In this document: one piece after another, positions 1-64,000 of the stretch
How the letters are laid out: every line of letters starts with the position of its first letter
Position numbering within the stretch: position 1 is the stretch's first letter
Assembly (NCBI GenBank): GCA_958436475.1
Contig: CAUBKG010000001.1
Span: forward strand, 18,069-82,068
From: an uncultured Clostridia bacterium
Lineage (GTDB): Bacteria > Bacillota > Clostridia > Oscillospirales > Acutalibacteraceae
Direction: 5' to 3'
Length of the DNA stretch: 64,000 nt
The notes under the pieces: generated by a model
The model's database searches: none
Told to the model about the DNA's origin: nothing
Seen by the model: the letters and a program-made list of their open reading frames with translations, nothing else
Program-made: the position numbers and the translations under genes

Positions 1-37
1 TCACCTTTTACTAAAAGCTATGAGGGACCGCCGGAAA

Positions 38-859
38 TTATGCGTCTTTTCTTCCGCCGCCAAGCTCCAGAGCCCGTTTCGTGCAGCTCTTCATGCCTTC
101 GGTCAGTGCATCGTAAAAATGCATGGATTCGAGCGTATCGAGAGCAGCTTCCGTCGTGCCCTTGGGGGACTTTACCATAGTGATGAGTTCATCCGGCGTT
201 TTGCCGGATTTCATGAGCATGTCGGCAGCGCCGCGCAGCGTCTGCGCAAAAAGCTCCAGCGCCGCATCGTACGCGATATGCTCCGAAACGGCGTAATCCA
301 CCACGGCTTTCGCCATCAGGAACACATAAGCAGGGCTCGAGCCATGCACGGCGATAACGGCGTCCATCTGTGCTTCTTCGATCTGGGCAACCATGCCGCT
401 GGAAGCAAAAATCTGCTTCACCGTTTCAAATTCCGATTCCGCTACCGGGCTTGCGGTGCATACGGCCACCGCCCCCTGCCCCAGAAGCAAAGGCGTATTC
501 GGCATGGTGCGAATGACTTTGCAGTCAAACCCGACCGTTTCCTTGATCTGAGCAATGGAAATGCCGGGCGCCACGCTCACGAGCACCGTTTCCGGGGAAA
601 GCGCGCCCTTGATTTCTTCCAAAACGGCGGGATAAACCTGAGGCTTTACCGTTAAGAAAACGATATTACAGCCGGAAGCCACCTCACAGGCGGTTTTCAC
701 CGTGTGGGCACCACATGTTGCGATTGCTTCCGCTTTTTCCGCCACGAGGTCATAGATATAGATTTTATCTGTGTTTATGTAAACTCCGGAGGAGATTCCT
801 CCCACAATAGCCGAGGCGATATTGCCGGCTCCGATGAAACCGATTTTCACGTCTTTCAA
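38..859 (-). CDS. proC: pyrroline-5-carboxylate reductase
   Basis: N-terminal Rossmann motif IGFIGAGNIASAIVGG and full-length similarity pattern of ProC family. Start codon is TTG with an AAGAGAGGG RBS 8 nt upstream. Confidence 0.88.
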   Translation of the reverse strand: MKDVKIGFIGAGNIASAIVGGISSGVYINTDKIYIYDLVAEKAEAIATCGAHTVKTACEVASGCNIVFLTVKPQVYPAVLEEIKGALSPETVLVSVAPGISIAQIKETVGFDCKVIRTMPNTPLLLGQGAVAVCTASPVAESEFETVKQIFASSGMVAQIEEAQMDAVIAVHGSSPAYVFLMAKAVVDYAVSEHIAYDAALELFAQTLRGAADMLMKSGKTPDELITMVKSPKGTTEAALDTLESMHFYDALTEGMKSCTKRALELGGGRKDA

Positions 860-1082
860 GAAAACAGCCCTCTCTTTTTAGCGTTGTGATAATAATATAA
901 TATATGAGCGGCCTGATTTCAAGGCTTTTTTCGCAGAAAGGGAAAAATTTTTCTAATTACGTCCATTGTTTTATGGAAACTTGTCGTTATATTATGTAAA
1001 CTTTATTATTTCAACCTCTAAGCCGGTTATGTACAGGCCGTTATGGAAACCGTTTTTTCTTTATACTCTTTTCCTTTTAAAC

Positions 1083-1135
1083 ATAGAAAAAAGCCCTTTT
1101 CTCTCCTTCTGAAAAAAGAAAGAAAAGGGCTCGGT
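1083..1135 (-). terminator. intrinsic terminator downstream of SCIFF maturase
   Basis: Hairpin GCCCTTTTCT..AGAAAAGGGC followed by a T-run on the minus strand. Confidence 0.5.
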
Positions 1136-1153
1136 TTCCTTGAACGCCCGGGG

Positions 1154-2530
1154 CTATTCCCCGCCGCCGGCCAGCGCGGCCTTTATCATAATGGCGCATT
1201 CCAGGCGCTTTTTCATCAGTTCGCATGCAAGCTTGTGCTGGCCAAGCACATCTCCCGCATACTGCTGGTTATTTGCATTACAGCCGCCGCTGCAGTAAAA
1301 GCGTGCCCAGCATTCCCGGCAGGCGGGCTTGCCGTAAATATTGGCCTTGGAGAAGCGCGTTTTCACGTCTTCCCGGAAGATGCCGTCCAGCACGCTGCCC
1401 ATTTTCCAATCGCTGTCCATACCGATAAACTGGTGGCAGGGGTAAATATCCCCTTCCGGCGTAATGGCCACATATTCGTTGCCGCAGCCGCAGCCGCGCA
1501 GGCGTTTGATCGCACAGGGGCCCTGATCCAGGTCGATCATGAAGTGGAAAAAGTTGATGCTGTCCCCCGCCTTTTTCTGTGTGAGGATATAATCCGCCAG
1601 CTTCTCATATTCCCTGTATACCGCCGGCAGATCGGCTTCCTGAATGGAATAATCGAGCTTCGGGTCGGAAACGACCGGCTCGATGGAGATCTGGTCGAAG
1701 CCGAGAGAGCGGATGTACTCCACGTCCTTTGTAAAATCCAGGTTATGAGTGGTGAAGGTGCCGCGCACGTAATAATCCTTGTTTCGGTCTCGCGCGGCAA
1801 TCAGCTTCTGATATTTCGGAATGATGGTATCGTGGCTGCCGGAACCGTCTTCAAACACGCGGAGACGGTCGTTTACTTCCCTTCTGCCGTCCAGCGACAA
1901 AACGACGTTGGACATTTCCCGGTTGATATATTCCATATTTTCTTCATTCAGCAGCACGCCGTTGGTCGTAATGGTGAAACGAAAATTTTTGTGATGGACA
2001 GGCTCGAGCGAACGGGCGTAATCCACCACGCCGCGCACCACGTCAAAATTCATGAGCGGCTCGCCGCCGAAAAAGTCCACTTCCAGATTGTGCCTCTTGC
2101 CGGAATGCTCAATGAGAAAATCTATCGCCTTTTTTCCCACTTCCAGAGGCATCAGCTTTCTGCCGTGGCCGAAATCCCCCTTCGAAGCAAAGCAGTATTC
2201 GCAGCGAAGGTTGCAGTCGTGCGCCACGTTGAGGCAGAGGGCCTTCACTGGAGATTCGACCCGCTGTTCTGCGTAAACGGCATAATCGTCGTCTCCTGCA
2301 TGGAGATGCCCTTTCCGGGTCAGCTCATAAAGCTCTGCATAGGCTTCCCGGATATCGGCTTCGCTGTATTTTCCGCCTAAGGCTTCCAGCGCTTGGGCCG
2401 GGCATTCGGGCGCCATACCGGCTCCGGTGTAATCCACCACATCGTAACACAGCTCGTCCAGCACGTGGACCGCGCCGCTGTTGATATCCAAAACAATATA
2501 ATATCCGTTTTGGGAAAACTTGTGTATCAT
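1154..2530 (-). CDS. scfB: SCIFF peptide radical SAM maturase (radical SAM/SPASM domain)
   Basis: CNLRCEYCFA CxxxCxxC radical SAM motif near the N-terminus; C-terminal SPASM-type Cys cluster (CxxCWARFYCSGGC). Lies immediately downstream of a SCIFF precursor peptide. GGAGG RBS. Confidence 0.85.
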   Translation of the reverse strand: MIHKFSQNGYYIVLDINSGAVHVLDELCYDVVDYTGAGMAPECPAQALEALGGKYSEADIREAYAELYELTRKGHLHAGDDDYAVYAEQRVESPVKALCLNVAHDCNLRCEYCFASKGDFGHGRKLMPLEVGKKAIDFLIEHSGKRHNLEVDFFGGEPLMNFDVVRGVVDYARSLEPVHHKNFRFTITTNGVLLNEENMEYINREMSNVVLSLDGRREVNDRLRVFEDGSGSHDTIIPKYQKLIAARDRNKDYYVRGTFTTHNLDFTKDVEYIRSLGFDQISIEPVVSDPKLDYSIQEADLPAVYREYEKLADYILTQKKAGDSINFFHFMIDLDQGPCAIKRLRGCGCGNEYVAITPEGDIYPCHQFIGMDSDWKMGSVLDGIFREDVKTRFSKANIYGKPACRECWARFYCSGGCNANNQQYAGDVLGQHKLACELMKKRLECAIMIKAALAGGGE

Positions 2531-2607
2531 GAAAAACCTCCGTTCGTAAAAATTCAGGGGACAACGTAACGCTGCCCCCTGAATGCGGTATTTTACAAAA
2601 TCCTATT

Positions 2608-2745
2608 TTACTTCTCGCACTTCTGATTGGCAACGGTACAGGAAGTTTTGCAGGCCGACTGGCAGGAAGCCTGGCACTCGCCGCAGCCGCCCTTGGAAGC
2701 ACTTTCTTTCAGGCACGGCTTGTTTATGGTTTTAATGTGTTTCAT
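2608..2745 (-). CDS. scfA: SCIFF ribosomal peptide precursor (six cysteines in forty-five residues), missed by the ORF track
   Basis: Hand-translated 45-aa ORF MKHIKTINKPCLKESASKGGCGECQASCQSACKTSCTVANQKCEK. It carries the hallmark GGCGECQxSCQSACKTSCTV core. GGAGAAGGGGG RBS lies about 10 nt upstream, and the gene is directly followed by the radical SAM maturase. Confidence 0.85.
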   Translation of the reverse strand: MKHIKTINKPCLKESASKGGCGECQASCQSACKTSCTVANQKCEK

Positions 2746-2810
2746 AGAGATGAAACCCCCTTCTCCTTAAAATACAAAAGAATTATAGCATTATTTTTAC
2801 AGTATTTCAA

Positions 2811-3218
2811 TCAAAATTTTTGCTTTTTCCGGATGTTTACCCCCATTACGCCGCCGATGGCCGCGCACAGGAGGATAATGGCCAGTCGGATGCCGGAAAC
2901 CGCCGTAAATCCCGTGCCGGTCACCGCCGCGCCCACGAGGGAAATCACCAGATACATGGCGAGCCCGGCGGCCGCGCCATAGAGCATCCCCTTTTGCGCG
3001 AAAAGCTTGGCGCAGAGAAGACCTGCCGTGAGAGCGCCAAACCCAGACGCCGCCATGGAAAAAATCAGGGAAAGATCGGTGGACATGCTCCCGCTGGACA
3101 GTATGAAGGCAAACAGCAGCATGAAGAAAAAGCACACGGCAAGCCCTGTAACGATGGAGATCAGTATCGGCTTCAAAAAGCCGAGGCCTGCTTTCTGTGC
3201 CTGTTTATTTTTTGCCAT
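2811..3218 (-). CDS. small polytopic membrane protein (about 4 TM); possibly the TIGR04086-type protein often seen next to SCIFF loci
   Basis: Strongly hydrophobic 135 aa; AGGAGGGG RBS; position adjacent to scfA. Family assignment is from memory only. Confidence 0.55.
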   Translation of the reverse strand: MAKNKQAQKAGLGFLKPILISIVTGLAVCFFFMLLFAFILSSGSMSTDLSLIFSMAASGFGALTAGLLCAKLFAQKGMLYGAAAGLAMYLVISLVGAAVTGTGFTAVSGIRLAIILLCAAIGGVMGVNIRKKQKF

Positions 3219-3266
3219 AACATCCCCTCCTCGAATCTATTAATATCTATTCGCGGAGGAATCGTT

Positions 3267-4613
3267 TTATGCCATGTCCCTATCCATCGGAAGCCGTTTT
3301 CCGAAAGAGCCGTACGCCTCTCTTTCCAGCCGCCAGATGTATTTGTCTTTTTTGAAGACGATGCAGGTCAGCACGCCTCCAACTGCTATGATAAAAAACA
3401 AAGCCGCGGCGCCCGCCCCCTTCCCTGTGCCGAATACCGCGGCCAGCAGCCCTTCTGACGGCTGAGCAGCCATAAACGGTTCGAATACCTGATCCACGAG
3501 TATCCCTCCGGCAAAGTATCCAAGCGGTATCGTAAAGAATTGCAGCGTGTTTCTCGCGGAATATACACGCCCCTGCATGGGAAGCGGGACAAACCTGCGA
3601 AGCAGCACATCCAGGTTTGCATTCATCACGGGAATGCTGATCCATCCGAGCACTGCGCCGATACACCAGACCGGAACAGACCGCCCAAAGGCGAGGAAAA
3701 AATTTTCTGTGCTCATGGAAAACAGGAGCGTGCTGCAAATGACGCGGACACGGCTTTTCGGCTCTGGAAGCGCCGATGCAACGACACTGCCCACAAGAAG
3801 AGCGACACCCGATACTGCGTTTACAATACCCAGTGCCTGCTCGCCGCCTCCGCTCCTGGAAAGCAGCATTGCCGGCAGCGCCGCTTCGTATATGGAGGCA
3901 ATGAAATTGATGGCGGCAAGAAAGAAAATCAAATCGAGGATCCCCCGGTTCCTTCTCAAATACCGCAGCCCGCTTCTCGCCGACTGCAAAACCGTTTCTT
4001 TGGCGCATTCGGCCGCTTGCTGAAGCTTTGGAATCTGTATAAAGAACAAAAGCGTTAGAAAAGCCGCTCCAAACGTGACCAAATCAAACGCTATCACCGC
4101 CTGGATTCCGAACAGAGCCATTGCAGTTGTAGCAAGCACCGGCGCCAGGATGCTCACGAGGGAGTTGGAAAAAGAACGCATGCCGCTTGCCCTCTGATAG
4201 TATTTTTCGGGGGTGAGAAGGCTGATGGTTACATCGGCGGCAGGCTGCTGAACGGTGTTCATTAACCCGTTCAAGGCGTTGAGGCAGTAAAGATGCCAAA
4301 CCTGCAGCTTTCCCGTTTGCAGGAGAACCAGCACGGCAACCGTGCAAAACGCCGCAAAGCTGTCTGCGGCGAGCATGGTGATCTTCTTGTTCCATTTATC
4401 GCTCAGCGCGCCGGCAAAAACGCTCATGACGACATACGGCGCATACGAACACACCGAAAGCAGCGCTGAAGTCAATGCAGAGCCGTGCGCTTCATACGAC
4501 CATACGATCAGCGCGAAGCTGGTCATTGCGCTGCCGAGCGCTGAAAACGACTGCGTCAGCAATAACAGAAAAAAGCTGCGCAGCTCCTGAAGGAATTGTT
4601 TGATTGCATTCAT
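3267..4613 (-). CDS. MFS transporter
   Basis: 12-TM-like hydrophobic profile and MFS signature regions. The track start at 4652 is TTG; the ATG at 4613 (MNAIKQF) has an AAGGAG RBS 9 nt upstream. Confidence 0.78.
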   Translation of the reverse strand: MNAIKQFLQELRSFFLLLLTQSFSALGSAMTSFALIVWSYEAHGSALTSALLSVCSYAPYVVMSVFAGALSDKWNKKITMLAADSFAAFCTVAVLVLLQTGKLQVWHLYCLNALNGLMNTVQQPAADVTISLLTPEKYYQRASGMRSFSNSLVSILAPVLATTAMALFGIQAVIAFDLVTFGAAFLTLLFFIQIPKLQQAAECAKETVLQSARSGLRYLRRNRGILDLIFFLAAINFIASIYEAALPAMLLSRSGGGEQALGIVNAVSGVALLVGSVVASALPEPKSRVRVICSTLLFSMSTENFFLAFGRSVPVWCIGAVLGWISIPVMNANLDVLLRRFVPLPMQGRVYSARNTLQFFTIPLGYFAGGILVDQVFEPFMAAQPSEGLLAAVFGTGKGAGAAALFFIIAVGGVLTCIVFKKDKYIWRLEREAYGSFGKRLPMDRDMA

Positions 4614-4939
4614 CTGACTTTGCTCCTTTTTTATTTTTGGCAAAAAGTGCAAAGTCTTTTCGGGCGAAACGTTGTTTCACTCCATGCGGATCGCCCGGAT
4701 CAGACCCTGCATGGAGAAGCTGCAATGCATAATTTCATAGTTTTCACCTCACTCAAAGAAAGGGACCCCCTTGGGGAGGGCCTTCGAAGGGCCGCCTAAA
4801 AAACGCCGCCCCACATTAAAGCCTTGGGCCGGGAAAAGTTTCCTTGCCCGGATTCGGCTGAAATGAGAGGCGGTTCCTTGGCCTTATATAAACCGTTAAA
4901 GTTCACCGGATTATTTCCGCTCGCATGACAAAAGCAGAA

Positions 4940-5269
4940 TCAATCCACCTCGTGAATCGTTTCATTGGTCTGGATCGCCCAGCGTTTGATCTTTACTTTA
5001 TTGCGGTCGCTTCCGGTTTCCAGAACGAGAGAATCTTCCTTGATCGAAACGACACGGCCGCATAAGCCGCTGATCGTTACGATTTCATCGCCCACCTGCA
5101 CATTGCGGCGCATTTTATCTTCTTCCTTCTGGCGCTTCTTCTGCGGACGAATCAGAACGAAATACATCAGCGCGATCGTAACAACGATCATGATGAGCAT
5201 CGGCCAGATGCTCTGCGTCGCATTAGGCTGCTGCCCGGCGGGTCCGGAATTGAGAAGCATTAAATCCAT
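4940..5269 (-). CDS. yajC: preprotein translocase subunit YajC
   Basis: Single TM followed by the conserved QKKRQKEexxmrxxLqvGDeVvTixGlxGrv motif. Confidence 0.85.
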   Translation of the reverse strand: MDLMLLNSGPAGQQPNATQSIWPMLIMIVVTIALMYFVLIRPQKKRQKEEDKMRRNVQVGDEIVTISGLCGRVVSIKEDSLVLETGSDRNKVKIKRWAIQTNETIHEVD

Positions 5270-5322
5270 TTATTTTGTACCTCCATACTTGTATTATTAT
5301 AATAGTAGCAAACTTTATGAGG

Positions 5323-5940
5323 TTAATCAACCTTTTTTGTGTCGCTTTTTCGCAGGGAAGCCAATTTATTTTGATATTCTTCATAATCATATAACGTGTT
5401 GAGCACCTGCACGAGAGAATTGGAAGACAGATGGGCGGGCAGGCCGAGGCTTTTCAGAAACGCCTCCCGCAGCTCCCGGCTGCCTTCTCCCCCAGAAAGG
5501 CCGTCTGTATACAAATCGGTTTTAGTAATAGGGCGGGTGCGTTCCGGGAGGTTCTCGCCTTCCTCCAGCGGTACGCCGGAACGCCGCAGTGCTTCCAGCA
5601 GGACCTCAGCCGGAACGCCTTCCACCCCAAGCTTCCCCTCTGCGGAGGGCTTTGCTTTCCGCTTTTCCTTGCCGAACATATCCGGAATATACGCTTCATA
5701 AACTTTCCCCTCCGGTACGCTTCCGCGCAGATAGGAACGGATGCGGAACCCGGCGGCGTCGCTGTCTGTCAAAATGACGATCCCGCGCTCCCGGGCGATT
5801 TTGCGGATCATTTGAAGCGTTGCACGGCTTTTGAAAATGCGGAAGCCGTCCGTTTCGATAATGAGGGTATCGAGCAGGCCGGAGAGCTTGATTTTATCGT
5901 ACTTCCCTTCCACGATCACAGCGGGTCTGATGCGGATCAT
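5323..5940 (-). CDS. Toprim-domain protein (DUF4093, RNase M5-like)
   Basis: N-terminal AVIVEGKYDK and ILTDSDAAG Toprim acidic motifs resembling RnmV. Confidence 0.65.
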   Translation of the reverse strand: MIRIRPAVIVEGKYDKIKLSGLLDTLIIETDGFRIFKSRATLQMIRKIARERGIVILTDSDAAGFRIRSYLRGSVPEGKVYEAYIPDMFGKEKRKAKPSAEGKLGVEGVPAEVLLEALRRSGVPLEEGENLPERTRPITKTDLYTDGLSGGEGSRELREAFLKSLGLPAHLSSNSLVQVLNTLYDYEEYQNKLASLRKSDTKKVD

Positions 5941-6986
5941 CGCTTTCCCCCCGATACGGCCAGAAGAAGCCCGGCCACTGTTTTTTCCAGCGCCGTATGG
6001 TTATCCACGGCGGAGGCCTTCAGCATGCCGTCGGCCTCGTCCAGCACATTCAGGCAGGTTTCAATCTGCGCGGCGGTAAGGGCTTTTGCATCTCTCGCGG
6101 CATTGCGCAGGCGGAACTCCCTGCCCCGGTATTGGTAATACTGCGCGGCGCTTTCGGCGGGCTGCCCCTCATCGAGGCACACCTTGGCGCGATAAATATC
6201 CGCGAACGCATTGCACAGCACGCCGAAGATGACGACCGGCTCGGCCTTTTGAAGGAACAACTCATCGAGCAGAGAGAAGGCGCGGGCGGAATCCTTCCGG
6301 AGAATTGCCTTTGCGATATCGAAAACGCTCGCATCCAGCGTGTGGGAAGCGACGGCGTCCACATCGTCCACGGTAATTTCTTCCCCCCGGCTATAAGCGC
6401 ACAGCTTTTCGATTTCAGACTGTAAAAGCTGGAGATCGTCTCCCGCAAGCTCCACGAGGCGGCCCGCCACGGCGGGAGGAAGCGTTTTCCCCCTCGCCTT
6501 TGCCGCGCCGACGAGGAGGCGGACGAGCGAGGCGGCGTCCTTTCTTGCAAACTCCGCCGCTCCGCCGCATTTTTTCACAAGCTCAAAAACGCTTTTTTGC
6601 TTCGCCGTTTTTTTGGAGCCGATCTGCACGGAATCGTACCAGAAGACCAAAGTCGTATACGCGGGCGGGTCTTGGAGATATGCTTTGAGTTTTTTCGTAT
6701 CGTCTGCCCGGAGGGCCTCCGGGTCGAGGTCGCAGACGAGCACGCACTTGCGCTCCGCCATCAGCGGAAAGGCCTCGCAGGTTTCCAGGATCAGATCCAA
6801 CTGGTCTTCCCTGCCGTTAAAACGAAAAAGGTTGAAATCGGTGGATTCCGCCGGAACCGATTTTTTTGCAATTTCCTCCGCATAGTGCTGGCAAAGAAAC
6901 GTTTCTTCCCCACTGAAGAAATAAGCAGGCAGGAATTCCCCCTGCTTGATTTGTTGTTTCAGTTCATTTTCTTTCAAAAGAGGCAT
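5937..6986 (-). CDS. holA: DNA polymerase III delta subunit
   Basis: Length and N-terminal pattern (LPAYFFSGEETFL), together with the conserved comEC-holA synteny seen in Firmicutes. Confidence 0.82.
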   Translation of the reverse strand: MPLLKENELKQQIKQGEFLPAYFFSGEETFLCQHYAEEIAKKSVPAESTDFNLFRFNGREDQLDLILETCEAFPLMAERKCVLVCDLDPEALRADDTKKLKAYLQDPPAYTTLVFWYDSVQIGSKKTAKQKSVFELVKKCGGAAEFARKDAASLVRLLVGAAKARGKTLPPAVAGRLVELAGDDLQLLQSEIEKLCAYSRGEEITVDDVDAVASHTLDASVFDIAKAILRKDSARAFSLLDELFLQKAEPVVIFGVLCNAFADIYRAKVCLDEGQPAESAAQYYQYRGREFRLRNAARDAKALTAAQIETCLNVLDEADGMLKASAVDNHTALEKTVAGLLLAVSGGKR

Positions 6987-7001
6987 GGCCTTGCTCCTTC
7001 G

Positions 7002-9233
7002 TTATTGTACCCAGGAGGCGTTTTGCAGCCGGAGCCGGGTCCCGTTTGTTTTCAGATATACTGTTTCCCCCGCCGGAAGAGTGGCCACTCCGCGCGCCGC
7101 AAGGCGCGAAGCAGTCATCTGCACATGGGAGGGCTCTGCGGAAACCACGCAGGTCGCGCACTGTGCAAGTGAGATATTTTCCGGTTCCACACCTGTGCAG
7201 AACACAGCATCCGCCTTCTGCTTTTCTTTGGGAAGCAGGGCGAGGTCCACGCCGGGCGGCGTAAAAAGCAGCACCGTATCGCCTACGGCCAGACGGACGA
7301 TCAGGCGCGTTTCATCGAGCGGAAAGGTTTCAAGCGTGCAGTCCTTCCAGAATTGGAGAGAAAGCGAGGCGGTCCATAATTCATTCTCCTGTGCACCGCG
7401 TTTTGCGGCACGCAGATATTTGCCTTCCTCCGGTGCCGCAACGATACGGACCGGGCAGCCTTGGAGCAGTTCTTCGGCTCCGGATGCATACAGATCGTTC
7501 ATCTGCGGGAACACGGCGGCGTCAAGCTCCGAAACGACATTTCTTTGGAGCTGCCGTTGCACGGCCAAGGCTGGAAGGCCATCGCCTCCGCAGCCGATAA
7601 CGATCGCCCTATCCGCTCTCGTAAGCACCGCGCTGTAGCCGTTTTCCTGCTGTAAGACGGCGATCTGCACATCTTTTGCGGAAGCAAGGTGAAAGGAGAG
7701 CGTCCCTACCGCCAAAAGTATGGCACAGAGCACGGCAGTGAATTTCAGCAGCCGGCCGCGGTGGTTCAAAAACAGAGCCAGGGCAAAAAGCAGGAGGGAA
7801 AGCCCCACCCACAGCCGGACATACAGCTGCCCGGCGGGAATGAAGGCATAAGGGATTCCGGCAAGGCAGCTGCAAACGGCAAGAATATACCGGCTTCCAA
7901 AGAAAATCAGCCATGAGAGCGGAGCAGCTAAAAGCTTCAGCCCTATTACACATAAGACTGCGGCCGCGGCGGTCAGGATAAAAATGAAAGTTACCACCGG
8001 AAGGATCAGCAGGTTCGTGAGTGGGGCAACCAGGGAAACCGCGCCGAACCGGAAAATCATAACCGGAAGGGTGAACAGGGATGCACACAGCGAGGTTGCA
8101 ACGATCATCATCCCGCCGCGGTAAAGCTTTGCCCCGTGCTTTTTCGGGCCCGGTGCGCGGCGCAAAAACCACCGGTACAGCGGTGCTGCACCCAGAATGA
8201 TGCCGAGCGTGGCGAGAAAGGAAAGCTGGAGGCTGATATCGGTTGCAGCGAAAGGATTGGCCGCCGTAATGCACAAAACAGCAAATCCGAGGGAATTCAG
8301 CGAATCTCGGTCTTTTCCGAGCATCTGGCCCAGCAGATACAAAATATACATAATCCCCGCGCGCAGAATGGAAGGAGAAAAACCCGCAACCGCGGCAAAG
8401 AAAAGGATGAGAAAAGAGGCCAGAAGATAAGACAGCTTCTTTCTGATGCGCAGGCGGGCAAACAGCCACAGCGCCGCGCCCAGCAGGATGGAAACATGCA
8501 TCCCCGAAGCCGCAAACACATGAGAAACGCCCGATTTGCGGACAAAATCTGCCGAATCGGCGGACAGGCCGGAATCATCCCCAATGAGGAGCCCGAGCGC
8601 TACCGCCGCTTCCTCTTCCGGGAGCAAACCGTTTATCGCATTCCGCACGAACTGGCGGGTTTTCACGGCGTAGTAATAAAGCGGCTTTGCGCCCATGAGA
8701 GGCTCCGCCGAAGCCTCACCCGTTACATAGGCGGAGAGATAAATCCCCTGGCTGCGGTAATACCGCTCCGATTCGCCCGACGAAAGCTCGCTCGGGCGGT
8801 AAAGGTAAACCTGGGCGCGGACCCGGTCAAAGCAGGCGGCATTCAGATTTTCCCTGGAGGAAAGGCGGATTTTCACTTCCTGCCTGCCGCCGCAGGAAAC
8901 GAAATCTGTTTTCACCAAGTAATAATACCGGCCGTTTGCCGCTTGTGGTTCCTCCACAACCGTTCCGGTAATTTCCGCATTTCTGCCTCCCATTTCCACC
9001 GCAGGCGCCACGAGCAGATAAGAAAACAGGCAAAAGCTGCAACACGCGATACACGCCGCGGCAAAGCAGGCCGGATAGATGCGCGCCTTCCGAAGTGGAA
9101 TAATGAGGATAGAGGCTAAAAATAAAAGCAAAAAAGCGGCCAGCAGGCACAAAACGATCTGGAGCCTCAGCGCCGAGACCGACGCCAAAACCAGTAAATA
9201 GGTGAACCCGATTACTGCAAAAGGCCGTTTCAT
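7002..9233 (-). CDS. comEC: DNA internalization competence protein ComEC/Rec2
   Basis: Polytopic membrane core plus a C-terminal metallo-beta-lactamase region. The track start at 9242 is TTG; the first ATG is at 9233. Confidence 0.85.
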   Translation of the reverse strand: MKRPFAVIGFTYLLVLASVSALRLQIVLCLLAAFLLLFLASILIIPLRKARIYPACFAAACIACCSFCLFSYLLVAPAVEMGGRNAEITGTVVEEPQAANGRYYYLVKTDFVSCGGRQEVKIRLSSRENLNAACFDRVRAQVYLYRPSELSSGESERYYRSQGIYLSAYVTGEASAEPLMGAKPLYYYAVKTRQFVRNAINGLLPEEEAAVALGLLIGDDSGLSADSADFVRKSGVSHVFAASGMHVSILLGAALWLFARLRIRKKLSYLLASFLILFFAAVAGFSPSILRAGIMYILYLLGQMLGKDRDSLNSLGFAVLCITAANPFAATDISLQLSFLATLGIILGAAPLYRWFLRRAPGPKKHGAKLYRGGMMIVATSLCASLFTLPVMIFRFGAVSLVAPLTNLLILPVVTFIFILTAAAAVLCVIGLKLLAAPLSWLIFFGSRYILAVCSCLAGIPYAFIPAGQLYVRLWVGLSLLLFALALFLNHRGRLLKFTAVLCAILLAVGTLSFHLASAKDVQIAVLQQENGYSAVLTRADRAIVIGCGGDGLPALAVQRQLQRNVVSELDAAVFPQMNDLYASGAEELLQGCPVRIVAAPEEGKYLRAAKRGAQENELWTASLSLQFWKDCTLETFPLDETRLIVRLAVGDTVLLFTPPGVDLALLPKEKQKADAVFCTGVEPENISLAQCATCVVSAEPSHVQMTASRLAARGVATLPAGETVYLKTNGTRLRLQNASWVQ

Positions 9234-9271
9234 GCCGCACAACCGCTTTCCTTGAGGATTCTTGGGTTCGA

Positions 9272-9610
9272 TCAGCCCATTTGGCCGGTCAGCTTTTTGC
9301 CGCCCAGCAGGTGAAAATGCAGGTGGCGCACGGACTGGCAGCCGTCCCGCCCGGAATTGGTCACGATGCGGAAGCCGTCTGTAAGCTTCAGCTCTTTTGA
9401 GAGCTTTGCCGCCACTTCGAAGATGTGCGCCGCAACGGCGCTGTTTTCCCCGGAAATATCCGCCGCAGAGGCGATATGTTCCTTCGGCACGATCAAAACG
9501 TGGACCGGCGCCTGCGGAGCGATATCCCGAAAAGCGTATACCAATTCGTCTTCATACACCTTGGCGGAGGGGATTTCCCCCGCGATGATCTTGCAGAAAA
9601 GGCAATCCAT
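9272..9610 (-). CDS. HIT family histidine-triad nucleotide hydrolase
   Basis: MDCLFCKIIAGEIP N-terminus and C-terminal HxHxHLL histidine triad (HLHFHLLGG). Confidence 0.88.
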   Translation of the reverse strand: MDCLFCKIIAGEIPSAKVYEDELVYAFRDIAPQAPVHVLIVPKEHIASAADISGENSAVAAHIFEVAAKLSKELKLTDGFRIVTNSGRDGCQSVRHLHFHLLGGKKLTGQMG

Positions 9611-9625
9611 ATGTTTTTTCTCCTC

Positions 9626-12253
9626 TCATTTGAGCATACCGGCGACGATTGCTTCCGCCGCCGAAAGCGCTTCGCTTCGCTTGGAGACATCCTTTCCGCC
9701 GGCCATAGCGCTGTCCGCCCGGCCGCCGCCGCTGCCCCCTGCTATTTTAGCCACCTCGCGGACGATATTGCCCGCGTGCGCGCCCGCCGCCACGGCTTCT
9801 TTCCCGCAGGAGCAGGCAAAGGTCAGCTTACCGCCTGCGGATACTGCCGCCAGAGTAACGATATCGTTAGCCTTCTCTCTGGCCGCGTCGCAGATCCTGC
9901 GGGCGGCTTCGGGCTTTGCATCGTCGAGCGCTATGGCAACCAGTTTCACTTTACCGATTTGCTTTGCGTTTTGAAGTAGAGAATTTATTTCCGCAGAGGC
10001 GATTTTGCTGTTAAGGGAATCTACTTCCCTCTCGAGCTTTTTCACTTCGGCGGTGAGCGACGCCGCACGCGAGGGGAGCTCCTCTTTGTTCTGCACCTTT
10101 AAGGCGGAGGCTGTTTCTGAAAGGAGCGCCTGCTCCTGCTGGATGAATTCCAGCACACCCGCGCCCGTAATCGCTTCCACACGGCGTACGCCCGCGGCCA
10201 CAGAGGATTCCGAAAGGATTTGGAAAAGGCCGAGCTTGGCCGTGTTATCCACGTGAGTGCCTCCGCACAGCTCCATGGAAACGCCCGGCACGCCGACTAC
10301 GCGGACGACGTCTCCGTACTTTTCCCCAAACAGGGCCATCGCCCCCCGTTTGCGCGCCTCTTCAATGGGCATCTCCTCGGTTTCCACCGGCAGTGCAGCA
10401 AGGATATTTTTATTGACCTCCGCTTCGATTGCGCGGAGTTCGTCCTCCGCCAGCGCGGAGAAATGCGTAAAATCGAAACGCATGCGTTCGGCGGTGACGA
10501 GCTGCCCCGCCTGCTCCACATGGGTGCCGAGCGTTTTACGCAGGGCCGCCTGCAGAAGATGCGCCGCCGTATGGTTGCGGCGGGCGGCATTTCGCCGGGA
10601 AACGTCGATTTTAGCAGTAACATTTTCTCCCGCACGGAAAGCGCCGGAGACTACCGTTCCCGTGTGCAGGAATACGCCGGTGGGCGTTTTGGTGGTATCG
10701 GTTACTTCAAACACGGCCCCGCCGCAGGAAATGATGCCTTTATCCCCCGCCTGTCCGCCGCTTTCCGCATAGAAGGGAGATTCCTCAAGCACCAGAACGG
10801 CCTGCGCGCCGGCAGACGCTCCCGAAGCCTCTTCCCCGCCGGTCAGAATTTGGAGGATCCGGGTTTCAGTCTCGTTTTCCGTATAGCCCGTAAACCGGGT
10901 GGCCGGGCAATCCTTCAGCGCGTTGCCGCCGCCCGCCCAGGCTTCTTTCGCCGCGCTCTCGCGGGAATTGCGCGCGCGCTCTTTTTGCTCCCGCATCAGA
11001 CGTTCAAAGGTATCTTCATCAATCGAAATACCCTTTTCGTCCAGAATCTCGCGGGTCAGGTCGATGGGAAATCCATACGTATCATAAAGCTTGAAGGCAT
11101 TTTCGCCGGAAAGCTGGGTCATGCCATCTTCCATCATGTCGGAAAGGAGGCTGAGGCCCTTATCGATCGTTTTCTCAAAGTTTTCTTCTTCGGTGGTGAG
11201 CAGCTTTTTAATAAAATCTTTCTTCGAAACCAGCTCTGGATAGGCACTTTTGTTTTCCTCGATAACCGTATCGCACACTTCCGAAAGGAACGGACGGTGG
11301 ATGCCGAGCAGGCGGCCGTGCCGTGCGGCGCGGCGGAGCAGGCGGCGGAGCACATAGCCCCTTCCCTCGTTGGAGGGCATTACCCCATCTGCAATCATGA
11401 AGGTGGTGCTGCGGATATGGTCGGTGATGACGCGCAGGGAAACGTCTGTTTTTTCGTCTTTCCCATAGGTAACGCCTGCAATGCGGGAGATATGCTTCAT
11501 GATGTTCTGAACCGTATCCACTTCAAACAGGTTGTTTACCCCCTGCATGATGCAGGCGAGGCGCTCGAGGCCCATGCCGGTATCAATGTTCGGATGGTCG
11601 AGGGGGGTATAGTTGTTTTTTCCGTCGTTTTCAAACTGGGTGAACACGAGATTCCAGAATTCCACGAACCGGTCGCAGTCGCACCCCACGGCGCAGTCCG
11701 GCTTGCCGCAGCCGTGCTCCGGGCCGCGGTCGAAATAAAGCTCCGAGCAGGGGCCGCAGGGCCCCATGCCGTGCTCCCAGAAATTATCTTCCTTTCCGAG
11801 GCGGACGATATGGTCGGCCTTTACGCCTACCTCTTTCGTCCAGATTGCAAAGGCTTCGTCGTCGTCCTGATAAATGGAAACCCAGATGTTGTCTACCGGC
11901 AGCTCCAGCACCTTCGTGCAGAATTCCCACGCCCACGCGGTTGCCTCGTGCTTGAAATAATCGCCGAACGAGAAGTTGCCGAGCATTTCAAAATAGGTGC
12001 CGTGGCGCGCTGTTTTGCCCACGCGCTCGATATCGGGCGTGCGGATGCATTTCTGGCAGGTGGTCACCCGCTTGCGGGGCGGCGTGATCTCCCCGGTGAA
12101 ATATTTTTTCATCGGCGCCATGCCGGAATTGATGAGCAGGAGGCTGTTATCGTTCTGCGGGATGAGCGGGAAGCTCGGCAGGCGAAGGTGCCCCTTGGAT
12201 TCAAAAAAGCTCAGGTATTTTTCGCGAAGTTCGTTGAGGCCTGTCCATTTCAT
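9626..12253 (-). CDS. alaS: alanine--tRNA ligase
   Basis: 875 aa with class II aaRS motifs, an editing-domain HxxxH/CxxxH region and a C-terminal DHHA1 domain. Preceded by a T-box leader. Confidence 0.95.
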   Translation of the reverse strand: MKWTGLNELREKYLSFFESKGHLRLPSFPLIPQNDNSLLLINSGMAPMKKYFTGEITPPRKRVTTCQKCIRTPDIERVGKTARHGTYFEMLGNFSFGDYFKHEATAWAWEFCTKVLELPVDNIWVSIYQDDDEAFAIWTKEVGVKADHIVRLGKEDNFWEHGMGPCGPCSELYFDRGPEHGCGKPDCAVGCDCDRFVEFWNLVFTQFENDGKNNYTPLDHPNIDTGMGLERLACIMQGVNNLFEVDTVQNIMKHISRIAGVTYGKDEKTDVSLRVITDHIRSTTFMIADGVMPSNEGRGYVLRRLLRRAARHGRLLGIHRPFLSEVCDTVIEENKSAYPELVSKKDFIKKLLTTEEENFEKTIDKGLSLLSDMMEDGMTQLSGENAFKLYDTYGFPIDLTREILDEKGISIDEDTFERLMREQKERARNSRESAAKEAWAGGGNALKDCPATRFTGYTENETETRILQILTGGEEASGASAGAQAVLVLEESPFYAESGGQAGDKGIISCGGAVFEVTDTTKTPTGVFLHTGTVVSGAFRAGENVTAKIDVSRRNAARRNHTAAHLLQAALRKTLGTHVEQAGQLVTAERMRFDFTHFSALAEDELRAIEAEVNKNILAALPVETEEMPIEEARKRGAMALFGEKYGDVVRVVGVPGVSMELCGGTHVDNTAKLGLFQILSESSVAAGVRRVEAITGAGVLEFIQQEQALLSETASALKVQNKEELPSRAASLTAEVKKLEREVDSLNSKIASAEINSLLQNAKQIGKVKLVAIALDDAKPEAARRICDAAREKANDIVTLAAVSAGGKLTFACSCGKEAVAAGAHAGNIVREVAKIAGGSGGGRADSAMAGGKDVSKRSEALSAAEAIVAGMLK

Positions 12254-12261
12254 ACACAGAT

Positions 12262-12528
12262 TTCTCCTTCAAAAAAGATAAAAATGCCTCCGCCTCCAAA
12301 ACTATGGGACGAAAGCATTCCGCGGTACCACCCAAATTGCACATGACGTGCCACTTTAAGCCCTTTAACGCAGGGATACGCCGCCGCTCCTCACGGCAGA
12401 GCTGCAGGATGGCCCTCCTTACCCGTTTCGGCGGCCGCCTCGCAGCAGACCGGCAGCCCTCTCTGGCGCCGCTGGAAAAGGATTTGCCCTGCAATTGCTT
12501 TTTGCAGTTTAAAAACCAAAAGTTATAT
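12262..12528 (-). promoter_or_regulatory. T-box leader (tRNA-sensing riboswitch) for alaS
   Basis: The minus-strand sequence AATTTGGGTGGTACCGCGG (plus-strand 12321-12338) matches the T-box consensus AAnnnGGGUGGnACCGCG. It sits about 60 nt upstream of the alaS ATG in the same orientation. Confidence 0.75.
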
Positions 12529-12530
12529 TT

Positions 12531-12560
12531 ATTATAATCCATCTATGGGATAATTGTCAA
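12531..12560 (-). promoter_or_regulatory. sigma-A type promoter for the T-box/alaS transcript
   Basis: Minus strand TTGACA-N18-TATAAT (TTGACAattatcccatagatggatTATAAT). Confidence 0.5.
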
Positions 12561-12567
12561 CCGGTCC

Positions 12568-13827
12568 TTACACGCCGAGAAGGCCTTTTTCCAGCATGGA
12601 CTGAGCCGCCAGCAGCACGCCCATTTTTGCGCTGTAAAAATTGATGCCTCCCTGCATCCAGGCGGCATAGGGCGGGCGCAGGGGTGCATCCGCCGACAGC
12701 TCCACCGACGCGCCGAGCGTAAACGCCCCCGCCGCCATGATGACCTGGCTGTCGTACCCCGGCATGTCCCACGGCTCGGGGGTTACAAAGGAATCGACCG
12801 GCGCGCCCTTCTGCATGCCTTGGCAGAAGGCGATCAGCGATTCCTCGTTTCCGAGCGTTACGGTCTGGATGATATCCGCGCGCGCCTCCCGGCAATTGGG
12901 GCTGACGGGAAAGCCGAACTGCTCAAAGAGAGCGGCGGCAAATGCAGCGGTTTTGAGCGCTTCGCCCGTGACCACAGGCGCACTGAAGATGCCCATATAA
13001 AGCTCACGGCTGTGCCCGAGCGTGCATCCAACTTCCCGGCCGGTGGCGGGGGTGGTGAGCCGGCAGGCGCACTGTTCCACATATTTATGTTTGCCCGCAA
13101 TATACCCGCCGGTGGGCGCGATGCCGCCACCGGGATTTTTGATGAGGGATCCGATGATGACATCCGCTCCCGCCTCTGTGGGTTCCGCTTTTTCCACGAA
13201 CTCGCCATAACAGTTATCCACGACAAACAGGGTTTTGGGGGATATCCTTTTTACGATTTTTGCAATCTTCCCGAGCTCCGAAACGAACAGGGACGGACGG
13301 GTGTTATACCCGCGGGAACGCTGCGCATATACCATGCGCACCGGATTTTCAGACAGGTATTCTTCTATAGCGGCATAATCCACGTGCCCTTCTGCATCCA
13401 GCTCTATCTGGTCGTATTGAATGCCGAATTCCCGCAGGGAACCGCTGGCGGGCTTTATGCCGATCACGCCGTGCAGCGTATCATACGGCGTACCGGTCAC
13501 GCACAGCATGGTGTCTCCCGGGCGGAGCAGTCCGAAGAGGGCCACGGTAATGGCATGGGTGCCCGAAACGAAATTGTGGCGCACGAGTGCATCCTCCGCA
13601 CCGGCAGCTTCGGCAAACACGCGGTCCAGCGTATCCCTGCCGCGGTCGTCATATCCATAGCCGGTGGTGCCGGCAAAATGCGATTCGCTCACGCCGTTAT
13701 GGATAAACGCCGCGAGCATTTTCTGCTGGTTATATTCCGTATTTTCTTCGATGCGTGCAAAGGCTTCCACGCAGGATTCCATCGCCGCGGCAGAGGCGGA
13801 TTCGATCTTAGGGTCCAGATGAAACAT
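12568..13827 (-). CDS. PLP-dependent Cys/Met-metabolism family protein (YnbB / aluminium-resistance-protein family)
   Basis: About 420 aa with the fold-type I PLP enzyme pattern typical of YnbB homologs. Confidence 0.7.
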   Translation of the reverse strand: MFHLDPKIESASAAAMESCVEAFARIEENTEYNQQKMLAAFIHNGVSESHFAGTTGYGYDDRGRDTLDRVFAEAAGAEDALVRHNFVSGTHAITVALFGLLRPGDTMLCVTGTPYDTLHGVIGIKPASGSLREFGIQYDQIELDAEGHVDYAAIEEYLSENPVRMVYAQRSRGYNTRPSLFVSELGKIAKIVKRISPKTLFVVDNCYGEFVEKAEPTEAGADVIIGSLIKNPGGGIAPTGGYIAGKHKYVEQCACRLTTPATGREVGCTLGHSRELYMGIFSAPVVTGEALKTAAFAAALFEQFGFPVSPNCREARADIIQTVTLGNEESLIAFCQGMQKGAPVDSFVTPEPWDMPGYDSQVIMAAGAFTLGASVELSADAPLRPPYAAWMQGGINFYSAKMGVLLAAQSMLEKGLLGV

Positions 13828-13863
13828 GAGTTTCCTCCCGAATATGTAAAAATCTAAAATGTT

Positions 13864-14598
13864 TTATGTAAGAACGGCCCAGGCTCCCACTTCCCGGAAG
13901 CCGAGCGGCAGATAAAAGGGCAGCAGTTTTCGTTCGCAGAAAAGAAAGATGGTTTCTCCCGATTCGCATATCCGTTTCATCAGCCGGGATGCACCTCCCC
14001 GGCCCCGGCAGGCTGGCACCGTTGCGGCACCGGATAAAATCGCCCCTTCCGCGGTACAGACGGTCAGCAGCGCGCAGGAGGTTTGTTCTTTGGAAAGGAA
14101 GGCGCGCGCCGCGCCGTGGCGGATGCGGTGAGACATGTCCACATACCAGTCCTCAAAGGGCGGCAGATGGGGGAACTCCTCCCTGCACGCGGACAGTACA
14201 CGGTAAACTTCAGACAGCGGCGGATTTTCTCCCGAAAAGCCCAGCCCGCCTCCCGGATGGCACAGAACGGCCCCCTCATCGAGAGCTTTTTTATGAAAAG
14301 CCCCGGCAAGCTCACTTCGCACAAAGAGATACCGGCCCATCATCCGGCAAAAAACGCCGAGTTCATGAAAATCGGCGTTTTCTTCCGCTTCCAGCGTGAC
14401 GGTATCTCCTATGCGGGAAAGTACGGCGGTCACTTTTTCGCCGCGGGTCTGCACCCAAACGGGCAGAAAATCCTGCCGGAGGCCATAGGCCGAAACCTCT
14501 CCCCATATCTTGAGGCCGAAGGGAGACCGCTTTGCCAGCCGCTGAAGATAAGGCAGATCCGCTTCCTTTGCCTGCTTAATCATGGGAAAGCACTTCAT
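13864..14598 (-). CDS. GNAT family N-acetyltransferase
   Basis: C-terminal acetyl-CoA binding motif CRGRGGASRLM. The start is uncertain (ATG at 14598 or 14583), and neither candidate has a strong RBS. Confidence 0.5.
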   Translation of the reverse strand: MKCFPMIKQAKEADLPYLQRLAKRSPFGLKIWGEVSAYGLRQDFLPVWVQTRGEKVTAVLSRIGDTVTLEAEENADFHELGVFCRMMGRYLFVRSELAGAFHKKALDEGAVLCHPGGGLGFSGENPPLSEVYRVLSACREEFPHLPPFEDWYVDMSHRIRHGAARAFLSKEQTSCALLTVCTAEGAILSGAATVPACRGRGGASRLMKRICESGETIFLFCERKLLPFYLPLGFREVGAWAVLT

Positions 14599-15586
14599 TA
14601 GCCGCCGCTATGGTGAGGCTTTCCATCGCAAACAGGTCCTCTTTTGCAATTACGCATACAGCGGAATGCAGATAGCGGCAGGGCATGGAAATGGCGGCTG
14701 TGCGCACACCCTCGCGCGATTTGTGGATTTCTCCCGCATCGTTTCCACCCGATGTGGCGGCCTTGGGCTGGCAGGGGATGCTTTTGCGGCCTGCCACACG
14801 GAAAAGGTCTTCATATAGGCCCCGGTCGTATACCGTCCGCCCGTCCATAAAGGAAATGGCGGGGCCGCACCGAAGGCGGCACACCTGCTTTTGTTCGGGG
14901 ACGCCCGGCAGGTCGGCCGCGGTGGTCGCTTCCAGAACGAAAGCGATATCCGGCGCCGCTCCAAAGGCGGCAGCCGCCGCTCCGCGGCAGCCGACCTCCT
15001 CCTGCACGGTAAAGGCGGCGGTGAAATCATATTCTATTTTGCCGGAGCGGATGATATCCAGCAGCACGGCGCAGCCGGCTTTATCGTCCAATGCGCGGGC
15101 CTTGATGCAGCCGTCGCCGAATTCCAAAAATCCGCTTTCAAACACGGCTGTGTCCCCGAGGGAAACCAGCTTTTCCGCATTCTTCTTGTTTTTTGCCCCG
15201 ATATCGATGACGAGGGAATCGGTTCTTGGATATTCCTTTCGTTCCTCCGGGCTCTTCAAGTGAATGGGTTTGCAGCCGATGACCCCTGTGAGTGGGCCGA
15301 GCTGCACCCGCCGCCCTACGATGGCTTCCGGCAGGATGCCTCCCACACAGGTAAAGGTGAGGTACCCTTCTTCTGTGGTCCCGGTCACGATAAAACCGAC
15401 CTCATCCATATGTGCGGCGAGCATCAGCCTGCAGGCGGGAGCCTTTTTTCCCTTCACGGAAACAAGCAGATTGCCCATGCGGTCTATTGTATAAGGCATG
15501 CCCTCCGGCAGGCGGGAAAGGATATATTCCCGCATTTCTTCCTCACTGCCGGAAGGTGATGGGATCGAGCACATTTCTTTTAACAT
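14576..15586 (-). CDS. M42 family metallo-aminopeptidase (FrvX/YsdC-like)
   Basis: HMDEVGFIV motif and M42 architecture. The track start at 15628 is TTG. I prefer the ATG at 15586, which has a GGAGGGG RBS and sits 1 nt after the upstream paralog's stop. Confidence 0.78.
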   Translation of the reverse strand: MLKEMCSIPSPSGSEEEMREYILSRLPEGMPYTIDRMGNLLVSVKGKKAPACRLMLAAHMDEVGFIVTGTTEEGYLTFTCVGGILPEAIVGRRVQLGPLTGVIGCKPIHLKSPEERKEYPRTDSLVIDIGAKNKKNAEKLVSLGDTAVFESGFLEFGDGCIKARALDDKAGCAVLLDIIRSGKIEYDFTAAFTVQEEVGCRGAAAAAFGAAPDIAFVLEATTAADLPGVPEQKQVCRLRCGPAISFMDGRTVYDRGLYEDLFRVAGRKSIPCQPKAATSGGNDAGEIHKSREGVRTAAISMPCRYLHSAVCVIAKEDLFAMESLTIAAANEVLSHD

Positions 15587-15587
15587 T

Positions 15588-16604
15588 TTAAGCACAGCAT
15601 TCCCCTCCATTCCGGATATAGGAAGCAATCAGCTCCGCGGTTTTTTCCACATCCCCCAGATGGATGATTTCAGCCGGGGTATGCATGTTGCGCAGCGGGA
15701 TGGAAAGCATAGCGGTTCTGACGCCTTCGCGCGAGTTGGAGATCACGTCCGCATTGGTGCCGCATTCGCCGCCCATCACTTCGAGCTGATGGGGAATGCC
15801 GTCCTTTTGGGCGAGCCTTTGAAGCGCCTTGGTCATATCCCGGTCGAGAATCGGGGAAATCCCGATCATGGGGCCCTCTCCCAGCACGCCGCATTTGGTT
15901 TTGGGTGTGTCCGGCGAATCGCCGAAGCTCACATCCACGCAGATGCATGCTTCCGGCTTCAGGCCGAAGGCGGCGGTAACCGCTCCCCGGCAGCCAAGCT
16001 CTTCCCCGCTGCTGAGAAGAATCGCCACGGTAAAGGGAAGCTTTTCTCCCGCAAGACTTTCCGCGGCCAGCAGAAGAGAAGCCACCCCCGCGCGGTTATC
16101 GAGCGCCGGCGCGGTGAACCGGCTGTTTTTCATTTTTCTGCCCGGCAGGGCAAAGGAAATAAAATCGCCCTCTGAAATAAGTGCCTTGGCCTGCTTCTCA
16201 GAAAGGCCGGTATCCACTATAAAATCGCCGATATCCGGTACCTTTTTATCATCGGATGCGAGATGGGGCGGCTGAATCGCCACTACGCCCCGCAGGGGCT
16301 CTTTTCCCCATATCATGACCTCCTGGCCCGATATGACCGAAAGGTCTGCCCCGCCGGACTTTGCCACGCGCAGGAAGCCCTTTTCATCGATATGGGTCAC
16401 CACGAACCCGACCTGGTCGATGTGGGCGTCTAAGAGCAGGGTATGGTCCGAAGCGCCGGGAAGGAGAGCAATGATGTTCCCGGAAACGTCCCGTTTGACC
16501 GTCCCCCGCATGGAAAGAAACGAATATGCGAAATCCTCAGCGAAAAAACGCGTTTTGCACGAATCTTGAAATGAGAGCGATTCCAGCAGCTTTGCCGTAT
16601 TCAT
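15588..16604 (-). CDS. M42 family metallo-aminopeptidase (second, tandem paralog)
   Basis: HIDQVGFVV motif and an AAAGGAG RBS. Confidence 0.8.
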   Translation of the reverse strand: MNTAKLLESLSFQDSCKTRFFAEDFAYSFLSMRGTVKRDVSGNIIALLPGASDHTLLLDAHIDQVGFVVTHIDEKGFLRVAKSGGADLSVISGQEVMIWGKEPLRGVVAIQPPHLASDDKKVPDIGDFIVDTGLSEKQAKALISEGDFISFALPGRKMKNSRFTAPALDNRAGVASLLLAAESLAGEKLPFTVAILLSSGEELGCRGAVTAAFGLKPEACICVDVSFGDSPDTPKTKCGVLGEGPMIGISPILDRDMTKALQRLAQKDGIPHQLEVMGGECGTNADVISNSREGVRTAMLSIPLRNMHTPAEIIHLGDVEKTAELIASYIRNGGECCA

Positions 16605-16619
16605 ATGATCTGCTCCTTT

Positions 16620-18014
16620 TTATGAAAGGGAATTTACGATTTCCTTATAATGCCTGCCGCGCGCTTCGAAGTTCGGGTAGCGGTCGAAGCTGGCGCACGC
16701 GGGGCTGAGGGACACAACGTCGCCGCCTCCCGCGCTTTCCCTCGCCTTTTGAACGGCCTCCTCCATCGTTTCCGCGTGGAGGATCGTTAAGGCTTCCGGC
16801 GTATAATCCGGGCTTTTTCGGATGGTCTCTTCTATTTTCTGCGCGGTGTCTCCGGTGAGAACCAGTACCTTGACCCGTTCGAGGAGCACCGGGACCAGCG
16901 GTTCAAAGGGGATGTGCTTATCATACCCGCCCGCGATGATAATCATCTTCTGACGGAAGGAACGCAGGCCTGCAATGGTCCTCGTGGGGCTGGTGGCGAT
17001 GGAATCGTTATAATATTTGACCCCATCCAGCTCGCGGACGAATTCGATGCGGTGCTCTACCCCGCCGAACTCCCTCGCAACTTTTATAATTGTTTCGGAG
17101 GAAACATATCCCCACACTGCGCTGATGGCGGCGAGATAATTTTCCACGTTGTGCGTGCCGGGAATTCGGATCGTTTCCTGCGGCATGATTTCGCTGGTGC
17201 GTCCGTTTTCGTTATAGCAGATGATTCCCTGCGCATTCAGATAAGCACCGTTTTCGGGCGCCTGCTTCCGGCTGAAGAAAACGGCCTGGCCGCGCACCTC
17301 TTCCAAAAAAGCGGCGGTGATATCGTTATCCAGATTGAGCACGGTGCGGGAAAAAGCGTTCTGGTGCAGGAAAATATTTTTCTTTGCATCGATATATTCC
17401 TGCATATCCTTATGCATATCGAGGTGGTTGGGAGCGACATTGGTAACTACGGCGACCTTCGGGCTTTTCCGCATGGAAATGAGCTGAAAGCTGGAAAGCT
17501 CCACCACGGCAAAATCCTCCGGCCTGATTTTTTCGATCTCCGGCAGGAGCGCGCGGCCGATGTTGCCGCCGAGATGCACGGTTTTCCCTTCCGCGCGGAG
17601 CATTTCTGCGATTACGGAGGTGGTGGTGGTTTTGCCGTCCGACCCTGTTACGGCAATAACGGGCGCCGGGCAAAGGTCAAAAAACAGCTCCATTTCGGAG
17701 GTGACGGCAACGCCCATCCGGCGTGCCTCCTCCAGCTCCGGCAGGTGGTATTTCATGCCGGGCGTGCGCAGAATAAAATCAAAATCCGTGAGGTTTTCAA
17801 GATAACGCTCTCCCAGCCGAAAGGCGACACCCTTGCCGGAAAGCTCCTCATAGGCGTCTTTCAGCGCATCCTTTTCCCTGCGGTCGAGCACGGTGACCTT
17901 CGCTCCCTTTTCCGCCAGAATTCCCGCGAGACGGCGATGGCTCACTCCCACGCCGACCAGAGCCGCCCTTTTTCCTTTTATCTCATCAAAAAAGCTTTTT
18001 ACCCTACTATCCAT
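16620..18014 (-). CDS. murD: UDP-N-acetylmuramoylalanine--D-glutamate ligase
   Basis: Mur ligase motifs (GSDGKTTT, NIG). The real start is the ATG at 18014 (MDSRVKSFFD) with an AGGAGG RBS. The track's extension to 18332 runs into the RNase P RNA gene and is spurious. Confidence 0.85.
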   Translation of the reverse strand: MDSRVKSFFDEIKGKRAALVGVGVSHRRLAGILAEKGAKVTVLDRREKDALKDAYEELSGKGVAFRLGERYLENLTDFDFILRTPGMKYHLPELEEARRMGVAVTSEMELFFDLCPAPVIAVTGSDGKTTTTSVIAEMLRAEGKTVHLGGNIGRALLPEIEKIRPEDFAVVELSSFQLISMRKSPKVAVVTNVAPNHLDMHKDMQEYIDAKKNIFLHQNAFSRTVLNLDNDITAAFLEEVRGQAVFFSRKQAPENGAYLNAQGIICYNENGRTSEIMPQETIRIPGTHNVENYLAAISAVWGYVSSETIIKVAREFGGVEHRIEFVRELDGVKYYNDSIATSPTRTIAGLRSFRQKMIIIAGGYDKHIPFEPLVPVLLERVKVLVLTGDTAQKIEETIRKSPDYTPEALTILHAETMEEAVQKARESAGGGDVVSLSPACASFDRYPNFEARGRHYKEIVNSLS

Positions 18015-18101
18015 ACGTTGGAAAAGCCTCCTATCGTTTAATGTGCATTCACAAATAATTATTATACGTTTCCCGCCGGAAAATAGCAAATTTTTTTCCA
18101 T

Positions 18102-18130
18102 TTGACGCCCCGCCGAAAATACGTTAAAAT
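18102..18130 (+). promoter_or_regulatory. promoter of rnpB
   Basis: TTGACG-N17-TAAAAT immediately upstream of the RNase P RNA 5' end. Confidence 0.5.
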
Positions 18131-18135
18131 ATGAG

Positions 18136-18470
18136 TGAGCAGACCGGGCAATCGCGCGCGGGTTTCCGTGTGAGGAAAGTCCGAGCTCCGCAGGGCGAGG
18201 ATAACGGCTAACGGCCGCCGAGGGCGACCTCAGGGAAAGTGCAACAGAGATATACCGCCGGCATTTTGCCGGTAAGGGTGGAAAGGCGAGGTAAGAGCTC
18301 ACCAGCGTGCGGGAGACCGCATGGCTCTGCAAACCCTATCCGGAGCAACACCGACCGAAGGCGATACGTCTGCCCGACGTGCCTTTAACAGGTGGCTGGA
18401 GCTGCGCGGCAACGCGCAGCCAAGATAGATGATTGTCTATAACAGAACTCGGCTTACAGGTCTGGTCATT
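18136..18470 (+). ncRNA. rnpB: RNase P RNA, bacterial type A
   Basis: Type A signature blocks are all present: GAGGAAAGUCCGAGCUCC, GGGAAAGUGCAACAGAGA, GGUAAGGGUGGAAAGG, GGUAAGAGC and a 3' ACAGAACUCGGCUUACAGG. The P1 helix pairs GAGCAGACC with GGUCUGGUC. Confidence 0.9.
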
Positions 18471-18475
18471 TTGCA

Positions 18476-18522
18476 AGAAAAACGTGTTTTAGCGCAAGCC
18501 GCCGAAACACGTTTTTCTTTTT
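18476..18522 (+). terminator. intrinsic terminator of rnpB
   Basis: GAAAAACGTGTTTT...AAACACGTTTTTC hairpin followed by TTTTTTG. Confidence 0.6.
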
Positions 18523-18620
18523 TGCAGCTCTGTTTTTCGTCAGAAAAAATCCCGGCGGAGAAAAAGCGCCCTGCGGCGGGCCTCGATTTTCTCACAGCCG
18601 GGATCAAAAAATCTTCTGTT

Positions 18621-19307
18621 TTATCTGCCGGCTGCGGCGCGGCAGAGCACATATTTGGAATTGGCCTGCGCCTCGCGGCAGCCAAGCTGGATGAGCTCGC
18701 GGATATGATCGGGCAGAAAGCCGTCGTACTTGACTTCCATGATGAGGACGCCCTGCGGAAACACTGCCACACGCGGCTGTTTTGCATCGAACAGGCCGGT
18801 TTTCGATACGGGCGCCATCAGGTTTTTATCGAAGGTGACGCGCACATTGCCCGCGTAGCTGATGAACGCCTCGCGGTCGTAGTCTACGAGCTGGGTGGGC
18901 AGAAGGCGTTTTATATTGCAGTCTGCAATGAACTTCTGGAGCAGGGGTTCTTCCCTGCCGTACAGCACGGTATGGTCCCCCGCGAGCAGCGCCTCGCATT
19001 CCCGGCGCGTGAGCGGAGCCGAAAGCTTTCGCACCGCGTTCCCGTGCTTCTGCTTACATTCGAATTTGATGACGTCCGGTGAGTTGTTATAGATGCGGAT
19101 GCGGTATTTTTCCCGTTCCTCCACGCCGTCTATTTTATCGGTCAGCGCGGAGTCCTTGATATCGTCAAAATACAGGCTGCGGATGAAATAGTCCTCTCCC
19201 GGCGTGTTTTTATCCTTCTGAAGCACGCCGTTCAGGCGGCTGCGAATTACGAGATGGTCCTGTTCGTTGATGAGATATTTGTATTCATGGCGGAATCCTT
19301 CTGGCAT
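18621..19307 (-). CDS. VTC-domain (CYTH-like polyphosphate-polymerase-domain) protein
   Basis: N-terminal EYKYLI pattern and a size typical of bacterial VTC-domain proteins. Confidence 0.55.
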   Translation of the reverse strand: MPEGFRHEYKYLINEQDHLVIRSRLNGVLQKDKNTPGEDYFIRSLYFDDIKDSALTDKIDGVEEREKYRIRIYNNSPDVIKFECKQKHGNAVRKLSAPLTRRECEALLAGDHTVLYGREEPLLQKFIADCNIKRLLPTQLVDYDREAFISYAGNVRVTFDKNLMAPVSKTGLFDAKQPRVAVFPQGVLIMEVKYDGFLPDHIRELIQLGCREAQANSKYVLCRAAAGR

Positions 19308-19402
19308 TTTCAGTCACTTCCCGTATCAAAAACGCTTTTGCCGTGTAATGCTTTCATTATACACGATTCCGGCCGGTTTTTCTTCTCTTTTCCGCAAAAT
19401 TT

Positions 19403-20206
19403 TTATGCCAGTTCCTCCAGTGTGCCGAATGTGTATCCCGCTTCCTCCCATTTTGTGAGAAGTTCATCTAAAATTTCCGCGTTGGTTTTCGAAGTGCTGT
19501 GCAGCAGCACGACCGCACCGGGGTGCACGCGCGGCAGAAGCTTCGCGAACGCCTCTTCCTTACTCGGCTGCTTATCCTGATACCAGTCTACATACGCGAG
19601 GCTCCAGAAGACGGTTTTATACCCGAGCTCTTTTGCCTGCTTCAAATTGCTCTCACTGTATTTCCCCTGAGGCGGGCGGTAAAATTTCTTCATTTCCTGT
19701 CCAGTGGTCTGCTGGTAGAGCTGCTCGAGAGACTGTATTTCCTTTTGGAAGGACTCCATATCCGATATTTTGGACATATCGGGGTGATGGTAGGTGTGAT
19801 TGCCCACGATGTGGCCTTCCTCCACCATCCGTTTGACGAGGTCAGGGCTCGTTTCGATATAATTGCCCACCACAAAGAAGGTGGCCTTTACGTTGTGCTT
19901 TTTCAGAGCGTCCAGAATCGCGGGCGTGCAGCCGTTTTCAAACCCAGCGTCGAAGGTCAGGTATATTTTCTTTTCCGATGGATTGCCCACGTAATACGAA
20001 TCGTATTGCTTTAAAAAGTCCGCTGTCGCATTACCGACCGGCGTTTTCCCTTCCTCCTGGAAGCTCAGGCCCCAGTCGGTGTTTGCTTTCGCAGCGGCGG
20101 CGGTTCCCCCACCTGCAAAGCAGCGGATTCCCACCGGAATCATGATGAGAGCCAAAAGCCCTGCTGCTGCCGCAATGATATGCTTTTTCTTGATAATGAG
20201 GAACAT
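19403..20206 (-). CDS. polysaccharide deacetylase family protein (PdaA-like delta-lactam de-N-acetylase)
   Basis: NodB homology motifs TFDAGFENG and HTYHHP, with an N-terminal signal/anchor. Confidence 0.8.
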   Translation of the reverse strand: MFLIIKKKHIIAAAAGLLALIMIPVGIRCFAGGGTAAAAKANTDWGLSFQEEGKTPVGNATADFLKQYDSYYVGNPSEKKIYLTFDAGFENGCTPAILDALKKHNVKATFFVVGNYIETSPDLVKRMVEEGHIVGNHTYHHPDMSKISDMESFQKEIQSLEQLYQQTTGQEMKKFYRPPQGKYSESNLKQAKELGYKTVFWSLAYVDWYQDKQPSKEEAFAKLLPRVHPGAVVLLHSTSKTNAEILDELLTKWEEAGYTFGTLEELA

Positions 20207-20313
20207 AGCTTTCCCACCCTACTCTAACGATGTTGCTACTAAGTATATGTGTTCCCCTCCCGGGTTATGCCGTCCCTGCCGCTTTCCAACGCGCCTTCTG
20301 CAAAAGAAAAAAT

Positions 20314-20341
20314 TTGACAGGTGAAAAAAAGGTGATATACT
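20314..20341 (+). promoter_or_regulatory. promoter of thi operon
   Basis: TTGACA-N16-TGaTATACT (extended -10). Confidence 0.5.
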
Positions 20342-20359
20342 AAAAGCAAATCGAATATA

Positions 20360-20450
20360 CAGAGATGCGGGGGAACTCGTTCGAGTTGAGAAGGTAAAAC
20401 CTGACCCTTTGAACCTGTCGGTTAACACTGTCGTAGGGAAGCATTCATAA
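20360..20450 (+). promoter_or_regulatory. TPP (THI-box) riboswitch
   Basis: P1 ATGC/GCAT and the conserved GGGG...GAGA...ACCC...AACCTG...CGTAGGGA elements. It is followed by a terminator hairpin GGGCCGTGC..GCACGGCCC plus a T-run, and lies directly upstream of thiS-thiG-thiH-thiF-thiE-thiC. Confidence 0.85.
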
Positions 20451-20580
20451 AGATGTTATGAAGCACTTACCGAAAATGGGTAGGTGCTTTTTCTTTAGAA
20501 GGGCCGTGCGGCTGGGGGATACCCGGCGGATTTGCACGGCCCCTTTCGCATTTTCTGCAAAAAAGCATGGAGGTGAAACG

Positions 20581-20781
20581 ATGAAGATCACGGTCAACGG
20601 AAAGGAAACAGTGCAGGAAGCGGGCTGCACGGTGGAAGCGCTGCTGCGGGAAAAAGGGATTTCCCCGGCCTCGGTCGTGGCGGAGCACAACGGAAGGATC
20701 CTTTCCAAAGAGGATTTTGCCGCCGTTATTCTTTCAGAAGGCGATGTGTTGGAAATCCTTCGCTTCGTCGGCGGAGGCTGA
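20581..20781 (+). CDS. thiS: sulfur carrier protein ThiS
   Basis: 66 aa ending in GG (MKITVNGKE...RFVGGG). The track ORF beginning at 20458 is an upstream extension through the riboswitch terminator and is spurious. Confidence 0.8.
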   Translation: MKITVNGKETVQEAGCTVEALLREKGISPASVVAEHNGRILSKEDFAAVILSEGDVLEILRFVGGG

Positions 20782-20817
20782 GAAGGGCGCAAAGAAAAAA
20801 AGGAGGTTGCTTTTATC

Positions 20818-21588
20818 ATGACAGAAGATAACTTGATCATCGGCGGGCGGGAGCTCAACAGCCGCCTGTTCGTCGGCAGCGGAAAATACGGGGACGACAG
20901 CATCATCCCCTCGGTCATGGAAGCGTCCGGCTCGGAGGTCATTACAGTGGCCATCCGGCGGATGGATTTCGAGGAGCCAGAGAACAACATGCTGAATTAT
21001 ATCCCGGAGGGCTGCGTTTTGATGCCCAATACCTCCGGCGCACGAAACGCGGAGGAAGCCATCCGCATTGCGCACCTGGCGAGGGCCGCCGGCTGCGGAA
21101 ACTGGATCAAAATCGAAGTGGTTTCCGATAACAAATATCTCCTGCCCGATAACCAGGAGACCATACGCGCCGTAGAGGTGCTTGCAAACGAAGGCTTTGT
21201 GGTACTTCCTTATATGCTCCCCGATCCCATGGCCGCCCGCCGCATGCGGGATGCAGGCGCCGCTGCAATCATGCCGCTCGGCGCGCCCATCGGCACCAAC
21301 AAGGGCCTGAAAACACGGGAGCTCGTGAAAATACTCATCGATGAGACCGACCTTCCCGTGGTGGTGGACGCCGGAATCGGCAAGCCCTCGGAAGCGGCGG
21401 AGGCCATGGAACTCGGCGCATCCGCCGTGCTGGTAAACACCGCGATTGCCACGGCAAACGACCCCATCCGCATGGCCAAGGCCTTTTCTCTTGCCGTTAA
21501 GGCGGGCCGGGAAGCGTTCCTCGCGGGCCCGGGAAGCGTGAGCGAGTTTGCGGAGGCATCTTCTCCCCTCACCGGGTTTCTGCGCTGA
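20818..21588 (+). CDS. thiG: thiazole synthase
   Basis: ThiG TIM-barrel pattern with the conserved K and DAGIG motifs. Confidence 0.9.
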
Positions 21589-21602
21589 ACGGAGGAACCA
21601 TC

Positions 21603-22727
21603 ATGAGCTTTTATAAAGTATACAAAACCTATAAGGAATTCGATTATGCCCGCTTTTTTGAAAGCGTAACGGATGAGGGGGTTGGGAACGCCCTCCGAAA
21701 GGAAACAAAATCGGAGCTCGATTTCCTCACCCTGCTCTCCCCGCTTGCATCCGCACGGCATATGGAGGAAATGGCGAGGCAGGCGCACGGGCTTACCCTG
21801 CGCCAGTTCGGGCGTGTCATCACCCTCTTTACGCCGCTTTACCTTGCCAATATCTGTGAAAACGCCTGTGTTTACTGCGGCTTCAACCGCCACAATTCCA
21901 TACGCCGCTCCAAGCTGACCCTCGAGGAGGTGGAACGCGAAGGGCAGGCCATCCACCGGCAGGGGATCCGGCATATCATTATTTTAACGGGCGAATCGCG
22001 CGCCGCCACACCTCCCGCGTATATTGCGGACTGCGTGCGCATCCTGAAAAAATATGTCAGCTCCATCTGCATCGAGGTGTATTCTCTCACAGAGGAGGAA
22101 TATGCAATGCTCTTCCGCGCCGGGGTGGACTGCTTCACCATGTTCCAGGAGACCTATAACGAGGATACCTATCCCCTCCTCCACCCTTCCGGCCCGAAGC
22201 ACGATTACCTCACCCGTCTGGACAGCCCCGAAAAAGCTGCGCGCGCGGATTACCACTGTGTGAATATCGGCGCGCTTCTCGGGCTCGATGACTGGCGGCG
22301 CGAGGTGTTTTACACCGGTCTTCACGCCAAATACCTGATGGACCGATATCCGGATACAGACGTTGCCGTTTCCCTTCCCCGCATCCGCCCCTGCGCCGGA
22401 GGCGGCGGCTTCCAGCCCGCCTGCGAAGTGGACGACCGTGCCATCGTGCAGGCCATGACCGCCCTGCGCTGCTTCCTCCCCCGCCTCGGCATCACGGTTT
22501 CCACCCGCGAAGCGCCTGAATTCCGGGATAACCTCATCGGGCTCGGAGTGACCAAAATGTCGGCCGGGTCGGTTACGGAGGTGGGCGGCCATTCGGGAGA
22601 AGCCAAGAGCGAGGGGCAGTTTGAAATTTCCGATTCCCGCGATGTGATCGAAATGTCCCGCGCGATCCGAGCGAAAGGATACCAGCCCGTGTATAAGGAC
22701 TGGGACATTTTGAGCTATGAAGCATGA
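21603..22727 (+). CDS. thiH: 2-iminoacetate synthase (tyrosine lyase), radical SAM
   Basis: CVYCGFNRHN radical SAM motif and thi-operon context. Confidence 0.9.
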   Translation: MSFYKVYKTYKEFDYARFFESVTDEGVGNALRKETKSELDFLTLLSPLASARHMEEMARQAHGLTLRQFGRVITLFTPLYLANICENACVYCGFNRHNSIRRSKLTLEEVEREGQAIHRQGIRHIIILTGESRAATPPAYIADCVRILKKYVSSICIEVYSLTEEEYAMLFRAGVDCFTMFQETYNEDTYPLLHPSGPKHDYLTRLDSPEKAARADYHCVNIGALLGLDDWRREVFYTGLHAKYLMDRYPDTDVAVSLPRIRPCAGGGGFQPACEVDDRAIVQAMTALRCFLPRLGITVSTREAPEFRDNLIGLGVTKMSAGSVTEVGGHSGEAKSEGQFEISDSRDVIEMSRAIRAKGYQPVYKDWDILSYEA

Positions 22728-23352
22728 TGTTTTCACCGAAGGTCTGCTCCGCTATTACACGGAAGAAGAGCTTTCACGCATCCGCTCGGCCGTGATCGGC
22801 ATTGCCGGTGCGGGCGGGCTCGGCTCCAACGCGGCGCACATGCTCGTGCGAAGCGGCTTCCGCCGCTTTGTGCTGGCCGATTTCGACTGCGTGGAGCCTT
22901 CGAACCTAAACCGCCAGTTTTTTTATCCCGCGCAGATCGGGCAAAAAAAAGTATATGCCCTGCGGGAAACCCTTCTGGCGATCGACCCGGGTATCCATGC
23001 CGAATGCTTTGCCGGGCGCGTGGAGCGGGAAAACATGCCGGAGCTTTTTTCCGGCTGCAATATCCTCATCGAAGCGCTGGATGGGGCCGAAAGCAAAGCG
23101 GAGTTCGTCTCCTGCGCCCTGCGGATGGGAAAGCCGGTCGTCTGCGCCTCCGGCATCTGCGGATGCGGGAACACCGACGCCGTGCGGGTAAAAAAGATAA
23201 GCGCCTCCCTTTATATCGTGGGAGATGGAAAAACGGAAGCATCCCGGCAAACGCCCCCCTTATGCCCCCGGGTGGTGCTGGCGGCGGCAAAGCAGGCGGA
23301 TATCGCCCTTTGCCTCATCTTAGGAAAGGAAGTGGTGGCTTATGACGCATGA
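22717..23352 (+). CDS. thiF: ThiS adenylyltransferase
   Basis: E1-like GAGGLGS nucleotide-binding motif. Confidence 0.85.
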   Translation: MKHDVFTEGLLRYYTEEELSRIRSAVIGIAGAGGLGSNAAHMLVRSGFRRFVLADFDCVEPSNLNRQFFYPAQIGQKKVYALRETLLAIDPGIHAECFAGRVERENMPELFSGCNILIEALDGAESKAEFVSCALRMGKPVVCASGICGCGNTDAVRVKKISASLYIVGDGKTEASRQTPPLCPRVVLAAAKQADIALCLILGKEVVAYDA

Positions 23353-24007
23353 TGAAAGGCTCCGCATTCTCCGGAATGCGGATATATACGGCATTACCGC
23401 CGAATGCTTTTCCCACGGGCGGGATAATATCGCCGTGGCGGAGGATATGCTGAAGGCGGGCATCCCGGTGTTGCAGTACCGGGAAAAGGAAAAATCCATG
23501 CGGGAAAAATATGAACAGTGCGTCCGTTTGCGGGAGCTTACCAGCCGTTTTGGGGCTCTCTTCCTCGTGAACGACCATATCGATTTGAGCCTCGCCGCTC
23601 ATGCGGACGGCGTACATATCGGGCAGGACGATATCCCCCTCGAAGCGGTGCGCCGCCTGCTGGGGCCAAATAAGATCATCGGCCTCTCCACTCACTCGCC
23701 CAAACAGGCGGAGGACGCTGTGCGGCAAGGAGCGGATTATATCGGCGTGGGCCCCATATACCGCACCTATACGAAAAAGGACGTCTGCGATCCGGTGGGC
23801 CTTTCCTATCTGCGGTATGCTGCGGAGCACGTCTCCCTTCCGTTCGTCACCATCGGCGGGATCAAGGAGCACAATGTGGCCGAGGTCGTAAGGAACGGCG
23901 CCAAATGCGTCTGCATGGTGAGCGAAATCGCAGGCGCGGAAAATATAGAACAGAAAGTAAAGGATATCCGCACTAAAATGAAGGAGGCGCAGCATGAAAG
24001 CGTATAA
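23342..24007 (+). CDS. thiE: thiamine-phosphate synthase
   Basis: ThiE TIM-barrel motifs (YREK, HIGQDD, GVGPIY). Confidence 0.9.
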
Positions 24008-25301
24008 AACACAGATCGAGGCGGCAAAGCTGGGAATCGTAACCGAACAGATGAAGGCAGTGGCAAACGACGAAGGCCTGCCGGAAGAGCTCGTTCGCGA
24101 GCGGGTGGCAAAGGGAAGCATTGCCATCCCGGCTAACGTCAACCACAGTTCTTTGAAGCCTTACGGCATTGGCGAGGGCCTGCGGACGAAAATCAATGTA
24201 AACCTCGGCATTTCGGGCGACTGCATCCATTATGACGCGGAAATGGAAAAGGTGCGCCTTGCCATAGAATTCGGCGCGGAGGCCATCATGGATCTGAGCA
24301 ATTACGGCAAAACACGACAGTTCCGCCAAAAGCTGATCGAATGCTCCCCCGCCATGATCGGCACGGTGCCCATGTACGACGCGGTGGGCTTTTTAGAAAA
24401 GGAGCTGTGCGAGATCACGGCGGAGGACTTTTTAGAGGTGGTCCGCTCCCACGCGAAAGAGGGCGTGGATTTCGTTACCATCCACGCGGGGCTCAACCGC
24501 AAGACGATCGATTCATTCAAGAAGTCCGGCGGGCGCCTGACCAATATCGTCTCGCGCGGCGGCTCTCTCATTTACGCCTGGATGGAAATGACGGGCAACG
24601 AAAACCCTTTTTATGAGCATTACGACGAGCTGATGGATATCCTGCATGAATACGATGTGACCATCAGCCTCGGGGACGCGATGCGTCCCGGCAGCATTCA
24701 CGATGCAAGCGATGCGAGCCAGATTTCCGAGCTCATTGAGCTCGGCATCCTCACAAAGCGCGCCTGGGAGAAAAACGTGCAGGTGATGATCGAGGGTCCG
24801 GGCCATATGGCCCTGAATGAGATTGTCCCGAACATGGTGATGGAAAAGAGGCTGTGCCACAACGCGCCGTTTTATGTGCTCGGGCCGCTTGTGACCGACG
24901 TTGCCCCCGGGTACGACCATATCACCGCCGCAATCGGCGGGACGCTGGCGGCGGCAAACGGGGCGGATTTTCTTTGCTATGTCACTCCTGCCGAGCATCT
25001 CCGCCTGCCCGATGTGAACGACGTGAGGGAAGGCGTCGTCGCCTTCAAAATCGCCGCGCACGCCGCCGATGTGGCGAAAGGAATCCCCGGCGCGCGCGAA
25101 TGGGACGACCGCATGAGCCGCGCCCGGCGCGAGCTCGACTGGAAGGGGATGTTCGAAGAAGCGATCGACCGCAAAAAGGCCGAGGATTACTTCAACAGCG
25201 CAAAGCCCTCGCATGAGCATTCCTGCACCATGTGCGGAAAGATGTGCGCCATGCGAAATATGAATAAGATTCTTTCGGGTGAGGAGATTCGCCTGAAATG
25301 A
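23994..25301 (+). CDS. thiC: phosphomethylpyrimidine synthase
   Basis: 435 aa ThiC, including the C-terminal CTMCGKMC iron-sulfur motif. Confidence 0.93.
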
Positions 25302-25303
25302 GC

Positions 25304-25350
25304 AACGCTCCCGGAACCGGCCTTTTAAACGGCCCGCCGGGAGCGTTTTA
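25304..25350. terminator. bidirectional terminator between thiC and the convergent hydrolase gene
   Basis: AACGCTCCCGG..CCGGGAGCGTT hairpin flanked by T/A runs. Confidence 0.6.
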
Positions 25351-25367
25351 TTTTGTTCGAAAAGCCA

Positions 25368-26387
25368 TCAGCTTCGGCATTCGCGCGGAGAAGCTTCCTG
25401 TTCTTCTTCCGCTTTCCGGCGAAGGAACACTTCCCGGTTTTTGCGGTTGAGCCACATGGTGGAAGCATCCATAGCGGAGCGGCAGGCCTTCGTTTGGTCC
25501 AGCGCGTTGAGCATCACAAAATCGTGGATCATGGCCGGGAACCGGATAGCGGTGACTTCCGCCCCGGCTTCCCGCAGGCGGCATGCGAACGCTTCGCCTT
25601 CATCGCGAAGCACGTCCGCTTCTCCGTTTAGGATCATCGTGGGCGGAAGCCAGCGGAGCTGTTCAGCATGCGCCCGCAGGGGCGAAGCGGTAATCTGCCT
25701 GCGGCTGCGTTCGCAAGCGGTATACTGGTTCCAGAACCACATCATCCCGGCACGGTAAAGGTAATAGCCGTCTGCAAAGGTGTGGTAGGAGCAGGTGTCG
25801 AAGCAGGCGTTCGTTACGGGGTAATACAGCAGCAGCTTATGAATTTTCGGCCCTCTCCGGTTTTTTGCAATCAGGGACATGGAAATCGCTATATTGCCGC
25901 CGGCGCTGTCTCCCGCCACGGTAAATGTATCCGCATCGCAGCTCAGGCCCACCGATTTGAGCAGCTCCGGAATCCGGCACATGACCCGGTAGCACTGTTC
26001 GATGGCAGTTGGATATTTTGCCTCCGGCGAACGGGTGTATTCGGGAAATACGATGATGGAATTCGTTCGGGCGCAGAGCTCGCGCACCAGCTTTTCATGT
26101 GTATGCAGGCTGCCGAACACCCATCCGCCCCCGTGGATATAGAATATAACGTCGTTTGTGCGAATGCCATTTTCCGGCACGACGATGTGCACCGGAATGG
26201 TCCCCCAGCGGCCGGTATTCACCTGTTTGGTGGCAAACCGCGCAGGCAGCTTATCGACAGGGGTATTCTGCATCTCCTCCAGCTTCCTCCGTCCTTCTGC
26301 GGGAGGAAGCTGAAATATCAGCGGCGGGACCGCAGCCGCTTCGCAAATTGCTTCCGCCTCCGGCTCCAGCGATACTGTTCGTTTCAT
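25368..26387 (-). CDS. alpha/beta hydrolase (esterase/lipase, HSL-like)
   Basis: HGGGW oxyanion motif and GDSAGG nucleophile elbow. Confidence 0.8.
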   Translation of the reverse strand: MKRTVSLEPEAEAICEAAAVPPLIFQLPPAEGRRKLEEMQNTPVDKLPARFATKQVNTGRWGTIPVHIVVPENGIRTNDVIFYIHGGGWVFGSLHTHEKLVRELCARTNSIIVFPEYTRSPEAKYPTAIEQCYRVMCRIPELLKSVGLSCDADTFTVAGDSAGGNIAISMSLIAKNRRGPKIHKLLLYYPVTNACFDTCSYHTFADGYYLYRAGMMWFWNQYTACERSRRQITASPLRAHAEQLRWLPPTMILNGEADVLRDEGEAFACRLREAGAEVTAIRFPAMIHDFVMLNALDQTKACRSAMDASTMWLNRKNREVFLRRKAEEEQEASPRECRS

Positions 26388-26533
26388 AGTTCCAACGCTC
26401 CTGTTCTTATAATCGGCGGATAGGGGGAGCGTCTAACCTGCCGTCAGCAAAAAATGCTTTTACAAAACAGTGTATGTAAAAGGCCGCGCGTCTGTCCACG
26501 AATCCAACAGTCCGTATGTTTTGGGTGCAAATA

Positions 26534-26549
26534 TCCATATTAATATGGA
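26534..26549. promoter_or_regulatory. perfect 16-bp palindrome TCCATATTAATATGGA upstream of ZIP transporter gene
   Basis: Seen directly in the sequence, 30 nt upstream of the start codon. Candidate metal-regulator operator. Confidence 0.4.
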
Positions 26550-26578
26550 AAGACTTTTTTGAAAGGACGGCGGACGTA

Positions 26579-27370
26579 ATGTATTCTCCTCTTGCCTGGG
26601 CGGCGGCAGGCACCGGCTTTACCTTTTTTATGACGGCGCTGGGAGCGGGAACGGTCTTCTTTTTCCGGAAATCCATCAGCCAGCGGGTGCAGCGCATTTT
26701 TCTGGGCTTTGCTGCGGGGGTCATGATTGCCGCCTCTGTTTGGAGCCTGCTGATTCCCGCGATTGAGGAGGCGGAGGCGGCCGGCGGGCCGGGCTGGCTC
26801 CCGGCGGCTACCGGGTTCCTGCTCGGCGTCGTATTCATGATGATGCTTGATTACGTCCTCCCCCACCTCCACCCGGATGCAAAACAGCCGGAAGGCATCC
26901 ATTCCCCCTGGCGGCGGACGACTCTTCTCGTTTTGGCGGTAACGCTGCACAATATTCCGGAAGGCATGGCAGTGGGCCTCTCCTTCGCACTTGCGGCGCA
27001 GAACAGCGATCCCGGCCTTTTTAGCGCCGCCATGGCGCTGGCCATCGGCATCGGCATTCAGAATTTTCCCGAGGGTGCGGCGATTTCCCTGCCCCTGCGC
27101 CGCGAGGGGCTTTCCGCCGGACGGAGCTTTGTGTATGGCAGCCTGTCGGGCGCGGTGGAATTCGTGTTTGGCGTTGCCGTGGTGCTTGCGGCGGGGTTCA
27201 TCCAGCCGCTCATGCCCCTTCTTCTCTCTTTTGCGGCCGGGGCTATGATGTATGTGGTGGTGGAAGAGCTGATTCCCGAAGCAAAGCTCGGCGAGCATTC
27301 CAACATCGGCACGCTCGGTGTGATGAGCGGTTTCCTTCTGATGATGGTCTTGGATGTAGCGCTGGGATAA
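26579..27370 (+). CDS. ZIP family metal (zinc) transporter
   Basis: ZIP His-rich TM motifs (HNxPEG, HExxD-like). ATG at 26579 with a GAAAGGACGG RBS; the track start at 26516 is an upstream extension. Confidence 0.8.
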   Translation: MYSPLAWAAAGTGFTFFMTALGAGTVFFFRKSISQRVQRIFLGFAAGVMIAASVWSLLIPAIEEAEAAGGPGWLPAATGFLLGVVFMMMLDYVLPHLHPDAKQPEGIHSPWRRTTLLVLAVTLHNIPEGMAVGLSFALAAQNSDPGLFSAAMALAIGIGIQNFPEGAAISLPLRREGLSAGRSFVYGSLSGAVEFVFGVAVVLAAGFIQPLMPLLLSFAAGAMMYVVVEELIPEAKLGEHSNIGTLGVMSGFLLMMVLDVALG

Positions 27371-27422
27371 TTTTGAGCAAAAAGCAAAGGCCGCCCATAC
27401 TGTGGGCGGATATGCGTAAAGA

Positions 27423-27464
27423 ATTGCCATGTGGCCCGCTGCACGGGCAACGGACGTAAAATCT
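27423..27464 (+). repeat. intergenic repeat family, truncated copy 1
   Basis: ATTGCCATGTGGCCCGCTGCACGGGCAACGGACGTAAAATCT shares about 38 nt with copies 2 and 3. Confidence 0.5.
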
Positions 27465-27467
27465 ATT

Positions 27468-28343
27468 TTATCCAAGCAAGTTCGGCAGCAGCATTACAAA
27501 TGTTCCGGCCACAATCGCCGAAAGCCCAAAAGCGGACTTTTTCGACAGCCGTTCGTGAAACACAACATAGGAAAACGCTATCGTAACAAGGATACTCAGC
27601 TTATCGATCGGAACGACCACGCCGGCAAGCCCATCCTGCAAGGCCTTGTAGTAGCACAGCCATGAACCGCCTGTGGCGAGCCCGGATAAGCAGATGAAGC
27701 CGAGCTCTTTTTTGGAGGTTTCCTTCAGCGTGCTTTGTTTTCCCGATACAAACACCATGATCCAAGACATAATAAGCACGACTCCCGTGCGGATCGCCGT
27801 TCCCAGATTGGATTCCACCCCGGTAATCCCCACCTTGCCGAGGATAGAGGTAAGGCTTGCAAAAACAGCAGAGCCTATTGCATAAAAAAGCCATCCTCTT
27901 CCCTTTGCGGAGGAAGTATGCATGTCCTTTTTTTCGACCATCAGGAATGTGCCTGCGGCAATCAGAATGACACCCGCGGTGCTGTATACGTTGATTCTTT
28001 CGTGCAGGAAGAGAAAAGCCAAAAGAATGGTTAAAATGGTGCTGGATTTATCAATCGGCACGACCTTATTGATATCGCCGATCTGCAGCGCCCTAAAATA
28101 GCACAGCCACGACGCGCCGGTGGCGAGCCCCGATAAAATTAAAAACAGCACTGTTTTCGCATCGATAGCCGTGAGTTGCGTCTGAGAACCCACGATCAGC
28201 ACCATGAGCCATGAAAATGCCAAAACGACAATCGTGCGAATCGCCGTTGCCACGGTGGAATCGGTTTTGCGGATGCCGCACTTTGCAAGAACGGAAGTAA
28301 CTCCTGCAAACAGAGCCGAACCAAATGCAAATAGAACCCACAT
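27468..28343 (-). CDS. EamA/DMT family transporter
   Basis: Two tandem EamA-type 5-TM halves. Confidence 0.8.
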   Translation of the reverse strand: MWVLFAFGSALFAGVTSVLAKCGIRKTDSTVATAIRTIVVLAFSWLMVLIVGSQTQLTAIDAKTVLFLILSGLATGASWLCYFRALQIGDINKVVPIDKSSTILTILLAFLFLHERINVYSTAGVILIAAGTFLMVEKKDMHTSSAKGRGWLFYAIGSAVFASLTSILGKVGITGVESNLGTAIRTGVVLIMSWIMVFVSGKQSTLKETSKKELGFICLSGLATGGSWLCYYKALQDGLAGVVVPIDKLSILVTIAFSYVVFHERLSKKSAFGLSAIVAGTFVMLLPNLLG

Positions 28344-28500
28344 ATCATCACCTCGTTGACCGGCATCCCCTGCTTTTTTGGGCCGGGCCTTTTATTATCT
28401 TTTTCCGGAGGCTGGGGAAACAATATCTGACCAGAAGCGGCGCGTGAATGATGTAATTGCCCGTCGCGCCGATCCCGCGGCGTGGTGGGCATAGCAAGAG

Positions 28501-28531
28501 CGCCTGTGTGGTTTTTTATCACACAGGCGCT
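28501..28531. terminator. hairpin GCGCCTGTGTG-loop-CACACAGGCGC
   Basis: Perfect 11-bp stem with a T-rich loop and flank. Confidence 0.4.
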
Positions 28532-28550
28532 TCTGCATTTTATAATTTCT

Positions 28551-28575
28551 ATAGATTGCAACAGGCAATCTATAA
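28551..28575. promoter_or_regulatory. inverted repeat TATAGATTGC-N5-GCAATCTATA upstream of EamA gene
   Basis: Perfect 10-bp arms. Confidence 0.4.
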
Positions 28576-28650
28576 AATTGCCCATGTTGCCCGTTGCACG
28601 GACAACGGACGTAAAATCTCAGCGCGCGGCCTCGAAGAGGCCATAGCGCA
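28568..28650 (+). repeat. intergenic repeat family, full copy 2 (about 83 nt)
   Basis: AATCTATAAAATTGCCCATGTTGCCCGTTGCACGGACAACGGACGTAAAATCTCAGCGCGCGGCCTCGAAGAGGCCATAGCGC is about 85 percent identical to the reverse complement of 60238-60322. Confidence 0.55.
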
Positions 28651-28716
28651 AAAAACAGCCGCTAAAAAACCTTGCCCGAAAAACTCCGCCTATTCGCGGC
28701 TATTGTTATATGGGTT

Positions 28717-30108
28717 TTATTTTTTGCTTTTGATGTATTCGTCTATCGCCTGCGCCGCCTGCTTGCCCGCGCCCATGGCGAGGATCACGGTCGCGGCGCC
28801 CGTTACAGCGTCTCCCCCGGCGAAAACGCCTTCCCGCGTGGTCATGAGGGTATCCTCATCCACAACGAGGCAGCCGCGCTTATTGGATTCGATCCCCTTC
28901 GTGGTGGAACGGATCAGCGGGTTCGGCGAATTGCCGATGGCCATGACCACGCAGTCCACCTCCAGCTCGAATTCCGAACCGGGCTTGGGAACGGGAGAAC
29001 GCCGTCCGGAAGCGTCCGGCTCGCCGAGCTCCATCTCGATGCATTTCATGCCCTTCACCACGCCGTTTTCATCCCCGAGGATTTCCACCGGGTTGGAAAG
29101 GAGCTTGAAGATGATTCCTTCCTCCTTCGCGTGGTGGATTTCCTCCAGGCGCGCGGGCATTTCCTCCTCGGAACGGCGGTAAACGATATACACGCTTTCC
29201 GCACCGAGGCGTTTCGCGCAGCGGGCAGCGTCCATCGTGACGTTGCCGCCGCCGATCACCGCCACGTTTTTCGGCTGGATGATGGGCGTATCGTAATCCG
29301 GCTTATAGGCCTTCATCAGGTTGATGCGAGTGAGGAACTCGTTGGCGGAATAAACGCCCACGCAGCTTTCGCCCGGGATGCCCATAAACCGGGGCAGGCC
29401 CGCGCCCGTACCGACAAATACGGCTTTGTACCCTTCCTCGAAGAGCTCATCCACCGAGAGTACTTTTCCGATGACCATATCCTTGCGGAAGGCAACGCCC
29501 TGTTCCTTCAGAAGCTCCACTTCCCTGCGGACGATATCCTTCGGCAGGCGGAATTCCGGAATGCCGTAAATCAGCACGCCGCCGTAATCGTGGAACGCTT
29601 CGAACACGGTGACTTCATATCCCATTTTTACGAGATCCCCCGCGCAGGTGAGGCCCGCCGGACCGGAGCCCACCACCGCCACGCGGCGGCCGTTCGTTTC
29701 CGGCTTCTCCGGCTTTTCGGAGCCGTGCTGCATATACCAATCCGCCACGAAGCGTTCGAGGCGGCCGATGCCGACCGGCTCGCCCTTTATGCCGCGCACG
29801 CATTTGGATTCGCACTGCTTTTCCTGCGGGCAGACGCGCCCACACACAGCCGGCAGGGAGTTTGTGGACTTGATGATTTCATACGCCTTGGCGAATTCCC
29901 CTTCGGCCACCGCCGCAATGAACTCCGGAATGCGGACGTTGACCGGACATTTGGAAACACAGGGCTTATTCTTGCAGTGCAGGCACCGCTTGGCTTCGTT
30001 GATCGCCATTTCCTCGGTATAGCCGAGGGCGACTTCATCAAAATTTTTGTTTCGAATATCCGGCTGCTGCACCGGCATATCCGTTTTATTCATCTGCATA
30101 TTAGGCAT
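28717..30108 (-). CDS. nfnB: NADH-dependent reduced ferredoxin:NADP+ oxidoreductase large subunit (GltD/SudA-like)
   Basis: N-terminal 2x[4Fe-4S] Cys motifs (CxxCxxxPC, CxxxCP) followed by two GxGxxG FAD/NAD(P) motifs. Paired with the PyrK-like subunit. I prefer the start at 30108, which has a GGGGGAAAAG RBS and overlaps the nfnA stop; the track extends further to 30240. Confidence 0.8.
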   Translation of the reverse strand: MPNMQMNKTDMPVQQPDIRNKNFDEVALGYTEEMAINEAKRCLHCKNKPCVSKCPVNVRIPEFIAAVAEGEFAKAYEIIKSTNSLPAVCGRVCPQEKQCESKCVRGIKGEPVGIGRLERFVADWYMQHGSEKPEKPETNGRRVAVVGSGPAGLTCAGDLVKMGYEVTVFEAFHDYGGVLIYGIPEFRLPKDIVRREVELLKEQGVAFRKDMVIGKVLSVDELFEEGYKAVFVGTGAGLPRFMGIPGESCVGVYSANEFLTRINLMKAYKPDYDTPIIQPKNVAVIGGGNVTMDAARCAKRLGAESVYIVYRRSEEEMPARLEEIHHAKEEGIIFKLLSNPVEILGDENGVVKGMKCIEMELGEPDASGRRSPVPKPGSEFELEVDCVVMAIGNSPNPLIRSTTKGIESNKRGCLVVDEDTLMTTREGVFAGGDAVTGAATVILAMGAGKQAAQAIDEYIKSKK

Positions 30109-30949
30109 GGTGCTTTTCCCCCGTAAGGCGGCAGACATGGCTTTCCAGCGCCGCCTGCTCCTGTTTTCTGTACATCTTGCTGCGTTCGATGGCTTCCTCA
30201 AAATCGACCTCATGAGCGTCGAAGTCGGGTCCGTCCACACAGGCGAACTTGGTTTTCCCTCCCACGGTGAGGCGGCAGCCGCCGCACATGCCGGTTCCGT
30301 CGATCATGATGGAATTCATGCTGATAATCGTTTTGATGCCGTAAGGCCGCGTCACTTCGGCCACCGCGCGCATCATGGGCAGCGGGCCGATGGCGATAAC
30401 GAGGTCATACCCCGCACCCGCGTTGATTTCGCTCTGGAGGGCATTCGTCACAAAGCCCTTATTGCCGTTGGAGCCGTCGTCTGTCATCATGATGAGACGG
30501 CTGGAAACGGCCTTCATCTCTTCTTCAAGGATGATGAGGTCCTTGTTCCGGAAGCCGGCGATCATGGTAACATCCGCCCCCATAGCATGCAGGGCCTTTG
30601 CCTGCGGATATGCGATGGCGCAGCCTGCGCCGCCGCCGATCACCGCGGCTTTCCGATACCCTCCAAGCTCCGTGGGAACGCCCAGCGGGCCAACGAAATC
30701 GAGGATACTGTCCCCTTCGTTCAGCTCATCCAGTGCATAGGTGGTTTTGCCGACTTTCTGAAAAATGATGGTAACGGTGCCCGCCTCACGGTCGTAATCC
30801 GCGATGGTCAGTGGGATGCGCTCTCCGTGTTCGTCTATACGCAGGATGATGAACTGCCCTGCCTGCGCCTTTTTGGCAATGAACGGAGCCTCCACCGTCA
30901 TGCGGATCATCTGCTCATTGAGCTTTTCTTTTTCTATGATTTGAAACAT
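30101..30949 (-). CDS. nfnA: NfnA / SudB PyrK-like FAD and 2Fe-2S electron-transfer subunit
   Basis: FAD-binding RxYS-like region and C-terminal CGxGxCGxC iron-sulfur motif; 282 aa. Confidence 0.8.
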   Translation of the reverse strand: MFQIIEKEKLNEQMIRMTVEAPFIAKKAQAGQFIILRIDEHGERIPLTIADYDREAGTVTIIFQKVGKTTYALDELNEGDSILDFVGPLGVPTELGGYRKAAVIGGGAGCAIAYPQAKALHAMGADVTMIAGFRNKDLIILEEEMKAVSSRLIMMTDDGSNGNKGFVTNALQSEINAGAGYDLVIAIGPLPMMRAVAEVTRPYGIKTIISMNSIMIDGTGMCGGCRLTVGGKTKFACVDGPDFDAHEVDFEEAIERSKMYRKQEQAALESHVCRLTGEKHHA

Positions 30950-30962
30950 AACTGGCCCTCCA

Positions 30963-33266
30963 TTATAAATAGCTTAGCTTCAGCCCGCCGTTTTCAGAAG
31001 TGACGCTGACGCCTGAAACCGGTTCGTCGCAATGCTCCACCAGAAGCTCGGCGATTTTATCCTCCACGTTGCGGCGGATATAATTGCGCAGATCGCGCGC
31101 GCCGTTTTTGCCGCCGTGGGATTTTTCCGCGATCAGCCGGAGGGCACCGTCGTCCCAAACCAGGGCGATGTGCTTTTCCTTCATGGAAGCCTTCAGCTCT
31201 TCCAGCATCAAGGCAGCTATCTTCTGATAATCCTCCCCGCTCAGATCGTTAAAGAATACGATCTCATCCACGCGGCTGATAAACTCCGGCCGCAGGAATT
31301 CGTTGAGCGCCTTCATGGCCTTATCGCGCGAAACGGCATGCTGCGAAGCGCCGAAGCCGAGGGCGCTGTCTCTCTTATCGCTTCCGGCGTTGGAGGTCAT
31401 CACGATTACGGTGTTTTCAAAGTTCACCGTGCGGCCGTGCGCATCGGTAATGCGCCCGTCGTCCAAAATCTGGAGCAGGATGTTGAGAACATCCGGGTGC
31501 GCTTTTTCGATTTCGTCCAGCAGCACCACCGAATAGGGCTTGCGCCGCACCTTTTCGGTGAGCTGGCCCGCTTCATCGTACCCCACGTATCCGGGTGGCG
31601 CGCCGATGATGCGGGAAACGGAGTGCTTCTCCATGAATTCAGACATATCGAGGCGTATGAGCGTTTCCGGCGTATCGAAAAGCTCGGCCGAAAGCACCTT
31701 GACGAGCTCTGTTTTCCCCACGCCCGTGGGGCCGACGAACAGGAAGGACGCCGGCCTGCGGCGCGCCGAGATCTGCACGCGGCTGCGCTTGATGGCGGCG
31801 GCGACCAGATGCACCGCTTCGTCCTGCCCGATCACTTTGGCACGCAGGCGGTCTTCAAGGCCGGCGAGCTGCTTTAAATCCGACTGGCGGACCTTTGCGG
31901 CGGGGATTCCCGTCCACAGCTCGATCACGCGCGCGAGATCGTCCACCGTAACGGAATTATCGATGTTCTTTCGCTCCAGCTCTGCCAGCTGGACTCGATA
32001 CTTTGCGAGCTCCGTTTTGATTTCCGCGAGACGGGCGTAATCCGTTTCATCCTGCTCGGGCTCGGATTCCATTTCGCCCTCTTCCTCCCGGAGCTGCTCC
32101 ACGCGGCGGCGGGCGGTGATCATTTCGTTCATTTCCTTATTGCGCAGATTCGCGCAGGCACAGGCTTCATCTAAAAGGTCGATTGCCTTATCGGGCAGGA
32201 AACGGTCGGTGATATACCGCTCGGAAAGAGCGGCCGCACGGCGGAGGATCTCTTCTGTTACCGTTACGTGATGGTGCTGTTCATAATAATCCTTGATCCC
32301 GCAGAGGATCTCCACCGTTTCCGATACAGAGGGCTCTTCCACGGTCACCGGCTGGAAGCGGCGCTCTAAAGCGGCATCCTTTTCAATGTATTTACGGTAC
32401 TCGGTAAAGGTGGTAGCGCCGATCACCTGGATTTCCCCGCGCGAAAGCGAGGGCTTCAGGATATTGGCGGCGTTCATGGAGCCTTCGGCGTCTCCCACGC
32501 CTGCGAGATTGTGCACTTCGTCGATAAACAGGATAATGTTTCCATCCTGCTTGATTTCATCCACCAACGCCTTGATGCGCTTTTCAAACTGCCCGCGGAA
32601 CTGCGTGCCCGCCACGAGAGAGGCGAGGTCTAACAGCATGATCTCCTTCTCCTGCAGGGCGGCGGGAACGTCTCCCTGCACGATTTTAAGGGCCAGACCC
32701 TCTGCAATGGCCGTTTTACCCACACCCGGCTCTCCGATGAGGCAGGGGTTATTCTTCTGGCGGCGGCTCAAAATCTGGATCACGCGGTAAATTTCGCGTT
32801 CCCGGCCGATCATACGGTCGATCGCGCCGTCCTTCGCCTTCTGATTCAAGCTCGTGCAGAACTCATTCAGAACCTTGCGCTTCTTTTCATTCACCTTTTT
32901 GCGGCGCTTTTTTTCAGGCGGCGGCGCGGCCTCCTTCGTCTCCTCCGGCTGCCCCGCGGCGTCTGCCGCCTTTTGCCCGCCGTTCCCGAAAATCGTATTC
33001 AGAAACGGAAAGGTCGCGGCGCCTCCCGGCAAAATCTCGGAAAGGTCGTTTTCATCGTCGCCGTCCATGAGCTCCATGAGCTGCTCATTGAGCTCATCCA
33101 GATTCTCCTCCGAGAGGTTGAACTGCGAAAGCACCTGATCCACCGGAGCGATTCCGAGTTCCTTGGCGCACTGGATGCAAAAGCCCTCGGGTGTGGACTT
33201 ATCCCCGTCCATCCGCGTCATAAACACGATGGCCGGGCGTTTTTTACATCTTGAGCATAATACCAT
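30963..33266 (-). CDS. clpE: ATP-dependent Clp protease ATP-binding subunit, ClpE-like (N-terminal zinc ribbon)
   Basis: N-terminal CSRC..CIQC zinc finger plus two AAA+ modules with Walker A GEPGVGKT and GPTGVGKT. Confidence 0.85.
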   Translation of the reverse strand: MVLCSRCKKRPAIVFMTRMDGDKSTPEGFCIQCAKELGIAPVDQVLSQFNLSEENLDELNEQLMELMDGDDENDLSEILPGGAATFPFLNTIFGNGGQKAADAAGQPEETKEAAPPPEKKRRKKVNEKKRKVLNEFCTSLNQKAKDGAIDRMIGREREIYRVIQILSRRQKNNPCLIGEPGVGKTAIAEGLALKIVQGDVPAALQEKEIMLLDLASLVAGTQFRGQFEKRIKALVDEIKQDGNIILFIDEVHNLAGVGDAEGSMNAANILKPSLSRGEIQVIGATTFTEYRKYIEKDAALERRFQPVTVEEPSVSETVEILCGIKDYYEQHHHVTVTEEILRRAAALSERYITDRFLPDKAIDLLDEACACANLRNKEMNEMITARRRVEQLREEEGEMESEPEQDETDYARLAEIKTELAKYRVQLAELERKNIDNSVTVDDLARVIELWTGIPAAKVRQSDLKQLAGLEDRLRAKVIGQDEAVHLVAAAIKRSRVQISARRRPASFLFVGPTGVGKTELVKVLSAELFDTPETLIRLDMSEFMEKHSVSRIIGAPPGYVGYDEAGQLTEKVRRKPYSVVLLDEIEKAHPDVLNILLQILDDGRITDAHGRTVNFENTVIVMTSNAGSDKRDSALGFGASQHAVSRDKAMKALNEFLRPEFISRVDEIVFFNDLSGEDYQKIAALMLEELKASMKEKHIALVWDDGALRLIAEKSHGGKNGARDLRNYIRRNVEDKIAELLVEHCDEPVSGVSVTSENGGLKLSYL

Positions 33267-33285
33267 AATTATATTCTCCTATTAG

Positions 33286-33852
33286 TTAAACGTGATCCGC
33301 CGCCTCATTTTTGCCTTCGTTCATTTTATGCACGAAGAGCTGAAAATAACGGACAAATGCATATACCGCACAGATCACCGTTACCGCCATCAAAACAAGA
33401 ACAAAAATATCGTTTAAAAAATCCAGCTTGCCGTTGAGAAGGATCAGGAACATGCTGGCATAAAAAACCGCAGTTGCCAGTTTTCCATACCACTCGGAGC
33501 CGGTGGCTTTCTCCTGCCGCCGGAGCAGGACCAGGGAAAACGCCATCATCAGAAGCTCCTTCACTATTATAACAATGAAAAAAGGCCAAACAAAGGGGTA
33601 TGTAATGGTAATACAGAAAACAACTGTTATTTGGGTGAGTTTGTCCGCCAGCGGGTCGAGCAGCTTGCCGATTTCCGTTACCTGGTCAAAATGGCGCGCG
33701 ATATAGCCATCTACAACGTCGGTCAGGCCGGAAAGGACGATCACCCCAATGGCGATGCCGTAATTTTTTTGGAAATACATCACCGCAAAAAGCGGAATCA
33801 GCAAAATCCGAAACAAGGATAACAGATTCGGAATAGTTAAAAATTTACGCAT
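33286..33852 (-). CDS. pgsA: CDP-diacylglycerol--glycerol-3-phosphate 3-phosphatidyltransferase
   Basis: CDP-alcohol phosphatidyltransferase motif DxxDGxxAR...G...DxxxD (DVVDGYIARHF..GKLLDPLADK). Confidence 0.85.
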   Translation of the reverse strand: MRKFLTIPNLLSLFRILLIPLFAVMYFQKNYGIAIGVIVLSGLTDVVDGYIARHFDQVTEIGKLLDPLADKLTQITVVFCITITYPFVWPFFIVIIVKELLMMAFSLVLLRRQEKATGSEWYGKLATAVFYASMFLILLNGKLDFLNDIFVLVLMAVTVICAVYAFVRYFQLFVHKMNEGKNEAADHV

Positions 33853-33878
33853 AATGCCTCCCCAATGCCGCTGAAAAT

Positions 33879-34601
33879 CTATTCGATGAAGCCGATCAGA
33901 GGATTGTATTCCTCAATCGTCCGATACAGGTAAGTGCTTTCAACCGCCTCGCGGTTCAGAGCTTTGGATTCGTTATGGGTAACGGAAATGGAAAACGCCA
34001 CGCAGAGGGACAGAACCAGCAGGACAACGGCCGCTTTCACGAGACCGAGCACGCCTCCCAGCACATGATTCACCGTGCCGATCACCGGCAGGTGAAATAG
34101 CTTTTCGAGCATGGAGGCCACAACGCTGAGAACTGCAAAAAACACAAGGAACAAAACGAGCAGGCAAAGCACATACAGGAGCGGCGTCACCGCGGGGCGG
34201 AAAGCACTCTCGGTGATGCGCTGAGCGGAATCGTGTGCATCTGCCCCCATGTTTTCCCGGAAGGACTGCTGCATGGATTCATTCGAAACGCCCGCGCTCT
34301 CGAGGATGTTCACCACAAAGCCGGGCAGCGAATCAAACACACCGTTTACCTGCTCTTCGAGCGACCGGCCGCCGCCTTCCCGGAGCGTTTCCTCCACTTT
34401 CTCGGTAACGGCGGGCTCCACGCCTACACGGAAGGTGAAATCCGCCATGGGAGATGCGAGACTAAAGGCCAGCACAGCCGCCGCAACCATGGCGGCCAGA
34501 TGCAGGAGCATGCCGGCCAAGCCCTTGACCGCCGAAAAAATAACGGTACCGATAACGATCAAAACAACCGCCAGATCGAGGATAATACTGGCTGTGGGCA
34601 T
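33879..34601 (-). CDS. cvpA: CvpA family membrane protein
   Basis: N-terminal 2-3 TM CvpA pattern and 240 aa size. Confidence 0.65.
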   Translation of the reverse strand: MPTASIILDLAVVLIVIGTVIFSAVKGLAGMLLHLAAMVAAAVLAFSLASPMADFTFRVGVEPAVTEKVEETLREGGGRSLEEQVNGVFDSLPGFVVNILESAGVSNESMQQSFRENMGADAHDSAQRITESAFRPAVTPLLYVLCLLVLFLVFFAVLSVVASMLEKLFHLPVIGTVNHVLGGVLGLVKAAVVLLVLSLCVAFSISVTHNESKALNREAVESTYLYRTIEEYNPLIGFIE

Positions 34602-34624
34602 AACCGTGCACCTCCAAAAACAGC

Positions 34625-35872
34625 TTATTCGTACTTTTCCACCTTGGAATTTCCAATTGCTATAATATTTTTATTGTATTCGAAAACCCGGTAGGAATCA
34701 ATACCTGTTTCTTCCCTGCGGACGAGTTTTCCTGTTTTATCGTACATGGAAACCTGTGAAAAGGTGAGCTCCGTTACATAATGCTTGGAAACATAGAGGG
34801 AGGAAACCCGGGAATCGCGCTCCGCTTCAAAAAGGATATTCCCCTTCGGGTCGTACATTACGGTCTTCCCGCTGCCCGCGTCCCCATGCCGGGAAAAGCT
34901 CATGGCAATGCCGGAAGCGTCTCCGTTATAAAACGTTTCGAGCGAAAGAGCGCCGAAGGGCAGGTCCTTGTGCGCATCGGGAGCGGCGATTTCCACGAAG
35001 GATACGAGAGAATCGCCCACCGCGGTAACGGAAGAATTGCCCTTGAAGGAAAGGTCCAGCAGCAGGCAGCCGCTGTATTCGAGCTTCGCGAGCTGCTCCA
35101 CCTTGCGGATATCGAAAAGATACAAATAAGATTTGAGCCGGCCGCCTTCCGCCGCAGCCGTCGCCACGGCGCACAGCTTTCCATTGGGACTTACCTTCAC
35201 GGCGATGACCTCCTGATCGGAGGTATACCATTTGAAGGGCTGCTTTACAAAGCCGCGGCTGTAAAGGGAAATCTCCGCGTTATACCCTTCCGATTTCGTT
35301 GCAACGGCATACACGCCGCTATCAGACAAATCTGCCGCCAGGATTTTGCTGCCCAGTGTTTCCTCCAGCAGCGTTTTGCCCGCGCTTTCGATCTTGAGCG
35401 AGTTCCCGCCACTGTCATAAATGAGGCAGCGGTCTTTCGCACAGGAGAGCCGGGGCGAAGCAAAGCCGTGCTGGCGGCTGTAAAGGGTTGCGCCCGAGGA
35501 GGTATAGCACACGGCAGACATATCCGTGAGCAGCACGAGCCGGTCGCGGTCCACGGCGGCGCTTATCACGTTCAGCTCCGAAACATCCACGGGATAGGCG
35601 CCCTCTCCCGCATGGGAAAGCGCCGCCGTATCGTTGATAAACTGAAGGATATTCGCCGGGGTAAGCGACGTGACATTGGCCAGGACATAAACGCACACCG
35701 CAATGACGGCAATGATCAGCACCTTGCGCCAAAAGGAACGCTTCTTCTTTTTCTTTCTTTTTTTTGGCGCGGGAACTTCTTTTAAAAAGCTGCCGTCGTC
35801 CTTTTCGTAATCATAAAAATCGAGCTCCTCCGAAGACGGAGCGGGTGATTTTTTCTTTCTTTTTTTCGTCAT
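34625..35872 (-). CDS. hypothetical membrane-anchored protein (basic N-terminus, single TM, large extracytoplasmic domain; DUF5711-like)
   Basis: K/R-rich N-terminus, then one TM, then a beta-rich domain of about 350 aa. No motif recognised. Confidence 0.55.
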   Translation of the reverse strand: MTKKRKKKSPAPSSEELDFYDYEKDDGSFLKEVPAPKKRKKKKKRSFWRKVLIIAVIAVCVYVLANVTSLTPANILQFINDTAALSHAGEGAYPVDVSELNVISAAVDRDRLVLLTDMSAVCYTSSGATLYSRQHGFASPRLSCAKDRCLIYDSGGNSLKIESAGKTLLEETLGSKILAADLSDSGVYAVATKSEGYNAEISLYSRGFVKQPFKWYTSDQEVIAVKVSPNGKLCAVATAAAEGGRLKSYLYLFDIRKVEQLAKLEYSGCLLLDLSFKGNSSVTAVGDSLVSFVEIAAPDAHKDLPFGALSLETFYNGDASGIAMSFSRHGDAGSGKTVMYDPKGNILFEAERDSRVSSLYVSKHYVTELTFSQVSMYDKTGKLVRREETGIDSYRVFEYNKNIIAIGNSKVEKYE

Positions 35873-35901
35873 TGCCTTTTCGTCACCTCCCGGTTCAAAA
35901 A

Positions 35902-36642
35902 TCAGGAATCATAAAACACGCGGTTCAGATAGAGCCCATACGGCGGCGCGGTCTTGCCGGCGCGATTCCGGTCTTTGGAAGCCAGAATCGCCGGGATATC
36001 CGACTGCCGTAACCTCCCCTGCTCCACAAACAAAAGCGTGCCCGCGAGGATACGCACCATGTTGTAAAGAAAGCCGTTCCCGCGCACGGTGAGGGTAACG
36101 AGCTTCCCCTCCCGTGCCACATCGAAGGAATAGATGGTGCGAACATGGGTTCGCACTGCATCCCCCGCGCTGCAGAAGGCCGAAAAATCGTGCTCCCCGA
36201 GAAACAGCCGGGCCGTTTCCTGCATACGGGTTTCATCCAGCGGACGAAAATACTGCAGGGCGTAGCCGTGCAAAAACGGGTCCCGCACCCGGGAATTGTA
36301 TATCTGATACACATACTCCTTGGCTGTGCAGGAATAGCGCGCGTGAAAATCCATCGGTTTTTCCTCGCAGGAAAGCACCGCGATATCGGGCGGCAAAAGG
36401 GTGTTGAGCGCCAGCACGGCACGGCCGCACGGGATGCCGGATTCCGTATCGAAATGGCAGCAGTATTCCCTGGCATGCACGCCGGAATCCGTGCGGCTGC
36501 AGCCCGTTATCCCTAAACGGCTGCCGAAGACCTTTTCGACAGCGTCCTGCACCACCTGCTGCACGGCCAGCGCATTCTGCTGGACCTGCCAGCCGTGGTA
36601 GCGGCTGCCGTCAAAAGCGAGAGTCAGTAACAGTCTGCGCAT
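35902..36642 (-). CDS. truA: tRNA pseudouridine(38-40) synthase
   Basis: FDGSRYHGWQ and RTDSGVHA catalytic-Asp motif; ecfA1-ecfA2-ecfT-truA synteny. Confidence 0.9.
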   Translation of the reverse strand: MRRLLLTLAFDGSRYHGWQVQQNALAVQQVVQDAVEKVFGSRLGITGCSRTDSGVHAREYCCHFDTESGIPCGRAVLALNTLLPPDIAVLSCEEKPMDFHARYSCTAKEYVYQIYNSRVRDPFLHGYALQYFRPLDETRMQETARLFLGEHDFSAFCSAGDAVRTHVRTIYSFDVAREGKLVTLTVRGNGFLYNMVRILAGTLLFVEQGRLRQSDIPAILASKDRNRAGKTAPPYGLYLNRVFYDS

Positions 36643-36651
36643 GGCGTCTCC

Positions 36652-37455
36652 TCAGCAAAAAGTATTGAGCAGGATAATGGCCGCGAGAAACATGAGATAA
36701 ATCCCCACAGCCAGATAGTCGGCCGTGCTCATTTTCAGAATCTTCATCCTGGTGCGGCCTTCTCCCCCGTTATAGCACCGGCATTCCATCGCATAAGCCA
36801 GCTCGTAAGCGCGGCGGAAGGAGGAAACAAACAGCGGGATGAGAATGGGAAGGAGCGCTTTCATGCGCTGCACCAGCCCTCCCGATTCCATATCGGCTCC
36901 GCGCGCTTTCTGTGCGCTCATGATTTTTTCCGTTTCCTCCACGAGGGTCGGGATGAAACGGAGTGCAATGGTCATCATCATGGCAAGGGAATGGACGTCT
37001 ACCTTCAGCTTTGTGAGCGGGGAAAGCAAGCGCTCAATAGCGTCTGTCAACTCAGTAGGCGAGGTGGTATAGGTAAGCAGGCCGCTGATTAAAATGAGGC
37101 AGATGATGCGGACAGACATAAACAGCGCCGTGATAAGGCCCTTGTCCGTAATCCGGATCACCCAGAACTGGAGCAAGGTTTCTCCCCCGCCGATGTAAAA
37201 AATGTTGAGCACCGAGGTAATGATGATAATCGGGATGATGGGTTTCAGCGACTTAAAATAGATTTTGAGCGGCACGCGGGAAAGCAGCATGAGCGCAACG
37301 GTTGCCAAAACGATAACCGCCATGGCGGCAAAATTATTTGCCACGAACACCGTGACGATCACGGCGAGCACCAGCACGAGCTTTACACGCGGGTCTATCC
37401 GGTGAAGGAAGGAACCCACCGGAAAATACTGGCCGATGGTGATATCCTTAAGCAC
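36652..37455 (-). CDS. ecfT: energy-coupling factor transporter transmembrane subunit
   Basis: EcfT/CbiQ pattern. I prefer a GTG start at 37455 ([10 protein letters not shown]...), 2 nt after the ecfA2 stop. Confidence 0.8.
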   Translation of the reverse strand: MLKDITIGQYFPVGSFLHRIDPRVKLVLVLAVIVTVFVANNFAAMAVIVLATVALMLLSRVPLKIYFKSLKPIIPIIIITSVLNIFYIGGGETLLQFWVIRITDKGLITALFMSVRIICLILISGLLTYTTSPTELTDAIERLLSPLTKLKVDVHSLAMMMTIALRFIPTLVEETEKIMSAQKARGADMESGGLVQRMKALLPILIPLFVSSFRRAYELAYAMECRCYNGGEGRTRMKILKMSTADYLAVGIYLMFLAAIILLNTFC

Positions 37456-38317
37456 GGGCCCCGCCTCCCTTCGTGAGGAGCTCTTTGAGGCGCTGCTCCG
37501 CGCCGGACACGGTATAAACATTGGTATCCACCGGAATCCCTCTTTTTCGCAGCGCTAAGAAAACACGGGTCACCTGCGGCACATCGAGGCCGATTTTCAT
37601 CAGCTCCGCCGCGCGGGAAAACACCTCTTCCACCGGCTCGAACATGGCGATTTTTCCCTTGTTCATCACCAGAACCTTTTCCACGTTCTGCGCGATATCC
37701 TCCATGCTGTGGGAAACGAGGATGACTGTTTTGCCGGTCTGCCTCTTGTATTCCCGGATCTGCGCGAGGATTACGTCCCTCCCATGGGGATCGAGCCCGG
37801 CGGTTGGTTCATCCAGCACCAGGATATCCGGCCGCATGGCGATGACTCCTGCAATGGCGGCCCGGCGTTTTTCCCCGCCGGAAAGGTCGAAGGGAGATTT
37901 TTCGAAATAATCTTCCGAAAGGCCGACGAACCGCGCCGCCTCCCGCACGCTGACATCAATTTCCCCTTCGGACAATCCCATATTTTTCGGCCCGAACGCG
38001 ATATCTTTATAAACCGTTTCTTCGAAGAGCTGGTATTCCGGATACTGGAACACAAGCCCTACCCGGAAGCGGATGGCGCGTATTTTCTTCGGCTCTTCCC
38101 AAATATCCTTTCCATCCAGCAAAACCCGGCCCGCGCTTGGGCGGACAAGGCCGTTTAAGTGCTGCACGAGGGTGGATTTTCCCGAGCCCGTGTGGCCGAT
38201 GATGCCGATGAAGCTGCCGTCTTCTATCGTCAGGCTGATATCGTCCAGCGCACATTTTTCGAAGGGAGTCCCCTCGCTGTATAAATAAGAGACATGCTCG
38301 AGCTTCAGTTCAGACAT
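37448..38317 (-). CDS. ecfA2: ECF transporter ATPase subunit A2
   Basis: ABC Walker [10 protein letters not shown], the LSGGEKRR signature and Walker B. Confidence 0.9.
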
Positions 38318-39164
38318 GGCGTTCCTCCAGCAAGCGGGCCAGTGCGCATATGCACTCCTCTTCGGTCAGCACATCTTCCGGAAGGGAAAAGCCATCCTTC
38401 CGCATGCGGTAAACGAGCTCGGCCGTCTGCGGAACGTCCAGCCGGATCTTCCGGAGGTAATCCACCTGCCGGAAGACTTCCTTCGGCGTGCCGTCGAGGC
38501 AGAGCTCGCCGTCATTTATTACGATTACGCGGTCAGCCGCAGCCGCTTCATCCATAAAATGGGTAATAAAGACGACCGTGATGCCGAGCTCCCGGTTCAG
38601 GCGGCGGACGGTCTGCATAACCTCTTTCCGGCCCCGGGGATCGAGCATGGCGGTGGGCTCGTCCAGCACGATGCACTTCGGCTGCATGGCGATGATGCCC
38701 GCAATGGCCACCCGCTGCTTCTGCCCGCCCGAAAGCTTATGGGGGGCGTGCTTGCGGTAATCGTACATCCCCACCGCCTTAAGGGCGTTGTCTACCCGTT
38801 CGCGGATTTCCTTCGGCGGAACACCGAGGTTTTCCGGCCCGAAGGCGACATCCTCCTCCACGATGGTTGCCACCAGCTGGTTATCCGGGTTCTGAAACAC
38901 CATGCCCACCTGCTGGCGGATGGGAAGCTTGTTTTCTTCGGCTGCGGTATCCAGCCCGCATACCGTGACCCTGCCGCCGGTTGGCAGCAGAAGTGCGTTG
39001 AAATGCTTCGCGAGCGTGGATTTTCCCGAGCCGTTGTGCCCGAGCACCGCAACGAACTCGCCTTCCGCAATCTCCAGATTCAGATGCTTCAGCACGGGGA
39101 TTTCCCGCTTTTGTTCATCGGTATAATGAAATTCGAGGTTGTTTACCGAAATGATTGGTTTCAT
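38310..39164 (-). CDS. ecfA1: ECF transporter ATPase subunit A1
   Basis: ABC Walker [10 protein letters not shown] and the LSGGQKQR signature. Confidence 0.9.
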
Positions 39165-39176
39165 AGCGTCATCCTT

Positions 39177-40040
39177 TTAGAAATCGGATTTCCAAACAGC
39201 AGTGGAGCCACAGGGCAGCACGAGACCTGTTTCCGTAACGGGCAGGCCGATTTCCTCGGCAGAAACGGTTCCACCGCCCAGCTCCAGCGTTTCCAGCAGA
39301 TACATCATGACCGCCGGCGAGAGGCCGGTGGTATAGGAATTGATGATAAAAAACAGCGGCTGCTCCGAGAGCAGCTGGCGGCACTGCGTCAAAAGCGGAT
39401 AGATCTGCTCTTCGATCTTCCAGATCTCCCCGTTCGGGCCCCTGCCGTAAGAAGGAGGGTCCATCACGATGCCGTCGTAATGGTTTCCGCGTCGGATTTC
39501 CCGCGCCACGAATTTGAGGCAGTCGTCCACCAGCCAGCGAACCGGCTTATCTGCGAGGCCGGAGGCCGCCGCGTTATCCTTCGCCCAGAGGACCATGCCC
39601 TTAGAGGCGTCCACATGAACGGTCTCCGCCCCGGCGCTCAAGGAAGCGAGGGTTGCGCCGCCGGTATAGGCAAACAGGTTCAGAACCTTTATTTTCCGGT
39701 TTGCGCTGCGGACAGCGTTTGCAATCCAGTCCCAATTGACTGCCTGCTCCGGGAAAAGACCCGTATGCTTAAATCCCATGGGCTTTAAGCGGAAGGCAAG
39801 ATCCTTGTATCCGATCTGCCAAACGTCCGGCACTCTGCGGTAGGTTTCCCAGTGCCCGCCGCCCGAGGAAGAACGGTGATAGCGCGCATGCGCCTCTTTC
39901 CAAAGCGGATTCTTTTTCGGCGTATTCCAAACGATCTGCGGATCCGGGCGGATCAGGATAATATCCCCCCAGCGCTCGAGGCGTTCGCCGGAGCTCGCGT
40001 CGATCAATTCATAATCCTTCCAGCCGGAAGATATCCTCAT
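39177..40040 (-). CDS. class I SAM-dependent RNA methyltransferase (RlmI/YccW-like, no PUA domain)
   Basis: Rossmann-fold MTase motifs (VLNLFAYTGG, DPPSY). ATG at 40040 with a GAGAGGAAG RBS. Confidence 0.65.
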   Translation of the reverse strand: MRISSGWKDYELIDASSGERLERWGDIILIRPDPQIVWNTPKKNPLWKEAHARYHRSSSGGGHWETYRRVPDVWQIGYKDLAFRLKPMGFKHTGLFPEQAVNWDWIANAVRSANRKIKVLNLFAYTGGATLASLSAGAETVHVDASKGMVLWAKDNAAASGLADKPVRWLVDDCLKFVAREIRRGNHYDGIVMDPPSYGRGPNGEIWKIEEQIYPLLTQCRQLLSEQPLFFIINSYTTGLSPAVMMYLLETLELGGGTVSAEEIGLPVTETGLVLPCGSTAVWKSDF

Positions 40041-40056
40041 ACTCTTCTTCCTCTCT

Positions 40057-41406
40057 TCAGGCCAGTCGGAGCCGGATGGTATCCGCCACACGGTTGGCGA
40101 GAACGCCGATCTGCTCCTCGTTGCTTCCTTCCACCATCACGCGGATCAGCGGCTCGGTGCCTGAGCAGCGCACCAGAATGCGGCCGTCTTCCCCGAGGGT
40201 GCTTTCCACTGCCCGGATGGCCTCCTGTACTTCACTGTCTCCTGCGAGGCGCTCCTTGCCGTCTGCCGAAACGCGGACGTTTACAAGCACCTGCGGGTAT
40301 ACCTTCATGATCTGGCTGAGCTCTGAAAGCTTCTTGCTCGTGCGCTGCATCACAGCCATGAGCTGCAGGCCGGTGAGCTCGCCGTCTCCCGTAGTGGCGA
40401 AATCCTTAAATATAATATGCCCGGACTGCTCTCCGCCGATGGAATAATTTTTTTCGCGCATTTTTTCGAGCACATAGCGGTCGCCCACCTTGGTGACCTC
40501 CACCTTGATGCCGTGCTCCTTCGCAAAGCGGAAAAAACCGATGTTGGACATAACGGTGACTACGGCGACCTCGTCTGCCAGCCTGCCGAGCTCTTTGAAA
40601 TGGTCGGCTATCACGGCAATAATGCGGTCGCCGTCCACCACGCAGCCGGTTTCGTCCACCGCGAGGCAGCGGTCAGCGTCGCCGTCGAAGGCAAGCCCCA
40701 GGTCGCACCCGTTTTCCTTTACAAAATCGGTCATGAGGCCCACACAGGTGGAGCCGCAGTCTTTATTGATATTCACACCGTTCGGAAGGTCGTGGAGGGC
40801 GATCACCTCAGCGCCGAGGGAAGAAAAAATCCTGTGAGCAGTCACGGATGCGGAGCCGTTGGAGCAGTCCAGAGCGACCTTGAGGCCGTCCAGCCGGCAG
40901 TCTACGGTGGAACAGATATAATCCGCATAATCATCCGGCGCGGAATCCACCCGGGTTACACGGCCTAAATCTTCCCCTTCCGCGAGTGAAACGGGCTTCG
41001 CATGATCCAGAATAATCGCTTCAATCTCCTCTTCCGTTGCATCGGGCAGCTTATAGCCTTCATGATTGAAAATCTTGATTCCGTTATATTCAAAGGGATT
41101 GTGGGAAGCCGAAATCATAAAGCCGGCGTCCGCCTGGTATTTGGAAATCAGGTAAGCTACCGCGGGAGTAGGCACCACGCCGAGCAGGAGAACATCCGCC
41201 CCCACGGAGCAAAGTCCCGCCGCAAGCGCGGTCTCGAGCATATCGGAAGAGAGGCGGGTATCCTTGCCGATCACAAAGGTTTTGCGGCGGTCGTGCCCTG
41301 CGCCGAGCACCATGGCAGTGGCCCGCCCGATCTCCATCGCCCTCTCACAGGTGAGCTCCTGGTTTGCGACGCCCCTCGCGCCGTCTGTTCCAAACAATCT
41401 TCCCAT
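40057..41406 (-). CDS. glmM: phosphoglucosamine mutase
   Basis: Active-site SASHNP motif and an MGRLFGTDGARG N-terminus at the ATG 41406, which has a GGAGG RBS. The track's upstream extension is spurious. Confidence 0.9.
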   Translation of the reverse strand: MGRLFGTDGARGVANQELTCERAMEIGRATAMVLGAGHDRRKTFVIGKDTRLSSDMLETALAAGLCSVGADVLLLGVVPTPAVAYLISKYQADAGFMISASHNPFEYNGIKIFNHEGYKLPDATEEEIEAIILDHAKPVSLAEGEDLGRVTRVDSAPDDYADYICSTVDCRLDGLKVALDCSNGSASVTAHRIFSSLGAEVIALHDLPNGVNINKDCGSTCVGLMTDFVKENGCDLGLAFDGDADRCLAVDETGCVVDGDRIIAVIADHFKELGRLADEVAVVTVMSNIGFFRFAKEHGIKVEVTKVGDRYVLEKMREKNYSIGGEQSGHIIFKDFATTGDGELTGLQLMAVMQRTSKKLSELSQIMKVYPQVLVNVRVSADGKERLAGDSEVQEAIRAVESTLGEDGRILVRCSGTEPLIRVMVEGSNEEQIGVLANRVADTIRLRLA

Positions 41407-41455
41407 AACTATTATTCCTCCATTATCGTGAAATCTCTCTATACTGCGCCCGTTC

Positions 41456-42487
41456 CTAATACAGCGAATCTTGACCGCCGCGCGGCTTGATTCCCAAATG
41501 CTCATAAGCCGCAAGCGTTGCGCAGCGCCCGCGCGGAGAACGGCTCAAAAATCCAATCTGCATCAGGTATGGTTCATATACATCTTCCAGCGTGACCGCT
41601 TCTTCGCCGATGGCGGCGGCAAGCGTCTCGAGGCCCACGGGGCCTCCGCTGTAGGTTTCAATAATGGTGCGGAGCAAGCGGCGGTCGTTGGCATCCAGCC
41701 CGAGCTCGTCGATGCCCTGCCGGTCGAGCGCCTCCCGCGCAACGGCTTCGTTGATAAAACCATCGTGCATGACTTCGGCCACGTCCCTCACGCGCTTGAG
41801 CAGGCGGTTGGCAATGCGCGGCGTGCCTCTCGAACGGGAAGCGATTTCCAGGGTGCCCTCGCGGTCCGCCTGCACGCCGAGGATGGAGGCCGAACGGGAA
41901 ATGATTTCAGCGAGCTCCTCCGGGGTATACAGCTCCAGCCTCTGGATCACGCCGAAGCGGTCGCGCAGAGGGGCGGAAAGCTGCCCGGCGCGCGTGGTTG
42001 CGCCCACGAGGGTGAATTTCGGCAAATCGAGCCGGATGGAGCGGGCCGAAGGCCCTTTTCCGATGATGATATCCAGCGCGTAATCCTCCATGGCCGGGTA
42101 AAGCACCTCTTCGACCGTCCGCGGCAGGCGGTGGATTTCATCGATAAACAAAACGTCGCCTTCGCTCAGGTTCGTAAGCAGGGCCGCAAGGTCGCCCGGC
42201 TTTTCGATGGCGGGACCGGAAGTGATGCGGATCTGCACGTTCATTTCGTTTGCGATAATGCCGGCAAGCGTTGTTTTCCCGAGGCCGGGAGGGCCGTAAA
42301 GCAGCAAATGGTCGAGGGCTTCCCCCCTCTTTTTCGCCGCTTCCATATAAATCGAAAGGTTTTCCTTCACCTTTTGCTGGCCAATGTATTCCGAAAGCGT
42401 TTTGGGACGCAGGGAATTATCGATTCCGGAATCCTCCGGGGTATATTCCTGCGCAACCAAACGGTTTTCCATATCAAATTCGGGCAT
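41456..42487 (-). CDS. ruvB: Holliday junction branch migration helicase RuvB
   Basis: AAA+ Walker [10 protein letters not shown] and ruvCAB synteny. Confidence 0.95.
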
Positions 42488-42497
42488 CCGGTTTCAC

Positions 42498-43103
42498 CTA
42501 CCTGGAAAGTAATTTCAGCGCCCCGCGCACGAGGTCTTCGAGCGGGAGCGCAGGATCCAACCGGCCAAGCGCCTGCATGGCCTCGGTCTGGGAATAGCCG
42601 AGTGTTACGAGAGCGGCGCACGCCTCTGCCACGGGCTCGTGCTCCGCTGCCGCGGAAATGCTCTGAAGCTCGGCTTCTTTTCCTGAAGATACCGCCGTGC
42701 TGCCGGCGATCTTATCCTTCAGCTCCAGCACGAGCCGCTGAGCCAGCTTCCGCCCCACGCCGTTCGCGCGGGTGATGGCCTTGCTGTCTCCCGAGGCAAT
42801 GCTGAGGGCAAGCTGGTCGGGCGTTAAATCGGAAAGAATCGCAAGCGCCACTTTGGGGCCCACGCCGGAAACGGAGGTCAGCAGGCGGAAGCAGTCCTTC
42901 TCCTGCTCGGTGGCAAAGCCATAGAGGTCGAGCGCATCTTCCTTCACCACCAGATGCGTATAAAGCATCACGCGCTCCCCCGCTTTCGGCAGAGCACGAT
43001 AGGTGGAAAGGGTGATGCTGCACCGGAACCCCACCCCGCCGCATTCCACTGCCACAAAGGACTGGTCTGCGCGGAGAAGGGTGCCCTGTAAACTATAAAA
43101 CAT
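42498..43103 (-). CDS. ruvA: Holliday junction DNA-binding protein RuvA
   Basis: Helix-hairpin-helix GVGPK motif; 201 aa. Confidence 0.9.
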   Translation of the reverse strand: MFYSLQGTLLRADQSFVAVECGGVGFRCSITLSTYRALPKAGERVMLYTHLVVKEDALDLYGFATEQEKDCFRLLTSVSGVGPKVALAILSDLTPDQLALSIASGDSKAITRANGVGRKLAQRLVLELKDKIAGSTAVSSGKEAELQSISAAAEHEPVAEACAALVTLGYSQTEAMQALGRLDPALPLEDLVRGALKLLSR

Positions 43104-43107
43104 AATA

Positions 43108-43626
43108 TCAGTACCTGCCTTTGAGTTTGCTCATAAGAGAACCGTTGCAGTGCGCGTGGCAGATGGCAATAGCCAGCGCGTCGGCCGTATCGTCCGGCTT
43201 CGGAACCTGGGAAAGCCCCAGGATGATACGGGTCATTTCCATGACCTGCGCCTTCACCGCCTTGCCGTACCCAACCACAGCGGATTTCACCTGAAGGGGC
43301 GTGTATTCAAACACGGGAATATTGTTTTGCTTTGCGGCAAGCAGAATCACCCCGCGCGCCTCGGCCACGCCGATGGCGGTGGTGGCGTTTGTGGTAAAAA
43401 AAAGCTGCTCGATGGAAAGGGCATCCGGCTTCCATTTTTTCATGACCAGGCTGATCTGGTCATAGATCAGCTCCAGCCGGTAGGAAAAATCGGTTTTGGC
43501 GGGCGTGGTGGCCGCTCCATAGTCCAAAACAGCAAAACGGCCCGCCTCGTAGCGGATCACACCGTATCCAGCAATCGCATAGCCGGGGTCAACGCCAAGA
43601 ATCGTCATAAACACATACTCCCACAT
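43108..43626 (-). CDS. ruvC: crossover junction endodeoxyribonuclease RuvC
   Basis: ILGVDPG catalytic Asp motif. The start may instead be the internal ATG at 43608. Confidence 0.88.
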   Translation of the reverse strand: MWEYVFMTILGVDPGYAIAGYGVIRYEAGRFAVLDYGAATTPAKTDFSYRLELIYDQISLVMKKWKPDALSIEQLFFTTNATTAIGVAEARGVILLAAKQNNIPVFEYTPLQVKSAVVGYGKAVKAQVMEMTRIILGLSQVPKPDDTADALAIAICHAHCNGSLMSKLKGRY

Positions 43627-43751
43627 TTTATCGATTAATTATATCACAACAGGCCCGCGCAGGCAACACAATTCCGGCAGGAAGCACCGTGAATTGACAC
43701 CGTGCCAAAACTCTGTTATGATGAAAAAAATGTATTGGGAGCGAAGGTATT

Positions 43752-44255
43752 ATGAAAAGAATTGTGGCGTTGCTGCTTTGTGTCATCTTTTCCGCGTCGC
43801 TTTTCGGGTGCGGCGGCAATACTGCGGAGACGCCGGCAGAACCGCCTTACAGCGAGGCTGGGGCCTGGCCGAACATCACGATTTCTTCTGGAAACGAACC
43901 GTTTACCGAGCTCGCCTTCGGCGGATGGGAAAAACGCCTCACGAATACAGACAGCCGCTACTGCGCCTTTTTTATCGGTAAGCTTCCGCTCGAAACCGAT
44001 GTGACCCTCCCGGAATATTTTACAGACGACAACGGAAAACAGCTCAAGGTTTTTAACGCGACCATCATTACAAAGATCATTGAAGAAGGACTCCCTCACA
44101 CGGTGGGGAAAATCGTTTGGCCGGGGGAAACCGTAAAAACCACCAAGCAGGATGTGGTTTTGCTGGATAATGAGCAGGACGGCAAAACGCTCTGCTATGT
44201 TTATTTCGATACGCAGATCGACAATATCAACAATCCCGATAGTAATCCGACTTAA
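43752..44255 (+). CDS. putative lipoprotein
   Basis: Lipobox LFGC after the signal peptide MKRIVALLLCVIFSASLFGCGG. Confidence 0.6.
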   Translation: MKRIVALLLCVIFSASLFGCGGNTAETPAEPPYSEAGAWPNITISSGNEPFTELAFGGWEKRLTNTDSRYCAFFIGKLPLETDVTLPEYFTDDNGKQLKVFNATIITKIIEEGLPHTVGKIVWPGETVKTTKQDVVLLDNEQDGKTLCYVYFDTQIDNINNPDSNPT

Positions 44256-44274
44256 AAAACGTCTGGAGGAGCAA

Positions 44275-44742
44275 ATGAAAGCTGTAAAAAAGAGTATCCT
44301 AGCTTTGATCCTGGCTGCGGCGGTGCTTGCACTTACCGCCTGCGGCACGCCAAAAACGCCGCTTACCACGGAGCATTTTACCGAACAGGCCGTTTCCGCA
44401 GGATATGAAGTGACTGACGCCACCGAACAGTTTGAAACAGACGGTGTTCAGGAAGCCGCCGTCGCAGAAAATGAAAATTATCAGCTGTGGTTTTATACCC
44501 TTCCCTCTTCCAGGGAGGCAAATGCTGCGTTTGCGGGCAGCCGAGAAAAATTTGAAGACGCCTCGCATGGCTTTTCCTCTTATAAATCCGTTTCTGTTTT
44601 GAATTATAAGTATTATTACCAGACAGCCTCAGGCAACTTTTATCTCGTTGCCGTGATCGATAACACCATGGTATACTGCGTTGCAGAAAGCACGCATGCG
44701 GATGAAATCAAGAATTTTGTGAAATCGCTCGGATATATGTGA
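44275..44742 (+). CDS. putative lipoprotein
   Basis: ATG at 44275 with a GGAGGA RBS; signal peptide plus lipobox LTAC. The track start at 44152 is an extension. Confidence 0.6.
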   Translation: MKAVKKSILALILAAAVLALTACGTPKTPLTTEHFTEQAVSAGYEVTDATEQFETDGVQEAAVAENENYQLWFYTLPSSREANAAFAGSREKFEDASHGFSSYKSVSVLNYKYYYQTASGNFYLVAVIDNTMVYCVAESTHADEIKNFVKSLGYM

Positions 44743-44810
44743 TTCCTCCCAACAAAAAAGAACCTGCCGGAAAGAAGCACCGGCAGGTTCCTTTTTTATA
44801 GAACAAATAT

Positions 44811-45350
44811 TCAGCTTTTTTTCAGAAGCCCTTCGATTGTTCCGATAAGCTCCTGCGGCGTAACCGTAGGGCCGTAACGGCCGGCAACGTTGCCGGAGGC
44901 GTCTACTAAGAATTTTGTGAAATTCCAGCGGATATCATTGCCCGGAGCATACTGGCCGAGGGAATACAGCTTTTCTCGGAAGGCTCCCGCCGCTTCGTTT
45001 TCCTGCTCCTCCCCCGCCTCCTCCTTGAGAAAGGCATAAAGAGGATGCTGCCCCGGCCCGTTGACCTGGATTTTTGCAAAGGTGGGAAAAGCGGTTCGAT
45101 AACGCGCCTGGCAAAACTCCGCAAGCTCCTGATCGGTGCCGGGAGCTTGGTTCAGAAACTGGTTGCAGGGAAAATCCAGTATTTCAAAAGGCTGTTCCGA
45201 AAAATGCTCATACAGCTTCTGCAGCGCTTCATATTGCGGAGTAAGCCCGCAGGCGGTTGCAGTATTCACAATCAGCAGAACGCGCCCGCGGTAGCTGGCG
45301 AGCGATATTTCCGAGCCGTCGGTCCGGCGCACGATAAAATCATAAATCAT
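44811..45350 (-). CDS. glutathione peroxidase
   Basis: VNTATACGLT (catalytic Cys) and LDFPCNQF motifs. Confidence 0.85.
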   Translation of the reverse strand: MIYDFIVRRTDGSEISLASYRGRVLLIVNTATACGLTPQYEALQKLYEHFSEQPFEILDFPCNQFLNQAPGTDQELAEFCQARYRTAFPTFAKIQVNGPGQHPLYAFLKEEAGEEQENEAAGAFREKLYSLGQYAPGNDIRWNFTKFLVDASGNVAGRYGPTVTPQELIGTIEGLLKKS

Positions 45351-45760
45351 ATGCTGCTTTTCCTTTCCATACGGCGCTCAGCAAACCAGACGCGCAGACG
45401 CCTGCAAAGGAAATCGAGGGGGATGCAAAGGAAAAACCAAAGCACGGAATACAGCAGGCAAATCTGCCCGAATAAATTACAGAACCGGTTGGAATAATCC
45501 CAAACGTCCATAAGCAGCACACGGTTCACAAGCATCCCGACGGCAAACTCCACAGCCGTGATGGAAACGGCGCCTGCGAGGCACTTTTTCCAAAGCTTCG
45601 CCCCCTCCAGACGGCCGTTGATCGCATATATGGCAAGAAAACAGAAGCCGCCGGTAAGCGTCATCGTCCAGTGCGTGTATCCCCGCCATAAGATTTCCAG
45701 TACGCTGTATCCCACCGCGCCGATACAAAAAATCATTAAAATTTCTTTCCATTTAACCAT
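45347..45760 (-). CDS. small polytopic membrane protein (PF06541/DUF1113-like)
   Basis: Four predicted TM helices. The track start is GTG at 45769; the first ATG is at 45760. Confidence 0.55.
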   Translation of the reverse strand: MVKWKEILMIFCIGAVGYSVLEILWRGYTHWTMTLTGGFCFLAIYAINGRLEGAKLWKKCLAGAVSITAVEFAVGMLVNRVLLMDVWDYSNRFCNLFGQICLLYSVLWFFLCIPLDFLCRRLRVWFAERRMERKSSI

Positions 45761-45877
45761 AAAAAACACCCTGTTATAGATTGCGTATTTTTTATGGTTT
45801 CATGTACCGGAAGTCTTTTCCTGCGTATTCTCGAATGATACGCAAGTCCGCAGCAACATTTGTTCCGATGACGAAAC

Positions 45878-45923
45878 TCTCAATAAGCCAAAAGCAAGGC
45901 CATAAAAGACCTTGCTTTTTGCT
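45878..45923. repeat. 46-nt hairpin module, copy 1 (CTCAATAAGCCAAAAGCAAGGCCATAAAAGACCTTGCTTTTTGCTG)
   Basis: Near-identical copy at 46294-46337, abutting tRNA-Gln. Contains a bidirectional terminator-like hairpin. Confidence 0.5.
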
Positions 45924-46124
45924 GCCAGACTGTTACAAAAAAGATGCCCCCTCCCGCCGCAGCGGCAACCGCAAAAGGTTGGTAGTGCCATGGAGGCGTC
46001 ATGGCCGCGCTTGCAAGGCCATAGCCGGAACAAGCGTGACCTTTTGCGGAAGAGGAGGAGCAAGGTAGCGGGCGGATGTTTTCTTTGCAAAAGAAAACGG
46101 AGCAAAGCGAACTTTGCTCCGACG

Positions 46125-46148
46125 TGGCTGGGATGGCAGGATTCGAAC
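46125..46148 (-). repeat. orphan duplicate of the 3' terminal 24 nt of tRNA-Gln (not a foldable tRNA)
   Basis: TGGCTGGGATGGCAGGATTCGAAC is identical to 46338-46361, but the upstream sequence cannot form T, anticodon or D arms. Confidence 0.55.
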
Positions 46149-46293
46149 GCGTGACTCGGCTGCGCCTCACCCGCTTTTCACTCGGTCACCCCACGCTTCG
46201 CGTGCGGTACCGCCCTCGCGCTCCGTGCTAAAAACAATCCCCCGGATTGTTTTCTTAACGCACAGACCTTCTCAGGTTCCAATCCCGCCATTT

Positions 46294-46337
46294 CTCAATA
46301 AGCAAAAAGCAAGGCCATAAAAGGCCTTGCTTTTTGC
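46294..46337. repeat. 46-nt hairpin module, copy 2
   Basis: See copy 1. Confidence 0.5.
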
Positions 46338-46413
46338 TGGCTGGGATGGCAGGATTCGAACCTGCGCGATGACGGAGTCAAAGTCCGCTGCCTTACCGCT
46401 TGGCTACATCCCA
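46338..46413 (-). tRNA. tRNA-Gln (anticodon UUG)
   Basis: Hand-folded cloverleaf: acceptor TGGGATG/CATCCCA, anticodon loop CUUUGAC, T-arm GCAGGTTCGAATCCTGC, and an encoded CCA. Confidence 0.85.
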
Positions 46414-46470
46414 ATATTGAAAAGACTGTAGGCTGGAATAAACCGGGCTACAGTCCTTTACCTATTCAGA

Positions 46471-46548
46471 TGGGGTGGATAATCGGGTTCGAACCGACGA
46501 CCTCCAGGGCCACAACCTGGCACTCTAACCAACTGAGCTATATCCACC
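46471..46548 (-). tRNA. tRNA-His (anticodon GUG) with encoded G-1
   Basis: GGTGGATATAGCTCAGTTGGTTAGAGT...anticodon loop TTGTGGC...GGTTCGAACCCGATTATCCACCCCA. The extra 5' G pairs with discriminator C73, and CCA is encoded. Confidence 0.85.
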
Positions 46549-46573
46549 ATATATGGTCGTTTTCGACCTGACT

Positions 46574-46603
46574 ATTATATAACATATCCCCCGCGAAAGT
46601 CAA
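46574..46603 (-). promoter_or_regulatory. promoter for the tRNA-His/tRNA-Gln transcript
   Basis: Minus strand TTGACT-N16-TATATAAT. Confidence 0.4.
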
Positions 46604-46636
46604 CCTATAAATTCACGGGGGATAAAAAGATTTTTT

Positions 46637-47509
46637 TCAGCGGTTCCGCCCCAAAAAGAACAGGGCAACCGTGCCCGGGCCGGAGTGCGTGCCGATGGTT
46701 GGGCCGATGAAATTCACCATGAAGTTTGAGATGTGCAAGCGCTTTTTCACCTGCTCCTGCACGTAAAGGGCATCCTCCTCACAATCTCCATGGCTAATGA
46801 AGACGACCGGATTCTCCATGCCCTCTGCGAGCTTTTCCATGTGGCCCACCAGGGCATCCAGCGATTGCTTTCTTCCCCGCACCTTTCCGATGGGGATCAG
46901 CCGGCCTTCATCATCCACATGCAGAATTGGCTTGATGCCGAGCATGGAACCAATGATCGCCGTCGCCTTGGATACCCTTCCGCCCCGGTGCAGGTGGTTC
47001 AGGTCGTCTACCGTGAAATAATGGCAGAGGTGAAGCTTGTTTTCTTCCAGCCAGGAGAGGATTTCTTCGCGGGTCTTCCCCGCTTCCTTCATCTGAACTG
47101 CGTAAGAAAGAAGCAGGCCCTCTCCCATGGAGGCACAGCGGGAATCGACCACACGCACGGCGCCCTCGCCGTATTTTTCATTCAGCTCTTTGGCGGCAAG
47201 GCACGCGCTGTTGTAGCTTCCGCTGAGCGCGGAGGAAAAGCTGATATGGAGCACGCTTTTTCCGTCTCTCAGGAAGCCTTCAAAGAATTCTTCCGCCTGC
47301 ATCGGCGTTGCCTGCTGTGTCTGCGGCATTTCCCCGCCCCGCATCTTCCGGTAAAATTCCTTCGGGTCCATATTTTGCCCGAGGCCATAGCGAACGCCCT
47401 CCACTGTATAGGAAAGGACGAGCAGGCGCACATCATGAGCCAGATAAAATTCTTCCGGCATATCGCAGGTATTATCGCTGGTGATCACAAAGCCGTCAAA
47501 AGGGTTCAT
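46637..47509 (-). CDS. DegV family fatty-acid-binding protein
   Basis: DegV pattern (VITSDNTCDMP, SLSGSYNSA). Confidence 0.85.
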   Translation of the reverse strand: MNPFDGFVITSDNTCDMPEEFYLAHDVRLLVLSYTVEGVRYGLGQNMDPKEFYRKMRGGEMPQTQQATPMQAEEFFEGFLRDGKSVLHISFSSALSGSYNSACLAAKELNEKYGEGAVRVVDSRCASMGEGLLLSYAVQMKEAGKTREEILSWLEENKLHLCHYFTVDDLNHLHRGGRVSKATAIIGSMLGIKPILHVDDEGRLIPIGKVRGRKQSLDALVGHMEKLAEGMENPVVFISHGDCEEDALYVQEQVKKRLHISNFMVNFIGPTIGTHSGPGTVALFFLGRNR

Positions 47510-47668
47510 ACCGCATCCTCACTTTCCGCGGATTTATCATGAAAAGCCGCGCTGTTTGTGATTTTATTATACCGGATTTGTGGAAGAAACACAACTCCAT
47601 CTTTGCAGGGCTATGGGGATAAAAAAGAGGCCTTCAAAAAGAAGGTCTCTTAAAAAGATCAACATTTA

Positions 47669-48142
47669 CTAAACACGAGTAACTTCACCGGTTTCCAAAT
47701 CGACCTCATACATAGCATTCGAAGTGTAAGTACCGGTAATCTTACCATCAGGAGATATTGTAATAACAAAAGAATCGTTTTTCGGAATATTAGGCGCCAA
47801 TCGCAAAAAAACAGCCGCCGCACTTGTAGGGTTACTGGTCACGTTATCAGCATCCTTTTTAATCTTAATATCTGATGACGTATTAATCGTAACCTTATTT
47901 CCATCCACATCTGTAGCGACATTGGATTCTGCTTCTGTAAATAAAATAGAAGCAATGGATTTTACGCTTGCAGCATTATTAAGTGCATTATTCTCCCCGG
48001 TTTTTTTTACCCAGCCATTGATAGCCGGAATAAGAGTGGCCGCCAAAATTGCCAAAATTGCAATAACTACAATAAGTTCAACAAGTGTAAAGCCTCTTTT
48101 ACTCCGTGCCCGCCCCAACTGGTGGAAAACAAAAGTCTTCAT
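47669..48142 (-). CDS. type IV major pilin paralog 1 (prepilin)
   Basis: Class III signal peptide KRG|FTLVELIVVIAILAILAA, with the start at ATG 48142. Conserved LxPNIPxND block shared with paralog 2. Confidence 0.8.
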   Translation of the reverse strand: MKTFVFHQLGRARSKRGFTLVELIVVIAILAILAATLIPAINGWVKKTGENNALNNAASVKSIASILFTEAESNVATDVDGNKVTINTSSDIKIKKDADNVTSNPTSAAAVFLRLAPNIPKNDSFVITISPDGKITGTYTSNAMYEVDLETGEVTRV

Positions 48143-48248
48143 AGAGAAAACTCCTTTTGGAATCATAAATCAACATCCGGCTATAAGCAACTGTTACTAG
48201 AAAAAATGGGACCTTCCAAAATTGGAAAGCCCCATTAAAGAAACAGAA

Positions 48249-48668
48249 TCAGGATTCAGCTTCTTTAATCTCCATCTTTTCAATATCGACATTTATTTTA
48301 CCGCCATTGCTCTTGTATTCACCTGTGACCTTACCATCCGCATCGACTGAGACCGAGAAATCATCATTAGTGGGAATATTGGGAAGTAACTTTTGAAGAT
48401 CAGTATCAGTTTTCGACAGACCTGCGAGAGAGTCTTTAGTTACCTCGCCAGACTCTACTTGTGTATATAAGATAGATGCTGCAGATTTCACACTGGCTGC
48501 ATTGTTTAACGCAGCACTTTCTTGAGATTTCTTAACCCAACCATTGATAGCCGGGATAAGAACAGCCGCGAGGATCGCCAGAATGGCGATAACAACGATG
48601 AGCTCGATCAGGGTAAAGCCCTTTTTGCTCTGCACCTTTTTCAGGCTGCGGGAAACCAAGTTTTTCAT
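48249..48668 (-). CDS. type IV major pilin paralog 2 (prepilin)
   Basis: KKG|FTLIELIVVIAILAILAA, with the start at ATG 48668. Its own TTGACA-N17-TATTAT promoter is at about 48790-48827, and a terminator hairpin lies downstream at about 48185-48215. Confidence 0.8.
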   Translation of the reverse strand: MKNLVSRSLKKVQSKKGFTLIELIVVIAILAILAAVLIPAINGWVKKSQESAALNNAASVKSAASILYTQVESGEVTKDSLAGLSKTDTDLQKLLPNIPTNDDFSVSVDADGKVTGEYKSNGGKINVDIEKMEIKEAES

Positions 48669-48852
48669 TTTTCCAAAACTCCTTTTAAAGAATTTACGGG
48701 TCGTTACCATACTTATGTACGCAGAGCAAAAATAGAACCTGACTTCTTCCCTGCCACTCCATTTTTAAGCTCACTCACACAATGGCTGGCCCTTTAAGTA
48801 ATTACTATAATAGCAAATTGTCTATGCAATGTCAATAAAAAATGAAATAAAT

Positions 48853-49932
48853 TCAGAAGTTATTTGTAAAAATACTCGCAGAGGCTTCCAGGAACTTCTT
48901 CAATTGCTCCTTATCTGTGCACTTTTCCATCGCCGTGGAAAGCGTGATGACTCCCTCTTCCACGAGCTGGGCCAAAGAGGCATCCAAAAGGATCATTCCC
49001 TGCTTGCGGCCGGTCTGGATGGCGGAGGGAATCTGATGCCCCTTGCTCTCGCGGATCATGTTGCTGATGGCGTCGTTCGCCACCATAATTTCAAAGGCCG
49101 CCGTTCTGCCGGTGCCGTCTGCCTTCGGGAGAATCTGCTGGGTTGCAACACCCTTGAGAACCGATGCGAGCTGAATACGGACCTGCTGCTGCTGATGGGG
49201 CGGGAAAACGTCTATAATACGGTCGATGGTGTTGGCCGCACCGATGGTGTGCAGGGTGGAAAAGACCAAATGGCCGGTTTCCGCCGCGGTAAGAGCCGCG
49301 CTGATCGTTTCGAAATCGCGCATTTCCCCCACGAGGATAACGTCCGGATCTTCACGGAGGGCGGCGCGCAGGGCCTGCTCGTAAGAGGGCACATCCACCC
49401 CGAGCTCACGCTGATGGATCATGGCCATCCGGTGGTGGTGCTCATACTCGATCGGGTCCTCTACCGTGATGACATGGCAGTTTCGGTGAGCGTTTATGTA
49501 ACCGGTGATTGCAGCCAGAGACGTGGATTTACCGCTTCCGGTCGGGCCGGTAATCAGTACAAGGCCGCGCGGAAGCATGGCGAAGTCTTTAAAAACCTCC
49601 GGCAGATGGAGCTCCTCCAACGTGGGAATATCTTCCCTCAGGAGACGGATCGCCGCGGCGAGCTGCCCTTTCTGGTGATAAATATTCACCCTGTAACGGC
49701 GTTTCAGAGCATCTGCATAGGCAAAGTCCAAATCCTCGCCTGCGTCCAGCCTTTTGCGCTGTTCCTCGTTTATCATGGAAAGGATGAGGCGGCGGTTTTC
49801 TTCACTGTCTATCTCGTTGCTGAATTTTGTGAGGCTGCCCAGCTTCCGCACGATGGGAGGAAGGTCCATGGTGAGATGGAGGTCGGAACAATCTTCATCA
49901 CGGGCGCGGTTCAGTATTTCTTCAATCGTCAT
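48853..49932 (-). CDS. pilT: type IV pilus retraction ATPase PilT
   Basis: Walker A GPTGSGKST and PilT-family Asp box/His box; 359 aa. Confidence 0.9.
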   Translation of the reverse strand: MTIEEILNRARDEDCSDLHLTMDLPPIVRKLGSLTKFSNEIDSEENRRLILSMINEEQRKRLDAGEDLDFAYADALKRRYRVNIYHQKGQLAAAIRLLREDIPTLEELHLPEVFKDFAMLPRGLVLITGPTGSGKSTSLAAITGYINAHRNCHVITVEDPIEYEHHHRMAMIHQRELGVDVPSYEQALRAALREDPDVILVGEMRDFETISAALTAAETGHLVFSTLHTIGAANTIDRIIDVFPPHQQQQVRIQLASVLKGVATQQILPKADGTGRTAAFEIMVANDAISNMIRESKGHQIPSAIQTGRKQGMILLDASLAQLVEEGVITLSTAMEKCTDKEQLKKFLEASASIFTNNF

Positions 49933-50027
49933 TTTCTGATACCTTTCCCAGCACAGAAGGTAAAGTGTATGGATACGGCTCCGCCTCCCTGTGCCGCCGG
50001 AGACAGGCCGGAAACTACCGGAAAGTA

Positions 50028-51728
50028 CTAATCGATTGAATAGGTCGTTTTAATCAGCTCGTCAATGGACGTGCGGCCGTCCAGCACCATCTCGCTCATA
50101 TTCTGGCGGAGGAGCTTGGTGCCCTTGGAAACGGCGTATTCCTCGAGCTCCTGCGAGGTGGCTCCGAGGAAGATCATGCTGCGCATATCCGGGTCAATGA
50201 GAATGATTTCGTGGATTGCTGTTCTTCCCTTATGGCCGGTATTGTTGCATTCCGGGCAGCCCTCGGAACGATAGATCGGCACCGGATGATCCACGCCCAG
50301 GAGCTTCTGCTCCTCCGCGTTGGCCATATATTCCTTCTTGCAGTGCGGGCAGTTGAGCTTTACCAGGCGCTGCGCAATGATGCCGTTGACCGAAGAGCCG
50401 ACCAGATATGGCTCGATTCCCATATTGACCAGACGGATAATGGCCGAAGAAGCATCGTTGGTATGGAGGGTGGAAAGCACCAGATGGCCGGTGATGGCGG
50501 ACCGCATGGCGATTTCCGCCGTTTCCGAGTCTCGGATTTCACCGATGAGGATGACATCCGGGTCCTGACGGAGAATGGAGCGCAGGCCGGAGGCAAAGGT
50601 AAGCCCCGCTTTTGCGTTCACATGCACCTGATTGACCCCTGGAATCTCCATTTCGACCGGGTCTTCTACCGTTACGATGTTGATTTTAGGGCTGCGGATC
50701 GCGTCGAGTGCGGCGTAAAGCGTGGTGGTTTTACCGCTTCCGGTCGGGCCGGTCACCAGGATGATGCCGGTAGAGCATTTGATGAGCTTGTTGAACATCA
50801 CGCGGTTATATTCGCTCATGCCCAGCTCTTCGATTTTCCGGATCTTCTGCTTCTGCCCGCCCAAGATACGCATAACCACCTTTTCGCCATTGGTGGTGGG
50901 AAGGCTGGAAACACGGATATCGATCTTAGAATCGTCTCCCATATCGAATTCAAAGCGGCCGTCCAGCGGGATGCGGCGCTCTGCAATATTCATGTTGCCG
51001 AGTATCTTGAGGCGCGTCACGAGCGAGGAATGCACGCTCTTTGCAAGGCGCATGTCCTCCACGAGGTCGCCGTCGATACGCATGCGCACCACCGTAGCGT
51101 TTTCTTCCGGCTCGATATGGATATCGCTCGCGTTCTTCTGAAAGGCTTTCAGGATAATGGTGTTCACGAGCTTTACGACCGGCGCGTTATCCACGCGTTC
51201 CTCCGCCTGCTGTACCTCTTCTGCCTCTTCCTCTTCTTCCGCCTCATCTTCCACGATGAATTCCTCATCGATGGTGCTGAGCGTTTTCTTCATAGAGGTT
51301 TCCGTATAGGCGTTTTTTATGATTTCTTCAATATCCGATTCCGCCGCGAGGAAGGGTTCCACTTCCATGGCGCAAACGGACTTGATTTCATCCATCGCAT
51401 AGAAGTTGAGCGGATCGGTGGTAGCGACCAGAAGCTCGCCGTTCTGCACATCGAAGGGGACGGCGCTGTGCTTGCGGGCTGTGGATTCCGGCAGAAGCCT
51501 TACGGCCTCCGCATTGACCGGCATGGTGTCCTTATCGAACAGGGGAACCATAAAGCGCTTTGCAAGCGCTTCCAGAAGCTGACGGCCGGTAATCAGTTCG
51601 TTCTGAACGAGCAGCTCGCCCAAACGCGTGCCGGGGTTTTCTTTCTGCAGTTCAATGGCCGCGGCGAGCTGTTCCCTCGTCAGCGCGCCCATATTAACTA
51701 AGATTTGACCTAAGGGAATATTTCTCAT
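50028..51728 (-). CDS. pilB: type IV pilus assembly ATPase PilB (GspE family)
   Basis: Walker A GPTGSGKTTT and the tetracysteine CPHC..CPEC motif; 566 aa. Confidence 0.9.
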   Translation of the reverse strand: MRNIPLGQILVNMGALTREQLAAAIELQKENPGTRLGELLVQNELITGRQLLEALAKRFMVPLFDKDTMPVNAEAVRLLPESTARKHSAVPFDVQNGELLVATTDPLNFYAMDEIKSVCAMEVEPFLAAESDIEEIIKNAYTETSMKKTLSTIDEEFIVEDEAEEEEEAEEVQQAEERVDNAPVVKLVNTIILKAFQKNASDIHIEPEENATVVRMRIDGDLVEDMRLAKSVHSSLVTRLKILGNMNIAERRIPLDGRFEFDMGDDSKIDIRVSSLPTTNGEKVVMRILGGQKQKIRKIEELGMSEYNRVMFNKLIKCSTGIILVTGPTGSGKTTTLYAALDAIRSPKINIVTVEDPVEMEIPGVNQVHVNAKAGLTFASGLRSILRQDPDVILIGEIRDSETAEIAMRSAITGHLVLSTLHTNDASSAIIRLVNMGIEPYLVGSSVNGIIAQRLVKLNCPHCKKEYMANAEEQKLLGVDHPVPIYRSEGCPECNNTGHKGRTAIHEIILIDPDMRSMIFLGATSQELEEYAVSKGTKLLRQNMSEMVLDGRTSIDELIKTTYSID

Positions 51729-51796
51729 TTGCTGTAAACCTCCGTTGATAAATCCACTGCACTTTGTTACAATGGAAGAAACTTTCTGAAAGGCAA

Positions 51797-52555
51797 GTGA
51801 ACCAAACCGTGAATATCGTATTTGGCCTGTTTTACCTTTTGTTTGGACTGCTGATCGGCAGTTTTCTCAATGTATGTATTTACCGCATTCCCAGAAAGGA
51901 ATCCATTGCCTTCGGGCGCTCCCAATGCACGACCTGCAATGAGCCGATCAAGGCTTATGATCTGATCCCAGTGGTGAGCTTCCTTTTTTTAAGGGGTAAG
52001 TGCCGGAACTGCGGTTCAAAAATCTCAGCAAGATATCCCCTCATTGAAACGCTGACTGGGATTTTATTTCTGCTGAGTTATTTGTTCTTTGGACCAACGC
52101 TCAAAAGCCTGCTGTTCTGCGCTTTTTTCGCGGTGCTCGTGGTGCTGGCGCTTATCGACTTCGATACGCAAGAAATCCCCAATCGCCTGATTATTGCCAT
52201 TGCAGTGCTTGCCGCGGCGGCTGTTTTTGTGGAGCCGGAAATCTCGATATGGAGCCGCGTGATCGGGTTTTTCATTGTGAGCGTTCCGATCCTCCTGCTG
52301 GTTCTGCTGGGAGGCATGGGAGGCGGAGACCTGAAGCTGATGGCGGTTTCCGGCTTCCTGCTCGGCGCTAAGCTGATTGTGGTGGCCGCGCTGTTCGGCG
52401 TGCTGATTGGAGGGGCGGCCGGCGCAGTGATATTAATAAGAAAAAAGACGGGCGGTAAGGCGAAGATGGCGTTTGGCCCCAGCCTTGCCGCGGGTCTTGT
52501 TCTGGCTTCTCTGTTCGGCAATGCGATTGCAGACGGCTATTTCGCTCTATTCTGA
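51797..52555 (+). CDS. pilD: prepilin peptidase (A24 family)
   Basis: GSFLNVCIYRIP and the catalytic-Asp D..D region. It is on the strand opposite to the rest of the pilus cluster. I propose a GTG start at 51797 with a GAAAGG RBS; the track start at 51764 is TTG. Confidence 0.78.
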   Translation: MNQTVNIVFGLFYLLFGLLIGSFLNVCIYRIPRKESIAFGRSQCTTCNEPIKAYDLIPVVSFLFLRGKCRNCGSKISARYPLIETLTGILFLLSYLFFGPTLKSLLFCAFFAVLVVLALIDFDTQEIPNRLIIAIAVLAAAAVFVEPEISIWSRVIGFFIVSVPILLLVLLGGMGGGDLKLMAVSGFLLGAKLIVVAALFGVLIGGAAGAVILIRKKTGGKAKMAFGPSLAAGLVLASLFGNAIADGYFALF

Positions 52556-53104
52556 CGCCGCGTGCTCATACACAACGCGGTCGCAAGTCTCCGATACGGG
52601 CCCGGATATGCCTGCGCCATCCGTCATTTCCATCGAAAACATATTGATGGATTTGGAGGTAGAATAGAGCACTGTGGTGCGCGGCGGATTATACACCCGC
52701 ACATCCAGCTTCATAACGGTATCGGAAACCTTGGTGAATTCCATCTCCGCGCGGAGCTTATTATACATCGTATCCTGCAAAAGATCGGTGATTTCCGAGC
52801 CCTCCTGCACCTTCACGCGGTCGGTTGAAGTATCGTTGAAAATCATGCGCTCGCCTGCCGCCGGTGCGGCGGAGGGATCGTTCGAAAGCTCGGCTTTCAT
52901 CGTAAAAATCAATTCATCGCTCGCCTTTGCAATCAGGTTTGCGCTGAGGTCCTGCGCATAGTTCACCTGGATCGCCTTGTTATACACCTTATTGATGTTG
53001 ACAAAGGCGGTCATAAGCGCAATGGTGATGATGGAAAAAATCGCCACGCTGATGATGACTTCCAGAAGGGTAAACCCTTTTTTCTCTTTTAATTTATGCA
53101 GCAT
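52547..53104 (-). CDS. minor pilin / pseudopilin (prepilin-type N-terminal cleavage/methylation domain)
   Basis: KKG|FTLLEVIISVAIF class III signal. Confidence 0.7.
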   Translation of the reverse strand: MLHKLKEKKGFTLLEVIISVAIFSIITIALMTAFVNINKVYNKAIQVNYAQDLSANLIAKASDELIFTMKAELSNDPSAAPAAGERMIFNDTSTDRVKVQEGSEITDLLQDTMYNKLRAEMEFTKVSDTVMKLDVRVYNPPRTTVLYSTSKSINMFSMEMTDGAGISGPVSETCDRVVYEHAASE

Positions 53105-53149
53105 GTGCCTTCGCTCCCTTCCGGAAAAGATAAGGGCCTTTCCCGAACG

Positions 53150-53554
53150 CTAGTTTGTTGTGGCGGGTTCCGTTGCGGGGATATAATAATCATACGTGAG
53201 GCCCGTATCCTTATCCACCACCGTTTTGTGCGTCCCTTTTCCGCCGTTGATGGTGAATACCTCGTTGCCGGCGCCGTCTCGGAACGTGATGATGTTATCT
53301 TCCTCTATGGCTTTGGTGGCCACTTCCATATTGTCTTCCGGAGCCGCCTCTTCCCCTTCCATTACGGAAGCGGCGCCGTTGCTGCTTTGCCCCTTGCGCA
53401 CCGCGCTGTTCATGGTTTGCAGGGAAAAGGTTACGAGCCCTGCAATCATCATCAGGCAAACGGCAAGGATGGCGAGGCTGACGATCAGCTCGATCAGGGA
53501 AAACCCGTCTTTGGAGAACGCCCTGCGAAGGCGCTTTATGTACCGGCTTTGCAT
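53150..53554 (-). CDS. minor pilin (prepilin-type)
   Basis: KDG|FSLIELIVSLAILAV class III signal. Confidence 0.7.
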   Translation of the reverse strand: MQSRYIKRLRRAFSKDGFSLIELIVSLAILAVCLMMIAGLVTFSLQTMNSAVRKGQSSNGAASVMEGEEAAPEDNMEVATKAIEEDNIITFRDGAGNEVFTINGGKGTHKTVVDKDTGLTYDYYIPATEPATTN

Positions 53555-53620
53555 TGCCGTTTCCTCCCTTTCCTAAAAAATCAGCGTACGCGCCGCCGGG
53601 GTTTTTCCCCGGCTTTTTTC

Positions 53621-55051
53621 TTACTTGCCGTCTCCCTTTTGGAAGCCGCCCACACTCCAGCTGGCGTTCGTGGAACTGCTGCCGCCGCCATCGGTGAAGC
53701 CGTCTTTTGGATTTTTATAAAAAACCTTAAAATTGGGCGAAGTAGCGCCCGTCATGGTTGTACCTCGAAGTCCACCATTGACTGTAAAATTTTGACCATA
53801 TAGAAATCCAACGTATTTCGTTTCATTCAAAAGATCAGTTAATAAATATCCGTTATAAACACAATTATCCTCAAATTTATAAGTAGTACTATCGGCATAA
53901 TCAATTATATATAGACGCGGCGTGACATCCGCCAAGGAACCATCACTTGATTTACGCGGGCGACCCTCCGTATCATAATATACTAAATTTCCCTCATTAT
54001 CAATTGCCTGACCGTCTTTGTTAATTAGCCTTCCAATATTTTGGGAAAAAAGAGGTTCAGCAGTTCCACCGGGCATAAGTATTAAGACATTTCCATTGTC
54101 TCCATCTGGATCATATACAATATCAAGCCCATTCGCCAATTCAATAACTTTATGGCTAGCACCTATACAATTGACAGAATCAACCAAAATGCTGACATCA
54201 CCTTTTGTAACATCTAGCCGCGGCGTTCCGTGGCTAGTGTCAACCACCTCATTCCAGGTTTTAAGATTATCAAAGGATGTTGGTGGCGGTTCAATAGGCG
54301 GATTTATTATTTCTTGATTAAAAAAGCATCGACCATTTAAACTTTTAAGCTCATTATAAGTTGTGCCAGGTGCTAGATAAAGATTCCCTGTGAGGCTCGT
54401 TGCTCCTTTCAGCTGATTATCCCCAGAAATATGAATGTTCCCCGAAAACTTGTTTTCGCCCCAACCTTCGTCATCTATTTTTGCAAATGCGGTAATGTCT
54501 CCTTTAACTGTAGTGCTGTTTATATTCATGGATGCGCTCCCCGGTCTCAATACAATCCCCCCTTCAATTGTGGCTCCATGGAGATTGATTGTCCCCGTCA
54601 TATCCAGCGCATGCGTCACCTGGAACGGCGGCTTGGTCCGGGTGATGGACCCCTCCACCTTGCTGCTGATGGAATACTTCTTGCCGTGGTCCTCGCCGGT
54701 GGCGGTAACGGATAGCTGGGGGTTATCCGGGTCGCTGTTGAGCAGCCGGAGGGTGAGGGTATAGGTGCCGTCCGCAAACTCGATGGGGTCGGAAACGAGC
54801 GTGCCGCCCGCGTTCCTGATCGCCTGGATCAGCGCATCGTCCTTCTGGGAGACGATGGAATTGAGGGCGGTTTCTATGCCGGATTTCGCATTGAAATATG
54901 CCTGCTGCCGGTTTACATCATACGTGGTCTTTTTATAGACCATCGAGGTAACGCCCGCCATTCCCACCGCAAGGATGGCAATGATGGCGAGCAGGCAGAT
55001 AGACAGCACCAGCGCACTGCCCTTTTTATCCTGAATCAGACGTTTTAGCAT
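53621..55051 (-). CDS. PilX-N-domain protein (large pilus-associated protein)
   Basis: N-terminal KKGSALVLSICLLAIIAILA...QAYFNAKSGIE matches the PilX_N pattern. A 450-aa beta-rich extracellular region follows. Confidence 0.6.
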   Translation of the reverse strand: MLKRLIQDKKGSALVLSICLLAIIAILAVGMAGVTSMVYKKTTYDVNRQQAYFNAKSGIETALNSIVSQKDDALIQAIRNAGGTLVSDPIEFADGTYTLTLRLLNSDPDNPQLSVTATGEDHGKKYSISSKVEGSITRTKPPFQVTHALDMTGTINLHGATIEGGIVLRPGSASMNINSTTVKGDITAFAKIDDEGWGENKFSGNIHISGDNQLKGATSLTGNLYLAPGTTYNELKSLNGRCFFNQEIINPPIEPPPTSFDNLKTWNEVVDTSHGTPRLDVTKGDVSILVDSVNCIGASHKVIELANGLDIVYDPDGDNGNVLILMPGGTAEPLFSQNIGRLINKDGQAIDNEGNLVYYDTEGRPRKSSDGSLADVTPRLYIIDYADSTTYKFEDNCVYNGYLLTDLLNETKYVGFLYGQNFTVNGGLRGTTMTGATSPNFKVFYKNPKDGFTDGGGSSSTNASWSVGGFQKGDGK

Positions 55052-55151
55052 AGGTTTAACCGCCTTTCGTTTGCCCTAAAGAAGCACCTTTGTATATTCG
55101 TTATGAGGGGAAGCGCCGGAGCGCTTCCCCTTAGTTTATGTTATGAATCAA

Positions 55152-55871
55152 TCAGCCCTCGGGTTCAGTGGTTTCGCTGGTGGGCTCGGGAATGGACTGT
55201 TCCAGCGAAATATCGGCCACCGCGTAAATGGAAATCTCAATATTTGTTTCGTCCTTGGATAAATCGCGGTATACCGAGGTTACTTTCAGGCCGAGCACAT
55301 TGGTTTCCAAATCGTTGCAGAGCTTTTCCACATTCGCAAAGTCCCCAAGCGTAGTCAGGGAAACCGGGCAGGTGACCACCGCCGTGGCGTCGTCTTCCTT
55401 CGTGCCGCCTGCGGCGGAGTTCTGCGCATCGTCCGTCTGGTTATATGGATACACTGCAATCATGTTTCCGCCCTCAGCTTCATACAGGGAAATGTTGCTG
55501 CCCTTATAGCCGTTTATGGAAATGGTTTTGGTTCCTAAGCCGTATTTCCCGGTCATGGAATCGATATAGCGGTCTACCTCGTACATCTTGCCGAGGTTCA
55601 TGTAGCGCGCCTTTACCTGCGGGGCTTTCGCCATGGCCTCCTCCAGTTGTTTTTCCGTTTCCGGGATACCGGCGATTACAGCCGCAGTCGACGCTTTTTC
55701 CTGCTGAAGATTCTTCAGCTTTGCCGTTTGGTTCTGCAGGGAATTGACTAAGGGCATAATGGCAAACATCACGCCGAGCACAAGGATCAAAATAACGCCC
55801 ACAACAACAAGGAGCATCTTATCCCGTTTGGTAATGGTCATGCTCGTATCGAGCTTGAATCCTCCGCTCAT
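55152..55871 (-). CDS. PilO-like pilus assembly protein
   Basis: Single TM followed by a coiled-coil. Called PilO from its position after pilN and its topology. Confidence 0.5.
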   Translation of the reverse strand: MSGGFKLDTSMTITKRDKMLLVVVGVILILVLGVMFAIMPLVNSLQNQTAKLKNLQQEKASTAAVIAGIPETEKQLEEAMAKAPQVKARYMNLGKMYEVDRYIDSMTGKYGLGTKTISINGYKGSNISLYEAEGGNMIAVYPYNQTDDAQNSAAGGTKEDDATAVVTCPVSLTTLGDFANVEKLCNDLETNVLGLKVTSVYRDLSKDETNIEISIYAVADISLEQSIPEPTSETTEPEG

Positions 55872-56479
55872 TGCTCCTCACCGCCTTCCTCAGATTCCGC
55901 CTCCGGCTCAACGCCGGGCTTAAAGGTCCCCACCGCGGAGAACTCGTAGGTAACGGCTCCGCTGGGATCGTCTACTCTGGTAACACCGCTATATGTAACA
56001 AAGCTCAGCACGCCGCTCTTTTCGAGGTTCTCCACATACTGTGCGCCGGAGAGGCGGCCGGTGGTGCGGCAGGTCAGCTCAAAGGAGCTGCCGTTCAGCG
56101 AAATTTTGGTGAAGCGTGCATCCCCCGGCAGGCACGAATGCAGGGTATCGAAGAGCTTTGAATCGTAATTCGGCTGGGAATCGAGCATCTGATTGAGGGA
56201 TTCCACCGAATCGATATAATCCTGCACCTTTTTCAGGGACTGCTTCTTTTCAATGGCCTCGGCCTTCTGCTGCACCGTACTCGGAGACTTGAGGTAAGCT
56301 TCCACCCCGGCGACCCTGGCATCCAGCGTGATACGCCATATGCTCAGGACCAGCAAGGGAACCAGGATGACCACTGCCGCGATCAGCAGCGGGTAAAAGG
56401 AACGGAAGGCTTTGCCGGGCTGTTTTACGATTCCGTTTTCGATCTCGATGCCACGGAACAGGTTGATATTGCGTTTCAT
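55868..56479 (-). CDS. PilN-like pilus assembly protein
   Basis: N-terminal INLF motif followed by a TM, and its position after pilM. Confidence 0.6.
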   Translation of the reverse strand: MKRNINLFRGIEIENGIVKQPGKAFRSFYPLLIAAVVILVPLLVLSIWRITLDARVAGVEAYLKSPSTVQQKAEAIEKKQSLKKVQDYIDSVESLNQMLDSQPNYDSKLFDTLHSCLPGDARFTKISLNGSSFELTCRTTGRLSGAQYVENLEKSGVLSFVTYSGVTRVDDPSGAVTYEFSAVGTFKPGVEPEAESEEGGEEQ

Positions 56480-56505
56480 AGGTTAAACTCTCTCCTCTCT
56501 CACCG

Positions 56506-57429
56506 TCAGTTCCTGATGATTGCACCTATGGAACAGCAATATTGGGCGGCGTCGATGTCGTTATCATTCTGGACGAACTCGGGGTTCTCGACCATTTTTG
56601 ACTTCACGCCGAAGCTTCTTGCGATATCGCCGACCATCTTTTTATACGGTTCGAACGCTTTGGTATAATAAATCGTTTTGACCGATTTGTTCCCCGCCTG
56701 CGAACGCAGGAACACCATTGTTTTGGAAATGTTCTGCGTGGTTTTGCGGGTGAGGTTCATCTGCCGCTTCTCGTCCTCTTCGATCTCCTTGCCGCCGATT
56801 TGGATGTTGCGCGCAACAACCTTGGTATTGGAATCGACTAAGACGATCATTTCAAAATCATCGTGCATATCGAGGATGATATACGGGTCGTATTCAATAA
56901 TATAATGCTGCATGAAATTCATGAGGCAGTTATGGCTGACGTCCAGCGCAGCCGGGGTAAGGCCCGCCGCTTTGACGGTTTCCTTCAGGCGCTGCACGGC
57001 CTCCAGCGACGCGGTGGTTGCGGAAACGCGGTAATAGGTACCGGTATCCCTCTGCTCCTCGTTCAGAATGGCATAGTCGACCGAATAGCTCTGCTCCGGA
57101 TTCACCACCTGCATAATTTCGTTCTGGACCAAACGCTCCAGCTCGCGCGGCTTGCATTTCGGTAAAAACATCTCGCGGAAGGAAACGCTCGGGCCATACA
57201 TGGCAACATATGCATTCTTGGTTTTGATGGCATGATTGTCGAGCGCCTTGCGAAGACGGCTTCCCACCTGACCGGGCTGCAGGACAACACCATCCTGCAC
57301 GGCGTCCGCCGGCGTGGGAACGGATATCGCTTTCACGACCTTCACCGTGTAACCGCCGGTCGTTTCGCCTTCAATAATATCGATCGTTTTTTCGTTGATG
57401 AATATTCCGAGATTCAAGAAGCAACACAT
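56506..57429 (-). CDS. pilM: type IV pilus assembly protein PilM (actin-like ATPase fold)
   Basis: Size and position. The N-terminal LGIFINEKTIDII resembles the PilM GIDIGS region. Confidence 0.7.
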   Translation of the reverse strand: MCCFLNLGIFINEKTIDIIEGETTGGYTVKVVKAISVPTPADAVQDGVVLQPGQVGSRLRKALDNHAIKTKNAYVAMYGPSVSFREMFLPKCKPRELERLVQNEIMQVVNPEQSYSVDYAILNEEQRDTGTYYRVSATTASLEAVQRLKETVKAAGLTPAALDVSHNCLMNFMQHYIIEYDPYIILDMHDDFEMIVLVDSNTKVVARNIQIGGKEIEEDEKRQMNLTRKTTQNISKTMVFLRSQAGNKSVKTIYYTKAFEPYKKMVGDIARSFGVKSKMVENPEFVQNDNDIDAAQYCCSIGAIIRN

Positions 57430-57473
57430 CCTAACTTACAAATTAAAGGGAATTCCGATTTCATACAAAACGG

Positions 57474-58751
57474 TTACGCGTTTCCTACCTGCTCATACAT
57501 GCCGAACATTGGCAGCATTACAGAGAGGATGATCAAAAGGACGATAACGCCGAGGATGACGATCATGATCGGCTCAATGAGAGAAACCATGCGCTTTAAT
57601 GCGTTTTCCGCCTCATCATCGAAATACGAAGCGGTTTTGTCCAGCACTGTGCCGAGGTTGCCGGATTCCTCGCCGATATACACCATGGAATTGAACATGG
57701 GGTCGAATACGTCCACATCGTTGATAACCGTGCCGAGCGATTCACCGTGTTTCAGGCGTTCAATAGCCGCGCCCATGCGGTTGGATATGTAAGTGTTATT
57801 GAGCACCTTGGTGCTGATCTCCAGCGATTCTACGATGGAAACACCGCTGGTATACAAGGTGGAAAGGGTCCGCGCACAGCGCGCCGTATAAACCACGCGC
57901 AGGAGCTTGCCGAATACCGGGATGCGTATCTTCCATTCGTCTATCGTGAGCCGCACCGCGGGGATCTTCTTAATGTAATAAACGGCGCCCACGATACCGA
58001 TGACGATAATCAGGCAAAGCCACCAGTAATGAATCAGGAAATCGCTCATGTTTACCATGAACTGCGTGAGGGCAGGAATTTCCATTCCATTGTACATAGC
58101 AACGAATTTCGGAATAATGAAGGTCATGAGAAGCAGCACAACGGCAACAGCCATGCATACCAGGATGATCGGGTATATCATGGCATTGCGCACCTGGTTT
58201 TTCAGGCGGTTGTCTTTCTCATAATGGTCGGCCATCTTGAGCATAACGGAATCGAGCGTGCCGCCCGTTTCGCCCGATTCAATCATATTAATGAGAAGCA
58301 CGGGAAAGGCGGAGCCGAGCTTGCGCATTGCCGCGGAAAGCAGCTGCCCCTTCTGCACCGCCTCATACAGCATGAGAAGGCACTCTTTGTATTTTTTATT
58401 TTCCGCCTTCTGATAAAGGATATTGAGCGCACGCACAATGGTGATACCGGCGGAAAGCATGGCGGAAAGCTGACGGCAGAAGATAACGATCTCCTTCGAT
58501 TTCAGCTTATAGGAAACGCCGTCGCCCGCGTTCGCCGCCGCAGCCGTGCGAAGCGACGCTTCCGCGCCATCGCCGGAAACCTGGTAATCCAAACAAAACT
58601 GCTGCTTCTCCCGCAGGATCTGATAAAACTCCTGATAATTGTTCGCAACAACAGACGACTTTATTTTTTTGCCGTTCGCGTCTTTTGCCGTGTATTGATA
58701 AACAGCCACAAAATCCCCCCTACCGGATTTAGGAACACGCCCTTCTTGCAT
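57474..58751 (-). CDS. pilC: type IV pilus platform protein PilC (GspF family)
   Basis: Two GspF repeats, three TM helices, 425 aa. Confidence 0.9.
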   Translation of the reverse strand: MQEGRVPKSGRGDFVAVYQYTAKDANGKKIKSSVVANNYQEFYQILREKQQFCLDYQVSGDGAEASLRTAAAANAGDGVSYKLKSKEIVIFCRQLSAMLSAGITIVRALNILYQKAENKKYKECLLMLYEAVQKGQLLSAAMRKLGSAFPVLLINMIESGETGGTLDSVMLKMADHYEKDNRLKNQVRNAMIYPIILVCMAVAVVLLLMTFIIPKFVAMYNGMEIPALTQFMVNMSDFLIHYWWLCLIIVIGIVGAVYYIKKIPAVRLTIDEWKIRIPVFGKLLRVVYTARCARTLSTLYTSGVSIVESLEISTKVLNNTYISNRMGAAIERLKHGESLGTVINDVDVFDPMFNSMVYIGEESGNLGTVLDKTASYFDDEAENALKRMVSLIEPIMIVILGVIVLLIILSVMLPMFGMYEQVGNA

Positions 58752-58828
58752 CGAAATTTCTAATTTACTTATAAATTATATACCAAAGCACCCCAAAGTG
58801 GAATACACTAAAATAAAGTTCAACACAT

Positions 58829-58860
58829 TTGTATAAATTTATTACATCTTATTTATACAA
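58829..58860. promoter_or_regulatory. inverted repeat TTGTATAAAT-N12-ATTTATACAA upstream of pilC operon
   Basis: Perfect 10-bp arms, 80-110 nt upstream of the pilC start. Confidence 0.4.
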
Positions 58861-58918
58861 TCTGACTATTCAAAAAGACTTTTATTTCCTCAAACGGCAT
58901 ATTTATTTATTTTTGCAA

Positions 58919-60121
58919 TTATTTTTTCCAATATATGGTGTATCGGTTCTTCCCGTTCTGCTTGGACTGGTAGAGAGCCGCATCCGCGCTTTGGAACAGC
59001 GAGGCATAGGTAAGGCCGCAATCGGGAGAAAAGGCGATGCCCACGCTCGCAGAAAGATCGAAGCAGCGGTCTTCCTCACAGCGGCGGCCGCAGCAGGCAT
59101 TGCAAATCTCTTCCGCCTTTTGATAAGCCAGTTCCCTGCTTCCGCAGTCGCTCAAAAATACGACGAACTCATCGCCGCCCACACGGCCTACGACGTCCGA
59201 CGAACGGAACAGGCTTTGCAGCTTACCGGAAACCTCCCGCAGGATACAATCCCCCTGCAGGTGGCCAAGATTATCATTGATCTGCTTGAAGCCGTCTAAA
59301 TCAACAACCATGAGCGCATGGAGCTTGCCAGGCGCCGCGAGGAGGATGCGGTTGATTTCCTGCTCCGCGGTTCCCTTGTTGTACAGGTTCGTCAGGCTGT
59401 CCCGTTCGGCTTTGTGCACCAAATCGAGATACCTCCGCTTTTTCTGGTCGATATTCCTTAAAAAGCCGAGGGCATAAACCGTATCGTCGGAGCCGATCTT
59501 CAGCGGAAACATCCGCAGGGATACCCAGCGCGGCTCGCCGCCGTCCTCTCCCTTTCGCCGGTATTCCAGCGCAATTACGGAGCCGGGCGCCTGCGAGCAA
59601 ACCTCCATCAGATACCCGCGGCTGAACCGGAGCGAAAAAGCGGCGGCATCATCCGGAACGACCGCGTTCCCGGCAATGCTTGCAATCGCTTCGGAATACG
59701 AATCGAACGGTGGAAGGCCATACAGCGAGGCAAGCTCTTCCTGCCCATATAAAAAGCAATCGTTCGTGAGATCGATCTCAAGCGTTGTTGTGCCGCCGGC
59801 CGCGAGAGCTGCGCGGTAACCTCTGACCTGCTCCTCAATATACTGCACCCGGCGAAAGGCGGACTGCAAAAAGCCGGGAGCACCCCAAGTCCCCTCTCCG
59901 TCTGGCAGCAGGGAGCGAAGCTCCTTCTCCAGCTTTTCCGCAGGCGAGAGGAGCAGACGGCCGCAGAGCCATGCCCCGCCGGCTGCAAGAAGCATCAGGA
60001 TGGGGATTGCCGCCGCAAGAACCTTCCAGTCAATCTGGCCGAGGCAGGCGGAAACAAGCAGCACAACGATTCCCGGTACGAAAAAAAGGAGAAACAGCCC
60101 CGCCAAATATTTTTTATTCAT
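58919..60121 (-). CDS. membrane-anchored sensor diguanylate cyclase (GGDEF)
   Basis: Two N-terminal TM helices, a PAS-like region and a C-terminal GGDEF domain (RVGGDEF) with a RxxD I-site-like motif. Confidence 0.85.
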   Translation of the reverse strand: MNKKYLAGLFLLFFVPGIVVLLVSACLGQIDWKVLAAAIPILMLLAAGGAWLCGRLLLSPAEKLEKELRSLLPDGEGTWGAPGFLQSAFRRVQYIEEQVRGYRAALAAGGTTTLEIDLTNDCFLYGQEELASLYGLPPFDSYSEAIASIAGNAVVPDDAAAFSLRFSRGYLMEVCSQAPGSVIALEYRRKGEDGGEPRWVSLRMFPLKIGSDDTVYALGFLRNIDQKKRRYLDLVHKAERDSLTNLYNKGTAEQEINRILLAAPGKLHALMVVDLDGFKQINDNLGHLQGDCILREVSGKLQSLFRSSDVVGRVGGDEFVVFLSDCGSRELAYQKAEEICNACCGRRCEEDRCFDLSASVGIAFSPDCGLTYASLFQSADAALYQSKQNGKNRYTIYWKK

Positions 60122-60237
60122 GCCGCCCTCACCTGCCTATTTATATTAATTCTATTTGTTAAAAATGTACGTATTCATTATAATTCTTTTTTCCCGATGA
60201 AGCAAATAAAATATCAAAATATCCGTTTTCTTTTTTG

Positions 60238-60322
60238 GCGCTACGGCCTCTTCGTGTCCGAGCGCTGAGATTTTACGTCCGTTGCGCGTGCAGCGGGCAA
60301 CATGGACGATTTTTATAGATTA
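60238..60322 (-). repeat. intergenic repeat family, full copy 3 (inverted orientation)
   Basis: The reverse complement matches 28568-28650 at about 85 percent. Confidence 0.55.
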
Positions 60323-60389
60323 TCTTAAAAAAACAAAAAAGCGTATATCCCGCAAGGGCATACGCTTTTTCCGGCTTTGCGGAAACCTT

Positions 60390-61055
60390 TTATTGGAAAG
60401 ACGGAGGCGTAACAGGCTTATTGGCGAAATCGGACGCGGGAGACGGATTAGACATGCTGAAATACATTTTTGCCGCCTTTGTGGTGCCGAAATCGCGGTT
60501 TGAGCCGGTGTCCTGCACCTTATTAAACGCTTCGCGGAACATTGCATTGTGTGCTTCTTCCCGGTTCAGCAGAAAATCAATGGTTTCCCGCACTTTTTTA
60601 TCTTCGATCTGACGGTATAAATATTCATACACGACCTTCGCTCTCTGTTCCGATGCGATATCGGAAAGCAGGTCGGCACATAAATCTCCTGTAACCGTCA
60701 CATAATCGCTCGTCCAAGAATAGCCGGAGGCGTTGATCAGCCCCGGATTGAGGCCGTATAGAACATGCGACTGTATTTCTCCCGCCGGGACCTTCGCGGC
60801 GTCCACGTCGTGCCCGTTCAAAAGGTTGATCGTTTGCGATACCATTTCAAGATGCCCGAGCTCTTCTGCGGCAATGTCCAGAAACAAGTCCTTGATTTCC
60901 GGATCCTTGATGCGGAAGCTCTGAGACATTTACTGCAAGGCCGCTTTCAATTCCCCATTCGCCCCGCCCAGCTGCTCCTGCAGCAGTGCGGCATATTGGG
61001 GATTGGGCGCTTCTACTCCAACCGGATGAAATAATTCCTTTTCATGCTTAAACAT
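60390..61055 (-). pseudogene. Mn-catalase / CotJC-family ferritin-like protein interrupted by an in-frame TAA
   Basis: The upstream frame MFKHEKELFHPVGVEAPNPQYAALLQEQLGGANGELKAALQ*, with an AGGAGTGG RBS, runs straight into MSQSF...EELGHLEM. The TAA at 60930-60932 replaces the conserved Tyr of the family GELAAAxxY motif. Confidence 0.65.
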
Positions 61056-61386
61056 AAAGATTCCACTCCTTTCATAAAAAAGTCTGCGCAATATTTGAGA
61101 ATTTATGCCGCTCGATATCTGAATTCGGAGCCGAGTCGGTGATAGAATAAATATTCAGCAAAGGCTGCCATGCAATGCTTGGCGTTATAAAAAATCACCC
61201 ACACGTTCGCTTTCAGTTATGAAAGTTAAGCGTGTGGGTGAGTTGTTTTCTGTATTGCTTCCGCCTTTGGGCATTCGGCAGAAGTACTTCTTATTGCACG
61301 GGCAGCCGAATGACCGCTCCCTGCATAGGCACACATCGGATTTTTTTCGTCTTCGTACCTCATTGTTCATGGAAAATTTTTTGTTG

Positions 61387-61731
61387 TTAGAAATTCCCGC
61401 CGTTCCAGCCCCAGTGCTGTGTTTCGCTGTATTTCACATAAACTCCATCCGACGGGATGCCGAGTTCATTGCTTAAAATATCGGTGATCTCCCTCGTTAA
61501 GCGCTCATAGGCTTCCCCCGGGGCGGAGCCAAAAACGCTCACCTCCACATAGGCCAGCTTCTCCTCCCCTTTTCCCCGGAAATAGATGTGGCAGTTCTCT
61601 TCGAAGGTAAGCATCAGCCAGCTTTCGCTTTTTCCAGGAAGCAGAGAAATTGCTTTTCCAAGCTTTTCTTTCAGGATTTTTTCTTTTTCCGCTCCAATTG
61701 GCACATTTGTCTTCGTTTCAATGCAGGGCAT
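61387..61731 (-). CDS. MIF / tautomerase superfamily protein (Pro-1 enzyme)
   Basis: ATG at 61731 gives MPCIETKTN.., with Pro right after the initiator Met and a size of 114 aa, as in MIF/ATLS1-like tautomerases. Confidence 0.65.
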   Translation of the reverse strand: MPCIETKTNVPIGAEKEKILKEKLGKAISLLPGKSESWLMLTFEENCHIYFRGKGEEKLAYVEVSVFGSAPGEAYERLTREITDILSNELGIPSDGVYVKYSETQHWGWNGGNF

Positions 61732-61830
61732 GCTGCTTTCTCCTTTCAACGCATAAGATGTAGCAATATAGGAAGGCCGCCGGCTCCGCGTCTGATCGCA
61801 TCGGGGCGGCGGCCTTCGTGTTTCATTCGG

Positions 61831-62262
61831 TTAGATTTCGCACAGGTCATCCTGGGAAATGAGAGTAATATTGTTCTTCGTTAAAATCTCGGCGGCCTTT
61901 TCATTGTCTTCCACGCGGAGGATCATATATGCGAGGTCCTTTTTGCGCGTGATGAACGCATAGGTGTATTCGAGGTTTATGCTGTGGTCCCGCAGGATGT
62001 TCAGGATATTCAGCAGGCTGCCCGCCTCATCGGGGATCGCAATGGCCAGCACGGGCGTGATGGAAAAAATATATCCCGCATCGCGCAGCACACAAGCCGT
62101 TTTATACGAATCGTCCACAATGATCCGGAGAATGCCGAAATCACGCGATTCCGCAATGGACAAAGCGCGCATGTCGATCTGGCTGCGGTAGAGTACGTCT
62201 GCGATATCCGCAAGGCACCCGGGTTTGTTCTCAATAAACACAGATATTTGCTTGACTGTCAT
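61831..62262 (-). CDS. ACT domain protein
   Basis: Two ACT-like halves; the canonical partner of PaaK-like ligases. Confidence 0.75.
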   Translation of the reverse strand: MTVKQISVFIENKPGCLADIADVLYRSQIDMRALSIAESRDFGILRIIVDDSYKTACVLRDAGYIFSITPVLAIAIPDEAGSLLNILNILRDHSINLEYTYAFITRKKDLAYMILRVEDNEKAAEILTKNNITLISQDDLCEI

Positions 62263-62282
62263 AACGCGAACCTCCCTTATTC

Positions 62283-63593
62283 TTAATACAGCTTGCGCTT
62301 GTCGATAACGCGGACGGCCTTCCCTTCGCTGCGGACGATCGTCTTCGGCGCCACGAGCTGAACGTTAGCGTAAATGCCGAGCATGGCCTTGAGTGCCTCC
62401 ACCAGCTCTTTTTCGCGGTCGGAAACGCGGCTGAGCGTATCGGAGAACATCTCGGGCGTCATTTCCACCTGAACCTCCAGCTTATCGCTGTTGTTTTCAC
62501 GGCTGACGATGATCTGGTAATTGGCCGGATATCCCTTGTTCAGCAGCACGGTTTCAATCTGCGAGGGGAACACGTTCACGCCCTTGACGATGAGCATATC
62601 GTCGCTGCGGCCCATGGGCTTGGTCATCTTCACATGGGTGCGCCCGCAGGAGCATTTTTCATGGCTGAGCACGCAGATATCGCGCGTGCGGTAGCGGAGC
62701 AGCGGAAACGCTTCCTTCGTAATGCTCGTGAACACGAGCTCGCCCTTCTCCCCATCGGGAAGGACCTCCCCCGTAACCGGGTCGATGATTTCCGCAATGA
62801 AATGGTCTTCGTTGATATGCATCCCCGTCTGTTCGCTGCACTCAAAGGAAACGCCCGGGCCGGAAATTTCTGTTAACCCATAAATATCGTATGCTTTGAT
62901 GCCGAGTTTATTCTGAATATCCTGGCGCATCTCTTCGCTCCAGGCTTCCGCGCCGAAAATACCGGCCTTCAGCTTGATTTTATCCTGCAAGCCCCTCTCA
63001 CAGATATTTTCCGCGAGATAAGCGGCATACGACGGCGTGCAGCAGAGGATAGTGGAACCGAGGTCGCACATGAACTGGATCTGGCGCTCCGTATTTCCGG
63101 AAGACATCGGGAGAGTCAGCGAGCCGATCTTATGCGAACCGCCGTTGAGGCCCGGGCCGCCGGTGAAAAGGCCGTAGCCATAGCATACATGAACCACGTC
63201 GTCCGGCGTTCCGCCCGCCGCGGCAATGGCGCGTGCGCAGCAGTCTTCCCAAAGGTCCAGGTCGTGCTGGGTGTAAAACGCAACCACGCGGCGGCCGGTG
63301 GTACCGCTGGTGGACTGGATGCGCACCGCATCCCTTCTCGGCACGGCCAGAAGGCCGTAGGGGTAAGCATCGCGCAAATCGTCTTTGGTCAAAAACGGGA
63401 GCTTATGGAGATCGTCCACCGATTTGATATCGTCCGGCGAAACGCCCTTCTGATCCATCATGTTCCGGTAATAAGCGACGTTTTCGTATACGTGCTTTAC
63501 CGTTTTTACGAGGCGCTCATCCTGCCACGCGCGAATCTGCTCACGGGAGGCGCACTCTATTTCCGGCTGATAATAATGTTCCATCGCAAACAT
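62283..63593 (-). CDS. phenylacetate--CoA ligase family protein (PaaK-like adenylate-forming enzyme)
   Basis: AMP-binding STSGTTGRRV motif and PaaK-family N-terminus. ATG at 63593 with a GAAAGGA RBS. Confidence 0.85.
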   Translation of the reverse strand: MFAMEHYYQPEIECASREQIRAWQDERLVKTVKHVYENVAYYRNMMDQKGVSPDDIKSVDDLHKLPFLTKDDLRDAYPYGLLAVPRRDAVRIQSTSGTTGRRVVAFYTQHDLDLWEDCCARAIAAAGGTPDDVVHVCYGYGLFTGGPGLNGGSHKIGSLTLPMSSGNTERQIQFMCDLGSTILCCTPSYAAYLAENICERGLQDKIKLKAGIFGAEAWSEEMRQDIQNKLGIKAYDIYGLTEISGPGVSFECSEQTGMHINEDHFIAEIIDPVTGEVLPDGEKGELVFTSITKEAFPLLRYRTRDICVLSHEKCSCGRTHVKMTKPMGRSDDMLIVKGVNVFPSQIETVLLNKGYPANYQIIVSRENNSDKLEVQVEMTPEMFSDTLSRVSDREKELVEALKAMLGIYANVQLVAPKTIVRSEGKAVRVIDKRKLY

Positions 63594-63689
63594 ATCCTTT
63601 CTTCCCGGACAGCGGCGCGGCAGATTCCGGCCCCGTCCATCCAAAATAATCCGGTTCCATCATACCATGTTTTGCGGGGCGCGTAAATA

Positions 63690-63738
63690 AAAACAGCCGA
63701 AAAACTTTCTTCTTCTGCACAGAAAAACAGCCCTGTGC
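63690..63738 (-). terminator. intrinsic terminator
   Basis: AAACAGCCCTGTGCACTGCGCACAGGGCTGTTT followed by a T-run on the minus strand. Confidence 0.55.
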
Positions 63739-63772
63739 GCAGTGCACAGGGCTGTTTCGGCTATTGCTTTGT

Positions 63773-63997
63773 TTACTTGGAAAGTTCGTCCGCATGGCCA
63801 TAAAGGTTCAGGCGGAACAGCATGGATTCATCTTCCACGGATGAACATTCGATCTGGGCCTCGGAGATTTTGCCGCCCTCGATCAGCTTGGTAAGGCCGA
63901 TCATCTGGCACAGCTTGCTCTTTAAGTTGAGGCGGTCTCCTTCATCGGATACCAGATACACATCCGATTGGCATTTGTCCAGTGCTTTGATAAACAA
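63773..63997 (-). CDS. hypothetical protein, 3' part only (continues past window edge?)
   Basis: Open frame to the window edge; no motif recognised. Confidence 0.3.
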   Translation of the reverse strand: MFIKALDKCQSDVYLVSDEGDRLNLKSKLCQMIGLTKLIEGGKISEAQIECSSVEDESMLFRLNLYGHADELSK

Positions 63998-64000
63998 TTG

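Follow-up and report, generated by a model that had tools for sequence, protein, structure and literature searches.

A candidate REP/BOX-like intergenic repeat family and a variable EamA transporter block in an uncultured gut clostridial lineage

Introduction

Small modular repeats of the Firmicutes include the pneumococcal BOX (modules A-B-C), RUP and SPRITE elements and the bcr repeats of Bacillus cereus. They measure about 40-100 nt, lie between genes, form hairpins and are non-coding, and some copies carry only some of the modules. Elements of the RUP type also show terminal inverted repeats and target duplications. The REP/BIME/REPIN sequences are short imperfect intergenic palindromes near terminators, which are present in multiple copies and evolve around a master sequence (PMC3116915, PMC3337134). 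These sequences belong to Proteobacteria with RAYT transposases, single-copy Y1 enzymes flanked by the repeats. They have a GT[AG]G head, are paired as inverted copies in REPINs and BIMEs, and reach tens to hundreds of copies per genome.

Short sites also bound mobile gene modules, as in integron cassettes with their attC sites and in the dif modules of Acinetobacter (PMC6449649, PMC9455709). An attC site is an imperfect palindrome of 57-141 nt with the motifs RYYYAAC (R'') and GTTRRRY (R'), and the cassettes are arrayed beside intI. The Xer-dependent dif modules are bounded by 28-bp sites (XerC-6 nt-XerD) in opposite orientations.

Here, we describe a repeat from an uncultured gut clostridial lineage, found in a window of 64,000 nt, the whole stretch of DNA that was analysed. 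Like the REP sequences, it is a short imperfect palindrome that lies outside genes and near terminators, in several copies and orientations, and its effect would likewise probably be incidental and exerted on mRNA 3' ends. With BOX, RUP, SPRITE and bcr it shares a modular build (L arm, core and R hairpin), partial copies, size and the lack of coding capacity, a likeness of description. One of its two loci also recalls integron and dif modules: a single accessory gene without a recombinase of its own lies between short, hairpin-capable repeats, in a block that varies between lineages.

Results

The original prediction of a repeat with three copies, two of them placed as direct repeats around a single EamA gene, was borne out. 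A 38-nt core, CCATGTKGCCCGYTGCACGNNCAACGGACGTAAAATCT, occurs three times in the window, at 27427-27464 (+), 28582-28619 (+) and 60268-60305 (-), with 0 matches expected by chance in 100 dinucleotide shuffles. The core of copy 1 has one mismatch to this sequence, and the cores are mutually only 92% identical. Using nhmmer and cmsearch to set their limits, we placed copy 1 at 27419-27464 (+), copy 2 at 28564-28655 (+) and copy 3 at 60232-60324 (-), within a few bases of the coordinates first proposed. Copies 2 and 3 are complete and share about 92 nt, comprising L arm, core and R hairpin, with 88-89% identity over alignments of 74-82 nt. Copies 1 and 2 are in direct orientation, with a start-to-start distance of 1155 nt. 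The repeat thus lies at two unrelated sites and in both orientations. All three copies are intergenic, as had been claimed; called genes flank every copy, and overlaps occur only with mechanical ORFs. The functions of the neighbouring genes (ZIP, EamA, gltD-like, Mn-catalase-like and GGDEF) are unrelated, and the rest of the window is ordinary chromosome with thiamine genes, RNase P RNA, type IV pilus genes, ClpB, RuvC and others. Since independent assemblies of human-gut metagenomes (ENA and Logan) contain the element sequences with 100% identity, the repeat is real and not an assembly artefact.

The element is built from three modules. The L arm consists of AATCTATAAAA, a gap of 4-6 nt and CCATG. 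The core is centred on a palindrome with an 8-bp stem and a 5-nt loop, GTTGCCCG-CTGCA-CGGGCAAC, followed by GGACGTAAAATCT. In the full element, the R hairpin reads GCGC..GGCCTC-GAA-GAGGCC..GCGC and continues into an A-run. More specifically, copy 2 carries the L arm GCAATCTATAAAATTGCC at 28564-28581, the core at 28582-28619 with palindrome halves at 28586-28593 and 28599-28606, and the R hairpin with its A-run at 28620-28655. Copy 1 is made up of a partial L arm (TAAAGAATTGCC) and the core; it lacks the R hairpin and breaks off at AAAATCT, at a distance of 3 nt from the stop codon of EamA. Copy 3 is inverted; on one side of it is the terminator that belongs to the Mn-catalase-like gene and on the other the GGDEF promoter region. 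The internal inverted repeats named at the outset are present, the 8-bp palindrome GTTGCCCG/CGGGCAAC being the better conserved.

The borders of the element were compared among the copies. No terminal inverted repeat is common to them, and none links one end to the other in both full copies. Directly upstream of copy 2 (28547-28577) the L end recurs as a 13-nt inverted duplicate (TTCTATAGATTGC / GCAATCTATAAAA), and copy 3 is flanked only by A/T runs. The motif AATCT(AT) is found at the L border in copies 2 and 3, and each core ends with it. Because it belongs to the conserved sequence, a target-site duplication is inseparable here from a target preference. Neither a mobilising enzyme nor a target-site duplication or terminal inverted repeat was identified for the element; among the called and scanned genes there was no transposase or recombinase in the window, and no transposase domain in the window plus its 18-kb flanks.

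On the L side of each copy, a few to about 35 nt away, lies a GC-rich hairpin of the terminator type. Next to copy 1 this is T1 (27391-27409), just past ZIP and about 10 nt from the L side of the copy. Copy 2 is preceded by an apparently orphan, T0-like hairpin (28498-28532), which matches the sole hairpin of the sister lineage's ZIP/gltD spacer at 30 of 32 positions in inverted orientation. For copy 3 it is a bidirectional terminator (60338-60371) just past the Mn-catalase-like gene. As read from the sequence, the present gltD terminator is a small hairpin, T2 (28686-28699, - strand; CCGC-GAATAG-GCGG, then a T-run on the - strand), and the GGDEF gene has its own promoter, TTGCTT-17-TATAAT, downstream of copy 3.

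Copies 1 and 2 are part of a larger low-GC block, namely the whole ZIP-gltD spacer of 1346 nt (27371-28716). It contains, in order, T1, copy 1, the EamA gene with its leader, the inverted T0-like hairpin, the inverted duplicate of the L end, copy 2 and T2. The EamA-family transporter gene (27468-28343, - strand) encodes 291 aa and has a GC content of 50%, against 57-59% in neighbouring genes; that of the spacer is about 0.48-0.53 and that of its flanking genes 0.60-0.63. EamA proteins with about 80% identity are encoded in Anaerovoracaceae, Enterocloster and Butyricicoccus, where the contexts are unrelated and the repeat is absent; horizontal acquisition of the gene would fit these data. A search for synteny found no homologues of ZIP, EamA or the hydrolase near gltD homologues in other Clostridia.

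A contig of a sister lineage (L094) covers the same locus; its ZIP protein is 95% identical in amino acids, and ZIP, gltD and the hydrolase gene upstream are 86-92% identical in nucleotides. In this contig, ZIP and the convergent gltD are 56 nt apart and share one bidirectional terminator; EamA and the repeat are both absent. The 1346-nt block is therefore an indel, and the presence or absence of EamA between the copies, which the original prediction had named as a check, is a real polymorphism. Contigs L083-85 represent a second haplotype (P0004), which is 99% identical to the window over EamA, the leader's proximal 95 nt and at least 30 nt of core 1. Further upstream of EamA its DNA is unrelated to the window, and copy 2 is absent within 366 nt upstream of EamA. 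Exact look-ups of EamA, ZIP or gltD showed that EamA is kept in every conspecific contig that spans the ZIP-gltD spacer.

The ancestral terminator now lies inverted in the middle of the block, which implies a history of more than one event. Two insertions on either side of the old terminator, together with a flip of its loop, are one possible course. Alternatively, the segment made up of exactly EamA, its leader and the hairpin may have been inverted between the AATCTAT at 27460 and the complementary motif at 28551 that enclose it.

Furthermore, contigs assembled from several samples end reproducibly inside the repeat. Logan contigs (k=31) on the ZIP side stop at 27463 in three samples, and those on the EamA side start at 27435 in three others. 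These ends are the exact signature of one shared 31-mer node, 27434-27464, the stretch that runs from a substitution private to copy 1 to the end of the core. On the gltD side, contigs of two further assemblies stop at 28610, inside copy 2, and Logan contigs pass through copy 3 unbroken. The reproducible breaks in cores 1 and 2 point either to further identical copies or to co-occurring strains with different junctions, and we infer at least one further copy of the core.

The accessible part of the genome, the window and about 18 kb of flanks of the same scaffold, amounts to some 82 kb and holds three copies; neither nhmmer nor a covariance model with filters off detected a fourth there. An exact-pattern scan with TGCACGNNCAACGGACGTAAAATCT gave 0 matches in the GTDB representatives (one genome per species) and 0 in the JGI metagenomes, and a shorter version of the pattern gave 0 in IMG/VR. 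The gapped pattern CCATG-N19-23-GGACGTAAAATCT had 36 matches in the JGI metagenomes, all of which are attributed to chance since none includes the palindrome. Searches against plasmids and phages with blastn returned nothing, and nhmmer and covariance models found no copy at 57 loci of related GTDB genomes or at the loci of EamA and ZIP homologues. Among the nearest GTDB relatives of the gltD-like gene, the best identity is only 73%. The host is thus a clostridial lineage with poor representation, probably within Oscillospirales to judge by how its nearest homologues are named, and in the collections searched the repeat family seems restricted to it. With the family absent from all other genomes searched, its mobility is read from one presence/absence comparison, that with L094.

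A single substitution separates each core from a perfect 8-bp stem, with a different pair broken in each copy; comparison of the three shows their descent from a perfectly palindromic master sequence. Of 19 modelled pairs in the two hairpins, nine vary among the copies, all of them only through loss of the pair. Compensatory and one-sided (wobble-preserving) changes both number 0 among these nine, so that covariation is absent. Variation among strains follows the same course: in strain L079, copy 3 carries three substitutions within 26 nt of the R hairpin, compared with about 4-5 differences per kb around it. These substitutions are non-compensatory and disrupt three different pairs. The element is shown to be free of coding or RNA-structure constraint. 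Searches of Rfam agree with its description as a discrete, unannotated repeat. At gathering score, only RNase P, two tRNAs and a TPP riboswitch were found in the window, and the element was unmatched. With E up to 10, both loci gave nothing relevant, and no match with E<1 overlapped any copy; the best sub-threshold match on the element was rmf (18 bits against a threshold of 45, E = 1.7).

Discussion

The element is repeated, lies between genes and is absent from the orthologous spacer of a sister lineage. With moderate confidence, we regard it as a lineage-restricted, modular, palindromic and non-coding interspersed repeat of the REP/BOX-like kind, which lies beside terminators and is decaying. 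Copies would lodge in intergenic DNA near intrinsic terminators, in either orientation, and once lodged would decay through point mutation and truncation, copy 1 being a truncated version. Their spread may be due to recombination or to a function that acts in trans from another place in the genome. Any effect on the cell would be incidental, for example where extra hairpins in 3' UTRs affect termination or mRNA decay. As for the EamA block, copies 1 and 2 near its ends may have come in with the horizontally acquired DNA, or they may have provided short homology for its integration. Against a dispersed repeat count the small number of copies seen (three in 82 kb), the failure to identify a mobilising enzyme, a target-site duplication or a terminal inverted repeat, and the absence of the family from the other genomes searched. 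In addition, core 1 is tightly linked to the EamA stop codon in two haplotypes, which random dispersal does not explain.

This linkage is among the observations that would suit a different role, in which the core is a recombination site and EamA a single-gene cassette, inserted and excisable through a trans-acting site-specific recombinase or through recombination between the direct repeats. Such an arrangement would resemble integron cassettes, Xer-dependent dif modules or att-flanked cis-mobilisable islets, and we consider it unlikely. Direct repeats 1155 nt apart bracket one gene in a low-GC block, its EamA homologues are about 80% identical across clostridial families in unrelated contexts, and the entire block is missing from L094. 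Core 1 abuts the EamA stop in the two haplotypes although their upstream DNA differs, the k=31 assemblies break inside cores 1 and 2, and two genes for tyrosine recombinases are found 0.7-2.5 kb outside the window on its left side. The empty site of L094, however, has no core and thus no attB-like target. The L and R arms of copy 2 are the same as those of the solitary copy 3, so that no hybrid attL or attR is seen, and contigs L083-85 lack a second copy within 366 nt upstream of EamA. EamA itself is present in every conspecific contig spanning the site, no cassette-like gene lies beside copy 3, the cores differ from one another, and no recombinase adjoins the block or occurs in the window. 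The sequence also fits neither the attC motifs (RYYYAAC...GTTRRRY) nor the 28-bp Xer site. The proposal that the gene is mobilised by recombination between the repeats is not supported, in view of four of these points, namely the empty site without a core, the lack of a hybrid in copy 2, the retention of EamA in the spanning conspecific contigs and a window without a recombinase. A bolder version makes the hairpin core of about 40 nt the recombination site of an undescribed cassette system of uncultured gut Clostridia, with EamA-like single genes moved between intergenic sites by a recombinase encoded elsewhere and the breaks in cores 1 and 2 as alternative strain junctions. This we hold to be quite improbable. 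Recombination junctions for single-gene modules would, if true, matter more than a new repeat family; the present data do not favour them.

The element could also be read as encoding, in paralogous copies, either a small RNA or a leaderless micro-ORF of 20 codons (MLPVARTTDVKSQRAASKRP / MLPAARATDVKSQRSDTKRP), and this we judge improbable. The folds beat shuffled controls, best on the strand opposite to the consensus first reported, with z of -4.5 for copy 2 and -2.8 for copy 3, and a sigma-70-like site at 60156-60184 (+) together with the bidirectional terminator at 60338-60371 could frame a transcript of about 180 nt over copy 3. ATG and TAG stand at the same positions in copies 2 and 3, and the L079 changes are one synonymous, one in the last codon, which they alter, and one after the stop. 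Against this, the changes in the stems all break pairs, covariation is absent, and copy 1 has lost both the R hairpin and the stop codon. Neither within copies 1 and 2 nor ahead of them was a promoter predicted in a consistent orientation, and no promoter/terminator pair frames the element alike at the three sites. The micro-ORF has no Shine-Dalgarno sequence, five of seven in-frame differences among the copies alter the amino acid, and a query with the element's concatenated six-frame translation against 5.8 billion proteins, meant to catch ORFs wrongly annotated over further copies, found no match even at E = 10. Rfam holds no match, and the element is absent from the sister lineage's ZIP-gltD spacer. 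The small-RNA family suggested by the original prediction is not supported, in view of its lack of compensatory change, its pair-breaking stem substitutions and the inconsistent promoter/terminator frame. A role as an operator or promoter module, in which a dimeric regulator would co-regulate the neighbours through TTGCCC, a dyad-containing 19-nt spacer and TAAAAT (MerR-like spacing), is very unlikely. Its hexamers and palindrome can be read directly from the sequence, and copy 3 lies upstream of the GGDEF gene and co-oriented with it, yet transcription from copies 1 and 2 would run into convergent genes at their 3' ends, and the GGDEF promoter, TTGCTT-17-TATAAT, lies downstream of the element. 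The element was not among the promoters predicted by the scan, the adjacent genes include no regulator, and the palindrome is degraded differently in each copy. On these grounds we regard it not as a regulatory leader or a gene for an RNA but as a DNA repeat that is probably decaying from a palindromic master.

As far as can be told by analogy, the dispersed repeat would work like the REP/RAYT elements. Nevertheless it belongs neither to the REP/RAYT family as defined nor to the MITEs, attC sites or dif modules. The GT[AG]G head is absent; ahead of the palindrome, one strand reads CCAT and the other ACGTCC. The inverted pairing of REPINs and BIMEs is also absent; the cores are single, with only the 13-nt inverted L-end duplicate beside copy 2. 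Compared with the copy numbers of REP sequences, three copies in 82 kb were found and at least one more is inferred from the k=31 breaks. No RAYT lies within the accessible 82 kb, and the host is not a proteobacterium but an uncultured gut clostridial lineage. In contrast to RUP-type elements, terminal inverted repeats are lacking and no target duplication was identified. The REP/MITE-like alternative was the best fit of the three that had been put forward, though the element is no MITE, as it has no terminal inverted repeats, and no REP/RAYT element as defined.

Compared with cassette systems, the repeats around EamA are direct and only 92% identical, the empty site has no copy, and there is neither an adjoining integrase nor an array: one gene stands where integron cassettes form an array beside intI, and the window holds no integrase. 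Compared with attC, the order GTTGCCCG...CGGGCAAC is reversed, the R/Y pattern is unmet, and the L and R ends of the element are not complementary. Compared with the Xer dif modules, the flanking repeats are direct and the core is without 11-6-11 arms.

Several further candidates were rejected. A solitary CRISPR repeat does not fit, as the window holds no array and no array of the 3' part was found anywhere. A remnant of group II intron domain V has the wrong helix geometry and no Intron_gpII match. A parS- or dif-like site is at odds with the sequence, and a sigma-54 promoter with the spacing. Simple Campbell insertion into a resident element disagrees with the sister lineage's empty site, which has no core, and with the ancestral terminator T0, which now lies inside the block.

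Should the dispersed-repeat reading be true, the element would add one more small interspersed repeat family, from a poorly sampled gut clostridial lineage in which such repeats are hardly catalogued. Its practical use would be modest. The repeat would account for the contig breaks that recur when metagenomes are assembled with a short k, it flags an insertion that varies among strains and carries a putatively horizontally transferred DMT/EamA transporter gene, and it may be of use as a strain-typing marker.

Leader and upstream region of the EamA gene

The leader of the EamA transporter gene (28344-28497, minus strand) is long and GC-rich in the window, and it matched no family in Rfam. We compared it with positions 1-366 of L083, a contig of the variant haplotype that also carries EamA. 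The EamA-proximal 95 nt of the leader are kept in this haplotype, while in the distal part unrelated sequence is substituted for that of the window. The replacement sequence contains a TTGCCG-17-TATAAT promoter together with a 17-bp inverted repeat.

Further upstream of EamA, a hairpin at 28498-28532 matches positions 1194-1225 of the sister-lineage contig L094 at 30 of 32 positions. In the sister lineage, this element is the sole terminator between the ZIP and gltD genes. The window hairpin is inverted relative to it, while the flanking genes keep their orientation.

At the protein level, some close homologues of the EamA product (gene at 27468-28343) among P0001-P0007 are 421-439 aa long and carry an additional third EamA half-domain, which is an internal duplication.

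Strain differences and neighboring features

Immediately upstream of copy 3 of the intergenic repeat lies a Mn-catalase/CotJC-like gene (60390-61091, minus strand), which is split in the window into two ORFs of 41 and 179 aa. The gene is undivided and intact in the second strain (L079), where it encodes 221 aa, and the stop in the window results from a single-base difference between the two. The same strain differs from L078, the contig matching the window, by about 4 differences per kb, except in a hypervariable stretch of about 1.5 kb with hundreds per kb. This stretch lies in a type IV pilus gene neighborhood (L078 18.5-20 kb, approximately 52.3-53.9 kb of the window), and the protein encoded there measures 476 aa in L078 and 496 aa in L079.

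Repeated segments were also found around a tRNA-Gln gene (45800-46413). The final 24 nt of the tRNA (46338-46361) recur exactly at 46125-46148, and the adjoining 47-nt terminator-like sequence (46293-46339) has a 96% match at 45878-45924. These repeats flank a 101-aa ORF, and the whole arrangement looks like what is left of a sequence once inserted at the 3' end of the tRNA.

Outside the window, 0.7-2.5 kb past its left end, contig L080 carries two tyrosine-recombinase genes (13226-15954; 296 and 335 aa). Both adjoin spoIIM and are probably housekeeping genes of the XerC/XerD type.
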